Program-made: the position numbers and the translations under genes
In this document: positions 1 to 64,000 of the stretch, piece after piece
How positions within the stretch are numbered: position 1 is the first letter of the stretch
Layout: every line of letters begins with the position of its first letter
The notes under the pieces: model-generated
Told to the model about the DNA's origin: nothing
Seen by the model: the letters and a program-made list of their open reading frames with translations, nothing else
The model's database searches: none
Virus record (IMG/VR): IMGVR_UViG_3300033148_007251
Span: 11,280 to 75,279 of that record
Reading direction: 5' to 3' (one strand)
Source: a virus
DNA length: 64,000 nucleotides

Positions 1-216
1 TAAATCTTGTATGGTGTCTTCTTTGATATTTTTTGTGTTTTTGTTTCGGATTCGTGATAGTTTGTCATCAATTCTGACATAAATTTGCTCAATGTTATTA
101 CTTTCGCTAAAGATGCGCACTGGTTCAAGAGCTGAATTTCCATATTCTTTATTCTTCTTTAATAGTAATTCTTTAACTGCATTACATTCTTCTATAATCA
201 TTTTTTGTGTATTCAT
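1..216 (-). CDS. DUF1599-like (nucleotide-modification-associated) protein, truncated by window edge
   Basis: Manual translation MNTQKMII...KKNKEYGNSA...RIDDKLSRI...EDTIQDL; ATG overlaps the upstream TAA (TAATG). Confidence 0.7.
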   Translation of the reverse strand, partial: MNTQKMIIEECNAVKELLLKKNKEYGNSALEPVRIFSESNNIEQIYVRIDDKLSRIRNKNTKNIKEDTIQDL

Positions 217-1055
217 TATATTTCCTTTTCTGGTAATTGAACATCTGCATAAACTTTATTTTGCTTGATGCTACTAATAGTTGTTTGATGGGTATTAAAT
301 TTTTTAGCTATAATTTTTTGAGAAAAGCCTTTTGATAACATTTTTCGCATTTCTAAAATTTGATTTTTGGAAAATTTATGATTTCCTTTTGGTAAATTTT
401 TTAAATTTATTCTTGGTGTTTGCATCTCTGAATAATGCCTACCAGTTTTAATATCAGAGATAGTGGTTCTATGAACATTAAATTTTTTAGCAATATCTTT
501 TTGAAGAAGTCCGTTTTTTAATAATTTTCGTATTTCTAAAATTTGGTCAACAGAAAAAATTTTTTGTACATCTGACATTTTTTTACGAATTCTTTTAGAT
601 GGATTTTGATGAGCTATTGATAATTTTTTGCGAGTTTCTTTAGAGACCATTTTGTTTTTGTGTACTTTTGATATTTTTTTACGAGTTTCTTCAGATGGAT
701 TTTTAAGAGCGATAGATATTTTTTTTCTTGCTTCTTTGGACATTTTATACCCATCTATTCCTTCTCCTCCGTCTGTAAGATTATAGCCATTAGTCACTTT
801 GGTATTATATAATTTGATAAACTCAATTTCCATTTTACATAACATATTCCATGAATTACAATAACAAATTATCTCATGCGTAAATTTTTCTTTACCATGT
901 TTTTTGATAGATCGATGCAAATATTGGCAACACTTATTAGCATTAAAATGATTTCTCATTCGGGATTTATAATCACCAGTAATACCAATATAGGCTTTTC
1001 CGCTATCAATATTGGTAATTTTATAAACAACGAATTCTTTAGTTTTATTTTTCAT
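216..1055 (-). CDS. GIY-YIG homing endonuclease with NUMOD3 repeats and C-terminal HTH repeats
   Basis: VVYKITN...YIGIT motif, GYNLTDGGEG, SxETRKKIS repeats; likely start is ATG 1055 because the TTG at 1070 belongs to the promoter motif. Confidence 0.9.
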   Translation of the reverse strand: MKNKTKEFVVYKITNIDSGKAYIGITGDYKSRMRNHFNANKCCQYLHRSIKKHGKEKFTHEIICYCNSWNMLCKMEIEFIKLYNTKVTNGYNLTDGGEGIDGYKMSKEARKKISIALKNPSEETRKKISKVHKNKMVSKETRKKLSIAHQNPSKRIRKKMSDVQKIFSVDQILEIRKLLKNGLLQKDIAKKFNVHRTTISDIKTGRHYSEMQTPRINLKNLPKGNHKFSKNQILEMRKMLSKGFSQKIIAKKFNTHQTTISSIKQNKVYADVQLPEKEI

Positions 1056-1060
1056 ATTGT

Positions 1061-1070
1061 TATTATACAA
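1061..1070 (-). promoter_or_regulatory. TTGTATAATA promoter motif; exact copies also at 45465, 49565, 52604, 54308, 54527 and 61871
   Basis: Seven exact intergenic copies found by eye, all on the minus strand upstream of replication-arm genes or RNAs. Confidence 0.8.
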
Positions 1071-1076
1071 GATTTT

Positions 1077-3155
1077 TTATATTTTATATAATTTACGATT
1101 TTTAAATTCTTCTAATTTCCCTTTATTGAAATTTTTTACTGGCCTTATATATCCGACAACTCTGCTATAAACTTCTGTCTCTGCCCCGCATTTAGGGCAG
1201 GATGCCTTTTCTCCAGGAATGTATCCGTGAGATTGACAAACGCTAAAAGTCGGTGTTAATGAAAAATAAGGCAGCTTATAATTTGTCGCCACTGTCTGAA
1301 TTAGGTTTTTAACGGTTGTTGTATCGGTGATTTGTTCACCAAGGAATAAATGCACCACAGTGCCTCCAGTATATTTTGTTTGGAGTTCATCTTGCAAACT
1401 CAACATTTCAAATACGTCATCCGTATAATTTACTGGAAGCTGGGTTGAGTTAGAATAAAATGGTTCAGCCCCATTTTTATAATCACTTTCATTTGCACAA
1501 ATGATATCAGGATGTTGTTTCTTATCTTTTAAAGGCAAACTATAACTAATTCCTTCACCAGGTGTTGCCTCTAAGTTAAAAATATCACCTGTTTCTTTTT
1601 GTGTCTCTACAAGCAAAGTTCTTAGATGATCCATTATTTCAACAGCAAACTTTTGCCCTTGTTCACTTCCGATATCTTGTTGAAAAAGATTCAGGCACAA
1701 TTCATTCATACCAATAATACCGATTGTTGAAAAATGGTTTTTCCAATAATAACCAGTTCTTTTTTTTGTATCACCCAAATAGAATTTCGAATACGGGTAT
1801 AAATTGTTTTCTGTGAATTTTTCAAGTATTTTTCTTTTTATCATAAGTGATTTGACTGCCGTTTGATATGTTTTTTCTAATATATCAAAACAATCTTCTT
1901 TGTTTTTTGCAACGTATCCTATTTTTGGAAGGTTAATTGTCACAACCCCGATTGAACCAGTCATCGGTGAACTGCCAAATAGGCCTCCGCCTCTGATATC
2001 AAGGTCTTTGTGTGACAATCGAAGCCTACAGCACATACTGGTAACTTGTTCAGGATCCATATTTGAATTTACAAAGTTACTAAAATAAGGAATTCCATAT
2101 TTGCCTGTCATCTTCCATATCATCTCAAGATTAGGGTTATCCCAGTCAAAATCCTTAGTGATGTTATATGTTGGTATGGGAAATGTAAAAACCCTGCCCC
2201 TTGCATCGCCTTCCATCATTACTTCAGCAAATGCCTTGTTAATCATGTCCGCTTGATGTTGAAATTGAGAATATGTAAATTTTTTATAATCTCCACCAAT
2301 AATTACTGGTTGATCTTTTAGTGTAGATGGTATTTGTAAGTCTATGGATATATTGCTAAAAACACTTTGAAAACCGACTCTTGTAGGAACATTCATGTTA
2401 AAAATAAATTCTTGAATTGCCTGTTTTACCTGATCATAACTTAAACTATCAAAATGTACAAATGGTGCTAAAAGAGTATCAAAATTAGACACAGCCATCG
2501 CTCCTGCAGACTCGCCCTGAAGTGTATAAAAAAAGTTTGTTAGCTGCCCTAATGCTGATCTCAAGTGTTTCGCTGGAGCACTTGCTACTTTGCCTTCAAC
2601 TCCAGTAAATCCTTTCAATAACAAGTCTTGTAAGCTCCAACCGCAGCAATAATTTGATAATAAGCCAAGATCATGAATATGAAAATCACCTCTTTTGTGA
2701 GTATTTCTAATTTCAGGCGGATAAATTTTGTTTAGCCAGTATTCAGAGGTTATGCCGGATGAAATATAATTGTTTAACCCTTGCAAAGAATAGCTCATAT
2801 TGCTATTTTCTTTAACTTTCCAGTCCGATTTAGAAATATAATTGTTCATGAAATCAATATTTGTTTTTGTTACAAGGCTTCTTATTTGTGAGTGTTGCTC
2901 TCTGTATATTATGTATGCTTTGGCTGTTTTTTTAAATGGTGAATCAAGCAATATATTTTCAATAATATTTTGAACATCTTCTACAGCAATATTATGATTG
3001 TTGTCTAAGAGTGATAATACCCTTAGTGTATATTTTTTTGCTATTATTTCTTTGAATTCACCAGTTGCTTTGCCAGCCTTAAGAATAGCATTTGTAATTT
3101 TTTCAGAATTAAAAGAGACTACTTTGCCGTTTCTTTTTGTTATTTTGTTGATCAT
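1077..3155 (-). CDS. nrdD: Anaerobic (class III) ribonucleoside-triphosphate reductase with ATP cone
   Basis: N-terminal ATP cone (KRNGKVVSFNSEKI), YCCG, SMCCRL, CxxH..CxxC zinc site, glycyl-radical loop YSRVVGY. Confidence 0.95.
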   Translation of the reverse strand: MINKITKRNGKVVSFNSEKITNAILKAGKATGEFKEIIAKKYTLRVLSLLDNNHNIAVEDVQNIIENILLDSPFKKTAKAYIIYREQHSQIRSLVTKTNIDFMNNYISKSDWKVKENSNMSYSLQGLNNYISSGITSEYWLNKIYPPEIRNTHKRGDFHIHDLGLLSNYCCGWSLQDLLLKGFTGVEGKVASAPAKHLRSALGQLTNFFYTLQGESAGAMAVSNFDTLLAPFVHFDSLSYDQVKQAIQEFIFNMNVPTRVGFQSVFSNISIDLQIPSTLKDQPVIIGGDYKKFTYSQFQHQADMINKAFAEVMMEGDARGRVFTFPIPTYNITKDFDWDNPNLEMIWKMTGKYGIPYFSNFVNSNMDPEQVTSMCCRLRLSHKDLDIRGGGLFGSSPMTGSIGVVTINLPKIGYVAKNKEDCFDILEKTYQTAVKSLMIKRKILEKFTENNLYPYSKFYLGDTKKRTGYYWKNHFSTIGIIGMNELCLNLFQQDIGSEQGQKFAVEIMDHLRTLLVETQKETGDIFNLEATPGEGISYSLPLKDKKQHPDIICANESDYKNGAEPFYSNSTQLPVNYTDDVFEMLSLQDELQTKYTGGTVVHLFLGEQITDTTTVKNLIQTVATNYKLPYFSLTPTFSVCQSHGYIPGEKASCPKCGAETEVYSRVVGYIRPVKNFNKGKLEEFKNRKLYKI

Positions 3156-3338
3156 TATTTGATTTTTCCTTTTTATGTTTAATTATTTGCCTTGCGGGAA
3201 TAGACGTCATTTGTTCACCGATACATATAGGACATTCGTGAATATGATCCATAAATAATATTTTATGTTTTTTGCAATAATTTTTCATATTTTTATTTTG
3301 TCTATGTAATATAAGGGTTTTTATGAAAGAGTCAATCT

Positions 3339-4259
3339 TTATAACCCTATTTCTTTCATGATTGCGTCAGCATCATCTTGTTTAAGATCTCCAGGGTCAC
3401 TGTTTTCAATAAGAAATGGCAAAATTATTACTTTGACACTGTGCCTGAACCCATTTGATATCAAAAAACCTAATTCTTCCGCTTGCATTTGCGCTCTTTG
3501 TTCTGAATCAAACATAATAAAAACTTTTTTGAATGTTGATGCAATCAGCCTGGCTTGTTGTCTGGTGAAGGCTATTCCAAATGTTGCCACTGCACCAGTG
3601 CCTAATCTCCAGACATCCGTTATACCTTCGACAATGATGCATGTATCATGATTAGTCTGGTCAAGTCCGTAAACACAATGTTGATGTTGAATAATTTCTT
3701 CGTTTTGAAAACAAGCGAGATACTTTTGGTCATGTTTACCAGTTATATCTCTGCACTGAAAAGAAACGAGTTTATTGTTTTGATATATAGGCGCACAAAT
3801 ACGATTTTTATAGAATCCATAATGGGGCGTTGATAGTAGATTCCATTGCATGATTAATTTTTCAGGATTAAAATTTCTATTCAAAAGATATTTTTTTGCC
3901 TTCTGTGTCAATGAATTTGTTCCGCTCGGAAATATGAGTTCAGATGGAGTCTCAATTGTATATTTTTCCCGCTTAATAGGCTCTGTGGCAGTAGAATACT
4001 TTTTTAGAATACCATAGGCTTCCTTTTTGTTTATAAGGGCTGATATGATGCTATAGAGCGTGTGACTACCGCATCTATAGCACGTTACATATCCGTCTTT
4101 TGTATTAAACCCTAAATGATAGCCCGATGAACCTGACCCAGAACACATAGGGCATGCACAGTTCACCCATCCCTCTCGGTAATGCTTTCCGTTTTGGGCA
4201 TAAGGGATATTGTAATCATTACAAAATGAGGTAGCATTAAAATTTTGTATATTGCTCAT
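3339..4259 (-). CDS. DNA primase (zinc finger + TOPRIM)
   Basis: CPMC...H...CYRC zinc finger, IIVEGITDV, MFDSE and DPGD TOPRIM motifs. Confidence 0.85.
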   Translation of the reverse strand: MSNIQNFNATSFCNDYNIPYAQNGKHYREGWVNCACPMCSGSGSSGYHLGFNTKDGYVTCYRCGSHTLYSIISALINKKEAYGILKKYSTATEPIKREKYTIETPSELIFPSGTNSLTQKAKKYLLNRNFNPEKLIMQWNLLSTPHYGFYKNRICAPIYQNNKLVSFQCRDITGKHDQKYLACFQNEEIIQHQHCVYGLDQTNHDTCIIVEGITDVWRLGTGAVATFGIAFTRQQARLIASTFKKVFIMFDSEQRAQMQAEELGFLISNGFRHSVKVIILPFLIENSDPGDLKQDDADAIMKEIGL

Positions 4260-4274
4260 TACATTCTCCCTTTT

Positions 4275-5075
4275 TTAAAGTCGTATTTCTGCATAACGTT
4301 CGTTTCGTTTGATGATACCAATAGTTGAATGAGCAACACCAAATTTTTTAGCTATTTTACGTTGTGGTATTTTATCTAATAACATTTTTCTTATTTCTAA
4401 AATTTGTTTATTTGTAAATATTAATTTTGCTTCTGATATTTTTTTACAATGTTCTTTAGATTTTTTTTTGCCTTTATGCGATTCGGATATTTTCTTGCGA
4501 GCTTCAGCAGTGTGTTTTTTACCTTTCCCCGCTTCAGATATTTTTTTACGAGTTTCTTCAGAAATTATTTTTCCTTTATTTGCTTTGGATATTTTTCGCT
4601 TTGTTATTTTAGAGAGATGCTTGCCATAATTAGGATGTTTTTCGCCTTGTAGTGCATCAGATATTTTTTTACAAGATTCAGGTGTGTGCTTTTGTTTATA
4701 AAAGGGATTATTTTCTCCCTTATGTGATTCAGACATCTTTAGACGTGTTTCTTTAGAAACTATAACCCCTAATTGACCCTCCCCGCCATCAGTAAGATTA
4801 TAACCATTAGGCCTTTTGGTATTAAATTGTTTTATGTATATAATTTCTTTTTTACAAAGTTCTTCCCATGAATTACACTCAAATATAATTTCAGATATAA
4901 ATTTACTTTTCCCATATTTTTTAATAGTATTATGTAAATAAGTGTCATCATAATTATAATTAAAATGTCCCCTCATTCTTTTTTTATAATTAGTAGTAAT
5001 ACCAATATAACACATACCATTGGTAATATTGGTAATTTTATACACAACAAATTCTTTTTTGTTCTTTGACATCAT
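4275..5075 (-). CDS. GIY-YIG homing endonuclease (NUMOD3, HTH)
   Basis: VVYKITNITNGMCYIGIT, GYNLTDGGEG, NUMOD3 repeats. Confidence 0.9.
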   Translation of the reverse strand: MMSKNKKEFVVYKITNITNGMCYIGITTNYKKRMRGHFNYNYDDTYLHNTIKKYGKSKFISEIIFECNSWEELCKKEIIYIKQFNTKRPNGYNLTDGGEGQLGVIVSKETRLKMSESHKGENNPFYKQKHTPESCKKISDALQGEKHPNYGKHLSKITKRKISKANKGKIISEETRKKISEAGKGKKHTAEARKKISESHKGKKKSKEHCKKISEAKLIFTNKQILEIRKMLLDKIPQRKIAKKFGVAHSTIGIIKRNERYAEIRL

Positions 5076-5079
5076 GTTT

Positions 5080-5430
5080 TTATCCTATAACTTCTCTTTC
5101 GATAACAAATGATGATTGGTTATTTGTTTTTCTCATAAATTTTCCAGGCATATAAATTTCACCCCTTGAATCAATTCTTTCATTATTAGGGCCAATCACA
5201 TCAGAATTTGACATCCAAGAAGAATATTTAAAACACCTAATCATATTTATAGCAATATAAAAACTTGCTATTTCTTGATCTCTTTGGGATCCTTTTGGTA
5301 TTTTTGTTTTGTCACTCCTTAATGGCTCAAAATTTGGATCATTAAGGAGTTGTCCCCTCTCTTTCTTTTTCTTTTTTTTATTTATTGCTATTTCCCTCAT
5401 TAATTCTTTTAATATGGCTTTTTTCTTCAT
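5080..5430 (-). CDS. Hypothetical protein
   Basis: 116-aa ORF with AAGGAG RBS. Confidence 0.6.
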   Translation of the reverse strand: MKKKAILKELMREIAINKKKKKKERGQLLNDPNFEPLRSDKTKIPKGSQRDQEIASFYIAINMIRCFKYSSWMSNSDVIGPNNERIDSRGEIYMPGKFMRKTNNQSSFVIEREVIG

Positions 5431-5553
5431 AACTCTCCTTATTTAAACATTTCATAATCATAATAAATTGTTGATTGGTAAAACATAACTTTATTCATCC
5501 AGGTTGGACAGCTATAATAATTGTATTTTTTAAATATTCGTTTAAATCTTTGG

Positions 5554-6050
5554 TTATATATTTCCATTTTTTATCTCCTTTTTTTGTTTTGAATACATAA
5601 TACAAGTTTTCATTATTTTTTCGTTTAAATATTGATAGTTTTTAAAATTATTTGTTCGTAATCTGTAGGTTATTGTGTATTTTTTTATATTGAGTGTTTC
5701 TGAAGCATTTTTAACGGTATCAAAATGTTGGTTATCAATAATAATAGCACGTGCCATTGGATGGTTTTGCCTCTTTGTGATAAATGAGGCTTGTCTTTTA
5801 ATGCATCTGATAATTTTTTACGAGTTTCTTTTGAAATATTTTGTTTAGAAATCGATAGTTTTTCACGGGTTTTTAAAGACATTGTTCTACCTTTTGATGC
5901 TTCTGACATTTTTTTACGAGTTTCTTTAGATGGATTTTTGGTTTTGTTAATTCTTTTTTAATAGTCTTTAATGATTGTTTTTTGTCAGTTAATGAGTCAC
6001 TAATTTTTTTACGTGTTTTTTCAGAAAGTTTTTTGCCCTTATGTGCATCA
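5554..6050 (-). pseudogene. Frameshifted remnant of a NUMOD3/NUMOD1-type homing endonuclease
   Basis: HKGKKLSEKTRKK and SKETRKKMSEASKG repeats spread over several frames; no nuclease domain. Confidence 0.7.
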
Positions 6051-6051
6051 T

Positions 6052-7998
6052 TTATTTTTCTCTTTTATTTTTTAAAATGTTTATTAAATCATTAAATATA
6101 TTTGTTGATTTTGTTATTTTACCATCTAAAATTTGATCAACAACGATGGCTTTTTCTTTTAATAGTGACATAATATCTTCTTCAATTGTATTTTGGCTAA
6201 CAAGATAATGAATATTAACGTTTTTTTTTTGGCCAATTCTATGGCAGCGATCTTCAGCTTGAGAAAGGGTTCCGGGTTCCCATGGATATTCCAAAAAACA
6301 AACATTTGATGAAGCGTTCAACGTAAGGCCTGTTCCAGCGGATTTGATATTTCCAACAAATAACTTGATTTTAGGGTCAGTTTGAAATTTATCAACGGCG
6401 GTTTGTCTTTTATTTGATGGAGTTGATCCATCAATTTTGACAGTCATTTTAGGAAACTCTTTGATTAATAAATTAATTGTTTTTTTGTGAATAGCAAATA
6501 TAACCAATTTTTGATCACTTTCTAAAAAATTATTTATCCATTTGATACATTGTTTAAACTTTCCATTGATAGAAAGTTGTTTAAGCTTTTCAAGGGATGT
6601 CAATGCCTCTGCTTTTTTTGCCTTTTTTGCTTTTTCTTCTCCTTCGTGTTCTTTAATCCAATCGATGATATTGTTTTCTGCCTTTTTGTATTCTTTAAAA
6701 TTATCAATTTTAATTGGTATGATTGATTTGGTTTTTGGCGGTAGTTCTTTTAATACATCTTCTTTTTTGCGTCGGATCATAATAGACTTTGTTAAGATTT
6801 TATGCAATTCGAGAATATTGCTTGAGCCAGAAAAATCCCATCCCCAAGAATTATGTTTTAAATCGCAATATTTTTTTGCGAAATTCCATCTATTTGGGAA
6901 TAATCCTGGGTGGATGATCCTGATAATATTAAAGAACTCAATCGGTCTGTTTATAATTGGAGTCCCGGATAAAGCGATAACCCGCTTTATCTTTTTACAC
7001 AAAGATATTGTTGTTTTGGTTCGTAAAGCTCCGTTGGTCTTAATATAATGAAACTCATCTAAAATAATTATTTCTGCTCTTAGTGCCTTAAGTGTAGGTG
7101 TCCACGTTGATAAGATGTCATAATTAATAATATAGATGTCAACGTGAGGGATCGGATACATTTTTTTACCGCTGATTATATGAATAGTTTCTTTTTCCAT
7201 CCACGCCTTGATTTCATTTGCCCAGTTTTGCTTGAGAGAGGAAGGGCAAACAATTATAACCGGTCTTAATTTTTTATTAAGTTGAGCATATCCAAGGGCT
7301 TGAACGGTTTTACCAAGTCCCATCTCATCAACTATAAGTGCTCTCCCTTTATTGTTTTTAATAAAAGAAACACCTTCTTTTTGAAATTGATATAGTTTCT
7401 TTTTTAAACCGGGTATTGAAAAATTTGTAATCAGTTTTTTTTCAGAGGTGATATCCTCATACCAATTATTTAGATTTTCACAAAGGTTAAATTTAAATTC
7501 TTTGAGTTTTTTGACAGCTTCAACAGACACAGGGCATTTCCAGCACTGTTCTTTTTTTACAAATTTATATCCTGGAAGTGTTTTGATTTTAAGGATTGTT
7601 TTTTTGAATCTTTCATCGCCATAAGGATATTTAAACTTGATAATAATAGAATTTTTCTGCCTCTCAGCGATTTTAATAATATTCAGCTCCTCTTGTTTAG
7701 TACCATCGAATCCAAGGTCTTTGATTTTTTCTAATGTTATTCCAACCTTTAATAATTGATTTACATATTTTGGCATTGCTTTTCGTAAATACCATTTTTG
7801 TCTGTCGTCGAGTTCAAGCCCCTCCATGTCTTTTTTGGCAATAGCGAATAGAAAGCCAGAGTCTTGATTGTTAAAAGTTACCTTATTGTCACCATTGGTT
7901 TGTAGGGCATGCATAGCCATAAGCGCGCCCAGTGCCATGCATTCATCATTTTTGATTAAGTCCATTAACTTTCGTGTGTTTTTATCCATTGAAATCAC
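6052..7998 (-). CDS. SNF2-family helicase/translocase (SMARCAL1/HARP-like)
   Basis: DEMGLGKT, LDEFH, LSGTP, QAEDRCHRIGQ. Confidence 0.92.
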   Translation of the reverse strand: MISMDKNTRKLMDLIKNDECMALGALMAMHALQTNGDNKVTFNNQDSGFLFAIAKKDMEGLELDDRQKWYLRKAMPKYVNQLLKVGITLEKIKDLGFDGTKQEELNIIKIAERQKNSIIIKFKYPYGDERFKKTILKIKTLPGYKFVKKEQCWKCPVSVEAVKKLKEFKFNLCENLNNWYEDITSEKKLITNFSIPGLKKKLYQFQKEGVSFIKNNKGRALIVDEMGLGKTVQALGYAQLNKKLRPVIIVCPSSLKQNWANEIKAWMEKETIHIISGKKMYPIPHVDIYIINYDILSTWTPTLKALRAEIIILDEFHYIKTNGALRTKTTISLCKKIKRVIALSGTPIINRPIEFFNIIRIIHPGLFPNRWNFAKKYCDLKHNSWGWDFSGSSNILELHKILTKSIMIRRKKEDVLKELPPKTKSIIPIKIDNFKEYKKAENNIIDWIKEHEGEEKAKKAKKAEALTSLEKLKQLSINGKFKQCIKWINNFLESDQKLVIFAIHKKTINLLIKEFPKMTVKIDGSTPSNKRQTAVDKFQTDPKIKLFVGNIKSAGTGLTLNASSNVCFLEYPWEPGTLSQAEDRCHRIGQKKNVNIHYLVSQNTIEEDIMSLLKEKAIVVDQILDGKITKSTNIFNDLINILKNKREK

Positions 7999-8255
7999 CG
8001 TCCTTTCTACGTATTAAATAAGCTCTAATAATTTTTCACGTAAACCCTCGTATCCGCAAATATAAGCGTATATCTCTTTGTTACTTAGATAAAGGGGCGC
8101 ACAATACCCTTCATATTCATTCAAGACTATACGCTCTATTATTTCCAGTTTTTTTGTTAGTTCCTTTTCTAACTTTGTCATTTTATTTTATCCCCTTTTG
8201 TTATAATTTTGCTATGATTTATTCAATTTATTATTTTTTAAATGATCCAAAGGTG

Positions 8256-9032
8256 TTATTTAAATTTAGCTCTACTAAGATTAGCTCCACTAAGATTAGC
8301 TCTACTAAGGTTAGCTTCACTAAGGTTAGCTCTACTAAGGTTAGCTTCACTAAGGTTAGCTTCACTAAGGTTAGTCCAACTAAGATCAGCCCAACTAAGA
8401 TCAACTCTACCAAGGTTAGCTTCACTAAGATCAGTCCCACTAAGATCAGTCCCACTAAGATCAGCTCTATGAAGATCAGCTCCACTAAGATCAGCTTCAC
8501 TAAGATCAGTCCCACTAAGATCAGCTCTATGAAGATCAGCTCTATGAAGATCAGCTCCACTAAGATCAGCTCTATGAAGATCAGCTCCACTAAGATCGGC
8601 TCTATGAAGATCAGCTCCACTAAGATCGGCTCTATGAAGATCAGCTCCACTAAGATCGGCTCCACTAAGATCGGCCCAACTAAGATCACCCCAACTAAGA
8701 TCAGTTTCACTAAGGTTAGCCTTATCAAGGTTAGCCCTACTAAGATCACCCCAACTAAGATCAGTTTCACTAAGGTTAGCCTTATCAAGGTTAGCTTCGT
8801 TAAGGTTAATCTTACTAAGATCAGCTCTACCAAGGTTAGCTTCACTAAGATCAGTCCCACTAAGATCCGCCCCACTAAGATCCGCCCCACTAAGATCCGT
8901 CCCACGAAGATCAGCCCCACTAAGATCAGCTCTTATTTTAATAGCATTTCTTAGAGTTTTTCTTATTGTTTTTAAATTATCTTCGAATATTATTTTTTGA
9001 GTTTTTTTATGTATTATTTTCATAATTTTCAT
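8256..9032 (-). CDS. Pentapeptide repeat protein
   Basis: Continuous A(D/N)LSG/ADLHR pentapeptides encoded by 15-bp DNA repeats. Confidence 0.9.
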   Translation of the reverse strand: MKIMKIIHKKTQKIIFEDNLKTIRKTLRNAIKIRADLSGADLRGTDLSGADLSGADLSGTDLSEANLGRADLSKINLNEANLDKANLSETDLSWGDLSRANLDKANLSETDLSWGDLSWADLSGADLSGADLHRADLSGADLHRADLSGADLHRADLSGADLHRADLHRADLSGTDLSEADLSGADLHRADLSGTDLSGTDLSEANLGRVDLSWADLSWTNLSEANLSEANLSRANLSEANLSRANLSGANLSRAKFK

Positions 9033-9039
9033 TTTACCT

Positions 9040-9537
9040 TTATGAGTTTATGGTAAATTTAATTTCATTCAAAGTTTTGTCAATAATTTTCTTCTTCCAT
9101 CCTATTTTGACTAAGTATTTGGATAATTGATATACACTTAGTTTGGATTTAGGAATCATATTTATCAAATCTTTTGGGGCATCAAAAATAATAGCAACTA
9201 TATCTTTCGCTTCATTTGTCATTTTGTTTAGGGAGTCTTTAAAGATACATCTCTTTTCCTGGTTACCGCCATCAGTACTGTTAGTTTCTTCTATAAACTC
9301 ACAAGAGATATGCTTATTTTTATTTTGATTATTCTTTGTGATAATATTTTTGAATCTATTTTCTACTGATGAAAACAATAATGTTGAGAATTGTCCTTTT
9401 TTTGAATCATGTAGGGGAAAGCATTCTGCAAATAAAAGATTACATTCCCCCACAGCATCATCAAGTTCCGTATGAGACCTGGTGTGCCATTTCCATGCCT
9501 GCTTTTGTATCATTTTTGAATAATCTTGATATTCCAT
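9040..9537 (-). CDS. Phage sigma70-family (region 2) sigma factor-like protein
   Basis: MIQKQAWKW...ELDDAVGECNL...HDSKKGQFSTLLFSSVENRF resembles sigma region 2; start set at MEYQD behind a GGAG RBS. Confidence 0.7.
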   Translation of the reverse strand: MEYQDYSKMIQKQAWKWHTRSHTELDDAVGECNLLFAECFPLHDSKKGQFSTLLFSSVENRFKNIITKNNQNKNKHISCEFIEETNSTDGGNQEKRCIFKDSLNKMTNEAKDIVAIIFDAPKDLINMIPKSKLSVYQLSKYLVKIGWKKKIIDKTLNEIKFTINS

Positions 9538-9562
9538 TTTTGTTGCTCCCTTTTTGTTTAGT

Positions 9563-12500
9563 TTAATGTAATGTCTGTCCTTCATTATTAACTTCGCAAA
9601 AATCCTTTGATGTAACAGCATATGCGTATTCTTGTTCAGACACTACATCTATTAATGCATTCCAGTCAATTTCCCCATAATTAAGAGGGATATTATGCAA
9701 AACTATATATTTGGCTCGTATTCTATCTTGCCCATAAACATCATCATCATAATAAGGGTTTTCATAAAATTTAAAACTTTTTGTTATGTTGTATTTCATT
9801 TGTTGCCATCCTTTTTAATGATTATATTGTTTCTATTTCGCAGCCATCACCCCAAGTATCAGCAAGAGCCCAATTAACAGCGTGGCGAAGTTCGTTTTTA
9901 TTTGCATTTGGAAAATAATGAATGAGGTATTCAGTACAATCATTAATAATATTTCCTGAATAATGTTTCATGTCTTGCAGTGCTTTGGCTGCAGCGTTAT
10001 AATATTTTTTGTTATAATTTTTCATATTATTTTCTCTTTTTTAATTATATTTTTTATCTAATGTTTTTAAAAATGCCTTTAAAGATGCCTTTGATAATTT
10101 ATTTTCACTTTTATCTTTTTCTATTATTAATTCCTGGTTAAAGACTTCATCATAGGCTTCGGCCATTGATTCAATATATTGTTTATAATTTTTCATTTTT
10201 TTATATCCTCTTGAAGATATTATTGAGTTTGCGCGCTGCTTTTTTTCTTAATACCTCATTTATCATTCGTTTGTGTTCACTCTGACTAAAATATAATTTT
10301 TTTTCTTTTAGGTTTGTTAATTTTTTTTGTCTTTTCATTTTTTATTTACCTCCTTAAGGTTTATGGTTCAAACAAACAGAATTGGTATCCAAGCTATAAC
10401 TATTGCCAGAACTAAAATTATGCAAAATGTCACAAAACAGATTGCCGAAATATCATAAAGTTTAGCCGATTTTTTCTTTTTGTAGGTTTTCGTCTTTTTG
10501 GGGTTAGGATACCTATTTAAATAATCAGATGTTTTTTTTACAGCGATATTAAGATTTTGTTGATTTACCATGAACTATCTCCTTTTTATATAATGTAGAT
10601 TATTTTTTTGTTCTGTAAAAATTTTATATAGCCCGGGGCGTAAATCTTCCATAAGTTGTTTTTCTTTTTCCGTGTACGTGATCCCGAATTTCTGTTCGGT
10701 AGAGAACATCATTCTTATATTGTTTTCTGCCATCACTGTTCTTGCATCATGTGTTTTTTTGTAATGTGTTATTTTTCATGTCGTCCTCTTTCTTACGATG
10801 TATAGTTTCGCTCATCATCGACATTGTGCGTTAATACATATTCACAATCACGAAAGTATATCCATGCCTTCCATCGAGCAAAAAAACTTAATTTATATTT
10901 GACTGAACATCCAATAGTTATTGCCAGCCGTTCCATTTCTTTAATACTTGGCAAATTGTTAATGTAAGTGTTTTCAATTTTTGTTATTAATTCTAATAAA
11001 TTCATGATTCCTCCTATACCAGTTTTACAAGTTTATAGAAGAGCTTTACGATATTTCCATCATCATCCCTAATCATAACGTGCTCACTTTGCACGTCTAT
11101 TTCGAGTAAATGTCCCATTTTGCCAGTATCTACATTCTGACCAAAACCTTTATTGTCATATATTCGTACCCTTTGTCCGTAATAATTCTTCATTTTATGC
11201 CTCCATCTATGCCTTTAAAATTGTCTTTTCTAAAATAGATACTGTTTTGTAGGTCATACTTTACTGGATTTTTACGGTATAACTCCCAAACCTCTATACC
11301 GTCCATGGTGCTATTCCTTACGCCATAGTTTTTAATAGTATCCCCAAAAAAATGCATATTTGATCTTGTAAAATGATAAGGTGCCGTGTGTCTTGTCTGA
11401 TATTTTAATTCTAACGGGGTCATATTAATCCCTCCCTTTGTTGTCGATTTCTTTAAGCTCGCATAGTTCAAAAACATAATCAGGTACCCATGTGTTGCCT
11501 ATAAGTGCCTCCCCATCCTTAAATTCTTTCACGTCATAGACCATGCCGGTCATAAATGCCATTACGTTTTCTTGGCCAAGTTCTACAACATACAATTGTT
11601 TACATAGTCTTTTCATAATGCCTCCTTTATATTCATTTTTTGTAATTCTATTATTCGTTTTGTTAATTCCACAATAGTGAATGGATACCATTCACCGTTT
11701 GGTTTGAATCTACGACATAAAACATTATTAATTACTTTTTCTTCATAATACATAATATCTCCCCTCCTTTATGCCATGAAGTAGTTGTCTTCTTGCACAA
11801 CCCTGTTATAAATTGTTAGAAAATCCAATGTATCAATGATATTTACATTTGATTGTTTAATAGGTTTCTCATTCAGGCATTTAAAAACACCTGGATGTAA
11901 GTCTTCAAGCATGTTTATTTCGGCTTGAGTGTATGTCCCGCCAAATCCTGCCATAAGCTTTTCATTTGTGACTATATTCTTTTTTGCTTTCTTTGTACAG
12001 GAACTGTGTATTTTTGCCATGTTGATTTGTTTCTTAATTTCTTGCATTGTCATTTTATCACCTTTATTAATGAGTTTAAAATTTATTATATGATTTATCC
12101 TTTTTGCCATTATTATTTTCTTTGATTTTGTCATGTTATATCTCCTTTTAATTAAATTACAAACTCCAATATGGTTTTTTATTTCAAATTATCCCATAAT
12201 GTTTTTACCGATATATAATGCTAACTTATTTAGTGCAAGTAATAGTTGTTTTTTTGTAATTTTATTCCCATTTTTAATACGTTTCATTAACAGCGTCTAA
12301 TTTATCCATAAGCATTTCGATATGTTTTGTTTTCTGTACTCCTAATATAGATTCAATTGATACGTTTCCATGTAACAGTTGAACTTTATACACTTTATTT
12401 TGGGCTAACCATATTTCTTTTTTTTCGTTTATCATAGCATCCATATTATTTTGTCTCCTTTTTAAGGGTGTTTCGATTTCAAAAATCTATTGCCTGTTTT

Positions 12501-12990
12501 TATGATTTCAAAAATCTACTTAATGTTCCGTTTTAGGTACGTATTACAATTCTTACAATGAAAACCCAACATATTCTTTTTGATAGCCATAGATAAACAA
12601 TCATCATACTTTCCACAGCATATGTATCTGTTATTAGCGACATCACGTGCATACATAATACCACATTCTGTTATTGTTTTAATTGCTTTGGTCATTGTTT
12701 TTTTCTCCTTATATTTATTATATATATGGGATGTTTTGAGTTAACCATTTTTTGAGTTTTTTTTTACCCGTAAACGTTAGGTCTAATGTATTATATAACA
12801 TTATTACATCTTCATATGATGCAATGATCATTTCATGTACCGCATCATAATAATGGGGTTCATTATCATATCTTTGATATCTCACTCTATAAAATAGAGG
12901 GTTTGGAATTATTTTTAATCTAATTTGGAAGTTGTCACCTTTTAATTTTGTGTTGTGTATACTTTTGTTTTGCAATATCAATATTTCCAT
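9563..12990 (-). other. Cluster of small hypothetical early genes (e.g. 9563-9799, 9822-10025, 10368-10571, 10575-10733, 10793-11005, 11190-11423, 11769-12134, 12718-12990)
   Basis: Closely packed co-oriented short ORFs, most with GGAG/GGAGG RBS; no recognisable domains. Confidence 0.65.
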
Positions 12991-13011
12991 TTTAATATCA
13001 CCTCCCTATAA

Positions 13012-13065
13012 AGTGTTTCGATCTTTAAGATCTCATCAGTGACAGTCACATAACAGCCAGACACT
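13012..13065 (-). ncRNA. Type III hammerhead ribozyme (HH-B)
   Basis: AGUGU-C|UGGC-uguuaugugacu-GUCA-CUGAUGA-GAUC-uuaaa-GAUC-GAA-ACACU; intact core and three stems; predicted cut between 13060 and 13059. Confidence 0.88.
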
Positions 13066-13112
13066 AAGAGCAGTTTAATGACTTGCTGAGGTCATTATAT
13101 TAGATTGTAATG

Positions 13113-13280
13113 TTACTGAATAATTTTTGCTGCCCAATCTGGAACATCCACTTCTTTGCCAGATTTATTTGTAATTTTATAATATCTACCATTATTGCCA
13201 ATCTCAATGGTAGCACTATAAATTTCTTTTTTTGTAATTCCCAACCAGCTTATTAATGTATCTGTTATTATGATTTTCAT
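13113..13280 (-). CDS. 55-aa hypothetical protein between the two hammerheads
   Basis: MKIIITDTLISWLGITKKEIYSATIEIGNNGRYYKITNKSGKEVDVPDWAAKIIQ; AGGAGG RBS; below the ORF-track cutoff. Confidence 0.75.
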   Translation of the reverse strand: MKIIITDTLISWLGITKKEIYSATIEIGNNGRYYKITNKSGKEVDVPDWAAKIIQ

Positions 13281-13298
13281 AATGCTCCTCCTTTTTAA

Positions 13299-13354
13299 TA
13301 ATGTTTCGATTTATAAAATCTCATCAGTAACAGTAATATAACTGTTAGACACTA
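13299..13354 (-). ncRNA. Type III hammerhead ribozyme (HH-A)
   Basis: UAGUGU-C|UAACAG-uuauauua-CUGUUA-CUGAUGA-GAUUU-uau-AAAUC-GAA-ACAUUA; predicted cut between 13348 and 13347. Confidence 0.92.
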
Positions 13355-13573
13355 AGAGCATCCATTAGCTTGCCTTATATAATAAGGTAGAGGCATCCTG
13401 GTATGTCCATTCGGTTCTCAATGCTGTTAGGTTTTTAGTAACCCTGCATGATGGAGTCCTTGACTATTTGTCGAGGCGTCTATTTTTTTATTTCAAACAA
13501 GATGTTTTTTAATGGGTTTACTTGCTGGCACCGTTTCCCGTGTGCCTCTTGTTTGTTCTTGTTTATATAGTAC

Positions 13574-13589
13574 TGCAAACCGTGTGCCA
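13574..13589 (-). promoter_or_regulatory. Sigma54 (-24/-12) promoter
   Basis: TGGCACACGGTTTGCA, exact GG-N10-GC spacing, intergenic. Confidence 0.75.
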
Positions 13590-13730
13590 TGTTGTTAAAT
13601 AAATCGTAATAAATATTAAAAGTAATGTAAGTTACTTAAATTATTATGTATATATTTTATCAAGATAATTTAAATACCTTTTGTTTATTGTAAATTTAGC
13701 TATTTTAGATACATTTAAAATTGGACTGGA

Positions 13731-13828
13731 CTGGACAGTCATACACTTTTGTAAATATTTATAATAGAATCAATATATTATAAGATGAATACTCTAAATC
13801 ATACACTCCTGGACAGTCGTACACTTTT
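13731..13828. repeat. 20-bp direct repeat CTGGACAGTC(A/G)TACACTTTT x2, candidate enhancer sites, with an IHF-consensus site between them
   Basis: Copies at 13731-13750 and 13809-13828 (19/20 identical); AATCAATATATTA at 13768-13780 matches WATCAANNNNTTR. Confidence 0.55.
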
Positions 13829-13836
13829 TAACCCTA

Positions 13837-14208
13837 TTATAGATCCTCAAACCATATAATTTTTTTCTTATCTACTATGTTAGGTTTAATATCTTGTTTT
13901 GACTTAGGTTTAAATATTGGTGTTTCAATAGGCTGTGTGTCAATAATGGCCCGTGGTATATATTCTACATAATCATTAATATATTCTTTTATTTGATTTA
14001 CTGGCCAAAACCACTCCCCTCTAATGTGATATGTGGCAAAGCTTCTGTGCAACTCTTGTTCAAATCCTATATCTCCATCAATAGCTTTGATTATAGTTAA
14101 TTGTTCCCATGAACCCGTTTGTAATTGTTTTAGTCTATCATTTATATCTCTACTTGTGTACCCGATTTTAATTGGCCCTGATGTCCCACTTTGTATAAAG
14201 TATATCAT
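13837..14208 (-). CDS. T5orf172/MUG113-type GIY-YIG domain protein
   Basis: IYFIQ...IKIGYT...RLKQLQTG...EQELH..F...RGEWF. Confidence 0.85.
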   Translation of the reverse strand: MIYFIQSGTSGPIKIGYTSRDINDRLKQLQTGSWEQLTIIKAIDGDIGFEQELHRSFATYHIRGEWFWPVNQIKEYINDYVEYIPRAIIDTQPIETPIFKPKSKQDIKPNIVDKKKIIWFEDL

Positions 14209-14257
14209 GTTATTTTTCCCTTTTATTTGTTTTGATGCCTTTTTTATTAATTAAAGG

Positions 14258-14383
14258 TTATTCGTTAACTATTCCGGGATATACTACGATGTATCCTTGT
14301 TGGGCGTAAGAATCAGCCTTACTTGGAACTCCATAATCGACGTGAACCCAACGGCCATTTATTTCCTTATAAAGTTTTACCAT
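14258..14383 (-). CDS. 41-aa hypothetical early protein
   Basis: AAGGAG RBS before MVKLYKEING; first gene after a sigma54 promoter. Confidence 0.6.
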   Translation of the reverse strand: MVKLYKEINGRWVHVDYGVPSKADSYAQQGYIVVYPGIVNE

Positions 14384-14435
14384 TTTGTTTTCTCCTTTGT
14401 TTTGTTGGTTTGTTTTGTTGTTATCTATATGTAGA

Positions 14436-14451
14436 AGCAAGATTAATGCCA
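14436..14451 (-). promoter_or_regulatory. Sigma54 (-24/-12) promoter
   Basis: TGGCATTAATCTTGCT, GG-N10-GC. Confidence 0.7.
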
Positions 14452-14630
14452 GGTGTTATAATATTTGTTATTTAGTTTGTAACATTTGGATATTATAGTG
14501 TAAAAGTTGATGAATGTTCAAAACGACGTCAGGTTGAAAATTGTGTAATTGTGGCATCGACTACCAAAATTTGTCATATTTTTGCCATATTTTGTTATTG
14601 ATGATTATTTTGAAATTAAAAATTTACAGC

Positions 14631-14662
14631 CCTTGACAACTGAAATTTATGCTTTATTATAT
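14631..14662 (+). promoter_or_regulatory. Sigma70-like promoter; near copy at 15262-15295
   Basis: CCCTTGACAACT(G/A)AAAT(T/C)TATG...TATTAT occurs twice. Confidence 0.6.
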
Positions 14663-14690
14663 AGTTATAACCAATATATAAAATTATATG

Positions 14691-15043
14691 TGATCCGGTA
14701 AAATTTCTATTTAAGACCTGTATACCGGCTATCAAAGTAACAACAGGCATCGGTTGGCTAACCGGTACAATAAATTCAAGCTATCCAATTTCAAATGGCA
14801 TTTGTATCCGTCCATTTGGCCCCGTTCCTGCAACCCAGGGGATCATTGTGAATAAAGAGATTATTTGGAATCTCTTTGCCTCAGTTAAGACAGAACTGGA
14901 TGAGGGCAATCGTTTTGTAAAAAGCGATTCAAACACAATGCGTTTTTTATATGAACTTATGACACGAAGTTGACGACACATACGGCAAAAACAATATCCC
15001 CCTATTTTAAATTTATTTTTTTTAAATTTAAAATAGGGGGATA
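14691..15043 (+). ncRNA. Candidate large structured non-coding RNA
   Basis: Dense nested inverted repeats downstream of a promoter, no credible ORF, ends in a long hairpin. Confidence 0.45.
14996..15043. terminator. Long inverted repeat (terminator or cruciform)
   Basis: TATCCCCCTATTTTAAATTTA...TAAATTTAAAATAGGGGGATA. Confidence 0.6.
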
Positions 15044-15073
15044 ACTATCTTCAAAATTAACTTCTCCAATGGC

Positions 15074-15123
15074 AATATTAATTATTAAATATTAATTATT
15101 AAATATTAATTATTAAATATTAA
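15074..15123. repeat. 14-bp AT-only tandem repeat AATATTAATTATTA x3.5
   Basis: Read directly from sequence. Confidence 0.85.
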
Positions 15124-15491
15124 AAATGCACGCTTATATAATAAGGTATATCGATAATCATACCAAGGTAACAATAATTATTTAATAGCTAAAATTAAAT
15201 AAAAAAAATTTACATTTAATTCAACTCATTATGGATAAAAATAAAAATATTTTGCCGTTGCCCCTTGACAACTAAAATCTATGTATTATATTATAGAAAT
15301 GAAAGTGTTTTATATAAATTAAGTCTTTACAAGCAACAAGAATAAGCCAAACTTAAACCTTAAACCTTATCAGGATTGCTTTAAAGACTTGTAAAAACTG
15401 TAAAAACGGCTTAAAAGGTTTTTACAGTTTTTAATGTTTCTTTGAGTTTATTAAAAAAAACGTTAATTTTATTAAAAATTATATATATATT

Positions 15492-16127
15492 ATGGCGACA
15501 TTTATAAGAAAAAACAGCGGAGACAGTATGGAAAAGAAAAAATCCTCTCCTGTTACGAGCAACAAAAAGAAGGTGACTGTAAAAAAACCGAAAATCACCA
15601 AAGATTCCCCAATGACCCGTAATATGAAGCTGTTTGCCGATAGGTGGTTGGTTGATCGTAATGCCACAAAAGCGTATAAAATAGCATTTCCTAATACCAA
15701 GAACGATCAGTCAGCAGGTGCTCAGGGTTGCGTTATGTTAAAGGATCCAAGGGTACAGAAACACATCAAGGAGAAAATGGCGAATATTGCCAAGAAGATT
15801 GATATCGACATCGAGTGGGTGCTTCGAAGGTTCAAGTTGCTCGTCGATTATAATGTGGATGATTTCTTTGATGAGGACGGTAATGTGAGACCGCTTGAAC
15901 AAATCTCGCCTGATAAGCTTTATGCTGTCTGTGGCCTAAAATCAGTAACAACGATTACAAATAAGAAGAAGAAGCAGATAAAGAGAACGATTATAAAAGA
16001 CCTCAAGTTCCCAGATAAAAAAGGAGTGTTGGATTCTCTCGCTAAATACTTGGGGATGTTTGCCGAAGACAATAAACAAAAAGTTGCAACTGTGCCTGAA
16101 GTACTGAATATCAGGCTGGTAGATTAA
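15492..16127 (+). CDS. terS: Terminase small subunit
   Basis: FADRWLVDRNATKAYKIA HTH, DKKGVLDSLAKYLGMF; precedes terL. Confidence 0.88.
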   Translation: MATFIRKNSGDSMEKKKSSPVTSNKKKVTVKKPKITKDSPMTRNMKLFADRWLVDRNATKAYKIAFPNTKNDQSAGAQGCVMLKDPRVQKHIKEKMANIAKKIDIDIEWVLRRFKLLVDYNVDDFFDEDGNVRPLEQISPDKLYAVCGLKSVTTITNKKKKQIKRTIIKDLKFPDKKGVLDSLAKYLGMFAEDNKQKVATVPEVLNIRLVD

Positions 16128-16140
16128 ATAAAATGATTAT

Positions 16141-17394
16141 GTGAGTGCAATTATTATGGATATAAATATCAGCAGGAAGCTTTTTAATCCAGCATATTTG
16201 CCTTACTTAGACGATCAGTCCAGAACTCAAATTTTTTTCGGAGGAGCATCCTCAGGTAAATCTATTTTTGTCGTTGGGCAAAGAGTTGTTTATGATCTCA
16301 TAAAAGGTGACAGAAACTATTTAATTATCCGAAACGTTGCCGATACTTCTCGAAAATCGACATTCAAGGAAGTTAGAAAAATCATTTTTGATTGGAAATT
16401 AGACGAATATTTTAACATAAATAAATCAGACATGGTAATTACATGCCTGGTTAACGGTCACCAGGCAATGTTTGCTGGGTTGGATAATGTAGAAAAGCTT
16501 AAATCAATTACTGCAGATAAGGGCGTTATAACAGATATAGTAGTGGAAGAAGCGACGGAGACGAAAGAAGATGACCTGAGACAGTTACAAAAAAGACTCA
16601 GGGGGAAATCCAAAGTTAAAAAAAGAATGACCTTAGTATTTAATCCGATCGCCAAGGTGCACTGGATACACAAAATTTATTTTGTCGGTAATTTTTATGA
16701 TGGAGAAACGCTTTATCATAAAGACAATCTCCTTATCTTAAAGACTACCTATAAAGATAATTTGCGGTTTCTCGAAAAAGATGATATCGATGCTCTGGAA
16801 AATGAGACAAACAAATACTTTCGGGAAGTATACACTTTAGGCAACTGGGGCGTTTTTGGAGACGTAATATTTACAAATTGGACAGTAAAAGATTTGTCCG
16901 AAATGATACCCACTTTCGACAATAATAGGAACGGCTTGGACTTTGGTTATGCATCGGATCCTGCAGCTTACAATAGAATGCACTTCGACAAAAAGAGAAA
17001 AACTATTTATATTTATAAAGAATTTCATGAAAAGGGCCTCACAAATCCAGAATTAGCAGCAATGTTACGCCCCGTTGTCGGTAATGATGTACTGGTGTGT
17101 GATTGTTCAGAACCGAAAAGTATACAAGAATTGAAAGACGAAGGAATAAACGCTATTGGTGCTCGAAAAGGCCCCGACTCAGTGACATTTGGTATTCAAT
17201 GGCTCCAGGGTAATAAGATCGTTATCCATAAAGAGTGTCAAGAAACGATTAATGAGTTTCAATTGTATCAATGGAAAAAGGATAAATACGGCGAGACGAT
17301 GCCGAGGCCGATAGATAAGTACAATCATCACCTGGATTGTATTCGTTATAGCTTAGAAGATGACATGGAAAAAGCGGCCATATTCATAGCTTAA
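16141..17394 (+). CDS. terL: Terminase large subunit, PBSX/SPP1 family
   Basis: GGASSGKS Walker A, VEEATE Walker B, FNP, GLDFGY, NHHLDCIRY. Confidence 0.95.
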   Translation: MSAIIMDINISRKLFNPAYLPYLDDQSRTQIFFGGASSGKSIFVVGQRVVYDLIKGDRNYLIIRNVADTSRKSTFKEVRKIIFDWKLDEYFNINKSDMVITCLVNGHQAMFAGLDNVEKLKSITADKGVITDIVVEEATETKEDDLRQLQKRLRGKSKVKKRMTLVFNPIAKVHWIHKIYFVGNFYDGETLYHKDNLLILKTTYKDNLRFLEKDDIDALENETNKYFREVYTLGNWGVFGDVIFTNWTVKDLSEMIPTFDNNRNGLDFGYASDPAAYNRMHFDKKRKTIYIYKEFHEKGLTNPELAAMLRPVVGNDVLVCDCSEPKSIQELKDEGINAIGARKGPDSVTFGIQWLQGNKIVIHKECQETINEFQLYQWKKDKYGETMPRPIDKYNHHLDCIRYSLEDDMEKAAIFIA

Positions 17395-17405
17395 GGAAAT
17401 TAGAC

Positions 17406-19385
17406 ATGCAAATTACAAACGCAATAAAGAATTTCTTTTCTCGCAATCTGGCTTTTTCTAATTCGTTTGCCATTAAAACAGGCACACCAATTTATAAAGA
17501 TTGGACTGTGCAAAAAGCGGTCAAAGACGGATACAAAGTTAATAGTTGGGTCTATAGGGCGGTTAGTTTAATTACCAAATCTGCATCAAGTGTCCCCTGG
17601 ATCGTAGTGAACGAAGATGGTGAATCAGTAGATCATTATCTGAGTAATCTCATGAAACATCCAAATAATGCCGTTTCGAGACAAGATATGTTCGAGCTCC
17701 TTGTGGCATGGCTTGAATTAAGCGGGAATGCTTATGTGAAAACAGTTAAGGTTGCTGGAAAAACAATTGAGCTATGGCCTGTGTCTCCGGATCGCTTAAA
17801 ACCAGTTTTGTCCAAAAACATCTCCGAATGGATTAGCGGTTATGCTTTGGATGAATCAACTAAGGCGGATTTTGAGTCTGATGAAATTATTCATTTTAAG
17901 TATTTTGATCCAGCTAATCCTTATGAAGGGATTGGCTCCTTGCAGGCGGTTTGCAAAACGGTTGATGTAGACGTAGATCAGTTAAATTGGAATAAGTCAT
18001 CTATGCAGAATAGAGGCGTACTTGACGGAGTGTTTTCATTCAAGAAAGAGTTTCGCTCCCAGGAACAAGCGGATGCTATCTCTACGAAGCTTAATGAGAA
18101 GCATGCAGGGGGGTTCAACGCACATAAATTAGGTGTTGTAGGGAGCGAGGCAAAATATATAAGAACAGCTCTTACCCCAGTTCAAATGGATTTTATTAGT
18201 TCCAGAAAGTTTAACAGAGATGAGATATTCATTGTTTTTGGCGTGCCTCCGCAATATGCAGGGACGCAAGAGTCTTCGACATATAATAATTATCAAACAT
18301 CAGAATTGATTTTCTGGTTCCAAAAAATTATTCCTTTGCTTGATGATTTAAGAGACACCTTAAATTTCTTTTTTAGAGATGAACTTGGAGAAGGCCTTAA
18401 GCTCACTTTTGACCTAAGTAGAATTCCGGCAATTAGACGAGCGCTTCTGGAAAGATCAAAAACGGCAAAAATATTATTTGACATGGGAGTCCCCGTAAAT
18501 CAACTGAATCGGATATTTGAATTTGGCATTGAAGAATTTGAAGGTTGGAAAGTATCTCGTGTTGGTAACAATTCCACGGCTGAAAAGGTAGAGACAAAAT
18601 CAACAAGTAAAAATATCGAGACACGTAAAACATTGTTGTCACAGAGAGACATAGAATCTGAAGTGAAAACCAGGATGGACTTCGCTGATAGTAAAGTTAA
18701 AAGCATAGAGATTTTGCTGGGAGACCAACAAGAAGTTATATTCGATGCTATTGAAGCGAAGGCGAATAATAAAGGTATAGTTAATTGGATCGATGTTGAG
18801 CGGTTATTGTCAAGCACTTGGTCTGATTGGATAAATGTATATACCAGTTTAACGAGTGAATATGCCGAAATAGCGGCAGGACAAGTAGTGATTGTAAAAA
18901 GAGCCACAGTTGAAGCTGAAATTAAAGATTTAATCAATTTGTACCTTGTGGAAGAAAAAACGGTTTTAACGGAGATAAGCTTGATTTCCAAATCAACAGT
19001 TGGCAAGTTGATCGATCAAGTTGAAGAAGGAATCGAAAACGCATGGACAGTCTCAGCGCTACAGCAGGCAATAGTAGATATAGGGGTCTTCTCCCCGGCA
19101 AGAGCATTGACATTATCCAGAACCATAACGGGTACAGCGGGTAGCATCGGTCAGTTTGTTAGTGCTCGACACTCAGGAGCGACGCATAAAAAATGGATCA
19201 ATTCCGTGTTTGATGTCAGAGACTTACATGTTACCAGAGCGGCTCAGCCAGCAGTAAAGATTAACGATAGATTTAGCGCTATGGACGGAGCTTTTCAGGG
19301 GCCGCTGTATCCTTTAGATAATGTATTAACTCCAGGAGATCGAATAAATTGTAGATGTTCAATAAGTTTTGAGATTCGGAAGTAA
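17406..19385 (+). CDS. HK97-family portal fused to a MuF/SPP1 gp7-like minor head domain
   Basis: Portal motifs (LSGNAY, EIIHFK, FGVPP) in the N-terminal ~380 aa; C-terminal KKW...VR..H...INCRC. Confidence 0.88.
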   Translation: MQITNAIKNFFSRNLAFSNSFAIKTGTPIYKDWTVQKAVKDGYKVNSWVYRAVSLITKSASSVPWIVVNEDGESVDHYLSNLMKHPNNAVSRQDMFELLVAWLELSGNAYVKTVKVAGKTIELWPVSPDRLKPVLSKNISEWISGYALDESTKADFESDEIIHFKYFDPANPYEGIGSLQAVCKTVDVDVDQLNWNKSSMQNRGVLDGVFSFKKEFRSQEQADAISTKLNEKHAGGFNAHKLGVVGSEAKYIRTALTPVQMDFISSRKFNRDEIFIVFGVPPQYAGTQESSTYNNYQTSELIFWFQKIIPLLDDLRDTLNFFFRDELGEGLKLTFDLSRIPAIRRALLERSKTAKILFDMGVPVNQLNRIFEFGIEEFEGWKVSRVGNNSTAEKVETKSTSKNIETRKTLLSQRDIESEVKTRMDFADSKVKSIEILLGDQQEVIFDAIEAKANNKGIVNWIDVERLLSSTWSDWINVYTSLTSEYAEIAAGQVVIVKRATVEAEIKDLINLYLVEEKTVLTEISLISKSTVGKLIDQVEEGIENAWTVSALQQAIVDIGVFSPARALTLSRTITGTAGSIGQFVSARHSGATHKKWINSVFDVRDLHVTRAAQPAVKINDRFSAMDGAFQGPLYPLDNVLTPGDRINCRCSISFEIRK

Positions 19386-19419
19386 CAAATAACTTGATGT
19401 AAAAAAATGGAGACACAAT

Positions 19420-20541
19420 ATGAAAATGAAAACACTTGAATATAGGGGTTTTAACTCGACCCTGGATCTGAGAACAGCAGACGGTAATGAATGGATCTTT
19501 GAAGGGTATGCAGTAACATGGAATACCATAGATGATTACAGAACGACTTTTAAAAGAGGCGCATTCAAGAAGACGATTTCGGAGCGAGGCAAGCACATAA
19601 AGATTTTGTGGAATCATGACTCGGACGAACCAATTGGCAAGATTGTTGAGTTGAGAGAAGACGACATCGGCCTGTTTATTAGAGGACTTTTAACAGAGGG
19701 GGTAACAAAGGCAGCAGACGTTTATCACAATCTTAAGGCTGGCGTTATTGACACTTTGTCATTTGGATTTATCCCCCTGCAGAAAAAAGCAGCGGATAAA
19801 GATGGAGTCGTTTGCATAACTGAAGTAAAGTTGTACGAGATTTCTCCTGTAACATTTGAGGCGAACTCAACAGCCGTTATTACGGACGTAAGAACCAAAG
19901 AAGATTCTTCAAATCAAGAAAACAAAGAAGGGCGTTCCGAAGATTTCGGGGAGACAGTAAATGAATCACTTCTGGCCAAAGAGGGGTATTTGTTATTTGA
20001 TGCTTTGTGTGAGACTCTACAAGATATATGGTGGAATAATGATGATAAAGAGGATATAGTATCGAAACAAGATAAAGTGATTGCAGAGTTCCATGCAGCT
20101 TATCTTAAATGGTCTTCTGGATATATAGACAAGTTTTGGAGCGAAAGAAAAACGGCCTTGGCGAGAAATGATCTTGCTAAAGCATTTGTTCTTGAATTGA
20201 AGGATTCACTTGAAGTGATGTCGAGTAACACTTCCTTCACTATCAAGGAGATTAAAGCACTTTCTTCAGGAAAGATACTTACTAAAGAGAGTCGCAAGAA
20301 ATTGGTCGAGCTTCCTGAGCCTATCAGGGCTGCACACCAAAAAGAGAGATGCAAAGTCGTTGAGTCACTTTGTGATGAATTGAGAGTTGGTGGATTTAGT
20401 GTTGCCGAAAGTCAAAGGTTTAGTTCTTTGCTGAGACTAAGAGATATCCAGAAAAGGGAAGATGTATTAAGTTTTCCAAATATTTCAAACAATATTATTT
20501 CTGAATTGGTGAAGATTAGAGGCAGCATTAATCAAGAGTAA
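19420..20541 (+). CDS. HK97-family prohead protease with C-terminal extension
   Basis: FEGYA..W, LWNHD, LSFGF, LYEISPVTFEAN. Confidence 0.92.
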   Translation: MKMKTLEYRGFNSTLDLRTADGNEWIFEGYAVTWNTIDDYRTTFKRGAFKKTISERGKHIKILWNHDSDEPIGKIVELREDDIGLFIRGLLTEGVTKAADVYHNLKAGVIDTLSFGFIPLQKKAADKDGVVCITEVKLYEISPVTFEANSTAVITDVRTKEDSSNQENKEGRSEDFGETVNESLLAKEGYLLFDALCETLQDIWWNNDDKEDIVSKQDKVIAEFHAAYLKWSSGYIDKFWSERKTALARNDLAKAFVLELKDSLEVMSSNTSFTIKEIKALSSGKILTKESRKKLVELPEPIRAAHQKERCKVVESLCDELRVGGFSVAESQRFSSLLRLRDIQKREDVLSFPNISNNIISELVKIRGSINQE

Positions 20542-20576
20542 ACAAAATTTATAAAAATACAAAAAAGGAGTATAGC

Positions 20577-21788
20577 ATGTCAAAAGATTTAAAAGAATTT
20601 AATGAAGAATTGAACAAAACATTCGACGAATTTAAGAAAAGAAATGACCTGGCAATCGAAGAGGCTGAGAAAAGATCCGGAATTGCGACAGCAGAGACTT
20701 CTGCTATTGTCGAAAAGGTAAATGCTGATATTACTGAAATCAGAGCATCTATGAAAGAAATTGAAACTCGCATGAGCCGACCTAATTTCAATCCTGAAGG
20801 CAAAAACGAGGTTAATGCCGATGTAGAGCTTAGAAAAGCATCTTTTAATAAATGGTTGCGATTTGGATTCGATGGAGAAAAAACTTCTTGGACACCTGAA
20901 GAGAAGCGATCTTTATCTTCAGCATCTGATGGTACTGGCGGTTTTCTTGTGCCAGTTGAATGGGAATCGGGCATCATAATGAACGCTTATGATCTTGCTG
21001 AATTGCGTCCTATTTGTCAGGTTGGAACCACTGGAAGAGACACTGTGCAGCTCGGTGCGTTGTCTAAGCCGACTGTAGCATGGGGTAGGTCAGATATTGC
21101 AATTTCTACTCAATCATTAACAGCCGGAGGAGAAAGGATAACGATCTATCCGTTAAGAGCAATTGCTCTTGTTCATAATGATACTCTTGAGGACGCAGAT
21201 GCTGATCTCAATTCTGAGATTAACAATGCTTTTGGTAGAGCTGTTGCTGAGGCCGAAGATGATGCTTTTGCTATTGGTGCAGGAGATGATTCTCCAAGGG
21301 GTGTATCATCTGATTCAAGGGTTCAGGCAAATTATGTTTTCTCTGGTGTTTCTGATGCTTTGTCAGATTCTACTCATAACGGCGTTGATGTACTAACTGA
21401 CTGTATGTACAAACCAAAGAAGGCTTATCGTAAAAACGGTACATGGGCATTCAATTCAACAACTGAAGCAGCTATTCGTAAGTTAAAAGACGGAGAAGGT
21501 CGTTATCTGTGGCAGCCTCCAGTTCAGGAAGGACGACCGGCTTTATTGCTTGGTAAACCTATTGTTAATCCTGAAGGTATGGCTGATATTGCAGCCAATG
21601 CTTATGTTGTTGTATTTGGTGATTTCATGGCCGGTTACAAAATTAGAGATCGTAAAGGGATTACAGTTACTCGGCTTGTTGAGCGTTACGCAGAGTACGA
21701 GCAAACTGGTTTCAAGATTGTCGCCCGAGTTGGTGGACAAGTAACTTTGGCAGAGGCCTTTGGTTGCCTTAAAATCGCTACATCATAG
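20577..21788 (+). CDS. Major capsid protein (HK97 fold, delta domain)
   Basis: Coiled-coil N-terminus, GGFLVP, KLKDGEGRYLWQP, LLGKPI, FGDF. Confidence 0.95.
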   Translation: MSKDLKEFNEELNKTFDEFKKRNDLAIEEAEKRSGIATAETSAIVEKVNADITEIRASMKEIETRMSRPNFNPEGKNEVNADVELRKASFNKWLRFGFDGEKTSWTPEEKRSLSSASDGTGGFLVPVEWESGIIMNAYDLAELRPICQVGTTGRDTVQLGALSKPTVAWGRSDIAISTQSLTAGGERITIYPLRAIALVHNDTLEDADADLNSEINNAFGRAVAEAEDDAFAIGAGDDSPRGVSSDSRVQANYVFSGVSDALSDSTHNGVDVLTDCMYKPKKAYRKNGTWAFNSTTEAAIRKLKDGEGRYLWQPPVQEGRPALLLGKPIVNPEGMADIAANAYVVVFGDFMAGYKIRDRKGITVTRLVERYAEYEQTGFKIVARVGGQVTLAEAFGCLKIATS

Positions 21789-21803
21789 TAAGGAGGATAA
21801 AAT

Positions 21804-22277
21804 ATGGCTTATAACAAACCTTACGTGAAAGCACAAAAACTTTATGTCAATGATGTAGAGGTTACTGCTACGGCGCCAGAGCTTAATACTTTGGATGGTG
21901 CAATAGCTTCTGCTGTGCCGGTACTTACTGCAGGAGCCGCTACTGATGAGATGGATATTACCATCACCGTAAAAGATGCCGCTGGAGTTACAATCGCATC
22001 TCCGGCCATACTTGAAGTGTGGATAACTGATAGCGATACTAATTTCACACTTACAGGAACAAGTGCATCTGGCGCTTTGACCGCTATAGATGGGGCAGTT
22101 TTGCAAGAGATTACAGCCAAGAAACACATTGTTTGTCTTACACCAGCCACAGGAGTTATCAATTTGTCTCTTGTAGATAGTGCAAACACTGCCGGTGAAA
22201 TAGTATGTGTTAGGCTTCCTAATGGATTGTTTTCTCAGAGCGAAGCGTCTGTAGCCGGTAGTTACGAGGGCGGTTAA
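21804..22277 (+). CDS. Putative head decoration protein
   Basis: Follows the capsid gene; Ala/Thr-rich, beta-type composition. Confidence 0.5.
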   Translation: MAYNKPYVKAQKLYVNDVEVTATAPELNTLDGAIASAVPVLTAGAATDEMDITITVKDAAGVTIASPAILEVWITDSDTNFTLTGTSASGALTAIDGAVLQEITAKKHIVCLTPATGVINLSLVDSANTAGEIVCVRLPNGLFSQSEASVAGSYEGG

Positions 22278-22296
22278 ACAAACTTAACAATAGACT

Positions 22297-22365
22297 TTTG
22301 CGGGATAGAGTTCCATACAAACTCGATAAGCTGACGATTCCCCTTTTTCATCAGCTTCCCGCAAA
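22297..22365 (+). ncRNA. Structured leader motif, copy 1 (three-way junction)
   Basis: TTTGCGGGA..TCCCGCAAA closing GAGTT/AACTC and AGCTGA/TCAGCT stems. Confidence 0.6.
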
Positions 22366-22419
22366 TAATGATATTAAATAAAAGGGATATTAAGTTATCG
22401 AAAATAGGAGATTATAATT

Positions 22420-22797
22420 ATGAAAGGTGATGCAAAAAGCAATTTCACAATAGATGATTTGGGAATGCCAGCATTGAGCAGGTCTGCGGACACATATGTT
22501 TCGGAGTCAGTTGATCATAGTCTGGCCCCGTCATGTGAGTTTTTCATTTCATGTGGGACATATGCGACTTCATTTGTTGCTACCCTGCAGTACAGCGACG
22601 ATGATTCAACCTGGACAGATGAGCCAGATACTACAGCAGGTAATACCGTTTCTCTTACTTTGACAGTGGCCGGTAACGGTTCTATATCTTGCCCAAATCC
22701 AAGGGGAAGGTATAGCCGTATCAGCACAGTTCTGGGTGGGACATGCGTCCATAGTATTACAAGCGTTCTTGGGCCTTTGCGTTCAGTTGCTGTTTAG
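22420..22797 (+). CDS. Putative capsid cement/decoration protein
   Basis: LQYSDDDSTWTD...RYSRI jelly-roll-like pattern; position in head module. Confidence 0.55.
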   Translation: MKGDAKSNFTIDDLGMPALSRSADTYVSESVDHSLAPSCEFFISCGTYATSFVATLQYSDDDSTWTDEPDTTAGNTVSLTLTVAGNGSISCPNPRGRYSRISTVLGGTCVHSITSVLGPLRSVAV

Positions 22798-22813
22798 AAA
22801 CAGTAACCTAAAT

Positions 22814-22873
22814 AGTTACGGGATAGAGTTTCGCACTCGAAAACGGGCATCCCTAAGTCCTATTCCCGTAACT
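22814..22873 (+). ncRNA. Structured leader motif, copy 2
   Basis: AGTTACGGGA..TCCCGTAACT closing GAGT/ACTC and GGGC/GTCC stems. Confidence 0.6.
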
Positions 22874-22896
22874 TAATCATTAGGAGATAGACGGTT

Positions 22897-23184
22897 ATGA
22901 AAACAAAAATAAAAATGACAGAATCCAAAAAAGGGAGTCCGAACGGAACAACAGTAATTAATTATATTGCTGGAAAAGAGTACGATCTTCCAGAAGGCTT
23001 AGCAAACGTTTTTGTTAATAAGCTTTTAGTTGCGGTAGAGATAAAAAATCAGGTTGATCAGGTAAAGGAAATTGAAATATCAGAGAAAGATCTCAATATT
23101 GAAACCCCTGAAAAGAAGCTTCACATTGAAATACCGATGAAAAAAGTAAAGAAACAAAGGAAAAAGAAGTCCAAAAAGGTATAA
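22897..23184 (+). CDS. Hypothetical head-associated protein
   Basis: ORF with RBS and basic C-terminus. Confidence 0.6.
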   Translation: MKTKIKMTESKKGSPNGTTVINYIAGKEYDLPEGLANVFVNKLLVAVEIKNQVDQVKEIEISEKDLNIETPEKKLHIEIPMKKVKKQRKKKSKKV

Positions 23185-23195
23185 TAAGGTAAACT

Positions 23196-23750
23196 ATGGC
23201 AATTGAATTAGTATCATATGCGTCTTTAAAAGCACTTTTAACTTTGGAAGATGCTTTGATAACAGACTATCCGGCATTGAATCTCATTAGAACATCTGTA
23301 ACGTCTGCTATCGAGGAATACCTAGATCGGTCACTGGAGGAGATAGAGCGCACAGAAACAGTTTACATTGGCGGTTTCGCAACAAAGATGATTAGGTTAC
23401 CTGGCATACCTGTAGCAAGTGTCTCATCTGTTACTGTAACTATAGCCGGAGAATCCGAGACTTATGATGAAAATGAGGAGTTTGAAATAACCGAATACGG
23501 AATCAGATTATTGGTGGCTTTGAGTAACGCTAAAGTAGTAATTGTTTATACGGGTGGAATTTCGGTTGTACCCGGCGTAATTGAAAGGGCAGCATTATTG
23601 CAAACAGCGTATGAATTTCAGTCAAAAGACCAGATCGGAGCCGAATCTGTTACGACTTCGGGTGGCAGCGTAAGCAGACCAGCACTGGGGTTACTTAAAG
23701 AGGTAAAAAGGATGCTTAATAACGAGAAACATCCATTGTTACTGGTATAG
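23196..23750 (+). CDS. Head-tail adaptor (gp6/gp15-like)
   Basis: LVSYASLKALL...AIEEYLDR...VVIVYTGG...VP..IERAALL; synteny. Confidence 0.8.
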   Translation: MAIELVSYASLKALLTLEDALITDYPALNLIRTSVTSAIEEYLDRSLEEIERTETVYIGGFATKMIRLPGIPVASVSSVTVTIAGESETYDENEEFEITEYGIRLLVALSNAKVVIVYTGGISVVPGVIERAALLQTAYEFQSKDQIGAESVTTSGGSVSRPALGLLKEVKRMLNNEKHPLLLV

Positions 23751-23753
23751 ATT

Positions 23754-24344
23754 ATGCAAATTGAAGTAAAAAAATTTGTTGAGATTGATCAATATCTCAA
23801 AGATATGCCAGAGACGATGTTTGATGATGCTAAGCCTTTATTCCAAAAGGCAGTTATTGACGCTGACAAAAGAGTAAAAAGGCTTTTTGGAATTCGGATA
23901 CAGTCTCGAACAGGAAACCTTCGTAGGTCTTTGAGAACAAGCGTAAAGGGAATGAGCCTTGATAGTTTACAGGCATCGTTTTATAGTGCTGCAAATGTCG
24001 CTGGAACACCGATTGTTCATGCTCCGATTCAGGAATTTGGAGGGACAATCAACGCTATTGATAAATACAAAAAAGTACCTGGTGGGCCTTATCTGAATGT
24101 TCCGACCGAAGCCAATCAGACGGCAGCGGGTGTTATGAGGAAGACTGCAAGAATGGTTTTTAATAAGGGCGGGTATATTCAAAAAACAAAGAAGGGCAGA
24201 TGGGGAGTATTTTTGGGAAATAAAATGATGTTTGCCTTGGTAAAAAGAGTTCACGTTACTCCAAAATTAAGCATGCGCTCATCGGCAGAAAGACAAGTAT
24301 CTCGTTTATTATCAAGCTTATCTAAAATAATAGGGAACGATTAA
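23754..24344 (+). CDS. Neck/tail-completion (virion morphogenesis) protein
   Basis: RTGNLRRS, APIQEFGGTI; synteny. Confidence 0.7.
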   Translation: MQIEVKKFVEIDQYLKDMPETMFDDAKPLFQKAVIDADKRVKRLFGIRIQSRTGNLRRSLRTSVKGMSLDSLQASFYSAANVAGTPIVHAPIQEFGGTINAIDKYKKVPGGPYLNVPTEANQTAAGVMRKTARMVFNKGGYIQKTKKGRWGVFLGNKMMFALVKRVHVTPKLSMRSSAERQVSRLLSSLSKIIGND

Positions 24345-24346
24345 TT

Positions 24347-24835
24347 ATGGCCACTGCGATAAATACAATATTGGCAAAAATTGGTGCAAGGCTTGCTAAT
24401 ATAACAATCACAAACGAATACAATTACACGTTCAAAAAAATACAAGAAGGTATGCTCAAGCCCTTTGCTGGCTATGATTTACCAGCCATAAACTATTGGT
24501 GCACAAGTTTGGCCAATGAACGAACTGTGTACGATGATGATAATAGAGTCCTTGATTTAGTGATAGAGGCTTTTTCTATGACTCGTGACGAACCGTTTAC
24601 CCGAGTTGTTAGTAAGCTCGCCGCTGATATTGTAACAGGGCTAAATAGGGCGACAGGTTCTCCAGCAGTATCCGACTCGCCTAGTTATGATCTGGGAGAA
24701 ACGGTTACAGAGTTAATTTTTGACAGTTATGATTATGAGATTGGAGAAGGGCAAGACCCTTGGTGCGGGGCATTATTAAGATTTACTATTAAATATAGAA
24801 CGAATCCAAACGAGATGGTACTGTATGGGGTTTAA
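24347..24835 (+). CDS. Tail terminator
   Basis: Size, LPAI motif and synteny before the tail tube gene. Confidence 0.65.
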   Translation: MATAINTILAKIGARLANITITNEYNYTFKKIQEGMLKPFAGYDLPAINYWCTSLANERTVYDDDNRVLDLVIEAFSMTRDEPFTRVVSKLAADIVTGLNRATGSPAVSDSPSYDLGETVTELIFDSYDYEIGEGQDPWCGALLRFTIKYRTNPNEMVLYGV

Positions 24836-24862
24836 AACAATCTAAAAAGGGGGTAGATTGAC

Positions 24863-26971
24863 ATGAAAAAAGTAGCTATAATATGTAGTCCAGGTATGGA
24901 CAATCATTTACAGGAGATAATACAATATCTGGGAGAGAATTATGAAACAAAGATTTGTGTTACTAATGATCAGGAAGCTATATATAATGTTTCAAAATGG
25001 GCGGATGTAATTTGGATAGAATGGGGAGATCAGGCAGCAATTAATGTGACGAGGCAGGGTCAATTACTTTTTGGAAAACAGGTTATCTTAAGGATACACA
25101 GTTACGAAGTATTTACCAATTATCTTGATTACATTAAATGGTCTGCAGTAACAGATTTAGTTTTTGTAGCTGAACATATTAGGAACCTTGCTATACAAAA
25201 ATTTCCTCGTATTAGAAGAGAAGTTGATCGGATCCATGTAATACCAAACGGAATTGACGTAAAGAGGTTTAAAGGCATTTGTCCGGAGAACAATAAACAA
25301 CTTGCATATCTTGGGTTCATCAATTTTAAGAAGGCACCGTTACTTTTGTTTACAGCTTTCGCCGAATTATTAAAAATGGACGCCAGCTATAAACTTCACA
25401 TAGGCGGGACATTTCAAGAAGAGAGATATGCTTTATATTTAAGGCAAATGAGCGAAGATCTTGACATCAAAGATAATATAATTATTTATGACTGGGTGGA
25501 GAAACCGGAAGATTGGCTACAAGATAAAAGCCATATACTTTGTACCTCTGTTTTGGAGAGTCAAGGAAAAGGCATAATGGAAGCCATGGCGATGGGTCTA
25601 AAGCCTATTATACATAATTTTGTAGGGGCAAAAAATATCTATCCAAAGAAATATTTGTGGAATACGGTTTCTGAATTCTGTAATATGATCGTTATGTCGT
25701 CTCAATATGATCCGGAAGAATACAGAGAGTATGTTGTCGACAATTATGAAATGGAAGAGCAACATACTAAGATCAAAAACATAATTGACATTAACAAAAA
25801 ACCGATTAGTGTTTTTATGGCAGACAATAAAGTTAAACCGATAACTTTATCCGTTACAATGATAATGAGGGACGAGGAAAAGAATATCGGGAGGTGCTTG
25901 GAATCAGTAAAAGGTATCGCTGACGAGATAGTTATTGTAGATACAGGATCAATAGATAATAGTGTGGCTATAGCAGAGGCGCACGGAGCTAAAGTCTATC
26001 ATCATCCATGGGAGGACGACTTCTCACTCCACAGAAACCAAGTTATTGGTTATGCAAGCGGAGATTGGATGTTGCAAATAGACGCTGATGAAGAGTTGGT
26101 TATTAATGATAAGGGAAATTTAAAAGCGATTTTAGCTAAAATAAATCCAGAATATAACGGAGTGTCTATAGTTTTAAGAGATACGTGTATAGAATCAGGA
26201 ACTCAATTTAATGCGTCAAGGATATTCAGGCGGGGATTCGTTGAGTATCATAGAGCTGTGCATAATAAACCGATTTATGAAGGAGCAAGCAAATTCGGTT
26301 CCGTGTTAATCCAGGGCGTCGAGATAGTTCATTATGGTTCTCATTATCAAATATCAAAAGAAGAATCCAAAAAAAAGGGAGATAGAACTCGTAAATTATT
26401 AATCAAATCTCTTCGCAATGATCCAGACGATTATGAATTGCTTTTTTATTTTATGCAATTGGAAGGAACCGTAGGGAATATCGAAAAGGCAGTTGAGTAC
26501 GGAGAGAAATATCTGGCATGCAAAAATAAATGCGACGGTTTTAATGATTCTGTTTATTATTCAATAATAAGATTGAATATGGAAATAGGGAACATTGAAA
26601 AGGCTCGGCATTGGTTGAGGGAAGCGCAAATACTACTTCCTGGGGATTTAGACATAGCATTTGTAACGACTGAGCTGGGAGTTATTACTGGCAACGGTCA
26701 ATTGTTACTTGAAGGCGCTAGAAATTACATAAAGCAATATAAGAGATTTCAGGAGAGCCCGGATCTTACGGGATGTCGTTTTATCTTTTCCCTTAAACCG
26801 GATAGCCTTTATTTTGTGCTAAAACACATGACTGCGTATTTATTGGGCGACGGAGTTTCTTGTTTAGACCTTTTAAAAGGTTCGATTGGAAATCTTTCCG
26901 TAGAACAGCAGGCAATCGCAGTTAAAGAAATAGAAGAAATATTGAGTCCAATTGGCGTAAAGACAAACTGA
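24863..26971 (+). CDS. Bifunctional glycosyltransferase: GT4 (GT-B) + GT2 (GT-A) + TPR-like C-terminus
   Basis: VIPNGID, ESQGKGIMEAMAMG (GT4); MIMRDEEKNIGRCL, VDTGSID, WEDDFSLHRN, IDADEE (GT2). Confidence 0.92.
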   Translation: MKKVAIICSPGMDNHLQEIIQYLGENYETKICVTNDQEAIYNVSKWADVIWIEWGDQAAINVTRQGQLLFGKQVILRIHSYEVFTNYLDYIKWSAVTDLVFVAEHIRNLAIQKFPRIRREVDRIHVIPNGIDVKRFKGICPENNKQLAYLGFINFKKAPLLLFTAFAELLKMDASYKLHIGGTFQEERYALYLRQMSEDLDIKDNIIIYDWVEKPEDWLQDKSHILCTSVLESQGKGIMEAMAMGLKPIIHNFVGAKNIYPKKYLWNTVSEFCNMIVMSSQYDPEEYREYVVDNYEMEEQHTKIKNIIDINKKPISVFMADNKVKPITLSVTMIMRDEEKNIGRCLESVKGIADEIVIVDTGSIDNSVAIAEAHGAKVYHHPWEDDFSLHRNQVIGYASGDWMLQIDADEELVINDKGNLKAILAKINPEYNGVSIVLRDTCIESGTQFNASRIFRRGFVEYHRAVHNKPIYEGASKFGSVLIQGVEIVHYGSHYQISKEESKKKGDRTRKLLIKSLRNDPDDYELLFYFMQLEGTVGNIEKAVEYGEKYLACKNKCDGFNDSVYYSIIRLNMEIGNIEKARHWLREAQILLPGDLDIAFVTTELGVITGNGQLLLEGARNYIKQYKRFQESPDLTGCRFIFSLKPDSLYFVLKHMTAYLLGDGVSCLDLLKGSIGNLSVEQQAIAVKEIEEILSPIGVKTN

Positions 26972-26990
26972 AAAAAGAGGAGATATAATT

Positions 26991-28007
26991 ATGGCGACAA
27001 GTTCAAAAGCAAAAATTAGTATAGAAACCGGTCAGACATTAGCACCTTATGCCGTGATGACTGATGGTGGTGATCATCAGATTTATAATCTTGGTACTAT
27101 CTGGAGTGGAAAAACAGATTTTACTCCTTCTGTCCGTCCTAATGGCATGGTTTCTGGCAGAAATGTATTGTCCGTAAGTGCTGTTAATGATACGGTAACT
27201 GTAGCCGGATTTACTGCATATGCAAAGGGCATAGAGAAGACTGTGTCAGCAACAACCGATACGTTTACAAGAGGTACTGGCCCTGGGAAAGCCAAAATTA
27301 TTTCTGTGGTTATGGATTCTTCTGGATCAATCGCTGTAGTCCATGGAGAAGAAGGAGCGGACACTACTTTCAGCGAAGTAAGAGATGCTGCTGGCGGCCC
27401 TCCATATATTCCTGCCAATGACGTAGAATTAGGGCAGATACGAACCACGGGCTCTACTGCAGCTGTAATAACAGCAGCAGAGATATTTCAGGTGGTTGGT
27501 ACTCATACAGAGCGGTTTGATTATCCAACATGGGATGAATTTAATGTTGGCAAAGGCATGTTGGCAAGTATTTCTGCAGAATCTCAATCACATATAAAGT
27601 TCGCTTCTGTTCTTACTCCTATTCATACAGCAGCAGCATATAAGTTAACTTTTGTTGAGTACTATACACCTATTTTTTCTGAGCTTTCTAAAACAATGGA
27701 TTTTACGCCAGTAGAGAATTCTCCAAGTGTAACATCTACTCAGTATTATAACGGTACAATTGCAGCCGCATCCAGATCGCTTGGAACAGGTAGTTTTACG
27801 GCTTTGATGAGCGATAATATTTCTGATGCTCTACTTAATGAACAAGATGAAGTTATCACAGTTAAGTTCTGGGCTGATCGAAATAAGAATCCGTTTATCT
27901 TGACTCAAGGAGAAATAGGAATCACAAGAACTTTTCCGGTCGCTGCTCAAAATCAAGCTGCCGTAACGATAGCGGCTGAAAACGCAAGCGTATCATTTTT
28001 GAGTTAA
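26991..28007 (+). CDS. Major tail tube protein
   Basis: Synteny before the chaperones and TMP; composition. Confidence 0.7.
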   Translation: MATSSKAKISIETGQTLAPYAVMTDGGDHQIYNLGTIWSGKTDFTPSVRPNGMVSGRNVLSVSAVNDTVTVAGFTAYAKGIEKTVSATTDTFTRGTGPGKAKIISVVMDSSGSIAVVHGEEGADTTFSEVRDAAGGPPYIPANDVELGQIRTTGSTAAVITAAEIFQVVGTHTERFDYPTWDEFNVGKGMLASISAESQSHIKFASVLTPIHTAAAYKLTFVEYYTPIFSELSKTMDFTPVENSPSVTSTQYYNGTIAAASRSLGTGSFTALMSDNISDALLNEQDEVITVKFWADRNKNPFILTQGEIGITRTFPVAAQNQAAVTIAAENASVSFLS

Positions 28008-28041
28008 CCATTTAGTGTGATTAATAAAAAGGGGAAAACAA

Positions 28042-28476
28042 ATGGCATTTAATGAAGAGGCATTTAACAATGCTCATTTTGATGAAAGAACGGTAGAGGT
28101 TAAGGTTCCCGAACTGTCTAAATTTTACGATGAAGGAGACAAGTTGATTTGGATAGTTCGGGGACTAACAGGGCATGAATTAGCAAAGGTTAACGAAGCC
28201 GTCAGGCTGAACAAAGATATTGATTCCATTCTTAGTGGGATTACATCTGAGACGCAAAGCAAGAAGATAGACGCCGTAAAAGAAGCTTTGGGCATTACAG
28301 ATAGTTCTCCTGGAGATTTGGTTCGTAGAATAGCAGCGTTGCGTATGGCTTCTGTAAACCCTGTCTGTACCCAGGAAATGGTAGTGAAATTAGCTGATGC
28401 TTTTCCAACAACTTTTTATTTATTAACGAATAAAGTTTTTGGGTTGACGGGGGAGGGTAAACAAGTGGGGGAATAG
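28042..28476 (+). CDS. Tail assembly chaperone (G)
   Basis: Between tail tube and TMP; ends in slippery GGGGGAA-TAG. Confidence 0.8.
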   Translation: MAFNEEAFNNAHFDERTVEVKVPELSKFYDEGDKLIWIVRGLTGHELAKVNEAVRLNKDIDSILSGITSETQSKKIDAVKEALGITDSSPGDLVRRIAALRMASVNPVCTQEMVVKLADAFPTTFYLLTNKVFGLTGEGKQVGE

Positions 28477-28637
28477 ATAGCCTCTGGAGAAACGTAGAAA
28501 TTAGAAATATTCTTTCTCTTTGTTACGAGAAAAAGAAGTTTCTTTATGAGGCACGTCCTGATTTATTTCCGCAGGGGTTTGTAACGCAAGTTGAAATGGA
28601 ACTCTGGTCAAGATTTTATGAAGATTTAGGATCGTGA
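28467..28637 (+). CDS. Tail chaperone frameshift extension (GT) via -1 frameshift
   Basis: -1 frame open for 55 codons: GIDSLWRNVEIR...VEMELWSRFYEDLGS; no RBS-preceded start of its own. Confidence 0.8.
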   Translation, partial: GGIDSLWRNVEIRNILSLCYEKKKFLYEARPDLFPQGFVTQVEMELWSRFYEDLGS

Positions 28638-28784
28638 AAAAATAAGTTTAAAATTGATTACATACAGTTTAAGCTGTCCAGCTATACACTGGTATTGCTT
28701 TTTTATAAATCCTTAAGCAATCGCTATATGGTTTAGTGGAATTGTAAAAAATAGCGACTATTAAAGATATGGATAAGTAGAAAC

Positions 28785-31352
28785 ATGGCTGATATTAAAA
28801 AAACTATTGATATAATTTTTCGGGGCACTGACCAACTTAGTGGCACTATTGACGTTGTGTCTGGTCAAATATCTGATCTTGGCACAAAAATTGAAGGTAT
28901 AGCTACGCCATTATCTGAGGTTACCGACACCATTTTAAAAATTGATTTGGCTTTAACTGCTCTGGGGGGCGCAGGATTGGCATTTGCTTTTTCTGAATCA
29001 TCTAAGTTTGAAGATGCATCTATTGAACTACAGAAAGTTTTAGGGAATCAACCAGGTGCACTAAAAGTAGCAGAGGAGGCAGCGTTTGATTTATCTGCTC
29101 AATATGGAGAAAGCGGTTCCTCTATTTTATTATCAACGGCCGATTTCAAACAAGCTGGGTTTACCATACAAGATTCTCTTTTGTTAACCAAAGCAGCAAT
29201 GGATTTGTCCATCGCTGGGTCTCTAGATGGTGCCGAGGCGAGCAGCATATTGATTTCAATATTGAAAGGTTTTAAGACTCCGGCTTCTGAGGCTGCACGA
29301 TTAGTAGACATATTGAATGAAGTATCAAATAATTATGCAACCGATGTTAGAGAACTCGGTGTAGGCATGGCAGCGCTTTCGCCAATTGCTAAATTGATGG
29401 GGTTTTCATTTGAAGAAACGGCAGGAATATTAACCCCCGTTATTGAAGTTTTTCGTTCTGGAGATGAGGCATCAACTGCTTTGAAGATGGGTTTGTTGAA
29501 ATTAATTGATGATTCAAAACCTGTCGCTGATGCTCTTGCAGGTATTGGAGTGGCTCAAAGAGATGCTAACGGTGACCTTAGGTCTGGAAAAGACATATTG
29601 TTTGATGTCGCTAGGGCATTTGAAACAGCCGACGAGAACGACAAGTTATTTTTAGCCTCTCAGTTAGTAGGAATTAGACAAGCGGCAAAGATGGTAGAGG
29701 TATTTGATGGTTTGGCCAAATCAACCACAATTACCAACATTGCGATGGGAGCTGCAGGATCCGCAAGCGATGAGGTTGCAGTCAGACTTAAAAGTGGAAC
29801 GGTTGTCGTTGATAAATTTAAACAAGGCTTTTCTAATCTTGCAGTTGTTGTTGGTGATCAGTTTGGAGAAACGGCAAAAACGTCTATTGACGGGGCAACT
29901 GATGTAGAAAACGCTTTGCGGCAGATAGTTGGAGATGGAACTTTTGCTCCTATTTTTGCTGCTTTAAATGAGTTTGCTGAAGACATTGGCAAATATTTGT
30001 CCGGGATTGCATTGGCTATGCCAGAAGCCTTTGAGAAGATTGATTGGAGCGGGCTCTTAGACGGTATTTCCGATTTAACTGGCGGCCTAAGTGATTTATT
30101 TGAAGATATTGATTTAACAAATCCAGAAGACTTGGCTGAAGTTATCCAGTTTATTGTTGATTCTTTAGAATCTTTAGTTCGGGTTACCAAAGGAATGGTG
30201 GATGTTTTTAAGCCGTTAATTATAGACATTATTGAATCTGCAAAAGGGTTCAATGCTATGAATGACGAGACAAAAGAAACTTCCGGAAATATATTAGGAA
30301 TCGCGAAAGCGATTACTGGACTTGGCGTGGCGATGTCTATTGCGTTGGTTACGCTTGGTCAGAATGCAGATACTATTAAAACCGTTTTTAGCGTTGTAAT
30401 AAACTCTGTAAAATTTATGTGGGATTCGACAGTTCTTACAGTTGAAGGTATTTTGTTATTTACCGCTGAGGCCGTTCAGGATTTACTAAAGGTTTTGAGG
30501 GGTGTTTCATTTGGCGATCTTGCAAAGGCTTTAGACGAAGCTTCTTCAGAGGTGCAAATATTTCAGGATAGCCTTAAAGAAGACATCGGTAAGCGGGCGC
30601 AATCAAATTTAGATATATTGGCAGGAGCATTTGGGGAAACCACAAAAGCTATAAAAGAAACATCCAAGGCAATTGAAGAAATTCCGGATGAAGTTGATTC
30701 TGAAATTGTCATAGCTGCAAATTTGGCAGAATTGGAGGCTGAGCTTGACAAGGCAGGAGTCTTGATTAGAGAACAGGACTCAACAGTTGTAATTGATGCG
30801 GATACAACTCAGGCAACGGAAAGTATAGCCGTGGTCGCAGAAGAGATTCCCAACGTACTACTTGAGGTCAAACTTCAAGGTGATATAGATAAGGAAATAG
30901 AAAGGATAAAGGCTACTGCTGATTTGGCCCAAACTTCTGTTGAGTGGACTGCAAAATTGAATATCGCAGAAGCGAAAAGCAATGCTAAAGTTCTTGAGTC
31001 AATATTTGATGCGATGTCGAATACTATCACCAGTACAGGTAATGTCTTAGCTGGCCTTTTCGAGTTATTGACAGGTGATAATCTTGCAACTTTGACAAAA
31101 TGGAATATAGAAGACCAAATTAAAAAAGAAAGTAAAATGCGTGAAGAAGCACATAAAGAAATAATGAAGCTCAATGAAGCTCAGAGAGAGTATATGGATG
31201 CAAAGACGGCAGCTCTCGAATCAGGAGAAGGCCTCATTACGATTACAGCGGATGGTCTTGAACCCGAAATAGAAGCCTTCATGTGGAAGATACTTGAAAA
31301 AATACAGATTAGAGCAACAGCAGATCAAGCGGAATTTTTATTAGGTATGTAG
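28785..31352 (+). CDS. Tail tape measure protein (TP901 family)
   Basis: Ala/Gly-rich helical protein with LVDILNEVSNNYATDVRELG-type core. Confidence 0.92.
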   Translation: MADIKKTIDIIFRGTDQLSGTIDVVSGQISDLGTKIEGIATPLSEVTDTILKIDLALTALGGAGLAFAFSESSKFEDASIELQKVLGNQPGALKVAEEAAFDLSAQYGESGSSILLSTADFKQAGFTIQDSLLLTKAAMDLSIAGSLDGAEASSILISILKGFKTPASEAARLVDILNEVSNNYATDVRELGVGMAALSPIAKLMGFSFEETAGILTPVIEVFRSGDEASTALKMGLLKLIDDSKPVADALAGIGVAQRDANGDLRSGKDILFDVARAFETADENDKLFLASQLVGIRQAAKMVEVFDGLAKSTTITNIAMGAAGSASDEVAVRLKSGTVVVDKFKQGFSNLAVVVGDQFGETAKTSIDGATDVENALRQIVGDGTFAPIFAALNEFAEDIGKYLSGIALAMPEAFEKIDWSGLLDGISDLTGGLSDLFEDIDLTNPEDLAEVIQFIVDSLESLVRVTKGMVDVFKPLIIDIIESAKGFNAMNDETKETSGNILGIAKAITGLGVAMSIALVTLGQNADTIKTVFSVVINSVKFMWDSTVLTVEGILLFTAEAVQDLLKVLRGVSFGDLAKALDEASSEVQIFQDSLKEDIGKRAQSNLDILAGAFGETTKAIKETSKAIEEIPDEVDSEIVIAANLAELEAELDKAGVLIREQDSTVVIDADTTQATESIAVVAEEIPNVLLEVKLQGDIDKEIERIKATADLAQTSVEWTAKLNIAEAKSNAKVLESIFDAMSNTITSTGNVLAGLFELLTGDNLATLTKWNIEDQIKKESKMREEAHKEIMKLNEAQREYMDAKTAALESGEGLITITADGLEPEIEAFMWKILEKIQIRATADQAEFLLGM

Positions 31353-31433
31353 CATCTTAAAGTTTAATTTTAACGTAAATAATAACTTGACTTTTGTAAA
31401 TTAAGTATTATCTTATGAAAAGGAAATACGGAT

Positions 31434-31781
31434 ATGGTATCCATAACAACTTCTACTCCTGTTACTAACGGCAAATTGTTGATTCGAAAGTATAGATTGG
31501 GTTCGCAGATAAAAAATGGGACTGCCAGGATTAGCAAAGTTAAGACTCTTGATGGCGGAGTATCGGTGAATCACAATGGTTTTGCTGATGGAGACAGAAG
31601 TATAGATGTCAATGCCACATTAAGTGAATCTGATGCTGATATTTTGTGGGATATATTTACGGGTGAAACCTTTGTGACTGTTGCAATAGAAGATGGAGTT
31701 TATAATGCTGTGATAAAAACAGTTAATATAAAAGACAAAGTTAAAATAATCATAGAATTTGAGTCAAAGCTTAGTTGTTAG
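31434..31781 (+). CDS. Distal tail (Dit-like) protein
   Basis: Immediately after TMP; KTLDGG motif. Confidence 0.55.
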   Translation: MVSITTSTPVTNGKLLIRKYRLGSQIKNGTARISKVKTLDGGVSVNHNGFADGDRSIDVNATLSESDADILWDIFTGETFVTVAIEDGVYNAVIKTVNIKDKVKIIIEFESKLSC

Positions 31782-31793
31782 GAGGAACAAAAA

Positions 31794-32630
31794 ATGGCCG
31801 TAACGTTAACATTATCCAATCATTACAAATACCAACTGATGAAAAAGAAAATTGATCTGTCGGCAGATACCTTGATAATGATTTTGATGAACAATACATA
31901 TGCTTTTGATAAGGACACTGATGCTACTCTCGCTAATATTGCAGCAGATCAATTGGCTACTGATCATGGATATACCCAAAATGCAAAAGAGTTGGCGAAT
32001 AAAGTATTAGCTGAAGATGATGCGAACGACAAAGGGAAAATGACCTGTGACGACGTATCGTGGACAGCTTCAGGAGGAAGCATAGGGGCAACTGGGGCAG
32101 CAGTTTTATTGGATTTTTCAGCGCTCGATGATACTGAGTTTTTTACAACTCAAAAAGATCAGGATTTTGTTGGAGGGTCTACGCATTGGGCGAACGGTGA
32201 CCTTGGAACGACTTTTGACGATACCGACAATTTAAGTCTTGTGTCATCCAGTACTGGTCAATATTGTAAAATCACCTTTACCGATATCGGCACAGCGCTT
32301 GTTGCAGGCGGAAGATATAGGTTACAATATGATTATTCTGAATCGCTTGCCGGCTATGAGTTTAAGATCAACGGTGTGAGTCTTCAGGTGCTCGGTGATG
32401 CAGTGGCTGGAACATCACAGACAATAGATTTTGTGGCTGATGAATCGTTTACTGGTGCACATGAACTGAGAATTTATTCGAAAACAAACGCAGCCGCAGC
32501 CGGTGATTTTGATAATTTTTCACTTAAAGAAATCGCCACGGTTATTGGTTGTATTGATTACGGTGGTGATTATACAATTACAGATGGATTAAGCTTTGCA
32601 ATTAAAGATATCCAAATAGATACCGTGTAG
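31794..32630 (+). CDS. Tail tip/fibre structural protein with an inserted CBM-like domain
   Basis: IDLSADTL...GYT...DVSWTASGGSI core interrupted by ~150 aa (LVAGGRYRL...GDFDNFSLKE). Confidence 0.6.
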   Translation: MAVTLTLSNHYKYQLMKKKIDLSADTLIMILMNNTYAFDKDTDATLANIAADQLATDHGYTQNAKELANKVLAEDDANDKGKMTCDDVSWTASGGSIGATGAAVLLDFSALDDTEFFTTQKDQDFVGGSTHWANGDLGTTFDDTDNLSLVSSSTGQYCKITFTDIGTALVAGGRYRLQYDYSESLAGYEFKINGVSLQVLGDAVAGTSQTIDFVADESFTGAHELRIYSKTNAAAAGDFDNFSLKEIATVIGCIDYGGDYTITDGLSFAIKDIQIDTV

Positions 32631-32640
32631 GAGAATTGAT

Positions 32641-34560
32641 ATGGGATGGCTTTCGGATTGGCAGAATAGAAGAAAAATTACCATTAGCAATATTAATGTT
32701 GATGCTGTTTTGTCTGATTTCCCTATCCTTGTAAAAATTTCAGCAAGTTCAGGTACTGGCAGCACGGATATCACAGATATTTTTACTGAATTGGCTGGAG
32801 ATGCCAATCGGAAGAAAATAGCCGTTACAGTTTCTGATGGGACTACTCAGTGTTATGTTGAGATTGAGAGATGGGATCATACAAATTCAGCAGCATGGTT
32901 ATGGGTGAAAGTCCCATCTGTAGCTTCTGGTTCTGCAACCGATTTGTATATTTATTACGATTCGGCTCAAGCTGATAATACAACTTATATTGGAGATACA
33001 GGAGACACCCCAGCTCAATCTGTTTGGGACAGTAATTTCCAACTTGTTGCGCACATGGCTCAAGATCCAAATGGAGACATTGCTGATGCAATAAAAGATT
33101 CTACTGTTAATGCCAATCATGGAACTCCTGGCGGTTCTATGACGTCCGCTGATCTGGTTGACGGTAAGGTTGGAAAAGCAATAGATTTTGATGGTAATGA
33201 TTTTCTTACCGTTACAGCGGATGCAAGTTTAAAGTTTGGTACCGGCGATTTTACTATAGAAAGTCTGTTTAAAACAACCTCTGCCGATGCAATAGCTATG
33301 TTGAGCTATGGGGATAGAGCGAACAATCCTGGATGGACATCTTATGTCGGCGCAGATGGGCACGCAAAATTTATTATAGATGATGCTACAAACCAAGTAG
33401 TTATTGAAGATGCTGCAAACCATGCAGATGGTTCTCTTCATTATTACTCTGCTGTCTTAGATAGGAATGGTAATTGTGTAATTAATATTGATAATGCTCC
33501 TGTCGCATCTGAAGATATTTCTGGGGTTAATTTAACATTAGATACTACAGATCATGATGAAATTAATATAGCACGGGCATGGTATGGAACCAGCTATACG
33601 GTATATTATACTGGCTTAATAGATGAAGTCCGTATTTCCGATACAGCCCGTTCAGTTGCTTGGGTAAAGGCAACTTATTACAGCAATTGGGATGGTCTGG
33701 TTTTATATAGTAGTCAGGAGGCTTTGGCAGAGATATTTTTTCCAAGCCCTATGGCTGTCACTGCATCTATACAATCGAATATACAAGTTGAATTGTCATC
33801 GAACTTATTGACGGTTACAACGTCGATGCCGGTAATCGATATATATTACGGAGGTCTTGTTAATTGTCCTTCTTCTTTAGGCGCAGCAAGTTCTTTACAA
33901 GCGGATATCGAATTACTTATTCCTTCTGTTCGATTTACATCTGTAGGGACATTACAATCACAATCTGAGCTCCAAATATTTACAGGAGATGTTTTAGCCG
34001 CTACAGGTTCAATATTGGCAACAGTAGAAGAACCTTTTTCTGTGGCTATTCTTCCACGTATTTATACATTTACATTAACCGGTGCGGCTGATGGTATCGC
34101 AGATATAGTGATACCAATAAGTTCATTCCAAAGTAGAATTAAAAGTGGAACCCCTACATATTTAAGCGTGGTTATTCCTGGAACCGATTATTCTTCCGAG
34201 ATAAATTTGAGGCTTAACGGAAAGCTTGTTATTCGTATGGGGTATTTAAGTAACGACGAATTTATTTTATCGGAAATTATAGCGTCTGTTGATTTTGAAA
34301 GCATTATAATCAACGAAGGGGGCGTAAACAAATCTATTACGCTCGACGGTCATAAAACAGAAACATGGATACCAAAAGAAGTTGATTTGGTTGGTGCGAG
34401 TTATATGAATTTAGATAACGGAGAATTGAGATATCGCTGTACTCCAAACATATATGTGCGTCCAGGTGATACAGTAAGCATAAACGGGGACTCATTTATT
34501 GTTGAAAATATTACTTATTCTGTCTCTGCTGAATTAGAGACTTTTGAGGTGTCTGAATAA
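32641..34560 (+). CDS. Tail protein with DUF2341 and LamG/concanavalin domains
   Basis: W..RRKITI, DFPILV, EIERWD, WVKVP, LYIYY; GLIDEVRISDTARS. Confidence 0.8.
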   Translation: MGWLSDWQNRRKITISNINVDAVLSDFPILVKISASSGTGSTDITDIFTELAGDANRKKIAVTVSDGTTQCYVEIERWDHTNSAAWLWVKVPSVASGSATDLYIYYDSAQADNTTYIGDTGDTPAQSVWDSNFQLVAHMAQDPNGDIADAIKDSTVNANHGTPGGSMTSADLVDGKVGKAIDFDGNDFLTVTADASLKFGTGDFTIESLFKTTSADAIAMLSYGDRANNPGWTSYVGADGHAKFIIDDATNQVVIEDAANHADGSLHYYSAVLDRNGNCVINIDNAPVASEDISGVNLTLDTTDHDEINIARAWYGTSYTVYYTGLIDEVRISDTARSVAWVKATYYSNWDGLVLYSSQEALAEIFFPSPMAVTASIQSNIQVELSSNLLTVTTSMPVIDIYYGGLVNCPSSLGAASSLQADIELLIPSVRFTSVGTLQSQSELQIFTGDVLAATGSILATVEEPFSVAILPRIYTFTLTGAADGIADIVIPISSFQSRIKSGTPTYLSVVIPGTDYSSEINLRLNGKLVIRMGYLSNDEFILSEIIASVDFESIIINEGGVNKSITLDGHKTETWIPKEVDLVGASYMNLDNGELRYRCTPNIYVRPGDTVSINGDSFIVENITYSVSAELETFEVSE

Positions 34561-36215
34561 TGGGAAAAGGCGTCATAAAATCAGGCGGTGAAAACGGTTT
34601 GTATAATGTCAAATTGACCTTCAATAGAGATAGGGTAAATAACCTTATCTCTATTATGGATACGCAGATAACAGCACTCAACGCAGAGATAGATATGATG
34701 GAGGCAGGAGATGCCAAAGAGTTAAAAAAACTTCAGCGTAATTCATATCAAAAGAAAAAAGAATATCTGCAAAACAATATGCCGGAAGATCCAACTGTTT
34801 CTGCATGGTGTGCAGACTTTACGGAAGATATGAGTGGGACAGTTGGAACGGTTGAAATACCTGGGGAGAGGGGTGTATTGCAAATACAGCCAGGATATGA
34901 AAGTAATGCTGCCTACAATACAACGAGAGACGGGCAGTTACAACTACCTGTTGCGGGAACTCCAGAAAGCGTATTTTACAATCTTGCGATGTTACCTGGC
35001 TGGCAAAAATGGATGCCTACGTATAGATATGGAATAATTTCAAACATTGATACGGATAATGATACTTGTAACGTAACGCTTGATAAAGTAGAAAGTAGTC
35101 AACAAAATTTAGATATCAATCAAATTAATAAATTAACAGGCGTTGCGATTGAATATATGTCTTGTAATGCAGTTGCTTTTGAAGATGGTGATTCGGTTTT
35201 AGTTGAGTTTGCAAGCCAGGACTGGGCTGGAGCAAAGGTTGTAGGGTTTAAAGACAACCCTGTAGCTTGCGAATATGAGTTTTATATCAGGCCTACATTC
35301 AATGGATATTCACCAACCTATGGTGGAGAAGGTATTAGATTAGAAAACGATGAATATGACGAAAGAGCAAGCACAACGGTTACAGGTGATTTTGCCGGTC
35401 TTTGCGGCCCATTCACGCAAGATGTTGACACCGGAGACGAAGATATTTTTCTTAATACATCTGTGGCTGCAGGTGTAAATCCTAACTATGCCGGAGTTAA
35501 TAATATATTTGCTCATTTTGTTGAGGTCGAGGAAGGGGAAGCGGCTTTTCATTATGGGTATACTTTTAGTGCTTTAAATTGGTTTGATGCGGGCAAGAAG
35601 GAGTTCAAAATCGGCGACGGTATCGGGGCTTCTATTTTGCATGTTAATCGAGTAAGTTGGTTGAGATATAGAAACGTTTTGAAGGGTTGTGCGAAAACAA
35701 TTGAAACTATTAACGATGTAAAATATAGCGTGTATACCGTAGATTTTACAGGCTTATATTTTCCAGCATTAACATACACACTTAAAAAATATCTATCAAC
35801 TTGGCCGTGTAGTGGTTGCGGAGCTCAAGACACATCTCAAGAAGCTCCAATTCGCTATGGTTTAACAGTTGAAAATATCGATGCAGATCAGGTGAATAAT
35901 TCCGGTATTTGTATCGGATATGAAACGGAATGCGCATATGAAGAGGGTGAATGTAAAGCTTGGTTAGCGAGAGCGATAACAAGCCACACTCCTGAATTTG
36001 TAATGACCAAAGATCAAATATGTGTGTTGTCGGATGAGTATGGTTGTAATACTTCTTACGCTTCGATTACCATAGACACAAATCTTTATATTCATGAACA
36101 ACAGATTATCCATCCATATGGCAGTGGAATAATATGTGAGGTGTTAACCACAGACTGTTCTGATGACGAGGAATATAAATATGAAATAACATTAGCTCCA
36201 GAAAATAAATTCTAA
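34560..36215 (+). CDS. Tail tip/central spike, candidate receptor-binding protein
   Basis: Position; OB-like FEDGDSVLVEF..VVGF segment followed by a Cys-rich acidic C-terminus. Confidence 0.55.
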   Translation: MGKGVIKSGGENGLYNVKLTFNRDRVNNLISIMDTQITALNAEIDMMEAGDAKELKKLQRNSYQKKKEYLQNNMPEDPTVSAWCADFTEDMSGTVGTVEIPGERGVLQIQPGYESNAAYNTTRDGQLQLPVAGTPESVFYNLAMLPGWQKWMPTYRYGIISNIDTDNDTCNVTLDKVESSQQNLDINQINKLTGVAIEYMSCNAVAFEDGDSVLVEFASQDWAGAKVVGFKDNPVACEYEFYIRPTFNGYSPTYGGEGIRLENDEYDERASTTVTGDFAGLCGPFTQDVDTGDEDIFLNTSVAAGVNPNYAGVNNIFAHFVEVEEGEAAFHYGYTFSALNWFDAGKKEFKIGDGIGASILHVNRVSWLRYRNVLKGCAKTIETINDVKYSVYTVDFTGLYFPALTYTLKKYLSTWPCSGCGAQDTSQEAPIRYGLTVENIDADQVNNSGICIGYETECAYEEGECKAWLARAITSHTPEFVMTKDQICVLSDEYGCNTSYASITIDTNLYIHEQQIIHPYGSGIICEVLTTDCSDDEEYKYEITLAPENKF

Positions 36216-36395
36216 ATAAGGAGAAAGAGCTATGATGCTTAAAGAAACAAAAGAAAAGATTGAAGATACACTTGAAATGAAAGACATCAACATATTTTTG
36301 AAAGTTTTAGATATGTGTTCAAAAGAAAAAATAGGTATTCCTGATTTGAGGGCATATGTCCAAGATAACAAGAAAAGACGGAAGGAGAAATAATT

Positions 36396-36713
36396 ATGGC
36401 ATTTTTAGAAAGAACAGGAAGATTTCTTGGCTTCACCAACTTTGTAACTGTTGCGACTGGCGAAACCAACATATTGGCAATTCCGCCTTTGGATGCTGGT
36501 CATCAAATATCTGTAACGGCTATTCCTGGTGCTAATACAGCTAAGGTTGAGCATACAACTTCACCTGATGCCGATGTTGCTGCCTCGGCAGTTTGGCAAG
36601 ACTGGCCTTCTGGTTCGGTGACGATTACTACAAGTGATATAGTTGAAGGCCCTATAACTGGATTAAGGTTCTCTGCTACGGGCGGACAATGCAAATTCGA
36701 AGTTGTGATATAA
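36396..36713 (+). CDS. Small structural beta-sandwich protein
   Basis: GGAG RBS; VWQDWP..GPITGLRF. Confidence 0.55.
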   Translation: MAFLERTGRFLGFTNFVTVATGETNILAIPPLDAGHQISVTAIPGANTAKVEHTTSPDADVAASAVWQDWPSGSVTITTSDIVEGPITGLRFSATGGQCKFEVVI

Positions 36714-36724
36714 GGAGATGAACT

Positions 36725-38050
36725 ATGGCTTCAGGAATATGGAAAAACAGCAAGATCCCATACGTGTTAAAAGCAGTTGCGCCTACCACTTCGGATATCA
36801 GTTATTCTGTGCCGACAATGTGGGTCAATACAGCAACAAATAGAATTTACTTTCTCGTTGATATTACCGCCGGTTCTGCGACTTGGTATGAATCTGCAAC
36901 CTCAGCTTTACCAATGGCAACATCGACCGATCCTGCTGGAGATGCCGCTGTGTCAACTGCTATTGTTAATGCTTATAGCGGCGTTATTATCACTCTTACG
37001 GGCGCAGGCAATGCCCAAACGATTCAAGCTCCAACCGATACTACGGCAGGCAAACCTTTCACGGTTGTCACGAATGACAGTAACGGAGCATACACGATAG
37101 AAGTAAATGGAATAACAATGTCTGCAGGAGAAGCTCAAAGATTTCTTTGGGATGGCTCTGCATGGATAATGGTATCTGCAGTTGATGCTGATGATATTGC
37201 TTTTACTCCCGCCGGTGATATAGTTGCAACAAATGTTCAGGATGCGATTGAAGAGCTTGATGATGAAAAGATGAAGCGCATCACCTCTGTTGATAATGAG
37301 ATTGCCAGATTTGATTCCACTGGTGGAGACGTACAAGGGTATACCTCCAATCCTCCTACAGTTTCTGATGATGGTGAAGTTCTTATTCCTGGAAGCATGG
37401 GTGTCGGTACAGATTCCCCGGACACAATACTTACTTTGAAGAATGATAACTGGGTTTCTGGTAAAAACTTTGCTGGTACTGATTCAGTTAATCTACTCAA
37501 AGTAAATGTTGATGATGAAATAGATGTCGGTGGTACGCTAAACCTGGGTACAATTGAGGGCCCCGAAGATGGTGGAGCCATCACGCTTTATGATATGTCG
37601 GTGTCAGCAACGCCTACTTCTGGCGATGAAATGTCATTTACTCATAAGATTGACGGTGATAGTATACTTACAGTAGGAGCATTTGCTGATTCTGCAGGCG
37701 GAGTAGGCGGCCATTTTGTACAGAATCACGGTGCACACTTTGATAAGAAAACCAATGCAGGTGCAGCTGATTATAATCCTTCGGCCTTAACCAGTGACTA
37801 TATAATTACAGTAGATACAACTGCAGCGGCCAGAGCAGTAATAATTTCAACTGAAGATAGAGATACGGGAAGTGCAGATAAAGTTAGAACATTCATAATT
37901 CAAGATATAGCGGGGAACGCTGGAGCAAATAATATCACAATATCATTAGAGACAAGTGGTAATATTAGCGGGGCAGCAACAGCAGTTATAAATGCAAATT
38001 ACAATTCCGTTACTCTTATAGTAGATGGAACAAACGGTGCGGTGATTTAA
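36725..38050 (+). CDS. Tail fibre-like protein
   Basis: Thr/Ala/Gly-rich, ATNVQDAIEEL, MGVGTDSP fibre motifs. Confidence 0.65.
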   Translation: MASGIWKNSKIPYVLKAVAPTTSDISYSVPTMWVNTATNRIYFLVDITAGSATWYESATSALPMATSTDPAGDAAVSTAIVNAYSGVIITLTGAGNAQTIQAPTDTTAGKPFTVVTNDSNGAYTIEVNGITMSAGEAQRFLWDGSAWIMVSAVDADDIAFTPAGDIVATNVQDAIEELDDEKMKRITSVDNEIARFDSTGGDVQGYTSNPPTVSDDGEVLIPGSMGVGTDSPDTILTLKNDNWVSGKNFAGTDSVNLLKVNVDDEIDVGGTLNLGTIEGPEDGGAITLYDMSVSATPTSGDEMSFTHKIDGDSILTVGAFADSAGGVGGHFVQNHGAHFDKKTNAGAADYNPSALTSDYIITVDTTAAARAVIISTEDRDTGSADKVRTFIIQDIAGNAGANNITISLETSGNISGAATAVINANYNSVTLIVDGTNGAVI

Positions 38051-38739
38051 TGATAGATAATGAAAAAGTAAGATATTGTGAATGTGGTTGTGGTGCCATA
38101 ATAAACAGCTTTGATAATCAAGGAAGACAGCGAAGATATTTACATGGTCATTATAATAAGGGTAGACAGGTATTAGATGAAACAAGAAAAAAGATATCAG
38201 AAGCAAAGAAAGGAAAAATGATTGGTGAATTAAATCCAATGTTTGGAAAAAAGCGTCCGGATTTAGCAGAAAGAAATCGTCAAAGCAAAGGGGAAAAACA
38301 TTCGGAAGAAACAAAGAAAAAAATAAGTGAATCTGGTAAAGGTAGAAAACACACTGAAGAGACAAAAAAGAAGATGTCTATAAACAATGCTATGCATAGA
38401 CCTGAGATTGTATCTAAATTGTCTGGTGAGAATAGTAATTTATGGCAGGGTGGGAAATCATATGCAGGATATACACCGGAATTTAATAACAATTTAAAAG
38501 AACAAATTCGCAAACGAGACAACTATCGTTGTCAGGAATGTTTTAAGCACCAAGATGAACTTTATGGTAAAACCGGAAAAAAATATAAATTACATATCCA
38601 TCATATTGATTTTGATAAGAAAAATAGTGACCAATCAAATTTGATTAGTTTGTGTATAAGTTGTCATATGAAAACTAATTATAATCGAGAACACTGGACA
38701 GATTATTATAAAGGCAAGATAGAACAAATGGAGATTTAA
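38050..38739 (+). CDS. HNH homing endonuclease with CxCGCG and NUMOD3 repeats
   Basis: CECGCG, HSEETKKKIS, RDNYRCQEC...HHID...NLISLCISCH. Confidence 0.92.
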   Translation: MIDNEKVRYCECGCGAIINSFDNQGRQRRYLHGHYNKGRQVLDETRKKISEAKKGKMIGELNPMFGKKRPDLAERNRQSKGEKHSEETKKKISESGKGRKHTEETKKKMSINNAMHRPEIVSKLSGENSNLWQGGKSYAGYTPEFNNNLKEQIRKRDNYRCQECFKHQDELYGKTGKKYKLHIHHIDFDKKNSDQSNLISLCISCHMKTNYNREHWTDYYKGKIEQMEI

Positions 38740-38740
38740 T

Positions 38741-39277
38741 ATGAGTTATACAAACAGAGGTTTCTGGAAATCAGTAAGTCCGTTTCTTGATGAAAACACT
38801 TCTAATGTTGCCAATAAGCCTACCCTTGTTTGTAGGGGGGTGTTCTGTGGGTATTCGCTTCCAGAATATGCTGTGGGTGAAGAATTATTATTTAAAATGC
38901 GTGTTCCTCATAGTTGGGACGGAACAACCAATCCTTACTTTGTGGTAATAACAAGCATTTCGGCAACCGAAGATATTGGCGATAAATATAAATTACAATT
39001 AGAATGGCAATCAGAAGATATATTGCATGTGATACCGGATACAATTGCCGAAACTTTAACTGATGAAATAACAGTTGCTGACGGCACTGCTTTTTACGCT
39101 GAAATAGTAACATTTGAGCTTGATGGGTCTTTTTTAGTGTCAGGTCAAACATTACACATGAAACTTAAAAGAGTAGCAGCATCTTCAAGTTCCGTATCCA
39201 ATGAGATAATCATATGGCATTGGGACACACGATGGAAGTTTAATAAATTTGGAACAGACTCGATACAGGGGTATTAA
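38741..39277 (+). CDS. Structural beta-sandwich protein
   Basis: RVPHSWDG; resembles the next ORF. Confidence 0.55.
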   Translation: MSYTNRGFWKSVSPFLDENTSNVANKPTLVCRGVFCGYSLPEYAVGEELLFKMRVPHSWDGTTNPYFVVITSISATEDIGDKYKLQLEWQSEDILHVIPDTIAETLTDEITVADGTAFYAEIVTFELDGSFLVSGQTLHMKLKRVAASSSSVSNEIIIWHWDTRWKFNKFGTDSIQGY

Positions 39278-39278
39278 A

Positions 39279-39806
39279 ATGTCATATGAAAGGATAAGAT
39301 TAGATACATACACACATATAGAAAAGATAGATGCCGGGCAATTAGGTAAAAACCCTTCAAATCCTCCGGCATTGCATCTTGCCGGGATTACAGTAGGCCA
39401 GAAATATACCGTTGATACAGATAAGTCTAATGTGTTGTTTAACGTGCCAAGAAATTACAATGGTGGTGATGCTACTTTATGGTTTAACTGGACTAAGTCA
39501 GCAGTTGGTGCAGATGAATCTACTAAAACAGTCAGATGGCAGGTTAAATATCTGATGGTTTCCCCTGGCGTGAATTGCAATACTGGCGAGGTTACATTGG
39601 TCACCCAAGATTCATATGACGATTCCGACCTTACAAGCCAGATTATATATAGCACGCCAGTTATTCCGATCCCAGAGGCGTCTCTTGTAGCCTCTGGGGG
39701 TTTAGCACTTGAAGTATCCGCTATTACTCCGACAGGCACAGCACTGGCCGATGAACCATTGTTGTTGGGTGTTGTATTTAGTTGTACCTGTAAATTTATA
39801 GCGTAA
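39279..39806 (+). CDS. Structural beta-sandwich protein, possible paralog of previous gene
   Basis: NVPRNYNGG; start set at ATG 39279. Confidence 0.55.
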   Translation: MSYERIRLDTYTHIEKIDAGQLGKNPSNPPALHLAGITVGQKYTVDTDKSNVLFNVPRNYNGGDATLWFNWTKSAVGADESTKTVRWQVKYLMVSPGVNCNTGEVTLVTQDSYDDSDLTSQIIYSTPVIPIPEASLVASGGLALEVSAITPTGTALADEPLLLGVVFSCTCKFIA

Positions 39807-39813
39807 TAACAAA

Positions 39814-40283
39814 TTGGGAGATAAAATTATGCCAGAAATAATAGAAATTGATCTAAATCCAGAAATTAAGACTTATAAAAAAACAGAAGGTTTTCTCGTT
39901 ATTGAGAGAACTCATGACAAGCCCGTAGTGCATAGTGATTCGTATAACATTGAACAAGCGCAGGCAAAGCTTGACAAGATTGACGGTGTAATTGCTTTAT
40001 GGGAAGCAAAGAAAGTCCCGCTTCAGGAAGTTATTGATAAATATAATGAGATAGCATAGGAGGCATGATGAAACTATATGCATTTTTTCCAGATGGACAT
40101 GGGCCTTTTTCTTTTTTTGTTATGGCTGAAACAGAAGCGGAAGCTGTATTGGCGGTCGAGAAAGAAAGAAAAAAGTATGATGCCGAAGATTCCGATGGGT
40201 TTGGGTCTACTGACGTTACACAGCCTCATTATATGAAGGCTGTAGTTGGGGCAAACGTGGTTTTGATCAATGCAAATGATTAA
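39814..40283 (+). CDS. Two small hypothetical proteins (39814-40059, 40065-40283)
   Basis: ORFs with GGAG RBS. Confidence 0.55.
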
Positions 40284-40298
40284 TAGGGAAATAAAATA

Positions 40299-41645
40299 AT
40301 GAAAACATCTTCATTAAATAAAGGATTAGTTGGTCACTGGCCATTAGATAAGCAGTCTTTTAATCCTGCTACAAAAAGATTTACAGACAAATCAGCACAT
40401 TGTAACCATGGCACAGGTTATGGAACTAAGCTTGGTTCCGCAGACCCTGGGTTCCAGGCTGATCATATGGGTCAGTTAGTTAGGAGTGCTCCGTTTAATG
40501 GGAGTGACGATTATGTTGATTTGCCCGCTATGACTTTAGGAACATCTTGGTCTGTCAGTTGTTGGTATAAACCCACAAATTTCATACAGTATACGCATTT
40601 ATTGACCGCGGATAATCAAGGTTCATTTGCATTTAAGATATTTTCAAACTCAGGAGAAGTATATTTTTATACCAGTGCAAGTGGTAGCATTTTATCAAAT
40701 TACACTTTGAGTACCGGAATTTGGTATCATTTAGTAGTGACTTATGACGGGACTGACGTCAAGATAATTATTGATAATGATGAGAAGGTTAGTTCATCAG
40801 AAACGTTGGATATTTCATCCTTTGGGTATAAAATTGGCAATCATAATACAGAATTTTCTTGCGGAACGCAAGAAAATACCCGAATCTACAATAGGGTACT
40901 ATCACAACAAGAAATAACTTTACTTTACGAATCGTACAGACCAAAACTCGCTATATCTTCATTACATAAAGGACTAGTCCTCGATATGCCTTTGACAAGT
41001 GAAAGGCATAACCCTGGAACAGACGTTTTTACTGACAGGACTCCATATAATAATCATGGTGCTAACAACGGAGCGGATGTAGACACAGACCATAGCACTT
41101 TTGTGGCTGCTAATAGCGATTATGTGAGAATTCCTGATAGTGTTAGTCTTAGTCCAACGGTGGCAATGACGGCTATGATTTGGGTTAAGGGAACGGCGCA
41201 AGATTATATAGGAGTTTTAGAACACTTTGACACAGGTGTAAATCAAAGAAGTTTTGCGTTATGGACATCATCTTCATCCCCATATGATGTTATTCGGGTT
41301 CTTGTTTCAGATGATGGAAATTATGCAGGACATTCAAAAGACTATACTTCAAGCATCGTAGTCTTTAATAATACGTGGCATTTAATCGGTTTTATTTTTG
41401 ATGCTGGAACTCTGAAATTATTTGTTGACGGAGTAGAAGACACAAATCCGACAAAATCTTCTGATGATGCAATAACAACAATTCACAATTCAACAGCAGA
41501 TATCGTGGTTGGATGTACTTTAAGCAACAACACACCAGCAAAATTCTTCAGCGGTGACTTAGCCCTACCAAAAATATACAATCGAGCACTCACGCCTGCA
41601 GAGTGGATGCTTGCCTATGATCAAACAAAAGGATTATACTTGTAA
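40299..41645 (+). CDS. Tandem LamG/concanavalin A-like domain protein
   Basis: Two repeats: GLVGHWPLD...WYHLVVTYDG...RIYNRVLS and GLVLDMPL...WHLIGFIFD...KIYNRALT. Confidence 0.88.
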   Translation: MKTSSLNKGLVGHWPLDKQSFNPATKRFTDKSAHCNHGTGYGTKLGSADPGFQADHMGQLVRSAPFNGSDDYVDLPAMTLGTSWSVSCWYKPTNFIQYTHLLTADNQGSFAFKIFSNSGEVYFYTSASGSILSNYTLSTGIWYHLVVTYDGTDVKIIIDNDEKVSSSETLDISSFGYKIGNHNTEFSCGTQENTRIYNRVLSQQEITLLYESYRPKLAISSLHKGLVLDMPLTSERHNPGTDVFTDRTPYNNHGANNGADVDTDHSTFVAANSDYVRIPDSVSLSPTVAMTAMIWVKGTAQDYIGVLEHFDTGVNQRSFALWTSSSSPYDVIRVLVSDDGNYAGHSKDYTSSIVVFNNTWHLIGFIFDAGTLKLFVDGVEDTNPTKSSDDAITTIHNSTADIVVGCTLSNNTPAKFFSGDLALPKIYNRALTPAEWMLAYDQTKGLYL

Positions 41646-41711
41646 AAAAAATTCTTATTAAGCATATAATATTAACAATTTAAAAACAGGACGTTGACGG
41701 GAATTGCATAT

Positions 41712-42039
41712 CATGGCCGCTCATTTTGAAAATAGACTGGACAATATTGAATCCAAATTGGATAATGTAAGTGACGCTATCACTAAGATAGCTGTGCAAA
41801 AACAAAGAATTGACACTTTGGAATTCAAGGTTAATTCTCTTTATATAAAATGGGATCAATTAATAAGCCCCGACGAGGGCATTTTACAAAAAATTCAATC
41901 TAAAATGGTTTTTTATGATAGTCAAATTAAAATTACGAAATGGGTAATGATTTTATTTAGTACAACTGTTATTGGTTGTACTGTGTCTTTATTTGCTATG
42001 GCGAATTATCTTTTTAAACTACCAGTAACTATACCATAA
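41712..42039 (+). CDS. Coiled-coil protein with one C-terminal TM helix (holin/antiholin-like)
   Basis: Hydrophobic WVMILFSTTVIGCTVSLFAMA; directly before endolysin. Confidence 0.5.
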
Positions 42040-42458
42040 TGGTGAATATTATGAATTACAAATTAATAGAAATGCTTAAAAGGCACGAAGGACTTAGATT
42101 AAAACCGTATTATTGTACTGCCGGGAAATTAACAATTGGTTATGGCCGCAATCTGGAGGATGTTGGCATATCGGAACATGAAGCGTCATTATTGTTATCC
42201 GGTGATGTTATTGAGACGGAACAAGATATCAAGTCTATATTTTTAAATTTCAATGATTTTACAGAAAATAGACAAATCGCCTTAATGAATATGTTGTTTA
42301 ATCTTGGTAAAACGAAATTTTTAAAGTTTAAAAAAATGATAAAAGCAATAAAAAATAACGATTGGAATGAAGTTGCAATCCAAGCAAAAGATAGTAAATG
42401 GTATACTGATGTTAAGGATAGAGCGATAGAAGTTGTGCAATTACTTAAAAACGGGTAA
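42039..42458 (+). CDS. Endolysin, GH24 (T4-like) lysozyme
   Basis: HEGLRLKPYYCTAGKLTIGYGRNL, NMLFNLG, DSKWY. Confidence 0.93.
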   Translation: MVNIMNYKLIEMLKRHEGLRLKPYYCTAGKLTIGYGRNLEDVGISEHEASLLLSGDVIETEQDIKSIFLNFNDFTENRQIALMNMLFNLGKTKFLKFKKMIKAIKNNDWNEVAIQAKDSKWYTDVKDRAIEVVQLLKNG

Positions 42459-42469
42459 TAGGAAATAAA

Positions 42470-42961
42470 ATGAATAAAAAAAAGAAAACAGGCACAATAG
42501 GGACAATTAATAATAATGATAATGTAGGCATCAAAAATATATTAAATATAGGAGATACAATTTCCCCTAAGTTTGGATATGAATTATGTGGGTATTTTGG
42601 GTTAGATTATCTTATGAATCGTATGAGAAAATTTGGACCTGATAATTTTTTAGATTTTAAATTTGATGGAATGTCAATGCTTCCTGACACACTGGTGGCC
42701 TTTATTGGTTGTTTAGACAAGGATAAATTGATTTACGAGTGTGCCCTACCTCATGATCTTGCATACGCTTATACTGAGTTTGGCGTTCATAATGACATTG
42801 AGAGACAAAGAGCTGATTTAAAATTAAAATCAAATCTAATTCTTAAAGCAGAAATGAGTTCTTGGTTAGCTGAAATTTTTTATAGAGCAGTTAGGATAGG
42901 TGGGGCAGAAAATCTTGCCGCCAATTTTAGTTGGGGATTTGCCACCGTTAACAAAATATAA
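42470..42961 (+). CDS. DUF1353/prokaryotic phospholipase A2-like protein
   Basis: FDG.S...CALPHDLAY...RQRADLKL...FYRAVRIGG. Confidence 0.6.
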   Translation: MNKKKKTGTIGTINNNDNVGIKNILNIGDTISPKFGYELCGYFGLDYLMNRMRKFGPDNFLDFKFDGMSMLPDTLVAFIGCLDKDKLIYECALPHDLAYAYTEFGVHNDIERQRADLKLKSNLILKAEMSSWLAEIFYRAVRIGGAENLAANFSWGFATVNKI

Positions 42962-42982
42962 AAAAACAATAAAGGTAAAAAT

Positions 42983-43432
42983 ATGTGGAATATATTATCA
43001 AAAATAAGCGGTGGGGCAGTTAAAGAGGTTCTTAATGGTGCAGGCAAGGGAATCGGTTCAGTAATGAACAGATTCGGATTTACTGAAAAACTTTCTGAAT
43101 CAGAAAAGATCGATAAATATTCAACTTTGTTTAAAATTTCTGAAGATTCGACTGATTCTGCTCGGCAAATGTTTATGGTGGAAATGAAAACGCAGAAACA
43201 GCCATGGGTAATTCGAATATTAAATGGGCTTGTGAGGCCTTTAGGGGGGCTTGGTGCTTTATCTGTAGAATTCTATGCTATTATGGGAGCTAATTTTGGG
43301 CAATGGTTTGGTTTTCCATATATTGAGGTTAAAATAGAAACGGAACAGCATCTTGTTTTAGGAGCGATTATCGCTTTTTATTTTGGAAGTCGTCTTAAAG
43401 AAACATTAAGCGGTTCATCAACCAAAAGATAA
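42983..43432 (+). CDS. Holin (GTA 3TM-like)
   Basis: W...LVRP...TM...IIAFYFGSR. Confidence 0.75.
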   Translation: MWNILSKISGGAVKEVLNGAGKGIGSVMNRFGFTEKLSESEKIDKYSTLFKISEDSTDSARQMFMVEMKTQKQPWVIRILNGLVRPLGGLGALSVEFYAIMGANFGQWFGFPYIEVKIETEQHLVLGAIIAFYFGSRLKETLSGSSTKR

Positions 43433-43442
43433 ACGTTTATAT

Positions 43443-43490
43443 ATAGGCAAAATACTTATTAAGTAACTATTCAATAAGTATTTTGCCTAT
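43443..43490. terminator. Inverted repeat between convergent late and replication modules
   Basis: ATAGGCAAAATACTTATT...AATAAGTATTTTGCCTAT. Confidence 0.75.
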
Positions 43491-43515
43491 AAGCTATACA
43501 AGTTTTTATAATTTT

Positions 43516-43692
43516 TTACCAATGTTTTCCTTGATCTGTGATATTAGAAACGAAATTATAAAGGTTTTTCATAGCGTCCTTTTTTGTTTTCCCAAATCTT
43601 GATACTATACCAATCATAGGTGCATAACCAACTGCTCGCCATTCTTTATTCGCCTTACTATATGTGATTGAAAAAGTGTTTTGTTTAGTCAT
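43516..43692 (-). CDS. Orphan HicB-like small protein
   Basis: FSITY...WRAV..AP.IG.VSRFGKTKKDAMKNL pattern. Confidence 0.45.
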   Translation of the reverse strand: MTKQNTFSITYSKANKEWRAVGYAPMIGIVSRFGKTKKDAMKNLYNFVSNITDQGKHW

Positions 43693-43789
43693 ATTAAATT
43701 TATCCTTTCCAGTGTAAATGTTTTCCGGCATTTCTTATTATAGAAAGCCCTGCATAAGGGCCCGGATATTATTCAATTTTGCTTACCTT

Positions 43790-44155
43790 CTATTTATCAC
43801 AAATAACTTTTTCGAGTGTTCGAATAAGATTATGAAGCTCTTCGTCAATTTCGCTATCGGTAATAAATCTTGATGCAGCGATTGTTCTAATCCTTGAAAA
43901 TAAAACTTCAAGAACTTCATGAAAAGCAGTTTTATTAAGTTCTTTATCAGTTATTTCTTGATTCCATTCATAGCCTAATTCAATGTCTGCCCGGCGATTA
44001 AGGATATCAAAATAAGTAACAGCCATATTATGTTCATCATTATCCTCTTTGTCTTGCAAATTAACATTAACCTCCCACCCATAAATGCCAAAATATTCAA
44101 TCCAATAGCCTACGTACCCTTTAAATTTTTTAATATCTAATTTGGTCATTTTCAT
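43790..44155 (-). CDS. Phage metallopeptidase-like protein
   Basis: TAFHEVLEV (HExxE variant). Confidence 0.5.
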   Translation of the reverse strand: MKMTKLDIKKFKGYVGYWIEYFGIYGWEVNVNLQDKEDNDEHNMAVTYFDILNRRADIELGYEWNQEITDKELNKTAFHEVLEVLFSRIRTIAASRFITDSEIDEELHNLIRTLEKVICDK

Positions 44156-44166
44156 TCAGTTCACCT

Positions 44167-44832
44167 TTATTTTCTTAGCGTATCAAATATTTTTTTCATA
44201 TCTGGTAAAATAACGGTTTTGATTCCTGCATTATCCTTGTAATAATTATACAATTTTTCTCTGGTTTTTATATCATATATTTTTATCTTGTAATATAATT
44301 CTCTGGCTATTTCTTCATCAGTCATATCTTCAGGGAACACAGTACATAGTTCTTTATTTTGATATAAAAGCTTAGAGTGCTGCCTGGTATTACCAATAAT
44401 TGTGGAACATCCGCATCGCATTGCTTCTATGGGACACCTATCACCCCTACCACCTCTGCCAAGATAAACAAGAATCTTGCTTTGATTATAAATTATATTA
44501 AGATTTTTTCTATCGACCATCCCCGGCATAAATACGTTTAGTTTTTCTCTTTTTAATATATCTATCGCCTTGTTTGTTTCGACACCTCTATGAACAGACT
44601 CGGGCATAATACAAGCCGGATCTTCATTAAATATCTCCCTGTACTTAACAAGGGCATCAACAGTTTTCCGTGTGCCTTTCTTATCATGAATATGAGATCC
44701 ACCAATACAGAGATCGTATTTCATTTCTGTATTTGGGATGTAATAGAATAAGTTGGGATTAGTCGGTTTTTTAAAACCAAACCGAAAACTACCAAAATCA
44801 AAACTCTGGTCAAAATTAATCTCGTTTGCCAT
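44167..44832 (-). CDS. GT4-like glycosyltransferase C-terminal domain
   Basis: PGMVDRKNLNIIYNQSK...RCPIEAMRCGC. Confidence 0.65.
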   Translation of the reverse strand: MANEINFDQSFDFGSFRFGFKKPTNPNLFYYIPNTEMKYDLCIGGSHIHDKKGTRKTVDALVKYREIFNEDPACIMPESVHRGVETNKAIDILKREKLNVFMPGMVDRKNLNIIYNQSKILVYLGRGGRGDRCPIEAMRCGCSTIIGNTRQHSKLLYQNKELCTVFPEDMTDEEIARELYYKIKIYDIKTREKLYNYYKDNAGIKTVILPDMKKIFDTLRK

Positions 44833-45393
44833 ATTTGTTATTCTCCTATTTTGTTATGTGAAATTTTAATCTTTTTTCTCGAATTCACATTTACAAAACG
44901 GACATGTTTCATTGCTATTTGAATTATCAGTCGCCCATGTATATCCACATTTAAGACATTTTGTTTCTTTTTTCATTTTATTAATTTCCTGTTTTTTAGT
45001 CTGTTTAATTATATGTATGATCAATAGCGCCTGGCGCTATAATCCCCTTCCTGCTTTTTTCTATGTTGGCCATATTTGCAAATATTTCATCGTGATGAAA
45101 ATAAATATCACTAGCCTTGATATTATTATTTAATAAAAAAACACATATTTTTTCTATAAGAGTTTTATCCATTTTATTAATTCTCCTTGTATTGACATTT
45201 TGGGCAACGTTTAAATCCCAAATTATAAATTTCTGTTGGCAATAAATATTTGTGTTTACATTTTGGACACGACATTTGTCTAACGCAATCAGGCATTTTG
45301 TTACGTTCAGGAAACATTATTTGTTCAAGCATTTTAAGTGGATCATTATATTTAGTCATTTTATCATCCTTTTTGTTAATATTTTATTTATTA

Positions 45394-45456
45394 TGGCTGA
45401 GGCGCAAGGACTTGAACCTTGATTGACATGTTATCCTACCATTGAATGACGCCCCA
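45394..45456 (-). tRNA. tRNA-like RNA (Gln-type acceptor stem) lacking the anticodon arm
   Basis: TGGGGCG TC ATTC-AATGGTA-GGAT A ACATGTCAAT CAAGG-TTCAAGT-CCTTG CGCCTCA G CCA; 63 nt. Confidence 0.8.
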
Positions 45457-45479
45457 TTTATTTATATTATACAAAGTTT

Positions 45480-46133
45480 TTATAAATTTTCATCATTTTT
45501 TATAATCTCCTGTATTTTTGATACCCTATTTTCAAGGCTCACATAAAAAACCTTATCTGCACCATCTTGAATATCTTGAATTGCTGCCCTTTCATCACTT
45601 ACCATAATGATTTGGATACCCATTTGTTTGGATATTGTTTTTATCATTTGAATTGCTTTTTTATTCGCTTCTTCCCCCTTTAAATGTTGAAATGGCTCAT
45701 CTAAAATTAACACGTTTCTTGGAGAAGGGATGATTAATCTCCAAATAGCAATTCTTAATGCTATTGCAGCGACATCGATCACCCCTCCACCGCTATCAAA
45801 AAAAGGATTAAACAATTTACCATTTTGTTCAAATAAAAGATTACATTCTGTTTTCCCACGATTAATTATAAATGAAACACTAAGTTTATACGGGTCATCA
45901 AATATCGCTGCCAATGCCGGTGAAACGATATTAGAAAGCTGACACTCTAATTCCTTTAATGTCTGTTTTGCTACATTTTGTATAATTAATTGAGCCTTTT
46001 CAATATTATTAATCTTTTCTTCAAGTATTTCAATCTGATTATTTGCTTTATTTTGATCAGATTTGAGTTGAGAAACAATCCCAATTTTTTGATTTAATAT
46101 TTGTTTGTATTTTTGAATATCCATAATGACCAT
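45480..46133 (-). CDS. SbcC/Rad50 C-terminal half
   Basis: Coiled coil, SGGG signature, ILDEPF Walker B. Confidence 0.8.
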   Translation of the reverse strand: MVIMDIQKYKQILNQKIGIVSQLKSDQNKANNQIEILEEKINNIEKAQLIIQNVAKQTLKELECQLSNIVSPALAAIFDDPYKLSVSFIINRGKTECNLLFEQNGKLFNPFFDSGGGVIDVAAIALRIAIWRLIIPSPRNVLILDEPFQHLKGEEANKKAIQMIKTISKQMGIQIIMVSDERAAIQDIQDGADKVFYVSLENRVSKIQEIIKNDENL

Positions 46134-46408
46134 TATATTTTAGGAAGAGTTATTATATTAGATTGCTTAATTGTATTATTATTATCCAAATCATTAGTTT
46201 TTGCTTTTTCAATAAATAAATTAACTATAGCGCTAGTTACATTTGACATTAATTGTAACGCTGCATTAAGATTGGCCGGAAAACCAGTTAAATTAACTGT
46301 TCCGTTATCCATTTGTTTAATCACCATTTGAAACATAACCCTTGGGGCAATTGGAACAGATGGAGATTCTTTTAATGACGAAGGGTCTATTTTAATAACG
46401 TTAGACAT
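46133..46408 (-). CDS. Hypothetical protein
   Basis: GAGG RBS before MSNVIK. Confidence 0.55.
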   Translation of the reverse strand: MSNVIKIDPSSLKESPSVPIAPRVMFQMVIKQMDNGTVNLTGFPANLNAALQLMSNVTSAIVNLFIEKAKTNDLDNNNTIKQSNIITLPKI

Positions 46409-46445
46409 TTTTATACCTCTATTTTTTTTGTTATACAAATTTTTA

Positions 46446-46688
46446 TTAAATTTCCCAATTATATTTTTTCTCTAATTCTAATAAACCGTTATTTAATTCT
46501 TTTTCTTTTTTGTCTAATTCAATTTCTGTTTTTCGTAATTTTTGTTCAGCATCTTCAATTGTTTTGCAATCAAAATCCTTATTAAGAGAATCAATTAATT
46601 GTTCTTGCTTTCCTTCAAGCTTGGATAATTCGTTTTTTGCTTCATCTATTTTTGTCTTCATTTTTAATAATTTTTCACTGTTTGTCAT
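46446..46688 (-). CDS. Small coiled-coil protein, possible middle segment of split SbcC
   Basis: Heptad-rich; lies between sbcD and the SbcC C-half. Confidence 0.55.
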   Translation of the reverse strand: MTNSEKLLKMKTKIDEAKNELSKLEGKQEQLIDSLNKDFDCKTIEDAEQKLRKTEIELDKKEKELNNGLLELEKKYNWEI

Positions 46689-46701
46689 TATTTTGCTCCC
46701 A

Positions 46702-47628
46702 TCACGCCATAGATTTGTTAATTATTTCTTCAATGGCCTTATCAACATTATTGATATTAATATATTTTTTTATATTAGTCCTAAAACACATTTTGGTTTC
46801 AATACTATTTGATAAACTTTGCATATATGTAGCCATACGAATATCTTTTTCTTGTTTATTGTCAATATGATCTCTGTTTATTACATTTTGTTCAATAGGT
46901 AAATAAACATCTTCTACTATATTGGTGTCTATAAACCACTTATACACCTTTGGTTTATAATTAATTTGATCCGCTGTTGTTCTCATCATTGAGCCTGGAT
47001 TTACAAGCAATCTATTTTTATATTTAGAAACAAAAGGCAAATGATTATCACCGGAAAGAATTAAATTATATTTTGGAAAACCCTTAAGAAGTTCGTGCCC
47101 TTTTGGAGCCTTTTGATCTTTCCACAAAGGTTTATTTTCGATAATCATTTGATGAGTTATAGCAATTTGCGGCAATATGTTGCGCTTAGCGTTACAAACT
47201 TTAATGCCATAAGAAAAAGGGTTTAATATAAATTTATCATTTATATTTTGTGACTCTTCGATTACAAAAATAGTAAACCCACTATGTAAAACGCCACATC
47301 CACTTTCGTGCCAAGAATCAATACGATGATTAGGTAAGTCATGCTGCCCTAAAATAGTTATTATGTCTATATCATATTTAGCTACCAAAGACATAAATCG
47401 TTCTAATAATTTATTTGGCCATTGACTTTTGTGTCCAAAATCGCCGGCAACAAGCAATGGGCAATTGTTTTCTTTACATAAATCGAAAATAAAATTTAAT
47501 TTTCTAAATTGAGCTTCAATAAAATCATCTGTTCTACATCTTGGAACATCATGTCTAATGTGTAAATCAGCACACAATATTGCATCAGCCTTTTTAATTG
47601 TTTGTTTTTTTCTTTTGAAATTATTCAT
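46702..47628 (-). CDS. sbcD: SbcD/Mre11 metallophosphoesterase nuclease
   Basis: ADLH, AGD, GQHD, ITHQ, GDNH, NPGS. Confidence 0.9.
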   Translation of the reverse strand: MNNFKRKKQTIKKADAILCADLHIRHDVPRCRTDDFIEAQFRKLNFIFDLCKENNCPLLVAGDFGHKSQWPNKLLERFMSLVAKYDIDIITILGQHDLPNHRIDSWHESGCGVLHSGFTIFVIEESQNINDKFILNPFSYGIKVCNAKRNILPQIAITHQMIIENKPLWKDQKAPKGHELLKGFPKYNLILSGDNHLPFVSKYKNRLLVNPGSMMRTTADQINYKPKVYKWFIDTNIVEDVYLPIEQNVINRDHIDNKQEKDIRMATYMQSLSNSIETKMCFRTNIKKYININNVDKAIEEIINKSMA

Positions 47629-48830
47629 TATTTTATTTCCTGTTCACATAATGGGCACGTAGAAGGCATTTCTTTAGCCAATTCTATTTGTAAATCATTT
47701 ATATTTTTAGTTTCTTTTTTAATTTTATGTTCTATTGATTTGGCATCATTTATAATAATACATAATAATTTTTTGTGTTTTTGTAAATTATCAAAATCAA
47801 TTTGATATTGAATCAATTCGTTTATTTGTTTTTTTGCTTTTATTAACTCGATGAATAGCACTCTTTGTTCATTGTTTTCATTCAAATTAAAAACAGTTTC
47901 ATTTAAAATATTCCAATAACCATTTTTAATATCAATTGTTTTATCAAGATTAATTAAATCTTGAATTTTTTCATTATGTATACAAATTAAATTGTTTTTA
48001 TTTAATTTATCTTGGTTTTTATTTAAATCATTTACTAATTTATTTAAATTGGTAAATGATTGATTTTGAGATCCTATGCTCTTTTTAAATATAATTAATT
48101 TTTTAATATCATCTTCATATTTTAATATTAAATTGATCTTATTTAAATTAGCATCATTAATGTGAAATTGATATATATTCTTATTTAAATTGTCGAATAA
48201 CATCGTTAAATTAGATATATCAAATTCGATGCTTTCTATTTCTTTAATTTTAATGCCGGCTTCAGTTAACCATGAATATTCTTTTAACTTTTCTTGTTTA
48301 TTTAATTTAATACCCTGTTGAATTAACAAATCTCTGTTTTTTTGCTTTAAAACCTTGGTGATATTTGTTTGCGTTACATCTATAATGTCTAATTTAACAG
48401 CCTTATTAATTTGTTTTCCAACTTCACCCGGTGTCAATTTTAAAAGAAAAGGTGTATCAAATTGTTTTTGTATATTTGTTTCAGGTATGTTTAATAAATT
48501 AGATATCTCTTCCGGAACCTTTGTCCCGAACCCTTCAAAAACATCTGTCTGTTTTGATTCTTTATTATCAACGCAATATATATTTTTTTTACCCTTTTCT
48601 CTAATAATTGTTTTTTGGTTATCAATATCAACGCTTACGGAAGTATCCCCTCCCCAATGCGAACGAAAACGATCACCTGTTGGCTTATTGGAGATTACCC
48701 AGTTCAACGCTCTTATGATGCTACTTTTTCCCTTACTAGATTCTCCAATTATAATATTGACGCCTGGATCAAAATCTAATTTTGTATTTTTATGACTTTG
48801 AAAATTTTTTATTTTGATTGATTTTATCAT
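47628..48830 (-). CDS. SbcC/Rad50 N-terminal half ending in the zinc hook
   Basis: IKNFQSH, GESSKGKS Walker A, Q-loop, coiled coil, terminal CPLC. Confidence 0.85.
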   Translation of the reverse strand: MIKSIKIKNFQSHKNTKLDFDPGVNIIIGESSKGKSSIIRALNWVISNKPTGDRFRSHWGGDTSVSVDIDNQKTIIREKGKKNIYCVDNKESKQTDVFEGFGTKVPEEISNLLNIPETNIQKQFDTPFLLKLTPGEVGKQINKAVKLDIIDVTQTNITKVLKQKNRDLLIQQGIKLNKQEKLKEYSWLTEAGIKIKEIESIEFDISNLTMLFDNLNKNIYQFHINDANLNKINLILKYEDDIKKLIIFKKSIGSQNQSFTNLNKLVNDLNKNQDKLNKNNLICIHNEKIQDLINLDKTIDIKNGYWNILNETVFNLNENNEQRVLFIELIKAKKQINELIQYQIDFDNLQKHKKLLCIIINDAKSIEHKIKKETKNINDLQIELAKEMPSTCPLCEQEIK

Positions 48831-49037
48831 AATTTTATAACCATTCTAACATGGATATACCGTGAATGTTGAGACTTTCCCAAAAGGTATTCCTCATCTT
48901 GCAATCTTTTTCATTTTCATATTTTAAACTTTGGCCGTAAAGCGGATGTCGCATTATCCCCTTAAGCCATAATATCTCTTTGTTATTTAAAGATAGCGTA
49001 GTTGTTGATCCATTTTTTATTTCCACTTTCATGTTAA

Positions 49038-49547
49038 TTACCTCTTTATTTCATCAATAATATTAAGTATTGCTTTAAAAGATTTATTCATTTTTCCACT
49101 TTTAGGATACACAGGAAGTTTCTTTCTATTTGGATATATTTGAAAGTAATATTTACAAATTTTGTTAAAATCACGTTTATTTATTTTCTCTGCTTTGGGT
49201 CGCTCATTTGGGTGAATGTACTTTGGATCAAGGGGCGGGGCCTCTAAATAATCAGCTAAATTCCTCAGGAACTCCGGTAATTGTATTAATTTGGTTAACC
49301 CATACCTTTTAAATGAGTTTGTTACTTTTCCCTCTACAACATTAGCATTTTTATGAATCACGCCTCTTAATAGCCCTTTTCCATCTTTTCCAAGCATATC
49401 CTTTTTTCTTTTGTGCTTATGGTCAAAAACGGCGTCTTTATAATCAATGGGTAATTTTAATATTGGACAGGTGCCCTTTTGTTTTACCCATTGATTATAT
49501 CGCAGTTCTTTTAATTGAGCATGGGTTAATGATATTAATTTAATCAT
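49038..49547 (-). CDS. Recombination endonuclease VII-like resolvase
   Basis: Q...CPI...FDHKH...GLLRGVIH..AN..EG. Confidence 0.8.
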   Translation of the reverse strand: MIKLISLTHAQLKELRYNQWVKQKGTCPILKLPIDYKDAVFDHKHKRKKDMLGKDGKGLLRGVIHKNANVVEGKVTNSFKRYGLTKLIQLPEFLRNLADYLEAPPLDPKYIHPNERPKAEKINKRDFNKICKYYFQIYPNRKKLPVYPKSGKMNKSFKAILNIIDEIKR

Positions 49548-49581
49548 TTTTTATTCCACTATTATATTATACAAGATTTTA

Positions 49582-50685
49582 CTAATATTTTCTTGTTCTT
49601 TTTAATTCTACACTCTCTTCGATTTCATTCCAAACGCAACCGGTAATATCTTGTAATTTTTTTTGTAATTTTTCATTTTCTATTTTTTCAATTAAAGACG
49701 CTTTTGTTTCTTCTATATTAAATTCTACAGCCTTTATATTTTGGCCCGCTTTTTTCCAATGTCCTGAATTAACAAGAAAGTCAATACAACTAGAAACATC
49801 ATCAATTCCATAACTGGCAAAAATATCAAATTCCACGTCTCTTAGTTTGCCGGTAATTTTGTTCTTGGTCACCTTAGCTATTATTGAATTTCCAATTTTT
49901 CTTTTTTGTTTTCTAACTTCTTTTACAAGGGTTTTTTTCTTATTTAACCACACTTGATGCGAGCTATAGAAAAAAGGGGCCAATCCACCGGAAGTCGTTT
50001 TCTTTGAACCGAACACAACACCAATCTTTGCTCTCTCTTGTTGAATGATAAACAAAACGCTTTTAGTATGGCTCATTTTTCCATTTATCATCCTTAAGGC
50101 TTCCCCTATGCCCTTGGCCTTTTCTGTTTTGAAACTGCCCTTGATTTCTTGAATAGCATCTGGATTTTTTGCTTTAATTAAAGCTTGCTGATATTCCCTT
50201 TGTAATTCTTCACTACTCGTAAGACTATCTAAGCTATCAAGAATATAAATAAATGGTTTTTCTTGTTTTGTAAAATTTAAAATATTACTTTTGAAATCTT
50301 GAATTGTTTCACTATGCAACGGTTCATCATCGTTATGTAAAGGTGACGTGATTCTCTCCGCTAATTTATTACCAAATAAATATTTAATATCAAATCCGTT
50401 ACAAGTCTCTTCGCTGTCATCATAAATAAATTCGTAATTATCAAATCGCTCATCTTGAGCGCATTCAGCTAACATTGTTAACATAAGCATTGTTTTTCCA
50501 CTGGCCGATCCCCCTGGCAAAGTAATAATTCGACCAAGGGCAAATGCACCAAACGGATTATCAGAACACGCAAGGTTCAACATGGTGCTTCCTGACGGTA
50601 TTAAAATAGATGTATCTATTCTCTTTCTTTTAATTTTTATATTAGCCGATTCTTCTACTTGACCTAATATTTTTCTTTTTATCAT
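49582..50685 (-). CDS. recA: RecA/UvsX-like recombinase
   Basis: IPSGS..LN, GGSASGKT, ILDSLDSL, TSGG.A..FYSS, KNK. Confidence 0.88.
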   Translation of the reverse strand: MIKRKILGQVEESANIKIKRKRIDTSILIPSGSTMLNLACSDNPFGAFALGRIITLPGGSASGKTMLMLTMLAECAQDERFDNYEFIYDDSEETCNGFDIKYLFGNKLAERITSPLHNDDEPLHSETIQDFKSNILNFTKQEKPFIYILDSLDSLTSSEELQREYQQALIKAKNPDAIQEIKGSFKTEKAKGIGEALRMINGKMSHTKSVLFIIQQERAKIGVVFGSKKTTSGGLAPFFYSSHQVWLNKKKTLVKEVRKQKRKIGNSIIAKVTKNKITGKLRDVEFDIFASYGIDDVSSCIDFLVNSGHWKKAGQNIKAVEFNIEETKASLIEKIENEKLQKKLQDITGCVWNEIEESVELKRTRKY

Positions 50686-50711
50686 TTTTTTAGTCTTTGT
50701 TTTATTTTTAA

Positions 50712-50740
50712 TAAAGGGGAATATTTCTATCCCCCTTTAT
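50712..50740. terminator. Intrinsic terminator-like hairpin
   Basis: TAAAGGGGA...CCCCTTTA between SSB and recA. Confidence 0.55.
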
Positions 50741-50764
50741 TATTGTTTTTGATTAAAAATCATA

Positions 50765-51979
50765 CTAAAACGGAACATCTTCCTCGTTTGCAACCGGTGT
50801 TCTTGGCCGCCTGCGTGGCCTTGATGGCTTATCTTCTTTTTCTTTCTTTAATTCCTCTTGCCTTGTAATACACTTCTGAAAAATATCCTCTTCACATTCT
50901 TCACATTCTTCACCGGTGTTACAATCAATTCCAAACTTTTTCCCTTCAGGGCATTCATTTTTGGGATTATTGCTGAATCTTTTTCTTGATGTTGCTGTTG
51001 GTGTTTTATCCTTAACATCGTCCTTAACATCGTCCTTAACATCGTCCTTAACATCGTCCTTAACATCGTCATTAACATCGTCCTTAACATCGTCCTTAAC
51101 ATCGTCATTAACATCGTCCTGAATCTTTTCTTCCTTTTGGGTAACATCATCGTCGAGGCCAAAATGAGCGTTGGCAACTTGTTCATAAGTCGGTATAATA
51201 AGCATTTTGTCAAGAGAGAAAACCTTATCCAGTGTATCTTCTGAATAAGATTCTCTTTCTTCAAATGAAATAGAATGCGGCTTGAGATAGTCTTTACCCC
51301 TAAATGTTTCTGTGCCACCTTTGAATTTAATTGACGCCCCCATTTCTAAATCACTAAAAGTTATGGTTTCTTCTTCATCCTCTAATGCTTCTTGTAGAAT
51401 TTTTTCAAACCAATGCCATGAAAAATTATCCCATAGTTGTATCCCCTTTTCCTCATCATTATGATCATAAATATTATAAAATGTTCTCCAACTCCATTTA
51501 AGAGATTGTATTTTCTTTTTGTCCTGTTCATCTTCATCCTTGCCCCACTCTTCATATAATTCTTCACAAATAGGACACTTCTTACCAAACGCATGCTTTA
51601 AACAAAGGAACATATCATTGCCTTCTCCGATATTACGATGAATAGGGACTTCAAGTTTATAATCCAAGAATCCAACTTCACTATATTCACCTAAAGTGCT
51701 TCCTGATACACTTTTAAGCATTTTGTATTTTTGGTTTGTAATTTCAAATGGCAAAATATCAATATGATTTTTACGACCAATCTTAAATCTTTTTATTTCT
51801 GTTCCATTAGCCTTAGAATAATCTAAAACCGATTTTATTCCAAAGGTTTTATTATCCTTTTCCTTAACTGATCTCTTTGTCCTGTTAGCTAATGCGGCCC
51901 TTCTTTGTTCTGGTGTAATTCTTGGCATCTTATTTCGCCTCCTTTTTGTTTTCGTTTTTGTTATTTGTTTTCTCTTCAA
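50765..51979 (-). CDS. gp32-like single-stranded DNA-binding protein
   Basis: H..IG...CL...GKKCPICE, acidic region, C-terminal EEDVPF. Confidence 0.8.
   Translation of the reverse strand: MKRKQITKTKTKRRRNKMPRITPEQRRAALANRTKRSVKEKDNKTFGIKSVLDYSKANGTEIKRFKIGRKNHIDILPFEITNQKYKMLKSVSGSTLGEYSEVGFLDYKLEVPIHRNIGEGNDMFLCLKHAFGKKCPICEELYEEWGKDEDEQDKKKIQSLKWSWRTFYNIYDHNDEEKGIQLWDNFSWHWFEKILQEALEDEEETITFSDLEMGASIKFKGGTETFRGKDYLKPHSISFEERESYSEDTLDKVFSLDKMLIIPTYEQVANAHFGLDDDVTQKEEKIQDDVNDDVKDDVKDDVNDDVKDDVKDDVKDDVKDDVKDKTPTATSRKRFSNNPKNECPEGKKFGIDCNTGEECEECEEDIFQKCITRQEELKKEKEDKPSRPRRRPRTPVANEEDVPF
51010..51118. repeat. 12-bp coding tandem repeat, DDV(K/N) x9
   Basis: (C/A)TTAACATCGTC units inside the SSB gene. 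Confidence 0.9.
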
Positions 51980-52090
51980 AAAAAGTTAAAAAAATTATTT
52001 TTGAAGCGACCCTTATTGAAATTCCAAAAAAAATAAATGCAAAAAATATTTTAAGCATTGTTTTTAATAATTCATATAATAATTCCATGA

Positions 52091-52582
52091 TTATTTCCGC
52101 ACCCTTTTGTTTAAGCTAGATCTTTCTTTACTGGACGATTCATCACTAATTCTTACCTCGATTGATTCACCTTGATTTTTTTGTAACTCTTCAATTGGTG
52201 AAGCAAAATAATTACCTATCCATAATTTAACTTCATTTTCAAGTGCTGATTTGCGATCATCAAATGCACGTAAAGCATTTTTAATCATATTCAGCTCATA
52301 TTCTGCATCAATTTGTTCATTTTTTGCCTCGATATAATCATTATTTTCACAACAAAAAGCTTCGATTTGCTGCACCGTAATCTTTGGATTTTCAGTCTTA
52401 CATTGTTTAATTAATTTTGCCTTAACAACAGCTACAGCTTCATTTATTTTTTTTGTAACTCTATCTAAATGAGATACCTCGGATGCATATTTATAACGTA
52501 AATTTGCATGATTTTTCCATTCGTTATGCAAATTGTTTAAATCTATTTTTAAATCTTTTTTAAAATTAAATTCTTTATCCAT
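52091..52582 (-). CDS. UvsY-like recombination mediator
   Basis: LKIDLNNL..EW, helical; adjacent to SSB and RecA. Confidence 0.55.
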   Translation of the reverse strand: MDKEFNFKKDLKIDLNNLHNEWKNHANLRYKYASEVSHLDRVTKKINEAVAVVKAKLIKQCKTENPKITVQQIEAFCCENNDYIEAKNEQIDAEYELNMIKNALRAFDDRKSALENEVKLWIGNYFASPIEELQKNQGESIEVRISDESSSKERSSLNKRVRK

Positions 52583-52786
52583 TTATTAATATTTCCTTTA
52601 TCTTATTATACAATATTTTTCTGTTTTTTATCTACTTTTTATTTTTTTCTTTTCCGCAAACAGTACATCTATATGTTGTTCTATCAACCTTTTGGTTATG
52701 AACCCTTATTGATTTTCCATATCGTTTATCTTGAAACGCATGTTCACATGTACATTTCATAAGCATAATTATCACCTCTTCCTTTT

Positions 52787-53722
52787 TTATATAGTTGTAT
52801 TGTGTGTTGCAAAAACGATCCCTGGCATGCCGGTATCATAAACATTTTCTCTAAAACAATCAAATATAAGGGCTGCCTTATCATTGCTATTTTTTAACAT
52901 CACTGCTGCCATATATCCAATGACGGATCGCCTAATTTTTTCCGGATCATATTTCTTTAATCCCTTTAAAATAGTTGTCATATTTTTCCAACTACCATTA
53001 TTTAACATCGCTTGACACAATTCTTTAATCTCTGCATCACTTACATTTATACTCTGTATTGACTTCAGCATTTGGTCTTCTGTAAGGTCTAATATCTGAT
53101 CTAATGACATAAGTATTTGCCGAGGGCAACCTTCTGATACCTCAATGATCTCATTTTTAACGTCATCAGGGACGTCAAATTCCATATCTTTAAGCACCCA
53201 TGATATTAATTCCATAGATTCTTTATCGTTTAATGGCTGAACTTCAAAACAACTACAGCGGTTCTGTATCGTTTTAATTATTTTATTTTTTTCTGTCGTA
53301 CAAAGTATAAAATATACATGATTTGGAGATTCTTCAAGGGGTTTTAGTAATGCATTTTGGAAATCTCGCGTGCCCATATGCGCCTCATCAAGCAAGTATA
53401 TTCTTGTTTTAGATAACAGCGGTTTGTAATGCATCGCCGACATGATTTCCCTTGCTGTATCAATCCCCCTAGCATTAGCTGCATTAATTTCTATGAAGTC
53501 AGAATTTAAGTTATTATTGATTCTTTCGGGACATCCGAGCTTAGAAGCTATTATACGGGCTATAGTTGTTTTGCCACATCCTGACATGCCTGATAAAAGA
53601 AACGCATGAGGAACGTCGTTTCTGTCCCTTTTAAGTATAGATTTAAGGCTTTTTACTATTTGTTTGTTGCCCACAACCTCACTGAATGAATGAGGCCTAT
53701 AATCTATGTTAAGTGAACTCAT
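52787..53722 (-). CDS. dnaX: Clamp loader, DNA polymerase III gamma/tau-like
   Basis: YRP..F.EVVGN, GMSGCGKTT, LDEAH, QNALLK.LEE, NRC. Confidence 0.9.
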   Translation of the reverse strand: MSSLNIDYRPHSFSEVVGNKQIVKSLKSILKRDRNDVPHAFLLSGMSGCGKTTIARIIASKLGCPERINNNLNSDFIEINAANARGIDTAREIMSAMHYKPLLSKTRIYLLDEAHMGTRDFQNALLKPLEESPNHVYFILCTTEKNKIIKTIQNRCSCFEVQPLNDKESMELISWVLKDMEFDVPDDVKNEIIEVSEGCPRQILMSLDQILDLTEDQMLKSIQSINVSDAEIKELCQAMLNNGSWKNMTTILKGLKKYDPEKIRRSVIGYMAAVMLKNSNDKAALIFDCFRENVYDTGMPGIVFATHNTTI

Positions 53723-54286
53723 TATTTTTCTTCTCCTTCTCCCTCTGCTATCATATCTTCAATTTTATTAATTGTCCACGCTTTTAATTTATTATATGTT
53801 TGTTCGATATCCTTCTTATTACAAGCCGCTTCTATAGAAATATCACACCTTAAAAATTCAAAGTTATCCAGATTAACAGTTTCTCCCCTGGATACTTTAA
53901 TTTTTATATCATCATTCATGATACACCTCTTTAAAATTTTCTGTACAAAATTTCATCTAACGTTCGTTTACAAAGAAAAAATTGTCGGCTGAACTGGGAT
54001 CTGCCTTCTTTGAAAAATCCTAAATTGAACTTAGCAATTCTCCATTCATTCTGTCGCAACCATCGGCTTGCTAATTTTTTTGATATCATAATTAATATTC
54101 TCTCCTTTTTTTGAAATTATTGTCTTCTATACTTTCCAAAACACAGTCAATAGCATATGCAATCTCATTTATGTCACCATTAGGAAAGGTTCGTTTAATA
54201 TACTTTTTGCAACATTTTACTGCATCACTACTGTAAAACTCCATCGCCATATTAAAATACTGATTGTTACAAGCATTATTTTTCAT
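53722..54286 (-). CDS. Small hypothetical proteins (53722-53919, 54092-54286)
   Basis: ORFs with RBS. Confidence 0.5.
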
Positions 54287-54334
54287 TTTGTTTTATCCTC
54301 ATTTTTGTATTATACAAAACAACCTGTATGTAGA

Positions 54335-54470
54335 GTTATGCGCCACACTGCCACAGTCGATGGAATCGAACCGTCATAAAGCATAATAATTTTGGTAATG
54401 TACACTCCCTTCTATTATTCAATAGCTTATTTCCACAATATGCGGAATCGAACCGCAAGTGGCGCATAAC
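54335..54470 (-). ncRNA. Candidate structured RNA with two tRNA T-arms
   Basis: 12-bp closing stem GTTATGCGCCAC/GTGGCGCATAAC; TGCGG-TTCGATT-CCGCA and GACGG-TTCGATT-CCATC. Confidence 0.65.
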
Positions 54471-54556
54471 AATGAGATAAACTCAATAAATGACAAATCC
54501 TTTATGTTATTTATCTCTCGTATTTCTATTATACAAGAAAAACTTTATTTTTTTTA

Positions 54557-57241
54557 TTAAAATTTTATATTTGGCAAGTATTTCTTCAATATCCTTCTGG
54601 AAGGTATTTCATTATTGTCAACTTCCATTTCTTCAAGCAAAAAATCCAATTTTGTTTTATTGATTTTTGAAGAACTAAAATCATTTCCGAAAAATCCTTG
54701 CGTCTTAGTTTTTTTAACTGATTTTAAACACTTATTTGCACCGGACTCACCGATTCCATTTAATTCTAAAAACGGTACGTACAGATTTTTATTATGAAAC
54801 ACCCAATTAATTGTATCTGAGTATTTTCTTTTAGGGGGAATAACTTCATATCCAGCTTTCCTAATTTCGTTTAACAATGTGTTCTTTTTTTTGTTTGGGT
54901 CGTAACTTGCCTCGTTCCATTCGTTGTGGGTTAAGCTCGCTGCATAAAATGCCTCTGGATAGTTTGATTTCAAATGCGCCGTCCAATATCCTATGAGCGC
55001 ATAAGCTACAGCATGCGAACGATTAAAACTGTAATTTGCATGTTTACCAAGTTCAATCCAAAAGTTTTCAGATTCTTTATGAGAAAAGGTACCCATTTTT
55101 TTGCACCCTTCCATAAACATCTTTTTAAAGGGTAAAAATTCTTTAACGTCTCGCTTTTTTCCAATAACCTTTCGTATCTTATCAGCAATGGATTCACTTA
55201 ACCCGGCAATTTTGGAAATGACTTTCATCACCTGTTCTTGAAAAATACAAATCCCGTACGTATCTTTTGTTATTTCTTCATATATAGGATGCAACTCTTC
55301 CCATTTTGCGCCATGTTTTCTTTTGACGAATTCTTCTGTGGCGCCGGAATCCATAGGGCCAGGTCGTGCAAGTGATATTGCCGCCACAATATCTTCAAAA
55401 GAATGCACTTTCATATGTACACACAAATCAGAGCATACTTTTCCACTTATTTGGAATAATCCAGATGTGTGACCATCATTGATTAATTTAAATGTCTTCT
55501 TATTGCCTAATGGTATTTTATTAAAATCAAAACTATCGTCATTTATAAGTCTCTGTGATTCCGCCAAAACAGATAAGGTAGATAACCCCAAAATATCCAA
55601 TTTCATTAAACCGACATACTCACTATCTGCCATTGACCAGTTACAAACGATTTTATCTTTACGCTTTATTAATACACACTTATCAGTATCTGTTAAATCT
55701 TCAGAAGATATAACCACCGCAGCAGCATGAGCTCCAGCAAATTTTGCCTGCCCCTCCAGCTTCAATATTAATTTCATGACATTTGGGTATTTTTTATTGA
55801 AATATTTCCCTTCTCTTGTATTGTTAATAGAATACTGAACATCACTATCATCATTTTTGCTTGGATAAATAGACTTTGCAAAAACACCAACTTCTTGTAA
55901 AGGGATATCAAAAACACGTGAAACATCACGAATAGCAGCCTTTGATTGCATTTTTCCTACAGTGCTTATGCCGCAAGTATAATTCTTTCCATAAGTATCA
56001 CCCAGATATTTGACAACTTTTCCACGAAATCGCTTCTCAAAATCTATGTCTATATCGGGCAATTCGTGTCTGGCATCATTAATAAAGCGAGAAAAAGACA
56101 ATTGGAATTTTACAGGGCAGACTTGAGTGATACCCATAAGATATGCAATAACAGAACCACTAACTGACCCCCTGCCAGGCCCAACAAATATATTATTTTG
56201 CTTTGCCCATTCTATTAAATCATAAACGATAAGAAAGTAACGAATAAACCCTTTTTTCTTTAATAAATTTATTTCCTTGTCATATCTTTTTATATATTCC
56301 TGTGACCAATTATCTATACCAAAAATATCTTTATAGCCTTGTGAACAAATATCCTCTAATAATTTTATTTCGTTTTGGCCTTCGAATCTTGGTGGTAACG
56401 GTAAAGATATTTCTTGTTTAGGTATCCTGAACCCCATACATTGCCTGGCGATTTTTACAGAATTCTTCATTGCCTGAATATAAATATCTTCTGTAAAATC
56501 GCCCTGCTTTTTAAATGCTTTAATCATTTCATCAGCAGTTCTTAGATGCAATCCTTTAAAACCAAAAGACCATCGTTTAGGGTCATCCCACTTGGATCGG
56601 CTTTGAATGGCTAATAAAACCTCCTGTGCTTCCCATTCTTCTTCATTTATATAGTGACAGTCATTTGTTGCAACAAACTGAATATCAGAGAATTTTATCG
56701 AAAGTTCTTTGATTTTATTATGTATTTTCTTTTGGGCAGGAATATCATGAGGCATTATTTCAAAGTAAACTTGTGTCTTTTTTTGCAATTGTATTAATAA
56801 ATTTTTTGAATCTGGAAGTAAGAGAAAGCTCCCCGCGCAGGCAGTGGCGATAATTAACCCAGACAAATCATGTGCCAATAATGTATTGTAGTCAATCCGT
56901 GGTTTATAGTAAAAGCCTTGTATGTTAGCAATTGTTAAAAGAGAGCATAATGTTTTCCAGCCGGATTGATTTTTAACCCAAATTGTTATATGCCCTCTTT
57001 TTTCACCTGGAGCCTTAATGTTCTTATCGGGAACAATATACAGTTCCGCACCTAAAACGGGATTGACACCTTGTTTATCACACTCTATTTGCCATTGCAA
57101 TAAATTGTCAATAGAACCGTGGTCTGTACACCCATTATAATTTTGGCCCAATTCTTTGGCCTTGGCTATATATTTATTTACAGAGCCATAACCATCTAAT
57201 AATGAAATTTCAGTGTGCAAGTGAAGGTGACAAAAGTTCAT
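54557..57241 (-). CDS. dnaE: DNA polymerase III alpha subunit
   Basis: HLHLHT..SLLDG PHP domain, GPGRGS, PDIDIDF, KLDILGL, YSFNRSHA. Confidence 0.95.
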   Translation of the reverse strand: MNFCHLHLHTEISLLDGYGSVNKYIAKAKELGQNYNGCTDHGSIDNLLQWQIECDKQGVNPVLGAELYIVPDKNIKAPGEKRGHITIWVKNQSGWKTLCSLLTIANIQGFYYKPRIDYNTLLAHDLSGLIIATACAGSFLLLPDSKNLLIQLQKKTQVYFEIMPHDIPAQKKIHNKIKELSIKFSDIQFVATNDCHYINEEEWEAQEVLLAIQSRSKWDDPKRWSFGFKGLHLRTADEMIKAFKKQGDFTEDIYIQAMKNSVKIARQCMGFRIPKQEISLPLPPRFEGQNEIKLLEDICSQGYKDIFGIDNWSQEYIKRYDKEINLLKKKGFIRYFLIVYDLIEWAKQNNIFVGPGRGSVSGSVIAYLMGITQVCPVKFQLSFSRFINDARHELPDIDIDFEKRFRGKVVKYLGDTYGKNYTCGISTVGKMQSKAAIRDVSRVFDIPLQEVGVFAKSIYPSKNDDSDVQYSINNTREGKYFNKKYPNVMKLILKLEGQAKFAGAHAAAVVISSEDLTDTDKCVLIKRKDKIVCNWSMADSEYVGLMKLDILGLSTLSVLAESQRLINDDSFDFNKIPLGNKKTFKLINDGHTSGLFQISGKVCSDLCVHMKVHSFEDIVAAISLARPGPMDSGATEEFVKRKHGAKWEELHPIYEEITKDTYGICIFQEQVMKVISKIAGLSESIADKIRKVIGKKRDVKEFLPFKKMFMEGCKKMGTFSHKESENFWIELGKHANYSFNRSHAVAYALIGYWTAHLKSNYPEAFYAASLTHNEWNEASYDPNKKKNTLLNEIRKAGYEVIPPKRKYSDTINWVFHNKNLYVPFLELNGIGESGANKCLKSVKKTKTQGFFGNDFSSSKINKTKLDFLLEEMEVDNNEIPSRRILKKYLPNIKF

Positions 57242-57243
57242 AC

Positions 57244-57468
57244 CTATTTATTCCTTTTCATAAATAAAATAAGTGAAACAAATAAAATGACTAACCATAT
57301 AAATTTAATAACAGCAATACAATAAATGCTTCCAGTTACGTTAATAAAATAATTTAATAACGGGTTCATTTCAACACAACCAAAATCCAATAACATCTTC
57401 GTTTGGATAAAATCGACAATGTTATAAAAAACAATTATAATATATAATAATGTTGTTATTAATTTCAT
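57244..57468 (-). CDS. DUF5658-like small membrane protein
   Basis: N.VD...T......G..EMNPLL with hydrophobic helices. Confidence 0.65.
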   Translation of the reverse strand: MKLITTLLYIIIVFYNIVDFIQTKMLLDFGCVEMNPLLNYFINVTGSIYCIAVIKFIWLVILFVSLILFMKRNK

Positions 57469-57470
57469 GT

Positions 57471-58475
57471 TTACTCCTCATCAGCAACCAAACAAATAAC
57501 GTGTTCAAAATTAATACCCTTAAACAATAGCCTTTCACCCACAATTACTGATTTCAAATTCCTTATTATGGCCATAAAGAAATTAGGATTTACCAGAAAC
57601 TTTATTTCTTCTCCCGTCCAATCAACCTTAATGTTTTCAGACATAGATCCGCTGATCCCTTTTCCGTCACAACTAAGATTATTATTCTTAATCTTAATAG
57701 TTACAAACCTATTTAATTCAAAACTATCAGTTACCAATGATGATGAACGATCAACGGCTTCATCTATTGAATCAGGCAAATCGATTGATTCCCCATCTAT
57801 TTCAAAAAACTCTTGTATATTTTTAGGAAACTCCAAATTAACCATTCTGCAACAAAATGTTGTGCTTTCTTCATTAATAAAATAAATCCATCCATTATCA
57901 GTTATGTTATATTTTGTAGCGTTATATTTAATAAGGATTTTAGCATTTTCAACGGGAAGCAAAAAGCTTTTTTCAATTTTATCAAGCATTGTTTTTTTGG
58001 TAGCTCTATAACCATCAGTTGAATAAACAATATCATCAACAATATATAAGCATTTAAACGCCGGTGGTGATAAATTATTGCCAGTAGAAAATATACACAT
58101 TGATACAGATTCATTAAAGTCTTTTGGTAAATTTATCCATTCGTTATTTTCTTCTATTGGTTGCATATTTATTTTTGGATCAATATTCATTTTGATGCTA
58201 ATTGTTTTCCCTTTAATATCAATTTTATTCTTTTTTAAATTAATTTCTAATTCATCATCTTTCAGTTTACACAATAGTTTATAAAAATCATTTGCTTTCA
58301 CTGCGCCTGTAAATCCGCTTTCAAAATTTTGATTTATAAGTGTTTCTCCATTAAATGACCAAACCTTATCATTTTCAAAAATGAAACAATCAACCTGAGG
58401 GATTGCTGATTTTAATGTTGTTCCCGGTAATACATTGGTTAACGCTGATATGAAATTTTTTCTATTTATTATCAT
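57471..58475 (-). CDS. dnaN: Sliding clamp (beta subunit-like)
   Basis: 334 aa, STDGYR motif, next to dnaE. Confidence 0.8.
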   Translation of the reverse strand: MIINRKNFISALTNVLPGTTLKSAIPQVDCFIFENDKVWSFNGETLINQNFESGFTGAVKANDFYKLLCKLKDDELEINLKKNKIDIKGKTISIKMNIDPKINMQPIEENNEWINLPKDFNESVSMCIFSTGNNLSPPAFKCLYIVDDIVYSTDGYRATKKTMLDKIEKSFLLPVENAKILIKYNATKYNITDNGWIYFINEESTTFCCRMVNLEFPKNIQEFFEIDGESIDLPDSIDEAVDRSSSLVTDSFELNRFVTIKIKNNNLSCDGKGISGSMSENIKVDWTGEEIKFLVNPNFFMAIIRNLKSVIVGERLLFKGINFEHVICLVADEE

Positions 58476-58481
58476 CTTTAT

Positions 58482-59204
58482 TTATCCTTTTTTTTGATTT
58501 ATATTTAGAATTGGTAAAAATCCCATCATTATTGGTTTTATTTTTGTTGAACAATTATAGTGTTTAATATTGCCTTTTGGATAAGACAAAAGGGTTAATT
58601 TAAAATCATTTTTCATTTCTTTTTTTTGTCTTTTGTTCCCATGAAAATATACATATCTGTATTTAGGTTTGCATATGATTTTTTTGTATCCAAGGGATTC
58701 CATTTCATATTGTTTATCGGTATTGTATAATCCACAAATGGTTCTTCGATGATATTGAATTCCGTCCCTTTCCCAAACAACTGATGTCGCCTCACCGGTA
58801 TAATGCCAATTTAAAGCTTGATAAATATAACCAACATGATTTTGTCCACTATCAGCATAACTTACCAATAATGTTGGTTGTGGTAATTGTTTGATTGCTC
58901 GTGAACAAAACCATGTAGCTACATTTTTACGTTCATTTTTGGGAAGGTCAATGCACAATCTATTGAATTCTAATGTGTTATATTTACCGTGACATAAATC
59001 TTTCAAACGATAATTCGCGCCAACCCCAAAAGTAATAATCCCCACTACTTTATTTTGATTCATAAGACCAAATCCATATGAAACTTGAGGAACTTTTCCG
59101 GCATAATGTTTCTTAATACACCATTGTTTAATAATTTTGTTATCTGGAAATCGTATAATTGTGTAATTCATATTATTATACCAATTTAAGTTTTTTATCT
59201 TCAT
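58482..59204 (-). CDS. Mom-family DNA modification enzyme (GNAT-like)
   Basis: HYA, VGIITFG, EFNRL, LVSYAD..QNH.GYIYQALNW.YTG. Confidence 0.8.
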   Translation of the reverse strand: MKIKNLNWYNNMNYTIIRFPDNKIIKQWCIKKHYAGKVPQVSYGFGLMNQNKVVGIITFGVGANYRLKDLCHGKYNTLEFNRLCIDLPKNERKNVATWFCSRAIKQLPQPTLLVSYADSGQNHVGYIYQALNWHYTGEATSVVWERDGIQYHRRTICGLYNTDKQYEMESLGYKKIICKPKYRYVYFHGNKRQKKEMKNDFKLTLLSYPKGNIKHYNCSTKIKPIMMGFLPILNINQKKG

Positions 59205-59715
59205 TTTCTACAAGAATATTAAATTTAATAAGTGTCCCTAATGAAATATTAGCAATATTAGTTGCTTTAAATTTAGCAGTCCCTCCATTTTTTCTATATA
59301 ATTCATTCGACCTTTCCATTATTTCTTTTCTGGTTGCACCTGATATGCAAAGTTCTTTTATTGCTTGGTGATAAAGTGATATCCTTGATATTTTTTTATC
59401 TTTTGTTATTGACTGTTCTACTTCAAGTTCTACTTCAGGTTCTACTTCAGGTTCTACTTCAAGTTCTACTTCAGGTTCTACTTTTATTATAACTTCTTCA
59501 TAAATCCAAGGCAATTTTACACCAAGGGTAACCAATACTTTTTGGGTATCATCAGATAATTCATCTTTATCGTCTTCCAACAAACTGTTTCCAATTTCCT
59601 TTAGATCCTTTTTCAATGAATCTATGTTTTCTATCTTGATAGGCGGATCAAATAATTTATCTAAATTACTTGCTGCATTTTTCATCATATCTATCGTTAA
59701 TTCTTTTTCATTCAT
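59176..59715 (-). CDS. Hypothetical protein with VE(P/L)E repeat linker
   Basis: 12-bp repeats at ~59415-59481. Confidence 0.6.
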   Translation of the reverse strand: MNEKELTIDMMKNAASNLDKLFDPPIKIENIDSLKKDLKEIGNSLLEDDKDELSDDTQKVLVTLGVKLPWIYEEVIIKVEPEVELEVEPEVEPEVELEVEQSITKDKKISRISLYHQAIKELCISGATRKEIMERSNELYRKNGGTAKFKATNIANISLGTLIKFNILVENEDKKLKLV

Positions 59716-59719
59716 AATT

Positions 59720-60256
59720 TTATCCCTTTTTTAGTTTAATATATCTGTTCATAAACATTTTAAAAGCATCCAATGGAAATAAACATTTTATTTTAATGTC
59801 TAACGAATCTTTTTTTAAGTGAGGCCAAGGTTCTACATATGGCGTCATTAATTGTAACGATTCCGTTGTAAGCATTGCACTATCTATTTTTTTAATAGAC
59901 TCATCAAACGGATAAGGAATATTTATTTTTGTACAAATGCACTTCATTAATTTTTCTTCAACCGGTTTAATATTTGGGAAAAGTTGTTTAATTGGCGTCG
60001 CTATGTCACCAATATATGCTTCAGCACCATCATGAAATAGACCTTGCATTGCATATTTTTCAGGCACATTTTCACTTACGTATACTGAATGCTCCGCCAC
60101 GGAATAAAAGCCGAAAGAATGACCATTATACCGACAAATATTCGAAAGCGACCACGCAATGTCTTCGATCTCTATATCTTCTGGTTTAGGTGAAAACGGA
60201 TAAATTTTCTTTCCTAAAAAAGTCTGTATCCAACTATCATCAATTTTATTATTCAT
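59720..60256 (-). CDS. HD-domain 5'-deoxynucleotidase (YfdR-like)
   Basis: IEDIAWSLSNICRYNGH, YSVAEHS, LFHDGAEAYIGD. Confidence 0.88.
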   Translation of the reverse strand: MNNKIDDSWIQTFLGKKIYPFSPKPEDIEIEDIAWSLSNICRYNGHSFGFYSVAEHSVYVSENVPEKYAMQGLFHDGAEAYIGDIATPIKQLFPNIKPVEEKLMKCICTKINIPYPFDESIKKIDSAMLTTESLQLMTPYVEPWPHLKKDSLDIKIKCLFPLDAFKMFMNRYIKLKKG

Positions 60257-60405
60257 GATTCCCCACTTTTATTATATTGCGCACCTTGTAATGAACCAAG
60301 TATTTTACACTCTTTGAATAATCGTTTAATTTCATCTTCTGCTTGTTCTTTTAATTCACCAAAGCAGCGCTTCCATTCTTCTTGCTCAGTGATGTTATCA
60401 CCCAT

Positions 60406-60594
60406 TTAATTATTTCCTTTCTTGGAATATCCATCAGATGCCCATCCCTGCCCATTTAAAACAAAGTTGGTACAAGAGACTTTCTTTTTCATAATGTCCC
60501 CGCAAATTGGACATGATGGAATATCAGCGTCCGTTTCAAGGATTATCTCTTCATCATATTTACAGCCCTGGCAATACAGGTCAAAAATTGGCAT
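60406..60594 (-). CDS. FmdB-family zinc-ribbon protein
   Basis: MPIFDLYCQGC...CPICG...F.LNGQGW..DGY. Confidence 0.85.
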   Translation of the reverse strand: MPIFDLYCQGCKYDEEIILETDADIPSCPICGDIMKKKVSCTNFVLNGQGWASDGYSKKGNN

Positions 60595-60920
60595 TTTATC
60601 TCCTTTAAATTATTTCTGTTTCACAATCAATGATTTTGGCTATGTCTATTGCATGCATTTTTGTCAAGAAAACCTTAGCATCCATAAGTATTCCTGTCCA
60701 ATAAAATCCACCTTCGTACTCTTCAAGATATATATCATCATATTTCTTCTTTATTATATGGGTCATTTTGTTTCCTCTCTTATTTTCCGCATTTCTTCAA
60801 CAATTTTTAGTGTCACAGACATACAAGTGCTGAATATTCGGGCTACCTTATCTGGATGTGTTTCGCTATCTGATAATTTTATTATTGATTCTACTATTTG
60901 GTTTATATTCATTGTCATTG

Positions 60921-61865
60921 TTATGTTTCTTCTTTCGGTAGTTGAATATCTGTATAACGTTCATTTCGTTTGATGCAACCGATTGTTGAATTACTGATAT
61001 TAAATTTTTCTGCTATTTCTCTTTGTGAAATTTTATTCAATAACATTTTTCTAACTTCTAAAATTTGTTTATCTGTAAGTTTACGTTTACCTTTTAATAA
61101 ATCATTCAAACCTACACCTGGTGTTTGTATCCATGAATAATGTTCACCTCTCTTGATGCTTCCAATAGTTGATTGAACAACATTAAATTTTTTAGCTATA
61201 TCTTTTTGAAAAACACCATTAATTAACATTTGTTTTATTTCAATAATTTGTTCTTTTGAAAAAATGCTTAATGTTTTTGCTATTTTTTGTTTTGTTTTAT
61301 TGGATTTATTTTGTTGTGCAATTGACATATTTTGTTTTGCCTCTTTTGAACATACAAATCCCTTACGTGTCTCAGACATCTTTTTACGAGTTTCATTTGA
61401 AACAATTTTATTCTTATTTGATTCACTTATTTTTTTACGTGTCTCCAAGGACATATTTAATTTTGCATCAGACATTTTTTTTCGAGTTTTTTCAGACACG
61501 AAACGATTTTTACTCATTTTTCCTATTTTTTTACGTGTTTCTAAAGAATATAAACGACCTAACGTTCCTTCTCCACCATCTGTAAGATTATAACCATTTG
61601 GCGCCTTAGTATTAAATATTTTTATATATTCTGTTTCTTCTTCACATAATTCTTTCCATGAATTACATTCAAATATTATTTCATGTTTAAAATTTTCTTT
61701 ACCGTGTTTTTTTATTGTTCTATGTAAATATGAATTTGTATTGTGTGAATTAAAATGAACTTGCATTCGCTTTTTATAATTAGTTGTTATACCAATATAG
61801 GATTTTCCACTATCTATGTGAGAAATCCTATAAACTACAAATTCTTTTGGTTTATCTTTCTTCAT
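60921..61865 (-). CDS. GIY-YIG homing endonuclease (NUMOD3, HTH)
   Basis: VVYRISH...YIGIT, GYNLTDGGEG; likely start is ATG 61865. Confidence 0.9.
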   Translation of the reverse strand: MKKDKPKEFVVYRISHIDSGKSYIGITTNYKKRMQVHFNSHNTNSYLHRTIKKHGKENFKHEIIFECNSWKELCEEETEYIKIFNTKAPNGYNLTDGGEGTLGRLYSLETRKKIGKMSKNRFVSEKTRKKMSDAKLNMSLETRKKISESNKNKIVSNETRKKMSETRKGFVCSKEAKQNMSIAQQNKSNKTKQKIAKTLSIFSKEQIIEIKQMLINGVFQKDIAKKFNVVQSTIGSIKRGEHYSWIQTPGVGLNDLLKGKRKLTDKQILEVRKMLLNKISQREIAEKFNISNSTIGCIKRNERYTDIQLPKEET

Positions 61866-61911
61866 GCTTCTATTATACAAGATTCGTTTTGTTTTTTACG
61901 ACTTTATTTTA

Positions 61912-62955
61912 TTATTCCAAATTAAATCCCTTAAGTCCCTTTTTGACTGACAATAAATTTTTAAGTGCCGTTTTATAATAACTGGCCTTCAATTCTATCC
62001 CAATTGTTTTGCGACCCATTTTTAAAGCAATATATGATTCTGAACCAACTCCAAGAAATGGAGTCAAAACAACATCCCCAGGATTACTCCAAAGAGAAAT
62101 ACATCTTTCTATAACTTGTGTTTGCAAGGGACACAAATGTTTTTCGTCTCCAGATTCTCTGGCCATCTTAGCATTTAGGGTTTTAGTCTGATTTATATCG
62201 TCCCAAACGCTCGCCGCATATCGCCGCCAGATCTTATGACTAAAAGTATTCTTTCCCTGAATCTCATTCTTTTCATTTTCATCAGGAACGTGACCATCAC
62301 CAATGTAAGTTTCAAATCCGTTTTTGTGTGTTACGGGTTCAGGATTTTCGCCCGGCTTCTTAATTGTTAGAACATAGTCTGGAAGCCCATTTCTGCACCT
62401 TGTACTATCTTTACATATCTGTTTATGGAGCAGGCCTATGGCCTTTGTTCTCACCGCCTCTAATAAAGGATCTTTTGTGATCATAACTTTTGAATGATAT
62501 ATAAATCCAGCTTCCTGAAATGCTCTCAAAATGATACCAGGAAAATCCTTTAATCCTATGACACCATCTTTTTCTTTCATAGATGGTATATCGCTGCAAT
62601 GGATAGACATCAACCGTCCTGGCATCATTGTTCTATATAATTCTGGAATCAAAAATTTGAAGTGTTCATAGAATTCGGAATCAGTACAATTCCCCATATC
62701 ATGAGAAGAATTTGAATAGCAAAAAAGATTAGAAAATGGCGGAGAATAAATTGAATAATGTATCGAATTAGATGGAACGCCTTTTAATACCTCTATGCAA
62801 TCACCATTATAAATCGAAAATTTATCTGTTATATGTTGATCGAATACAACCCTAATACTTTTATCATCTGCCCAGTCACTTTCATATAATTTGGATCTTG
62901 ATTCCTTTAATTTTTGCTCATAAAATTCTATTTCATTAATTATTTCATTATTCAT
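61912..62955 (-). CDS. DNA methyltransferase, N4/N6 family (SPPF)
   Basis: GDCIEVL, YSPPF, HLCPLQ, VLTPFLGVGSE, GIELK. Confidence 0.92.
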   Translation of the reverse strand: MNNEIINEIEFYEQKLKESRSKLYESDWADDKSIRVVFDQHITDKFSIYNGDCIEVLKGVPSNSIHYSIYSPPFSNLFCYSNSSHDMGNCTDSEFYEHFKFLIPELYRTMMPGRLMSIHCSDIPSMKEKDGVIGLKDFPGIILRAFQEAGFIYHSKVMITKDPLLEAVRTKAIGLLHKQICKDSTRCRNGLPDYVLTIKKPGENPEPVTHKNGFETYIGDGHVPDENEKNEIQGKNTFSHKIWRRYAASVWDDINQTKTLNAKMARESGDEKHLCPLQTQVIERCISLWSNPGDVVLTPFLGVGSESYIALKMGRKTIGIELKASYYKTALKNLLSVKKGLKGFNLE

Positions 62956-62959
62956 TTTT

Positions 62960-63202
62960 TTATTTATCCTTATTAATCTTTTTAAAAAAACAATTATATA
63001 CACCTTGACCATAAATATACCAAAAGTATAAACTAACAATAAAAATTCCCCACTGATTATTTGAATAAGACGTATAAACCCAAAATGGTTGCATAAATAC
63101 ACCAACAACAAAGCCCCATTTTCTGCAGGGCTTTGTTGTTGATAAAAAAGATATGCAAGTGCAACTTGCAATCAAAATTATTATTTGAACAATTATATCC
63201 AT
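62960..63202 (-). CDS. Small membrane protein
   Basis: Three hydrophobic segments, WGF...QPFW...QWGIF. Confidence 0.6.
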   Translation of the reverse strand: MDIIVQIIILIASCTCISFLSTTKPCRKWGFVVGVFMQPFWVYTSYSNNQWGIFIVSLYFWYIYGQGVYNCFFKKINKDK

Positions 63203-64000
63203 TTTGGCAAATCCATTTTTACGTTTGGATTATATTCTTCTTTCTCTCTCGTTGCACTACCTAATTCTCTTTTTGTAATATCTTTCATGTATATAACCAT
63301 GCTTGCTATCATTTCTTTTGCTTGGGCATCTTTACGTTGTATATTTTTTAGGACGGCTCCCTCACGTTCTTCAATGATTATATGAATATCGACCTCTTTT
63401 TTTTGACCAAAGCGCCATATGCGGCGCACGGCCTGATAGAATTGTTCCCATGAATCTGAAAGACCAACAAAAATTGCTTTATTACATATTTGAAGATTTA
63501 ATCCAAGCCCTGCTATTTTGGGTTTTGTTACCATTCTTTTTAAATTTCCATTAGCAAAACTTAACATCCTTGATGTTTTAACTTCATTAGAATGTTTTCC
63601 TGCTACTTCTTGTGCCTCATCAATTAATTTTGTGAGCAACTCGGATTCGGGATTAAGATTACACCAAATCACCCATCTGTCATCGGTAAAATTTATAAGT
63701 TTTGCTGCTTCTTGACATCTAATATTAATTGTTTCTCTTCGTATTTTCTGACGATCATTTAATTTTCGTTTTATTTCAACAAATAATCCATAATTTGGTT
63801 TTGATTTAGTTTTAATTATATGTTGATGATAGTGAATTTTTGGAAGCTCAAAACCCTTGTCTTCAAATCCAATATCGGACGGTTTTGTTATCATAACTGA
63901 CCATGATGCCATCCAAGACCAAAAAATATTTTCTTTTACGTGCCCCTTAAGACGCCAAGTCCCTGTATTGGCAGTGTCATTAATGAAAAAAGTTGAAAGC
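63193..64000 (-). CDS. SF2/SNF2-like helicase C-terminal part (methylase-associated), truncated by window edge
   Basis: Frame open to the edge (WRLKGH..FWSWMASW); TKPKIAGLGLNLQ, YQAVRRIWRFGQ. Confidence 0.88.
   Translation of the reverse strand, partial: LSTFFINDTANTGTWRLKGHVKENIFWSWMASWSVMITKPSDIGFEDKGFELPKIHYHQHIIKTKSKPNYGLFVEIKRKLNDRQKIRRETINIRCQEAAKLINFTDDRWVIWCNLNPESELLTKLIDEAQEVAGKHSNEVKTSRMLSFANGNLKRMVTKPKIAGLGLNLQICNKAIFVGLSDSWEQFYQAVRRIWRFGQKKEVDIHIIIEEREGAVLKNIQRKDAQAKEMIASMVIYMKDITKRELGSATREKEEYNPNVKMDLPKWI

Follow-up and report, generated by a model that had tools for sequence, protein, structure and literature searches.

Two type III hammerhead ribozymes, each preceding a ribosome site within a repeated cassette of a phage operon, and their possible role in message processing

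The window, by which we mean the whole 64,000-nt stretch of DNA that was analyzed, corresponds to bases 11280-75279 of an IMG/VR virus record of 75,279 bp with direct terminal repeats. A set of small minus-strand genes, spaced by only 5-30 nt in the region studied here, diverges from a plus-strand block of terminase, portal, and structural genes that begins near 15.5 kb. Among these small genes lie two hammerhead-like elements, HH-A and HH-B, both co-oriented with the genes, and a third copy that has decayed. The features of the locus, in the direction of transcription of the minus strand, are as follows.

13574..13589, minus strand: sigma-54-type consensus TGGCACACGGTTTGCA (TGGCAC-N5-TTGCA, perfect), about 215 nt upstream of the HH-A cleavage site
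13354..13362, minus strand: 5' flank of HH-A, GAUGCUCUU, predicted to pair in the uncut RNA with AGGAGCAUU at 13289-13281 (SD and spacer)
13299..13354, minus strand: HH-A, type III hammerhead; predicted cleavage 13348/13347, with C17 = 13348
13281..13298, minus strand: tail of the HH-A leader; UUAAAA and AGGAGG (13292-13287), SD GGAGGAG (13291-13285), a 4-nt spacer, then ATG 13280
13113..13280, minus strand: 55-aa ORF downstream of HH-A; no family and no homologue found
13076..13097, minus strand: 7-bp hairpin UAAUGAC...GUCAUUA, located past the 55-aa ORF stop codon and ahead of HH-B, near the 3' end of the predicted upstream cleavage product
13012..13065, minus strand: HH-B, type III hammerhead; predicted cleavage 13060/13059, with C17 = 13060
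12991..13011, minus strand: tail of the HH-B leader; UUAUA (5 nt), SD GGGAGGUG (13006-12999, containing GGGAGG), an 8-nt spacer, then ATG 12990
12718..12990, minus strand: 90-aa ORF downstream of HH-B; no family found
12445..12516, minus strand: decayed third copy; stem II hairpin, GAAAC, stem III strand, and UUAAAAAGGAG retained before ATG 12444

Neither the 55-aa nor the 90-aa ORF had relatives in the viral contigs searched, and the 55-aa ORF had none among 5.8 billion proteins. Upstream of HH-A there are ~480 nt of non-coding DNA, and the final gene ahead of this stretch is a 123-aa ORF (13837-14208, minus strand) with T5orf172/MUG113 (GIY-YIG-like) domains. The sigma-54-type consensus was matched once in the window, compared with 0.04 matches expected. 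Two 20-nt direct repeats, AAAAGTGTAYGACTGTCCAG, located 140-250 nt further upstream of this consensus (13809-13828 and 13731-13750, both on the minus strand; 19/20 identical, 78 nt apart), could be activator sites. Between the terminase genes and the minus-strand operon, where the two gene sets diverge, there is a 47-nt near-perfect palindrome (ATCCCCCTATTTTAAATTT...AAATTTAAAATAGGGGGAT, 14996-15042), which was flagged as terminator-like on the minus strand. Elsewhere on the minus strand, a 258-aa ORF (8256-9032) consists of pentapeptide repeats (A/T/S-D-L-S-G/R/E...) over nearly its full length.

The nearest large terminases are those of Marinitoga viruses and a Clostridium tetani phage, at 52-53% identity. 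Nine TerL relatives (~55% identity) contained no hammerheads according to Rfam or a stem/core descriptor, and searches with the ORFs and TerL revealed no close hammerhead-bearing relative of this phage. A blastn comparison of the region with known phages gave no matches, and pattern scans of genomes and metagenomes pointed to no host; their matches were either hammerheads of an unrelated kind or due to chance.

Both elements adopt the three-helix type III layout, in which stem III is open and stems I and II are closed by loops. In HH-A, the 6-bp stem III is built from the 5' strand UAGUGU (13354-13349) and a 3' strand at 13304-13299. Stem I (13347-13328) comprises 7 bp and a 6-nt loop, and the core is made up of CUGAUGA (13327-13321) and GAA (13307-13305), separated by a 5-bp stem II (13320-13308). 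The corresponding parts of HH-B are the stem III strands AGUGU (13065-13061) and 13016-13012, CUGAUGA at 13039-13033, and stem II at 13032-13020. Its stem I has one U.U mismatch, leaving 6/7 positions paired; the descriptor counts 4 consecutive bp before this mismatch and 5 bp in each of stems II and III. Both copies carry CUGAUGA-G...C-GAA-A with GUC at the cleavage site, which agrees with the conserved type III core as represented by RF00008: C3-U4-G5-A6-N7-G8-A9, G12-A13-A14, the pairs A15.1-U16.1 and G10.1-C11.1, and any base but G at position 17. The stems are AU-rich in both copies, and inspection of the loops (UAUAUU/UAU in HH-A and UAUGUG/UAA in HH-B) found no complementarity conserved in both. 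The preliminary description had read AGGAGG and ATG 13280 behind stem III of HH-A, and GGAGGT and ATG 12990 behind HH-B; these motifs and coordinates are correct, with gaps of 6 and 5 nt, respectively, between stem III and the motif. The two predicted cuts are 288 nt apart, bracket the 55-aa ORF, and would generate processed leaders of 67 nt (HH-A) and 69 nt (HH-B).

We assessed the identity of the two elements with several models. At the gathering score, Rfam gave no matches in the whole window. With relaxed thresholds, RF00008, whose gathering score is 48.5 bits, matched HH-B at only 35.5 bits (E = 2.5e-5), and HH-A was not reported by this model even at these thresholds. The stem/core descriptor selected exactly HH-A and HH-B in the 64-kb window and nothing in 20 shuffles. 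A covariance model, R1, built solely from eleven hammerheads on other phage contigs, scored HH-B at 38.7 bits and HH-A at 38.5 bits (E about 3e-8), with the next match at 12.8 bits, and found only these two elements across the full 75,279-bp genome.

Alignment of 56 phage hammerheads to R1 (the matches listed, HH-A and HH-B included) yielded 98.2% of cells paired. The covariation score of these 56 listed hammerheads was 0.93, compared with 0.17 for shuffles and ~0.1 for slid controls, and 304 cells were changed on both sides, compared with ~80 in shuffles. HH-A and HH-B differ from each other at 11 positions, none of which lies in the core (hand count on the alignment). The differences comprise two compensatory changes (A-U to G-C in stem I and U-A to C-G in stem II), two that are wobble-compatible, three in loops, and two that are disruptive. 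Together, these comparisons leave very little doubt that HH-A and HH-B are genuine type III hammerheads by identity, whose cleavage at the positions given above is predicted.

A 19-nt stem II/GAAACA motif occurs without mismatches at exactly three sites in the window: in HH-A, in HH-B, and in the decayed copy, which lies 545 nt beyond HH-B. The decayed copy lacks stem I and CUGAUGA, and 29 nt upstream there is a second copy of its stem II hairpin; from stem II through the SD, it is identical to HH-A at 29/36 bases (hand count on the alignment). The copies are homologous from ~25 nt upstream of the cleavage site through the SD, and the homology ends before the start codon, which delimits the duplicated unit as 5' flank, hammerhead, and SD. 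As judged from these alignments, this unit is duplicated at least three times in the operon. The intact SD of the decayed copy indicates that loss of the ribozyme need not cost the gene its SD. In the genome as a whole, two of the many intergenic gaps, plus the one with the decayed copy, hold a hammerhead.

Adjacency to a ribosome site within the window is weak evidence when taken alone, because a packed operon puts any intergenic element near such a site. The weight is carried instead by comparative data. Viral contigs were sampled in two ways, with a pattern taken from the window hammerheads (43 loci) and with the generic pattern GUC...CUGAUGAG...CGAAAC (the matches listed being an arbitrary subset), neither of which constrains the flanks. 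Filtering by the descriptor or R1 left 54 instances in 31 families at 80% identity among the matches listed. This set lacks independence from the window, whose hammerheads supplied the first pattern but not the generic second one. The downstream gap was measured from the fifth stem III pair to where the next ORF of 40 or more codons starts.

Among the matches listed (54 instances, 31 families), the distance from stem III to the start codon had a median of 22 nt (IQR 16-26), whereas the gap back to the previous ORF had a median of 32 nt and was far more variable (IQR 18-153). The start codon lay within 40 nt of stem III in 27/31 of the listed families. This pattern differs from the random placement elsewhere that the preliminary description had named as evidence against its own proposal. 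Where more than 100 nt of intergenic space was free, the ribozyme was found at the downstream end in 9/11 of the families listed. In an earlier version of the test, with gaps 1 nt short and likewise restricted to the matches listed, the downstream gap was the smaller one in 22 families and the larger in 10 (paired Wilcoxon p = 0.0096). We regard this test of downstream-versus-upstream asymmetry as only moderately strong.

On the same measure, the window hammerheads give values of 19 nt (HH-A) and 21 nt (HH-B). The spacing rule extends to contigs that have no SD in the leader (e.g. those with A-rich leaders) and to copies with degenerate cores, and most of the type III hammerheads among the matches listed are single copies that precede a gene at the same spacing. 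A hairpin of -8 kcal/mol or lower was present in the 32 nt before stem III in 43% of the phage instances listed, compared with 10% of control windows (Mann-Whitney p about 1e-9, with instances counted singly and not by family). In this AT-rich phage the upstream hairpins are weak; they consist of the 7-bp hairpin at 13076-13097 and a 6-bp hairpin at 13373-13387, upstream of HH-A.

Several known systems share parts of this arrangement. In T7 early mRNA, and in SP82/SPO1 early RNA with its 5' stabilizer, cleavage at RNase III sites is carried out by the host enzyme and produces 5'-phosphate and 3'-OH ends. The likeness would be that a polycistron is cut between genes, the resulting ends carry hairpins, and an SD lies close to the 5' end so created. 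HH-A and HH-B do not belong to this class, as they are predicted to be RNA-autocatalytic and to leave 5'-OH and 2',3'-cyclic phosphate ends.

A parallel in design is RiboJ, an sTRSV-derived type III hammerhead with a hairpin, in which the ribozyme is placed between upstream RNA and the ribosome site; cleavage strips off the upstream context, and the ribozyme body stays on the mRNA 5' end. As in RiboJ, the ribozymes described here lie directly 5' of a ribosome site and would leave a constant leader (predicted 67 and 69 nt). RiboJ carries an added 23-nt 3' hairpin that presents the ribosome site, whereas here no hairpin separates stem III from the SD, only 5-6 unpaired nt. In E. coli, RiboJ increases transcript abundance ~2-fold and protein 2-10-fold (PMC6206723).

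In nature, clustered phage and prophage hammerheads that flank single genes cleave both in vitro and in E. coli (Perreault et al. 2011, PMC3088659), and the same authors proposed that they cut phage transcripts into gene-length mRNAs (PMC3088659). Those clusters resemble the present locus in that a phage operon has several co-oriented hammerheads around one small gene, whose identity varies. They differ in that cleavage has been demonstrated for them (Clostridium scindens, Azorhizobium caulinodans, and Agrobacterium tumefaciens), whereas that of HH-A and HH-B is predicted, and in that the present locus includes the SD in its duplicated unit and has a decayed copy. By analogy, the hammerhead layout fits the published proposal of phage message self-cutting. 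The HHphage hammerhead of haloviruses HF1/HF2 is located 13 nt before a start codon, and a 5' end has been mapped no more than 3 nt from its cleavage site (Perreault et al. 2011, PMC3088659). Like HH-A and HH-B, it precedes a start codon, in its case within an early operon of the virus, and it provides a direct natural precedent for a ribozyme-defined 5' end; it differs in being a single, structurally variant hammerhead of an archaeal virus with salt-dependent activity.

According to a 2019 review (PMC6765202), which repeats the processing, stability, and translation hypothesis for phage hammerheads as an unresolved one, the role of bacterial and phage hammerheads has had that status since 2011. 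Ribosome sites are discussed neither there nor in the 2011 study (PMC3088659). For this phage alone, our result is an ordinary one, adding two phage hammerheads at the sort of location where they were to be expected, and the family-level spacing rule is a modest addition to the known picture of phage hammerheads.

Hairpins at the 5' terminus are known to protect mRNAs in bacteria, and both RNase E and RNase J are known to favor single-stranded ends bearing a 5'-monophosphate. At this locus, each ribozyme would self-cleave after GUC (C13348 and C13060). The upstream RNA would then end in a 2',3'-cyclic phosphate, 12-21 nt past a weak AU-rich hairpin, and the downstream mRNA would open with a 5'-OH nucleotide (U13347 or U13059) that forms the closing pair of stem I, leaving no unpaired overhang. 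Behind stem I would come stem II and then the stem III 3' strand released by the cut, with the SD beginning 5-6 nt beyond that strand. The type III geometry would keep almost the entire ribozyme on the downstream RNA after the cut. Folding predictions for the 3' cleavage products place the 5' end within stem I and leave the SD of HH-A unpaired; in the predicted HH-B product, the freed stem III strand is able to pair with the SD. Each gene would in this way obtain a standard hairpin-capped leader, uncoupled from upstream RNA, without the help of a host nuclease.

In the case of HH-A, the upstream part that would be removed is either a leader of ~215 nt or read-through RNA. The sigma-54-type consensus at this distance suggests that HH-A, if the promoter is used, may trim a leader rather than separate two cistrons, which would bring it nearer to RiboJ. 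The preliminary description had held that cleavage cuts the early polycistron into units with a structured 5'-OH end. The structured end agrees with the predicted 5'-OH nucleotide, which is paired flush in stem I; the word "early" and the role of HH-A as a gene separator are less well founded, given the sigma-54-type consensus upstream.

The protection afforded by 5' hairpins and the expression gain seen with RiboJ make processing with a standardized, protected leader the best reading of these data. We lean toward the view that active-type type III hammerheads are held in a repeated cassette (~25-nt 5' flank, hammerhead, and SD) before consecutive small genes for processing that is independent of host nucleases and for a standard protected leader. 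This reading presumes that the ribozymes cleave in vivo and that stability or translation gains from it. Points that count against it are the sub-threshold or absent RF00008 scores, the AU-rich stems with the mismatch in HH-B, the small number of gaps in the genome that carry the element, and the decay of one copy.

The preliminary description had argued that such ends are poor substrates for RNase E, an argument that finds no support here, since hosts of the kind suggested by the terminases, such as Marinitoga and Clostridium, depend mostly on RNase J/Y. The nucleases of the candidate hosts could also give the cut the opposite effect. The glmS ribozyme offers a precedent: its 5'-OH product is degraded by RNase J1, and a 5'-OH end can be a decay signal in hosts with this enzyme. 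As the TerL relatives place low-GC anaerobes within the likely host range, cleavage might down-regulate the downstream genes, either by delivering the 5'-OH product to 5'-3' exonucleolytic decay or by uncoupling these genes from upstream ribosomes. This is the least probable of the explanations considered here, since the 5' end would be flush in a 7-bp hairpin, and such ends impede 5'-end-dependent nucleases. Strong SDs directly after the ribozyme, and the raised expression brought about by RiboJ in E. coli (PMC6206723), argue in the same direction. Alternatively, the cassettes could be neutral or selfish intergenic repeats that survive between a stop codon and the next SD and cleave without any benefit to expression. 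A spreading repeat would be expected to place its hammerhead-SD module before unrelated genes in other phage families, as is observed. It would also account for upstream gaps that are often short too (median 32 nt among the matches listed) and for the presence of only three sites in the genome, one of them decayed with its SD intact. It accounts less well for a ribozyme that, when given space, is still found downstream (9/11 listed families, and HH-A, 19 nt from its own ATG despite ~480 nt of non-coding DNA), for purifying and compensatory selection on the core and helices, and for the enrichment of upstream hairpins. We consider a neutral origin unlikely, if deserving of some weight.

Two further proposals make particular use of the flanks and of the pairing of the cuts. 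In a translational switch, the 5' flank, with its anti-SD-like GCUCUU, would extend stem III and mask the SD until cleavage frees it. For HH-A, the minimum free energy fold indeed contains a 9-bp helix (13362-13354 with 13289-13281), and the predicted accessibility of the ribosome site is 0.255 in the uncut and 0.64 in the cut RNA, a value for the uncut form that only 1/40 shuffled flanks matched; the flank UGCUCUU is also identical in HH-A and HH-B. In HH-B, by contrast, only a weak 5-bp equivalent forms, accessibility changes from 0.40 to 0.43 with 17/40 shuffles as low, and the freed stem III strand can pair with the SD after the cut. Across 65 other instances among the matches listed, native flanks behaved as shuffled ones did (0.56 versus 0.57; 31/65 below the shuffle mean), and SD masking was dropped as a general mechanism. 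We retain it for HH-A alone, because HH-B and these 65 listed instances show no effect, and judge the switch improbable as an account of the locus. The paired cuts could instead excise a 288-nt RNA (13347-13060) carrying the 55-aa gene, to be circularized by a host RtcB-type ligase or by hammerhead reversal, in which case the proximity to the ribosome sites would be secondary. Two co-oriented hammerheads around one gene, predicted 5'-OH and 2',3'-cyclic phosphate ends, and an HH-B 5' strand that is identical to that of HH-A and could thus dock on the HH-A body are all compatible with such a product. We find it very improbable: a search of the phage genome found no RtcB or Rnl2-type ligase, and most of the listed phage type III hammerheads are single, yet have the same spacing. 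Moreover, circular or spliced products were sought from clustered phage hammerheads and none were detected (Perreault et al. 2011, PMC3088659).

Processing with a protected leader can be placed in a wider frame. We tentatively propose, as a possibility that we hold with less than even confidence, that the type III hammerheads of tailed phages form a portable expression cassette (hairpin, ribozyme, leader of ~20 nt, and start codon), a natural counterpart of RiboJ that would set the translation and decay of each gene independently and without host nucleases. If so, the spacing rule (median 22 nt; 27/31 listed families) would be the signature of this cassette, and the principle behind synthetic ribozyme insulators would already be present in nature. 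The tight, one-sided spacing to the start codon makes the question of hammerhead function concretely testable, provided that a full census agrees.

The comparison with other contigs also yielded some observations at its margins. R1 detected hammerhead-like copies with altered cores (CAUUGAUAAG, CUGAAGAUGA, CUGAAUGAG, etc.) at L007:383-434, L030:5266-5319, L062:6507-6557, and L081:3148-3197. Three of these four lie at the usual 18-20 nt from a start codon; the exception, L062:6507-6557, has its nearest called start at a distance of 55 nt. In a marine-looking family represented by L141, L170, L059, and L111, a GUGUCUUCAAAGACAC hairpin is followed by a type III hammerhead, an A-rich leader that lacks an SD, and ATG, with at most three such arrays per contig. 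Finally, an identical type III hammerhead is found 20 nt before ATG at L177:2448-2498 and L178:11679-11729. These two metagenome contigs, of ~0.99 and 0.72 Mb with 37-39% GC, point to an organism or virus with a large genome rather than to a typical phage.

Follow-up and report, generated by a model that had tools for sequence, protein, structure and literature searches.

What do two hammerhead ribozymes do on either side of a single small gene in a phage genome? We addressed this question for a locus in a 64,000-nt stretch of viral DNA (hereafter, the window), taken from an IMG/VR virus record that is complete at 75,279 bp and carries direct terminal repeats. The record represents an uncultivated phage. 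A blastn search of GenBank phages returned no close relative, and a search with the portal protein gave no more than 32% identity. A sequence-only reading of the window had proposed that the two ribozymes excise the gene between them as a self-joining, circular mRNA, and had placed the locus in an 'early operon', a label that is presumptive.

Two type III hammerheads and the genes behind them

Both hammerheads lie on the minus strand. The first (HH1) spans positions 13299-13354, with a predicted cut between 13348 and 13347, after C13348; the second (HH2) spans 13012-13065, with a predicted cut between 13060 and 13059, after C13060. The cut-to-cut distance is 288 nt. By direct reading, HH1 consists of a 6-bp stem III (UAGUGU/ACAUUA), a stem I of 6-7 bp (UAACAG(U)/(A)CUGUUA), a CUGAUGA core at 13327-13321, and a 5-bp stem II (GAUUU-UAU-AAAUC) that is followed by GAAA. 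HH2 also has a CUGAUGA core, with 5 bp each in stem III (AGUGU/ACACU) and in stem II (GAUCU-UAA-AGAUC, again followed by GAAA), and its stem I (UGGC-U.U-GUU/GAC-GUCA) comprises 4+3 bp with one U.U mismatch. Each copy carries a GUC cleavage triplet and follows the type III plan, in which stems I and II are capped by loops and stem III is open. We judged the motifs by the core positions and the three core-adjacent pairs that served as acceptance criteria in Perreault 2011 (PMC3088659). Core positions C3-A9, G12-A14, A15.1-U16.1, and H17 showed no deviation in either copy, and the core-adjacent pairs N1.1-N2.1 and N10.1-N11.1 are U-A and G-C, respectively, in both. The sequence-only reading had described two complete minus-strand type III hammerheads with GUC triplets and CUGAUGA/GAAA cores, cut at 13348 and 13060 and enclosing a ribosome-binding site (RBS) and a 55-aa ORF; it was right in this anatomy and in all of these coordinates. 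The predicted energy of the hammerhead fold is -8.8 kcal/mol for HH1 and -9.8 kcal/mol for HH2, versus minimum free energies of -11.0 and -10.9 kcal/mol, respectively.

A search with Rfam models, put forward with the sequence-only reading as a check, bore out the motifs in part. The type III model (RF00008, Hammerhead_3), whose gathering score is 48.5 bits, matched HH2 at 35.5 bits (E = 1.8e-7 per genome) and HH1 at 28.6 bits (E = 1.5e-5 per genome). Both copies were therefore matched in E-value mode alone, and an Rfam scan of the window at the gathering threshold was empty. The same model gave no match at E <= 0.01 for L021 and L144/L145, hammerhead loci from the survey described below, despite their canonical cores and stems. 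This shows that the Rfam type III model under-detects phage type III hammerheads. Since it misses other clear viral examples too, the sub-threshold scores of HH1 and HH2 reflect the training set of the model more than the motif. A type III descriptor, run over both strands of the window (128 kb), gave exactly two matches, HH1 and HH2; across 200 dinucleotide shuffles the mean was 0.015, and no shuffle held two or more. Type I and type II models applied to the 75-kb genome found nothing further, so that HH1 and HH2 were the only hammerheads found.

An alignment of the two copies showed ~80% identity over ~95 nt, including ~30 nt upstream, and, judging by this alignment, HH1 and HH2 are paralogs. 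Upstream hairpins at 13387-13373 and 13096-13077 were considered as a conserved part of the module and were rejected because the alignment shows no homology between them. Where HH1 has A:U at stem I pair 2 and U:A at stem II pair 4, HH2 has G:C and C:G, respectively; helix-preserving covariation between the paralogs is thus present in stems I and II. These compensatory changes agree with the earlier claim that the two stems differ between the copies yet still pair. Other stem differences comprise two G:U-type changes and one disruptive change, the U.U of HH2 stem I. Despite differences at 8 of 29 stem positions elsewhere (counted from the alignment), a 13-nt sequence, UGCUCUUAGUGUC, is identical before both cuts. 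On the minus strand it occupies 13348-13360, covering the HH1 stem III 5' strand and 6 nt upstream, and 13060-13072, covering the HH2 stem III 5' strand. Across 27 viral type III examples among the matches listed, which were selected for pairing, stems vary freely.

Each ribozyme is followed by a small gene with a strong Shine-Dalgarno sequence (SD). Inside the 288-nt unit, the SD AGGAGGAG (13292-13285, minus strand) precedes a 55-aa ORF (ORF55; ATG at 13280, stop at 13115-13113). Directly downstream of HH2, the SD GGGAGG (13006-13001, minus strand) precedes a 90-aa ORF (ORF90; 12990-12718). From the end of stem III to the ATG there are 18 nt for HH1-ORF55 and 21 nt for HH2-ORF90, with the SD in between. 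The ORFs are putatively coding, a status suggested by their length and by their strong SD and ATG signals. Neither belongs to a Pfam or PHROG family, each matched only itself among 5.8 billion proteins, neither has relatives in IMG/VR, and in the ESM Atlas they fall into unnamed small viral clusters only. On the basis of these searches, ORF55 and ORF90 are orphan genes. The ribozyme pair around ORF55 can equally be read as two consecutive ribozyme-RBS-gene modules.

The ribozymes sit in a run of small genes read leftward, with the structural module starting on one side of it (~15.5 kb, plus strand) and the replication genes, which include an SNF2 helicase gene (6052-7998), on the other. Also on the minus strand are genes for a pentapeptide-repeat protein (8256-9032, Pfam E = 2e-89) and for a 193-aa protein (9040-9621) that has a weak, below-cut-off match to sigma-70 region 2 (E = 0.004) and no IMG/VR relatives. 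Upstream of HH1 lies a gene for a T5orf172/MUG113 (GIY-YIG-related) protein (13837-14208, minus strand), of which three distant relative loci were found, none with hammerheads. For ~480 nt after this gene, the minus strand holds no ORF of 40 codons or more. Within this gap, and in the same orientation as the ribozymes, is a sigma-54-type promoter match, TGGCACacggtTTGC (13575-13589, minus strand). It is the sole perfect match in the window to the sigma-54 core TGGCAC-N5-TTGC, and it lies ~225 nt upstream of the HH1 cut. A search of the phage for a sigma-54 activator domain found no clear candidate, the best PF00158 match scoring 14.5 bits. An 18-nt direct repeat, AAGTGTAYGACTGTCCAG (13731-13748 and 13809-13826, minus strand), is situated 140-250 nt upstream of the sigma-54-type match and could be an enhancer site. 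With a sigma-54-type match in an ORF-poor gap, HH1 is probably part of a transcript leader whose start is ~215 nt before the cut, or of read-through RNA from the upstream gene. Farther upstream, we noted another sigma-54 near-match (14437-14451, minus strand) and a 20-bp perfect hairpin followed by a T-run (14996-15042, minus strand). The latter is terminator-like and lies in the divergent region between the leftward small genes and the rightward structural genes.

Hammerheads before gene starts in other viral genomes

A pattern for this hammerhead subtype, run over IMG/VR, returned 19 loci. In all 16 of the 19 that have enough downstream sequence, a start codon follows the ribozyme at a distance of 15-41 nt, usually with an SD, and every locus has one hammerhead except L016, which carries an extra type I copy. 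A broader pattern returned at least 118 loci in IMG/VR. Among the matches listed, the 77-79 non-redundant viral type I and type III hammerheads have a median distance of 23-31 nt to the next gene start, and 62% of the surveyed hammerheads are within 45 nt of a maximal-ORF start, versus 17% of random same-strand positions. Arrays of 2-4 hammerheads, spaced 183-1700 nt apart and each placed before a small gene, occur on 15 of the 72 hammerhead-bearing locus-strands among these matches. Again among the matches listed, arrays comparable to HH1/HH2 are found on 14 other viral locus-strands, and a single hammerhead before a gene start is a commoner state than an array. Because the placement of a ribozyme before a gene is recurrent, the arrangement in the window is an ordinary instance of a phage layout. 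The position of hammerheads in viral contigs, immediately before gene starts and often in arrays, supports a general processing role.

The survey also yielded several observations on array structure and on the mobility of the modules. Type I hammerheads form arrays of 2-4 before successive small genes in L026 (positions 1-1400, plus strand), L111 (minus), L139 (plus), L053 (minus), and L080/L141 (minus). All members of such an array have the same open stem I (e.g. GUCUAA/UUAGAC), and stems II and III have diverged with compensation. The released 5' end in L026 is UUAGAC, followed by aaucaaGUCUAA in three of the four modules, so this end could refold into its own hairpin after cleavage. Near-identical hammerhead-plus-SD blocks (...GAAACACUUAGCCUGAGGAGGCA...) stand before unrelated ORFs in different viral contigs, in one group made up of L003/L006/L007/L017 and another of L009/L011/L014/L016. 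Apparently the ribozyme-RBS block moves or recombines on its own, whatever gene it serves. In metagenome contigs, a hammerhead-specific pattern found one unrelated, Bacteroidota-like locus in two records, L144 (2448-2499) and L145 (11679-11730), both on contigs of ~1 Mb. Here the distance from a canonical type III hammerhead to the ATG downstream, which has no SD, is 17 nt, and a nearby Flavo-1 RNA suggests a Bacteroidota-like genome. This layout without an SD indicates that the ribozyme-before-gene arrangement occurs also in SD-poor hosts.

Probable transcript processing and alternative explanations

We consider it likely, with a probability of roughly 0.7, that HH1 and HH2 are functional type III ribozymes in the 5' UTRs of ORF55 and ORF90, where they would process a leftward multi-gene transcript in a RiboJ-like manner. 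A module of ~95 nt would have been duplicated to give HH1 and HH2, each of which would cut 3' of its GUC during or after transcription. The HH1 cut would remove the upstream leader (~225 nt, given transcription from the sigma-54-type promoter) or, alternatively, the T5orf172 message from upstream, and the HH2 cut would part ORF55 from ORF90 and the genes after it. The upstream product of a cut would end in a 2',3'-cyclic phosphate. Because the type III topology keeps the ribozyme body on the downstream product, the ORF55 and ORF90 messages would start with a 5'-hydroxyl and would be paired from their first nucleotide, in stem I; stem II would follow, and then, 7-11 nt past the ribozyme on each message, an exposed SD. 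In bacterial mRNA decay, the 5'-end-dependent nucleases RNase E and RNase J favour single-stranded 5'-monophosphate ends. Given this preference, paired 5'-OH ends should stabilize the messages and uncouple them from upstream sequence. The outcome would be single-gene or sub-operon mRNAs whose stability and translation are independent of upstream context. We infer that cleavage takes place in vivo and that it affects message stability and translation. Counted against the processing reading are the sub-threshold Rfam scores, the U.U mismatch in HH2, and an alternative helix that sequesters the core and is favoured by 1-2 kcal/mol.

The circular mRNA that had been proposed for this locus would derive from the excised 288-nt RNA (13060-13347, minus strand), which would comprise the HH1 body, the SD, ORF55, the 3' UTR, and the HH2 5' strand with its cyclic phosphate end. 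This 3' end (...UGCUCUUAGUGUC>p) would pair with the HH1 stem III 3' strand, and the nick would be closed by the hammerhead reaction run in reverse or by RtcB of the host. The accompanying claim that joining the ends rebuilds an intact hammerhead holds: because the 13 nt are identical before both cuts, the joined ends recreate HH1 exactly. That these 13 nt have stayed identical while other stem positions differ makes a circle possible in principle, and the ends left by hammerheads are circularisation substrates in retrozymes and viroids (PMC7761336; PMC6765202). By our own count among the matches listed, other viral contigs hold 20 adjacent hammerhead pairs, of which 9 are end-compatible, and the L026, L111, and L139 arrays combine an identical open stem with diverged closed stems. 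However, in 6 of the 20 pairs a type I hammerhead neighbours a type III one, which rules out self-templating, and in two more the stems are incompatible (among the same matches). The 13-nt identity is explained also by paralogy together with the alternative helix of this locus, and a single hammerhead before a gene being the common state, a pair is not needed. Folded as a circle, the 288-nt piece has an energy of -47.2 kcal/mol with 56% of it paired (z = -1.6 versus 200 shuffles) and adopts no rod-like fold; HH1, once rebuilt, would accordingly be prone to cut again. Searches of the phage for RtcB and for an Rnl2-type ligase found neither, and circular or spliced products from tandem prophage hammerheads were not detected by Perreault 2011 (PMC3088659). 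If such a circle did form, it would be small, translatable, and exonuclease-resistant, the first circular RNA of a dsDNA phage to be both ribozyme-derived and protein-coding, and the open-helix identity with closed-helix divergence in phage arrays would reflect selection for end-compatibility. We regard its formation as unlikely: no test run here backs the headline of a self-excising circular mRNA, and each hammerhead is better explained singly, as a 5'-UTR module.

The alternative helix could also make the ribozymes conditional switches, in which the conserved CUCUUAGUG upstream vies for pairing with the CUGAUGAG core and, in the case of HH1, with the SD as well, such that cleavage and translation are gated by transcription speed, a factor, or Mg2+. 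In the minimum-energy fold of both copies, CUCUUAGUG forms a 9-bp helix with the (Y)ACUGAUGAG core (predicted partners 13348-13358 with 13319-13329, and 13060-13070 with 13031-13041, minus strand), which would hold the ribozyme inactive. When flanks are included, GAUGCUCUU is predicted to pair with the ORF55 SD region, though pairing with the SD is weak in HH2. With duplex energies of -6.6 kcal/mol and -8.3 kcal/mol, the helix ranks with the strongest in the 27 type III viral hammerheads among the matches listed; the gaps to the active fold are nevertheless small (1-2 kcal/mol), and these energies cover secondary structure without tertiary contacts. As a general feature, an alternative-helix attenuator is ruled out by a mean of -3.3 kcal/mol versus -2.9 kcal/mol in shuffled sequences (Wilcoxon p = 0.7), and we keep the switch as a locus-specific, improbable alternative. 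A different view makes the hammerhead-plus-SD block the boundary of a mobile or recombinogenic cassette, that is, a shared homology patch for swaps of small genes, with cleavage being secondary. The two groups of near-identical blocks before unrelated ORFs fit this view, as do the inconstant identity of the flanked genes (Perreault 2011, PMC3088659) and the status of HH1 and HH2 as paralogs that flank orphan genes. Yet a homology patch could do without an intact catalytic core and without compensatory changes that keep the stems paired; we find the cassette view quite unlikely, and it is compatible with a processing role. Inactive look-alikes or decayed relics that do not cleave would account for the scores of both copies under the Rfam gathering score, the HH2 stem I mismatch, and the AU-rich stems. 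They are very improbable in view of cores without deviation in either copy, two copies versus 0.015 expected by chance, the compensatory substitutions between the copies, and the insensitivity of the Rfam model to this subtype, as seen from the clear viral examples that it missed. Transcript processing remains our preferred reading, and the pair most likely cuts a long transcript up into messages of one gene each.

Comparison with known hammerhead systems

The HH1/HH2 locus joins a known class, the clustered phage hammerheads that were reported in prophages in 2011. [quoted passage not shown] Our locus resembles these clusters in having same-strand hammerheads in phage DNA around a single gene or short block, and for the prophage clusters, too, processing to single-gene mRNAs was proposed, with circular or spliced products considered. 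Unlike them, it lies in the 75-kb genome, bounded by direct terminal repeats, of a free phage that is uncultivated. As known here from sequence, its array is minimal: two members, both type III, that enclose one orphan 55-aa gene, with a possible sigma-54 promoter upstream. Phage hammerheads have been catalogued since 2011, and this locus alone leaves existing knowledge unchanged. A 2019 review (PMC6765202) still lists the biological purpose of phage hammerheads as formally unresolved, with polycistronic processing a suggestion that needs more work.

Placement before a start codon has a precedent in the HHphage ribozyme of the haloviruses HF1/HF2. There, an early polycistronic transcript has the hammerhead 13 nt ahead of the start codon of its first gene, and a 5' end was mapped to within 3 nt of the cleavage site (Perreault 2011, PMC3088659). 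HHphage has a variant core and occurs as a single copy in an archaeal virus, whereas HH1 and HH2 are two copies with canonical cores. Retrozymes and viroid-like circular RNAs share with our locus a unit of a few hundred nucleotides bounded by type III hammerheads in direct orientation, with ligatable 5'-OH and cyclic phosphate ends that would rebuild one ribozyme. They differ from it in that the phage locus is a single-copy dsDNA locus that encodes a protein with an SD, and its 288-nt unit has no rod-like or branched self-complementary fold. Retrozymes are multicopy or replicating elements; here we found two hammerheads in a 75-kb genome and no relatives elsewhere.

The closest functional parallel is RiboJ, an engineered hammerhead between promoter and RBS, which in E. 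coli raised protein 2-10 fold and transcript ~2 fold when placed upstream of the RBS (PMC6206723). As in RiboJ, the ribozymes of our locus stand directly 5' of an RBS. When RiboJ cuts itself, the variable RNA upstream is lost and the message keeps a structured leader with a 5'-OH; the same is expected of HH1 and HH2, and by analogy expression might be higher and independent of context (PMC6206723). HH1 and HH2 differ from RiboJ in being natural, in occurring twice in series within an operon, and in having no added 3' hairpin. With two ribozymes, two small genes, strong RBSs, and a likely promoter in ~650 nt, the locus is a compact, canonical test case, suited to asking whether natural ribozyme-RBS modules insulate or boost expression as RiboJ does, and whether a circular product is formed.

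Follow-up and report, generated by a model that had tools for sequence, protein, structure and literature searches.

Lytic phages usually begin infection from strong housekeeping promoters. Two sigma-54-like -24/-12 sites at the head of the leftward (minus-strand) arm of a phage genome raise the question of which RNA polymerase reads the early genes of this phage, and whether these genes depend on the sigma-54 system of its host. The window analyzed in this study is a stretch of 64,000 nucleotides comprising bases 11280-75279 of a 75,279-bp IMG/VR record, which has 114-bp terminal repeats and ~33% G+C. The source is the genome of an uncultured lytic tailed phage of ~75 kb. It contained genes for packaging and head formation (small and large terminase, portal, protease, and capsid) and a set for replication and recombination (DnaE-type polymerase, clamp loader, gp32-like, RecA/UvsX-like, and SbcCD-like proteins, endonuclease VII, primase, helicase, and NrdD), as well as a single-domain lysozyme and several GIY-YIG endonucleases; no integrase was seen among the phage proteins searched. 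The polymerase, capsid, and portal showed at most ~35% identity to those of GenBank phages. The structural genes occupy the plus strand between 15.5 and 43.4 kb, and all remaining genes lie on the minus strand from ~15.0 kb onward around the genome. At its head, the leftward arm carries ~25 small ORFs without a known function (15.0 to 9.6 kb); next come, in this order, a sigma-70-family gene, a pentapeptide-repeat gene, and the replication genes, and it is a reasonable inference that the small-gene block is early. The sites and genes concerned are as follows.

14436-14451, minus strand: P2 core TGGCATTAATCTTGCT, an exact TGGCA-N6-TTGC (sigma-54 -24/-12 consensus), predicted +1 at 14425
14258-14383, minus strand: first early gene (41 aa), downstream of P2, with a strong Shine-Dalgarno sequence (AAAGGAGAA)
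13837-14208, minus strand: gene for a 123-aa protein with MUG113/T5orf172 domains, between P2 and P1
13574-13589, minus strand: P1 core TGGCACACGGTTTGCA, an exact TGGCA-N6-TTGC, predicted +1 at 13563
13113-13280, minus strand: 55-aa ORF, directly after the predicted P1 leader
9040-9621, minus strand: gene for the sigma-70-family protein, closing the small-gene block

The product of the last gene matched Sigma70_r2 below the cut-off, with viral Sigma70_r2 clusters scoring 0.97, and might be an alternative factor that reads phage promoters. Directly after it, a 258-aa protein consisting almost entirely of pentapeptide repeats (8256-9032, minus strand) may be a DNA mimic.

The first-pass annotation had described P1 and P2 as intergenic minus-strand sites with sigma-54 spacing. 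The sequence check found both 16-mers at these positions between genes, with GG and GC 10 nt apart in each, and the C at -12 gives the predicted starts listed above. Neither the window nor the full 75,279-bp record contains any other exact TGGCA-N6-TTGC match, and both sites are co-oriented with the early arm, facing the small-gene block. By count alone this is weak evidence, as dinucleotide shuffles of the whole window gave a mean of 0.69 matches and at least two matches in 11 of 100 cases. When only the ~5 kb of non-coding DNA read toward a downstream gene was shuffled with dinucleotides kept, 0.008 sites were expected and none of 5000 shuffles contained two. In a weighted -24/-12 scan requiring GG and GC, P1 and P2 reached the maximum score; the other hits scored lower and were almost all intragenic, and no site of comparable score was found between genes elsewhere in the phage genome. 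The P1 and P2 motifs exist as described and are not a product of chance.

All 11 defined sigma-54 positions are matched in both copies, and both sites have the features by which sigma-54 promoters are defined in sequence (GG at -24, GC at -12, and a TGGCAC-N5-TTGCW frame). They match the Clostridiales sigma-54 consensus TTGGCATNNNNNTTGCT (PMC6615313), and P2 departs from this consensus at the first base only. A second published consensus, TGGCAC-N5-7-TTGCT (PMC12316311), is matched as well. Each core is embedded in a longer module.

14405-14456, minus strand: P2 copy of the module, acCTGGCAT-N5-TTGCT-N5-ATATAGATAACAACAAA
13543-13594, minus strand: P1 copy of the module, acATGGCAC-N5-TTGCA-N5-ATATAAACAAGAACAAA

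The two copies align without gaps, with the consensus acnTGGCAY-N5-TTGCW-N5-ATATArAyAAsAACAAA from about -30 to +20. Their similarity is confined to this interval, which is the size of a polymerase footprint. The alignment also bears out the earlier remark that the A/C-rich leaders of P1 and P2 are alike; that of P2 comprises 42 nt from the predicted +1 to the Shine-Dalgarno sequence, with the ATG at 14383. The -24 and -12 blocks are identical between copies, whereas the copies agree at none of the 5 spacer positions, and this contrast is the pattern expected if only the sigma-54 contacts were selected. A recently duplicated copy would have retained its spacer, and recent duplication is thus argued against. 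It is therefore very improbable that the sites are functionless chance matches, or one chance match duplicated: although the motif was picked after the sequence was read, two or more matches arise in 11 of 100 whole-window shuffles, and the sites are absent from the nearest relative of the phage (L132, described below), two matches never arose in oriented non-coding DNA, and both sites score at the maximum and are placed and oriented as promoters are.

The module is the only repeated minus-strand element in the P1/P2 stretch. No other recurrent type of phage promoter was found on the minus strand from 15.0 to 9.6 kb, so that the promoters of the small-gene block must lie in the 1.1-kb P1/P2 stretch. 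These results indicate that the module is likely to be a promoter, whichever enzyme reads it. A T4 MotA-box reading of TTGCTTC in P2 was rejected, as P1 has no such box and the distance to any -10 is unsuitable.

The module might be read by a sigma-70-family holoenzyme, containing host sigma-A or the sigma-like protein of the phage, with its sigma-54 likeness a coincidence. ATGGCA and CTGGCA each share 4 of 6 positions with TTGACA, TATAAA or TATAGA follows exactly 17 bp downstream in both copies, and the ATATA block is kept between copies with no sigma-54 requirement for it. Such a reading would accord with the sigma-70-family protein encoded by the phage (9040-9621), with the sigma-70-type promoters used in the rest of its genome, and with the sigma-70-type early promoter of its closest relative, and it would be workable in a host without sigma-54. 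However, TATAAA and TATAGA lack the final T and hence were not listed by the promoter scan, and the module, with 4 of 6 matches in nTGGCA and a 17-bp spacer, falls outside the canonical sigma-70 definition (-10 with A2 and T6). The conserved TTGCW within the spacer would be left unexplained, as would the full set of sigma-54 positions in both copies. If the phage sigma-like protein were the reader, extra copies would be expected before middle or late genes, and the genome has none. We consider a sigma-70-family reader of the module unlikely.

Sigma-70-like sequences were also found upstream of both cores, and a structured leader is predicted downstream of P1.

14492-14521, minus strand: sigma-70-like TTGAAC-N18-TATAAT (10/12 match), ending 40 nt upstream of the P2 core
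13654-13662, minus strand: extended -10-like TGaTAAAAT, ~65 nt upstream of the P1 core, without a good -35
13281-13563, minus strand: predicted P1 leader (283 nt) with a long-range helix, a boxB-like hairpin, and a hammerhead core

The first of these is a candidate for a rival or tandem early promoter and the second a weak candidate for a sigma-70 promoter. If transcription started at these two promoters (14521-14492 and near 13662-13654), the boxes would lie in 5' leaders as protein-binding sites, occupied either by sigma-54 holoenzyme in a closed complex, acting as a roadblock or brake, or by another DNA- or RNA-binding protein. The position of both candidates just upstream of the boxes is in line with such an arrangement, as are the operator-like phased pentamers between divergent promoters (see below) and the observation that sigma-54 holoenzyme without activator remains a closed complex (PMC6615313). 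On the other hand, the candidates are no better than many chance matches, as the scan found 38 sigma-70-like promoters in this AT-rich phage DNA against 21 expected, and they lack the features of the clear promoters of the phage. The module is conserved to +20, as in a promoter, and pairing of the box RNA with a P1-leader hairpin repeating GGCACACGG was not predicted (z = -1.3). Start sites upstream, with the boxes in leaders, therefore seem doubtful.

The P1 leader folds better than its shuffles (z = -2.6). It contains the hairpin GGCAC-A-CG-GGAAA-CG-GUGCC (13527-13546, minus strand), enclosed by a long-range helix (ACAAACAAGA/UCUUGUUUG) and resembling the lambdoid boxB (nut) hairpin. A second hammerhead was matched in Rfam at 13010-13067 (E = 2.6e-5, below the gathering score).

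Several other promoter types were identified in the phage. At least 10 copies of YTTGTATAAT, an extended -10-like promoter mostly without a -35, occur in the minus arm and frequently precede leaderless GIY-YIG genes or small RNAs without a gap. An A-rich tract accompanies this element at 1071, 5606, 45475, 49575, 54318, 54537, and 61881 (minus strand), and further copies lie outside the window at -7821, -9787, and -2546. In four GIY-YIG endonuclease genes, the ATG lies 7-9 nt past the -10 of this element, and their mRNAs would thus be leaderless. Two near-identical consensus sigma-70 promoters, CCCTTGACAACT...TATTAT, were found on the plus strand at 14633 and 15265. The former belongs to a 35-nt module (CCCTTGACAACT...TATTATATAG) in 14630-15043 (plus strand), which shares 83% identity with the module that precedes the terminase genes at 15262.

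Taken together, we propose that P1 and P2 are true sigma-54-dependent promoters, which probably work in tandem with promoters of the sigma-70 type, and assign this reading, drawn from sequence, a probability of about 0.45. Host sigma-54 RNA polymerase holoenzyme would dock on P1 and P2 through GG at -24 and GC at -12, and a host enhancer-binding protein would open the complex in an ATP-dependent manner, with starts near 14425 and 13563. Transcripts from P2 would carry the 41-aa gene and the MUG113 gene, and those from P1 the structured leader and the hammerheads, followed by ~4 kb of small genes. Basal early expression independent of sigma-54 would come from the weaker sigma-70-type promoters, which probably lie in tandem with the sigma-54-type sites just downstream of them, and an active host activator would act as a booster. 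From sequence features we infer that sigma-54 binds, where transcription starts, that an activator is involved, and any function of the upstream repeats, and dependence of P1 and P2 on sigma-54 is plausible.

The genome encodes neither of the proteins that such promoters use. A PF04552 search of the genome for sigma-54 returned noise only. The best PF00158 match, at 14.5 bits, fell on the clamp loader (Pfam), and no GAFTGA motif was found, in agreement with the first-pass annotation, which had reported no enhancer-binding ATPase. Its suggestion that early transcription may depend on a host activator draws support from the absence of a phage activator, but with the sigma-70-like promoters 40-70 nt upstream of both sites, early transcription need not depend on sigma-54. 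Its proposal of sigma-54-driven early genes is partly supported: the motifs are non-random and placed like promoters, whereas the only syntenic relative carries a sigma-70-type early promoter. Much less probably, a lytic phage may gate its whole early program on one host activator by copying the enhancer of that activator. In the preferred tandem arrangement of sigma-54-dependent and sigma-70-type promoters, the candidate activator sites would be among the repeated elements upstream.

13809-13828, unstranded: direct repeat R1 (minus-strand reading AAAAGTGTACGACTGTCCAG), centered ~255 bp upstream of the P1 +1
13731-13750, unstranded: direct repeat R2, centered ~178 bp upstream of the P1 +1
14552-14587, minus strand: four phased pentamers (TGGCA/TGACA/TGGTA/TGCCA) with spacings of 11, 10, and 10 bp, including TGTCA-N6-TGCCA

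R1 and R2 are identical at 19 of 20 positions, 78 bp apart, and located 142-239 bp upstream of the P1 site. The 20-bp pair described previously as near-palindromic is thus real and upstream of P1, but its members repeat in direct orientation, and the palindrome within each is imperfect (TGtAC-N4-GTcCA). Likewise, TGTCA-N6-TGCCA is present at 14570-14585 (plus strand) but is not a palindrome, consisting of two same-sense TGRCA pentamers on the minus strand. The expectation for the pentamer array is 0.04, a value that gives no clean test because the TGNNA pattern was derived from the same data. The array sits between the divergent sigma-70-type promoters at 14633 (plus strand) and 14521 (minus strand) and, by analogy with operators of divergent promoters, which are placed in the same way, looks like an operator. 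R1 and R2 lie in very AT-rich DNA at the switch in gene orientation, where the cumulative GC skew has its minimum, and resemble replication-origin iterons in being 20-bp direct repeats in such DNA, although only two copies are present here. They are candidate activator sites or replication iterons, which fit equally well. As enhancers, therefore, the repeats are real and at plausible distances, but iterons or an operator explain them just as well. Neither R1/R2 nor the pentamer array showed meaningful recurrence elsewhere in the phage genome or in IMG/VR.

The only syntenic relative found was L132, a 6112-bp contig (G001:C28) with TerL and TerS 72% and 51% identical to those of the phage. Scans of IMG/VR and metagenomes with TerL, TerS, and MUG113 gave only distant or non-syntenic relatives and no close relative of the early region, and nothing useful was recovered with the 20-nt repeat, the extended module, or the plus-strand promoter module as queries. 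L132 shares the divergent layout of the phage, its translated sequence includes a homologue of the sigma-like gene, and its early arm starts from a sigma-70-type TTGACT-N17-TATCTT. In a weighted scan of the contig, no -24/-12 site scored 20 or more; distant relatives likewise lack such a site in a comparable place, and the sites are thus not conserved among the related genomes. A look-alike site in L013 (TGGCACGCCTTTTGCA) was rejected, as its neighboring genes are on the other strand. The L132 early arm before the sigma-like gene is ~1 kb long, versus 5.5 kb in this phage, and L132 has its own promoter-plus-leader module, TTAATAATAAGAAGGAAATA(A)TTAACCTAAA, present twice before early genes. That the relative also repeats a promoter-plus-leader module fits the P1/P2 module being a promoter.

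L132 was binned in a 0.8-Mb MAG; genome sizes are 0.3-0.9 Mb among the 30 nearest relatives of this MAG and mostly 0.7-1.2 Mb among sampled genomes of the phylum, and these small genomes fit Patescibacteria/CPR. Sigma54_DBD was found above the cut-off in none of 31 relatives of the L132 MAG and none of 301 sampled phylum genomes, and the controls gave hits. The host without sigma-54 hinted at by this MAG weakens the sigma-54 reading. The evidence that the phage has a small-genome host is thin, coming through one short binned contig of a relative and not from this phage itself. TerL homologues were much more frequent in Bacillota (34 of 351 genomes, best 51%) than in the small-genome phylum (4 of 401 genomes, best 72%), and this distribution across phyla is suggestive but not decisive as a host clue. 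If the phage infects a CPR-like host without sigma-54, the module would represent a new class of promoter that has converged on the sigma-54 consensus and depends on a different factor, with the sigma-like protein of the phage as one possible reader; we regard this as quite improbable.

Other host clues were less informative. NrdD was non-discriminating: the identity of the phage protein was 55-63% in comparisons with the small-genome lineage and 65% with a Desulfobacula MAG. The nrdD of G001 adjoins a gene with an FtsZ-type glycine-rich motif and looks chromosomal. In eight small-genome relatives (G013, G015, G016, G019, G021, G025, G027, and G031), the NrdD match was split into two or three pieces within single frames of 1050-1430 aa, which suggests large in-frame insertions, possibly inteins. 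DNA matches and spacers in 121 genomes of the order of the L132 MAG gave AT-rich noise only, and the TGGCA-N6-TTGC motif occurred in 0-6 copies in each of five small-genome MAGs, with no sign of a regulon.

The tandem arrangement proposed for P1 and P2 has a bacterial counterpart in E. coli glnAp1-glnAp2, which are tandem sigma-70/sigma-54 promoters. As in that system, a sigma-70-type promoter lies tens of bp upstream of a sigma-54-type one for the same genes, here as a prediction. P1 and P2 also resemble bacterial RpoN promoters, such as those of Clostridiales (PMC6615313), in the TGGCAY-N5-TTGCW sequence, exact spacing, and intergenic, co-oriented placement, as well as in the repeated elements 120-260 bp upstream; they differ in that the repeats are direct whereas inverted repeats are usual upstream of bacterial RpoN promoters, and in that the phage sites are carried by a lytic phage without its own sigma-54 or activator. 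In Pseudomonas phage YuA, the start of the sigma-54-like promoter P015 was mapped by ONT-cappable-seq (PMC10914365), consistent with earlier promoter-trap activity; that study cites Ceyssens et al. 2008. YuA likewise carries a sigma-54-type promoter beside sigma-70-type and phage-specific ones with no activator of its own, whereas P1 and P2 are known from sequence alone, and the two phages are unrelated. The view of the first-pass annotation that such promoters are unusual for a phage is fair, but YuA provides a precedent (PMC10914365). No other natural phage-borne sigma-54-type promoter was found in the literature searches.

If the sigma-54 reading is true, placing the early arm behind such promoters would tie the onset of infection to a host signaling ATPase and hence to host physiology. 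A novel environmental phage would join YuA, the single mapped example, and a start point would be given for the transcript carrying two hammerhead ribozymes. Should the host prove to lack sigma-54, the two perfect consensus sites would have to be explained in a new way.

Further structured or repeated elements were observed in the neighborhood of the plus-strand promoters and in the late arm. The promoter in 14630-15043 points into a G+C-richer unit of ~370 nt, whose sole ORF (41 aa, GTG start, 14848-14973) precedes a perfect hairpin with 21-bp arms at the end of the unit (14995-15043); this unit could be a small regulator or non-coding RNA divergent from the early arm. Between the hairpin and the terminase promoter, three or four tandem copies of a 14-bp unit, AATATTAATTATTA, at 15074-15150 may form a packaging or replication site. 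In the late arm, the intergenic regions at 22290-22400 and 22810-22890 (plus strand) share TTRCGGGATAGAGTT...TCCCGYAA, with a stem closing ~60-70 nt, which may be a repeated structured RNA between head genes.
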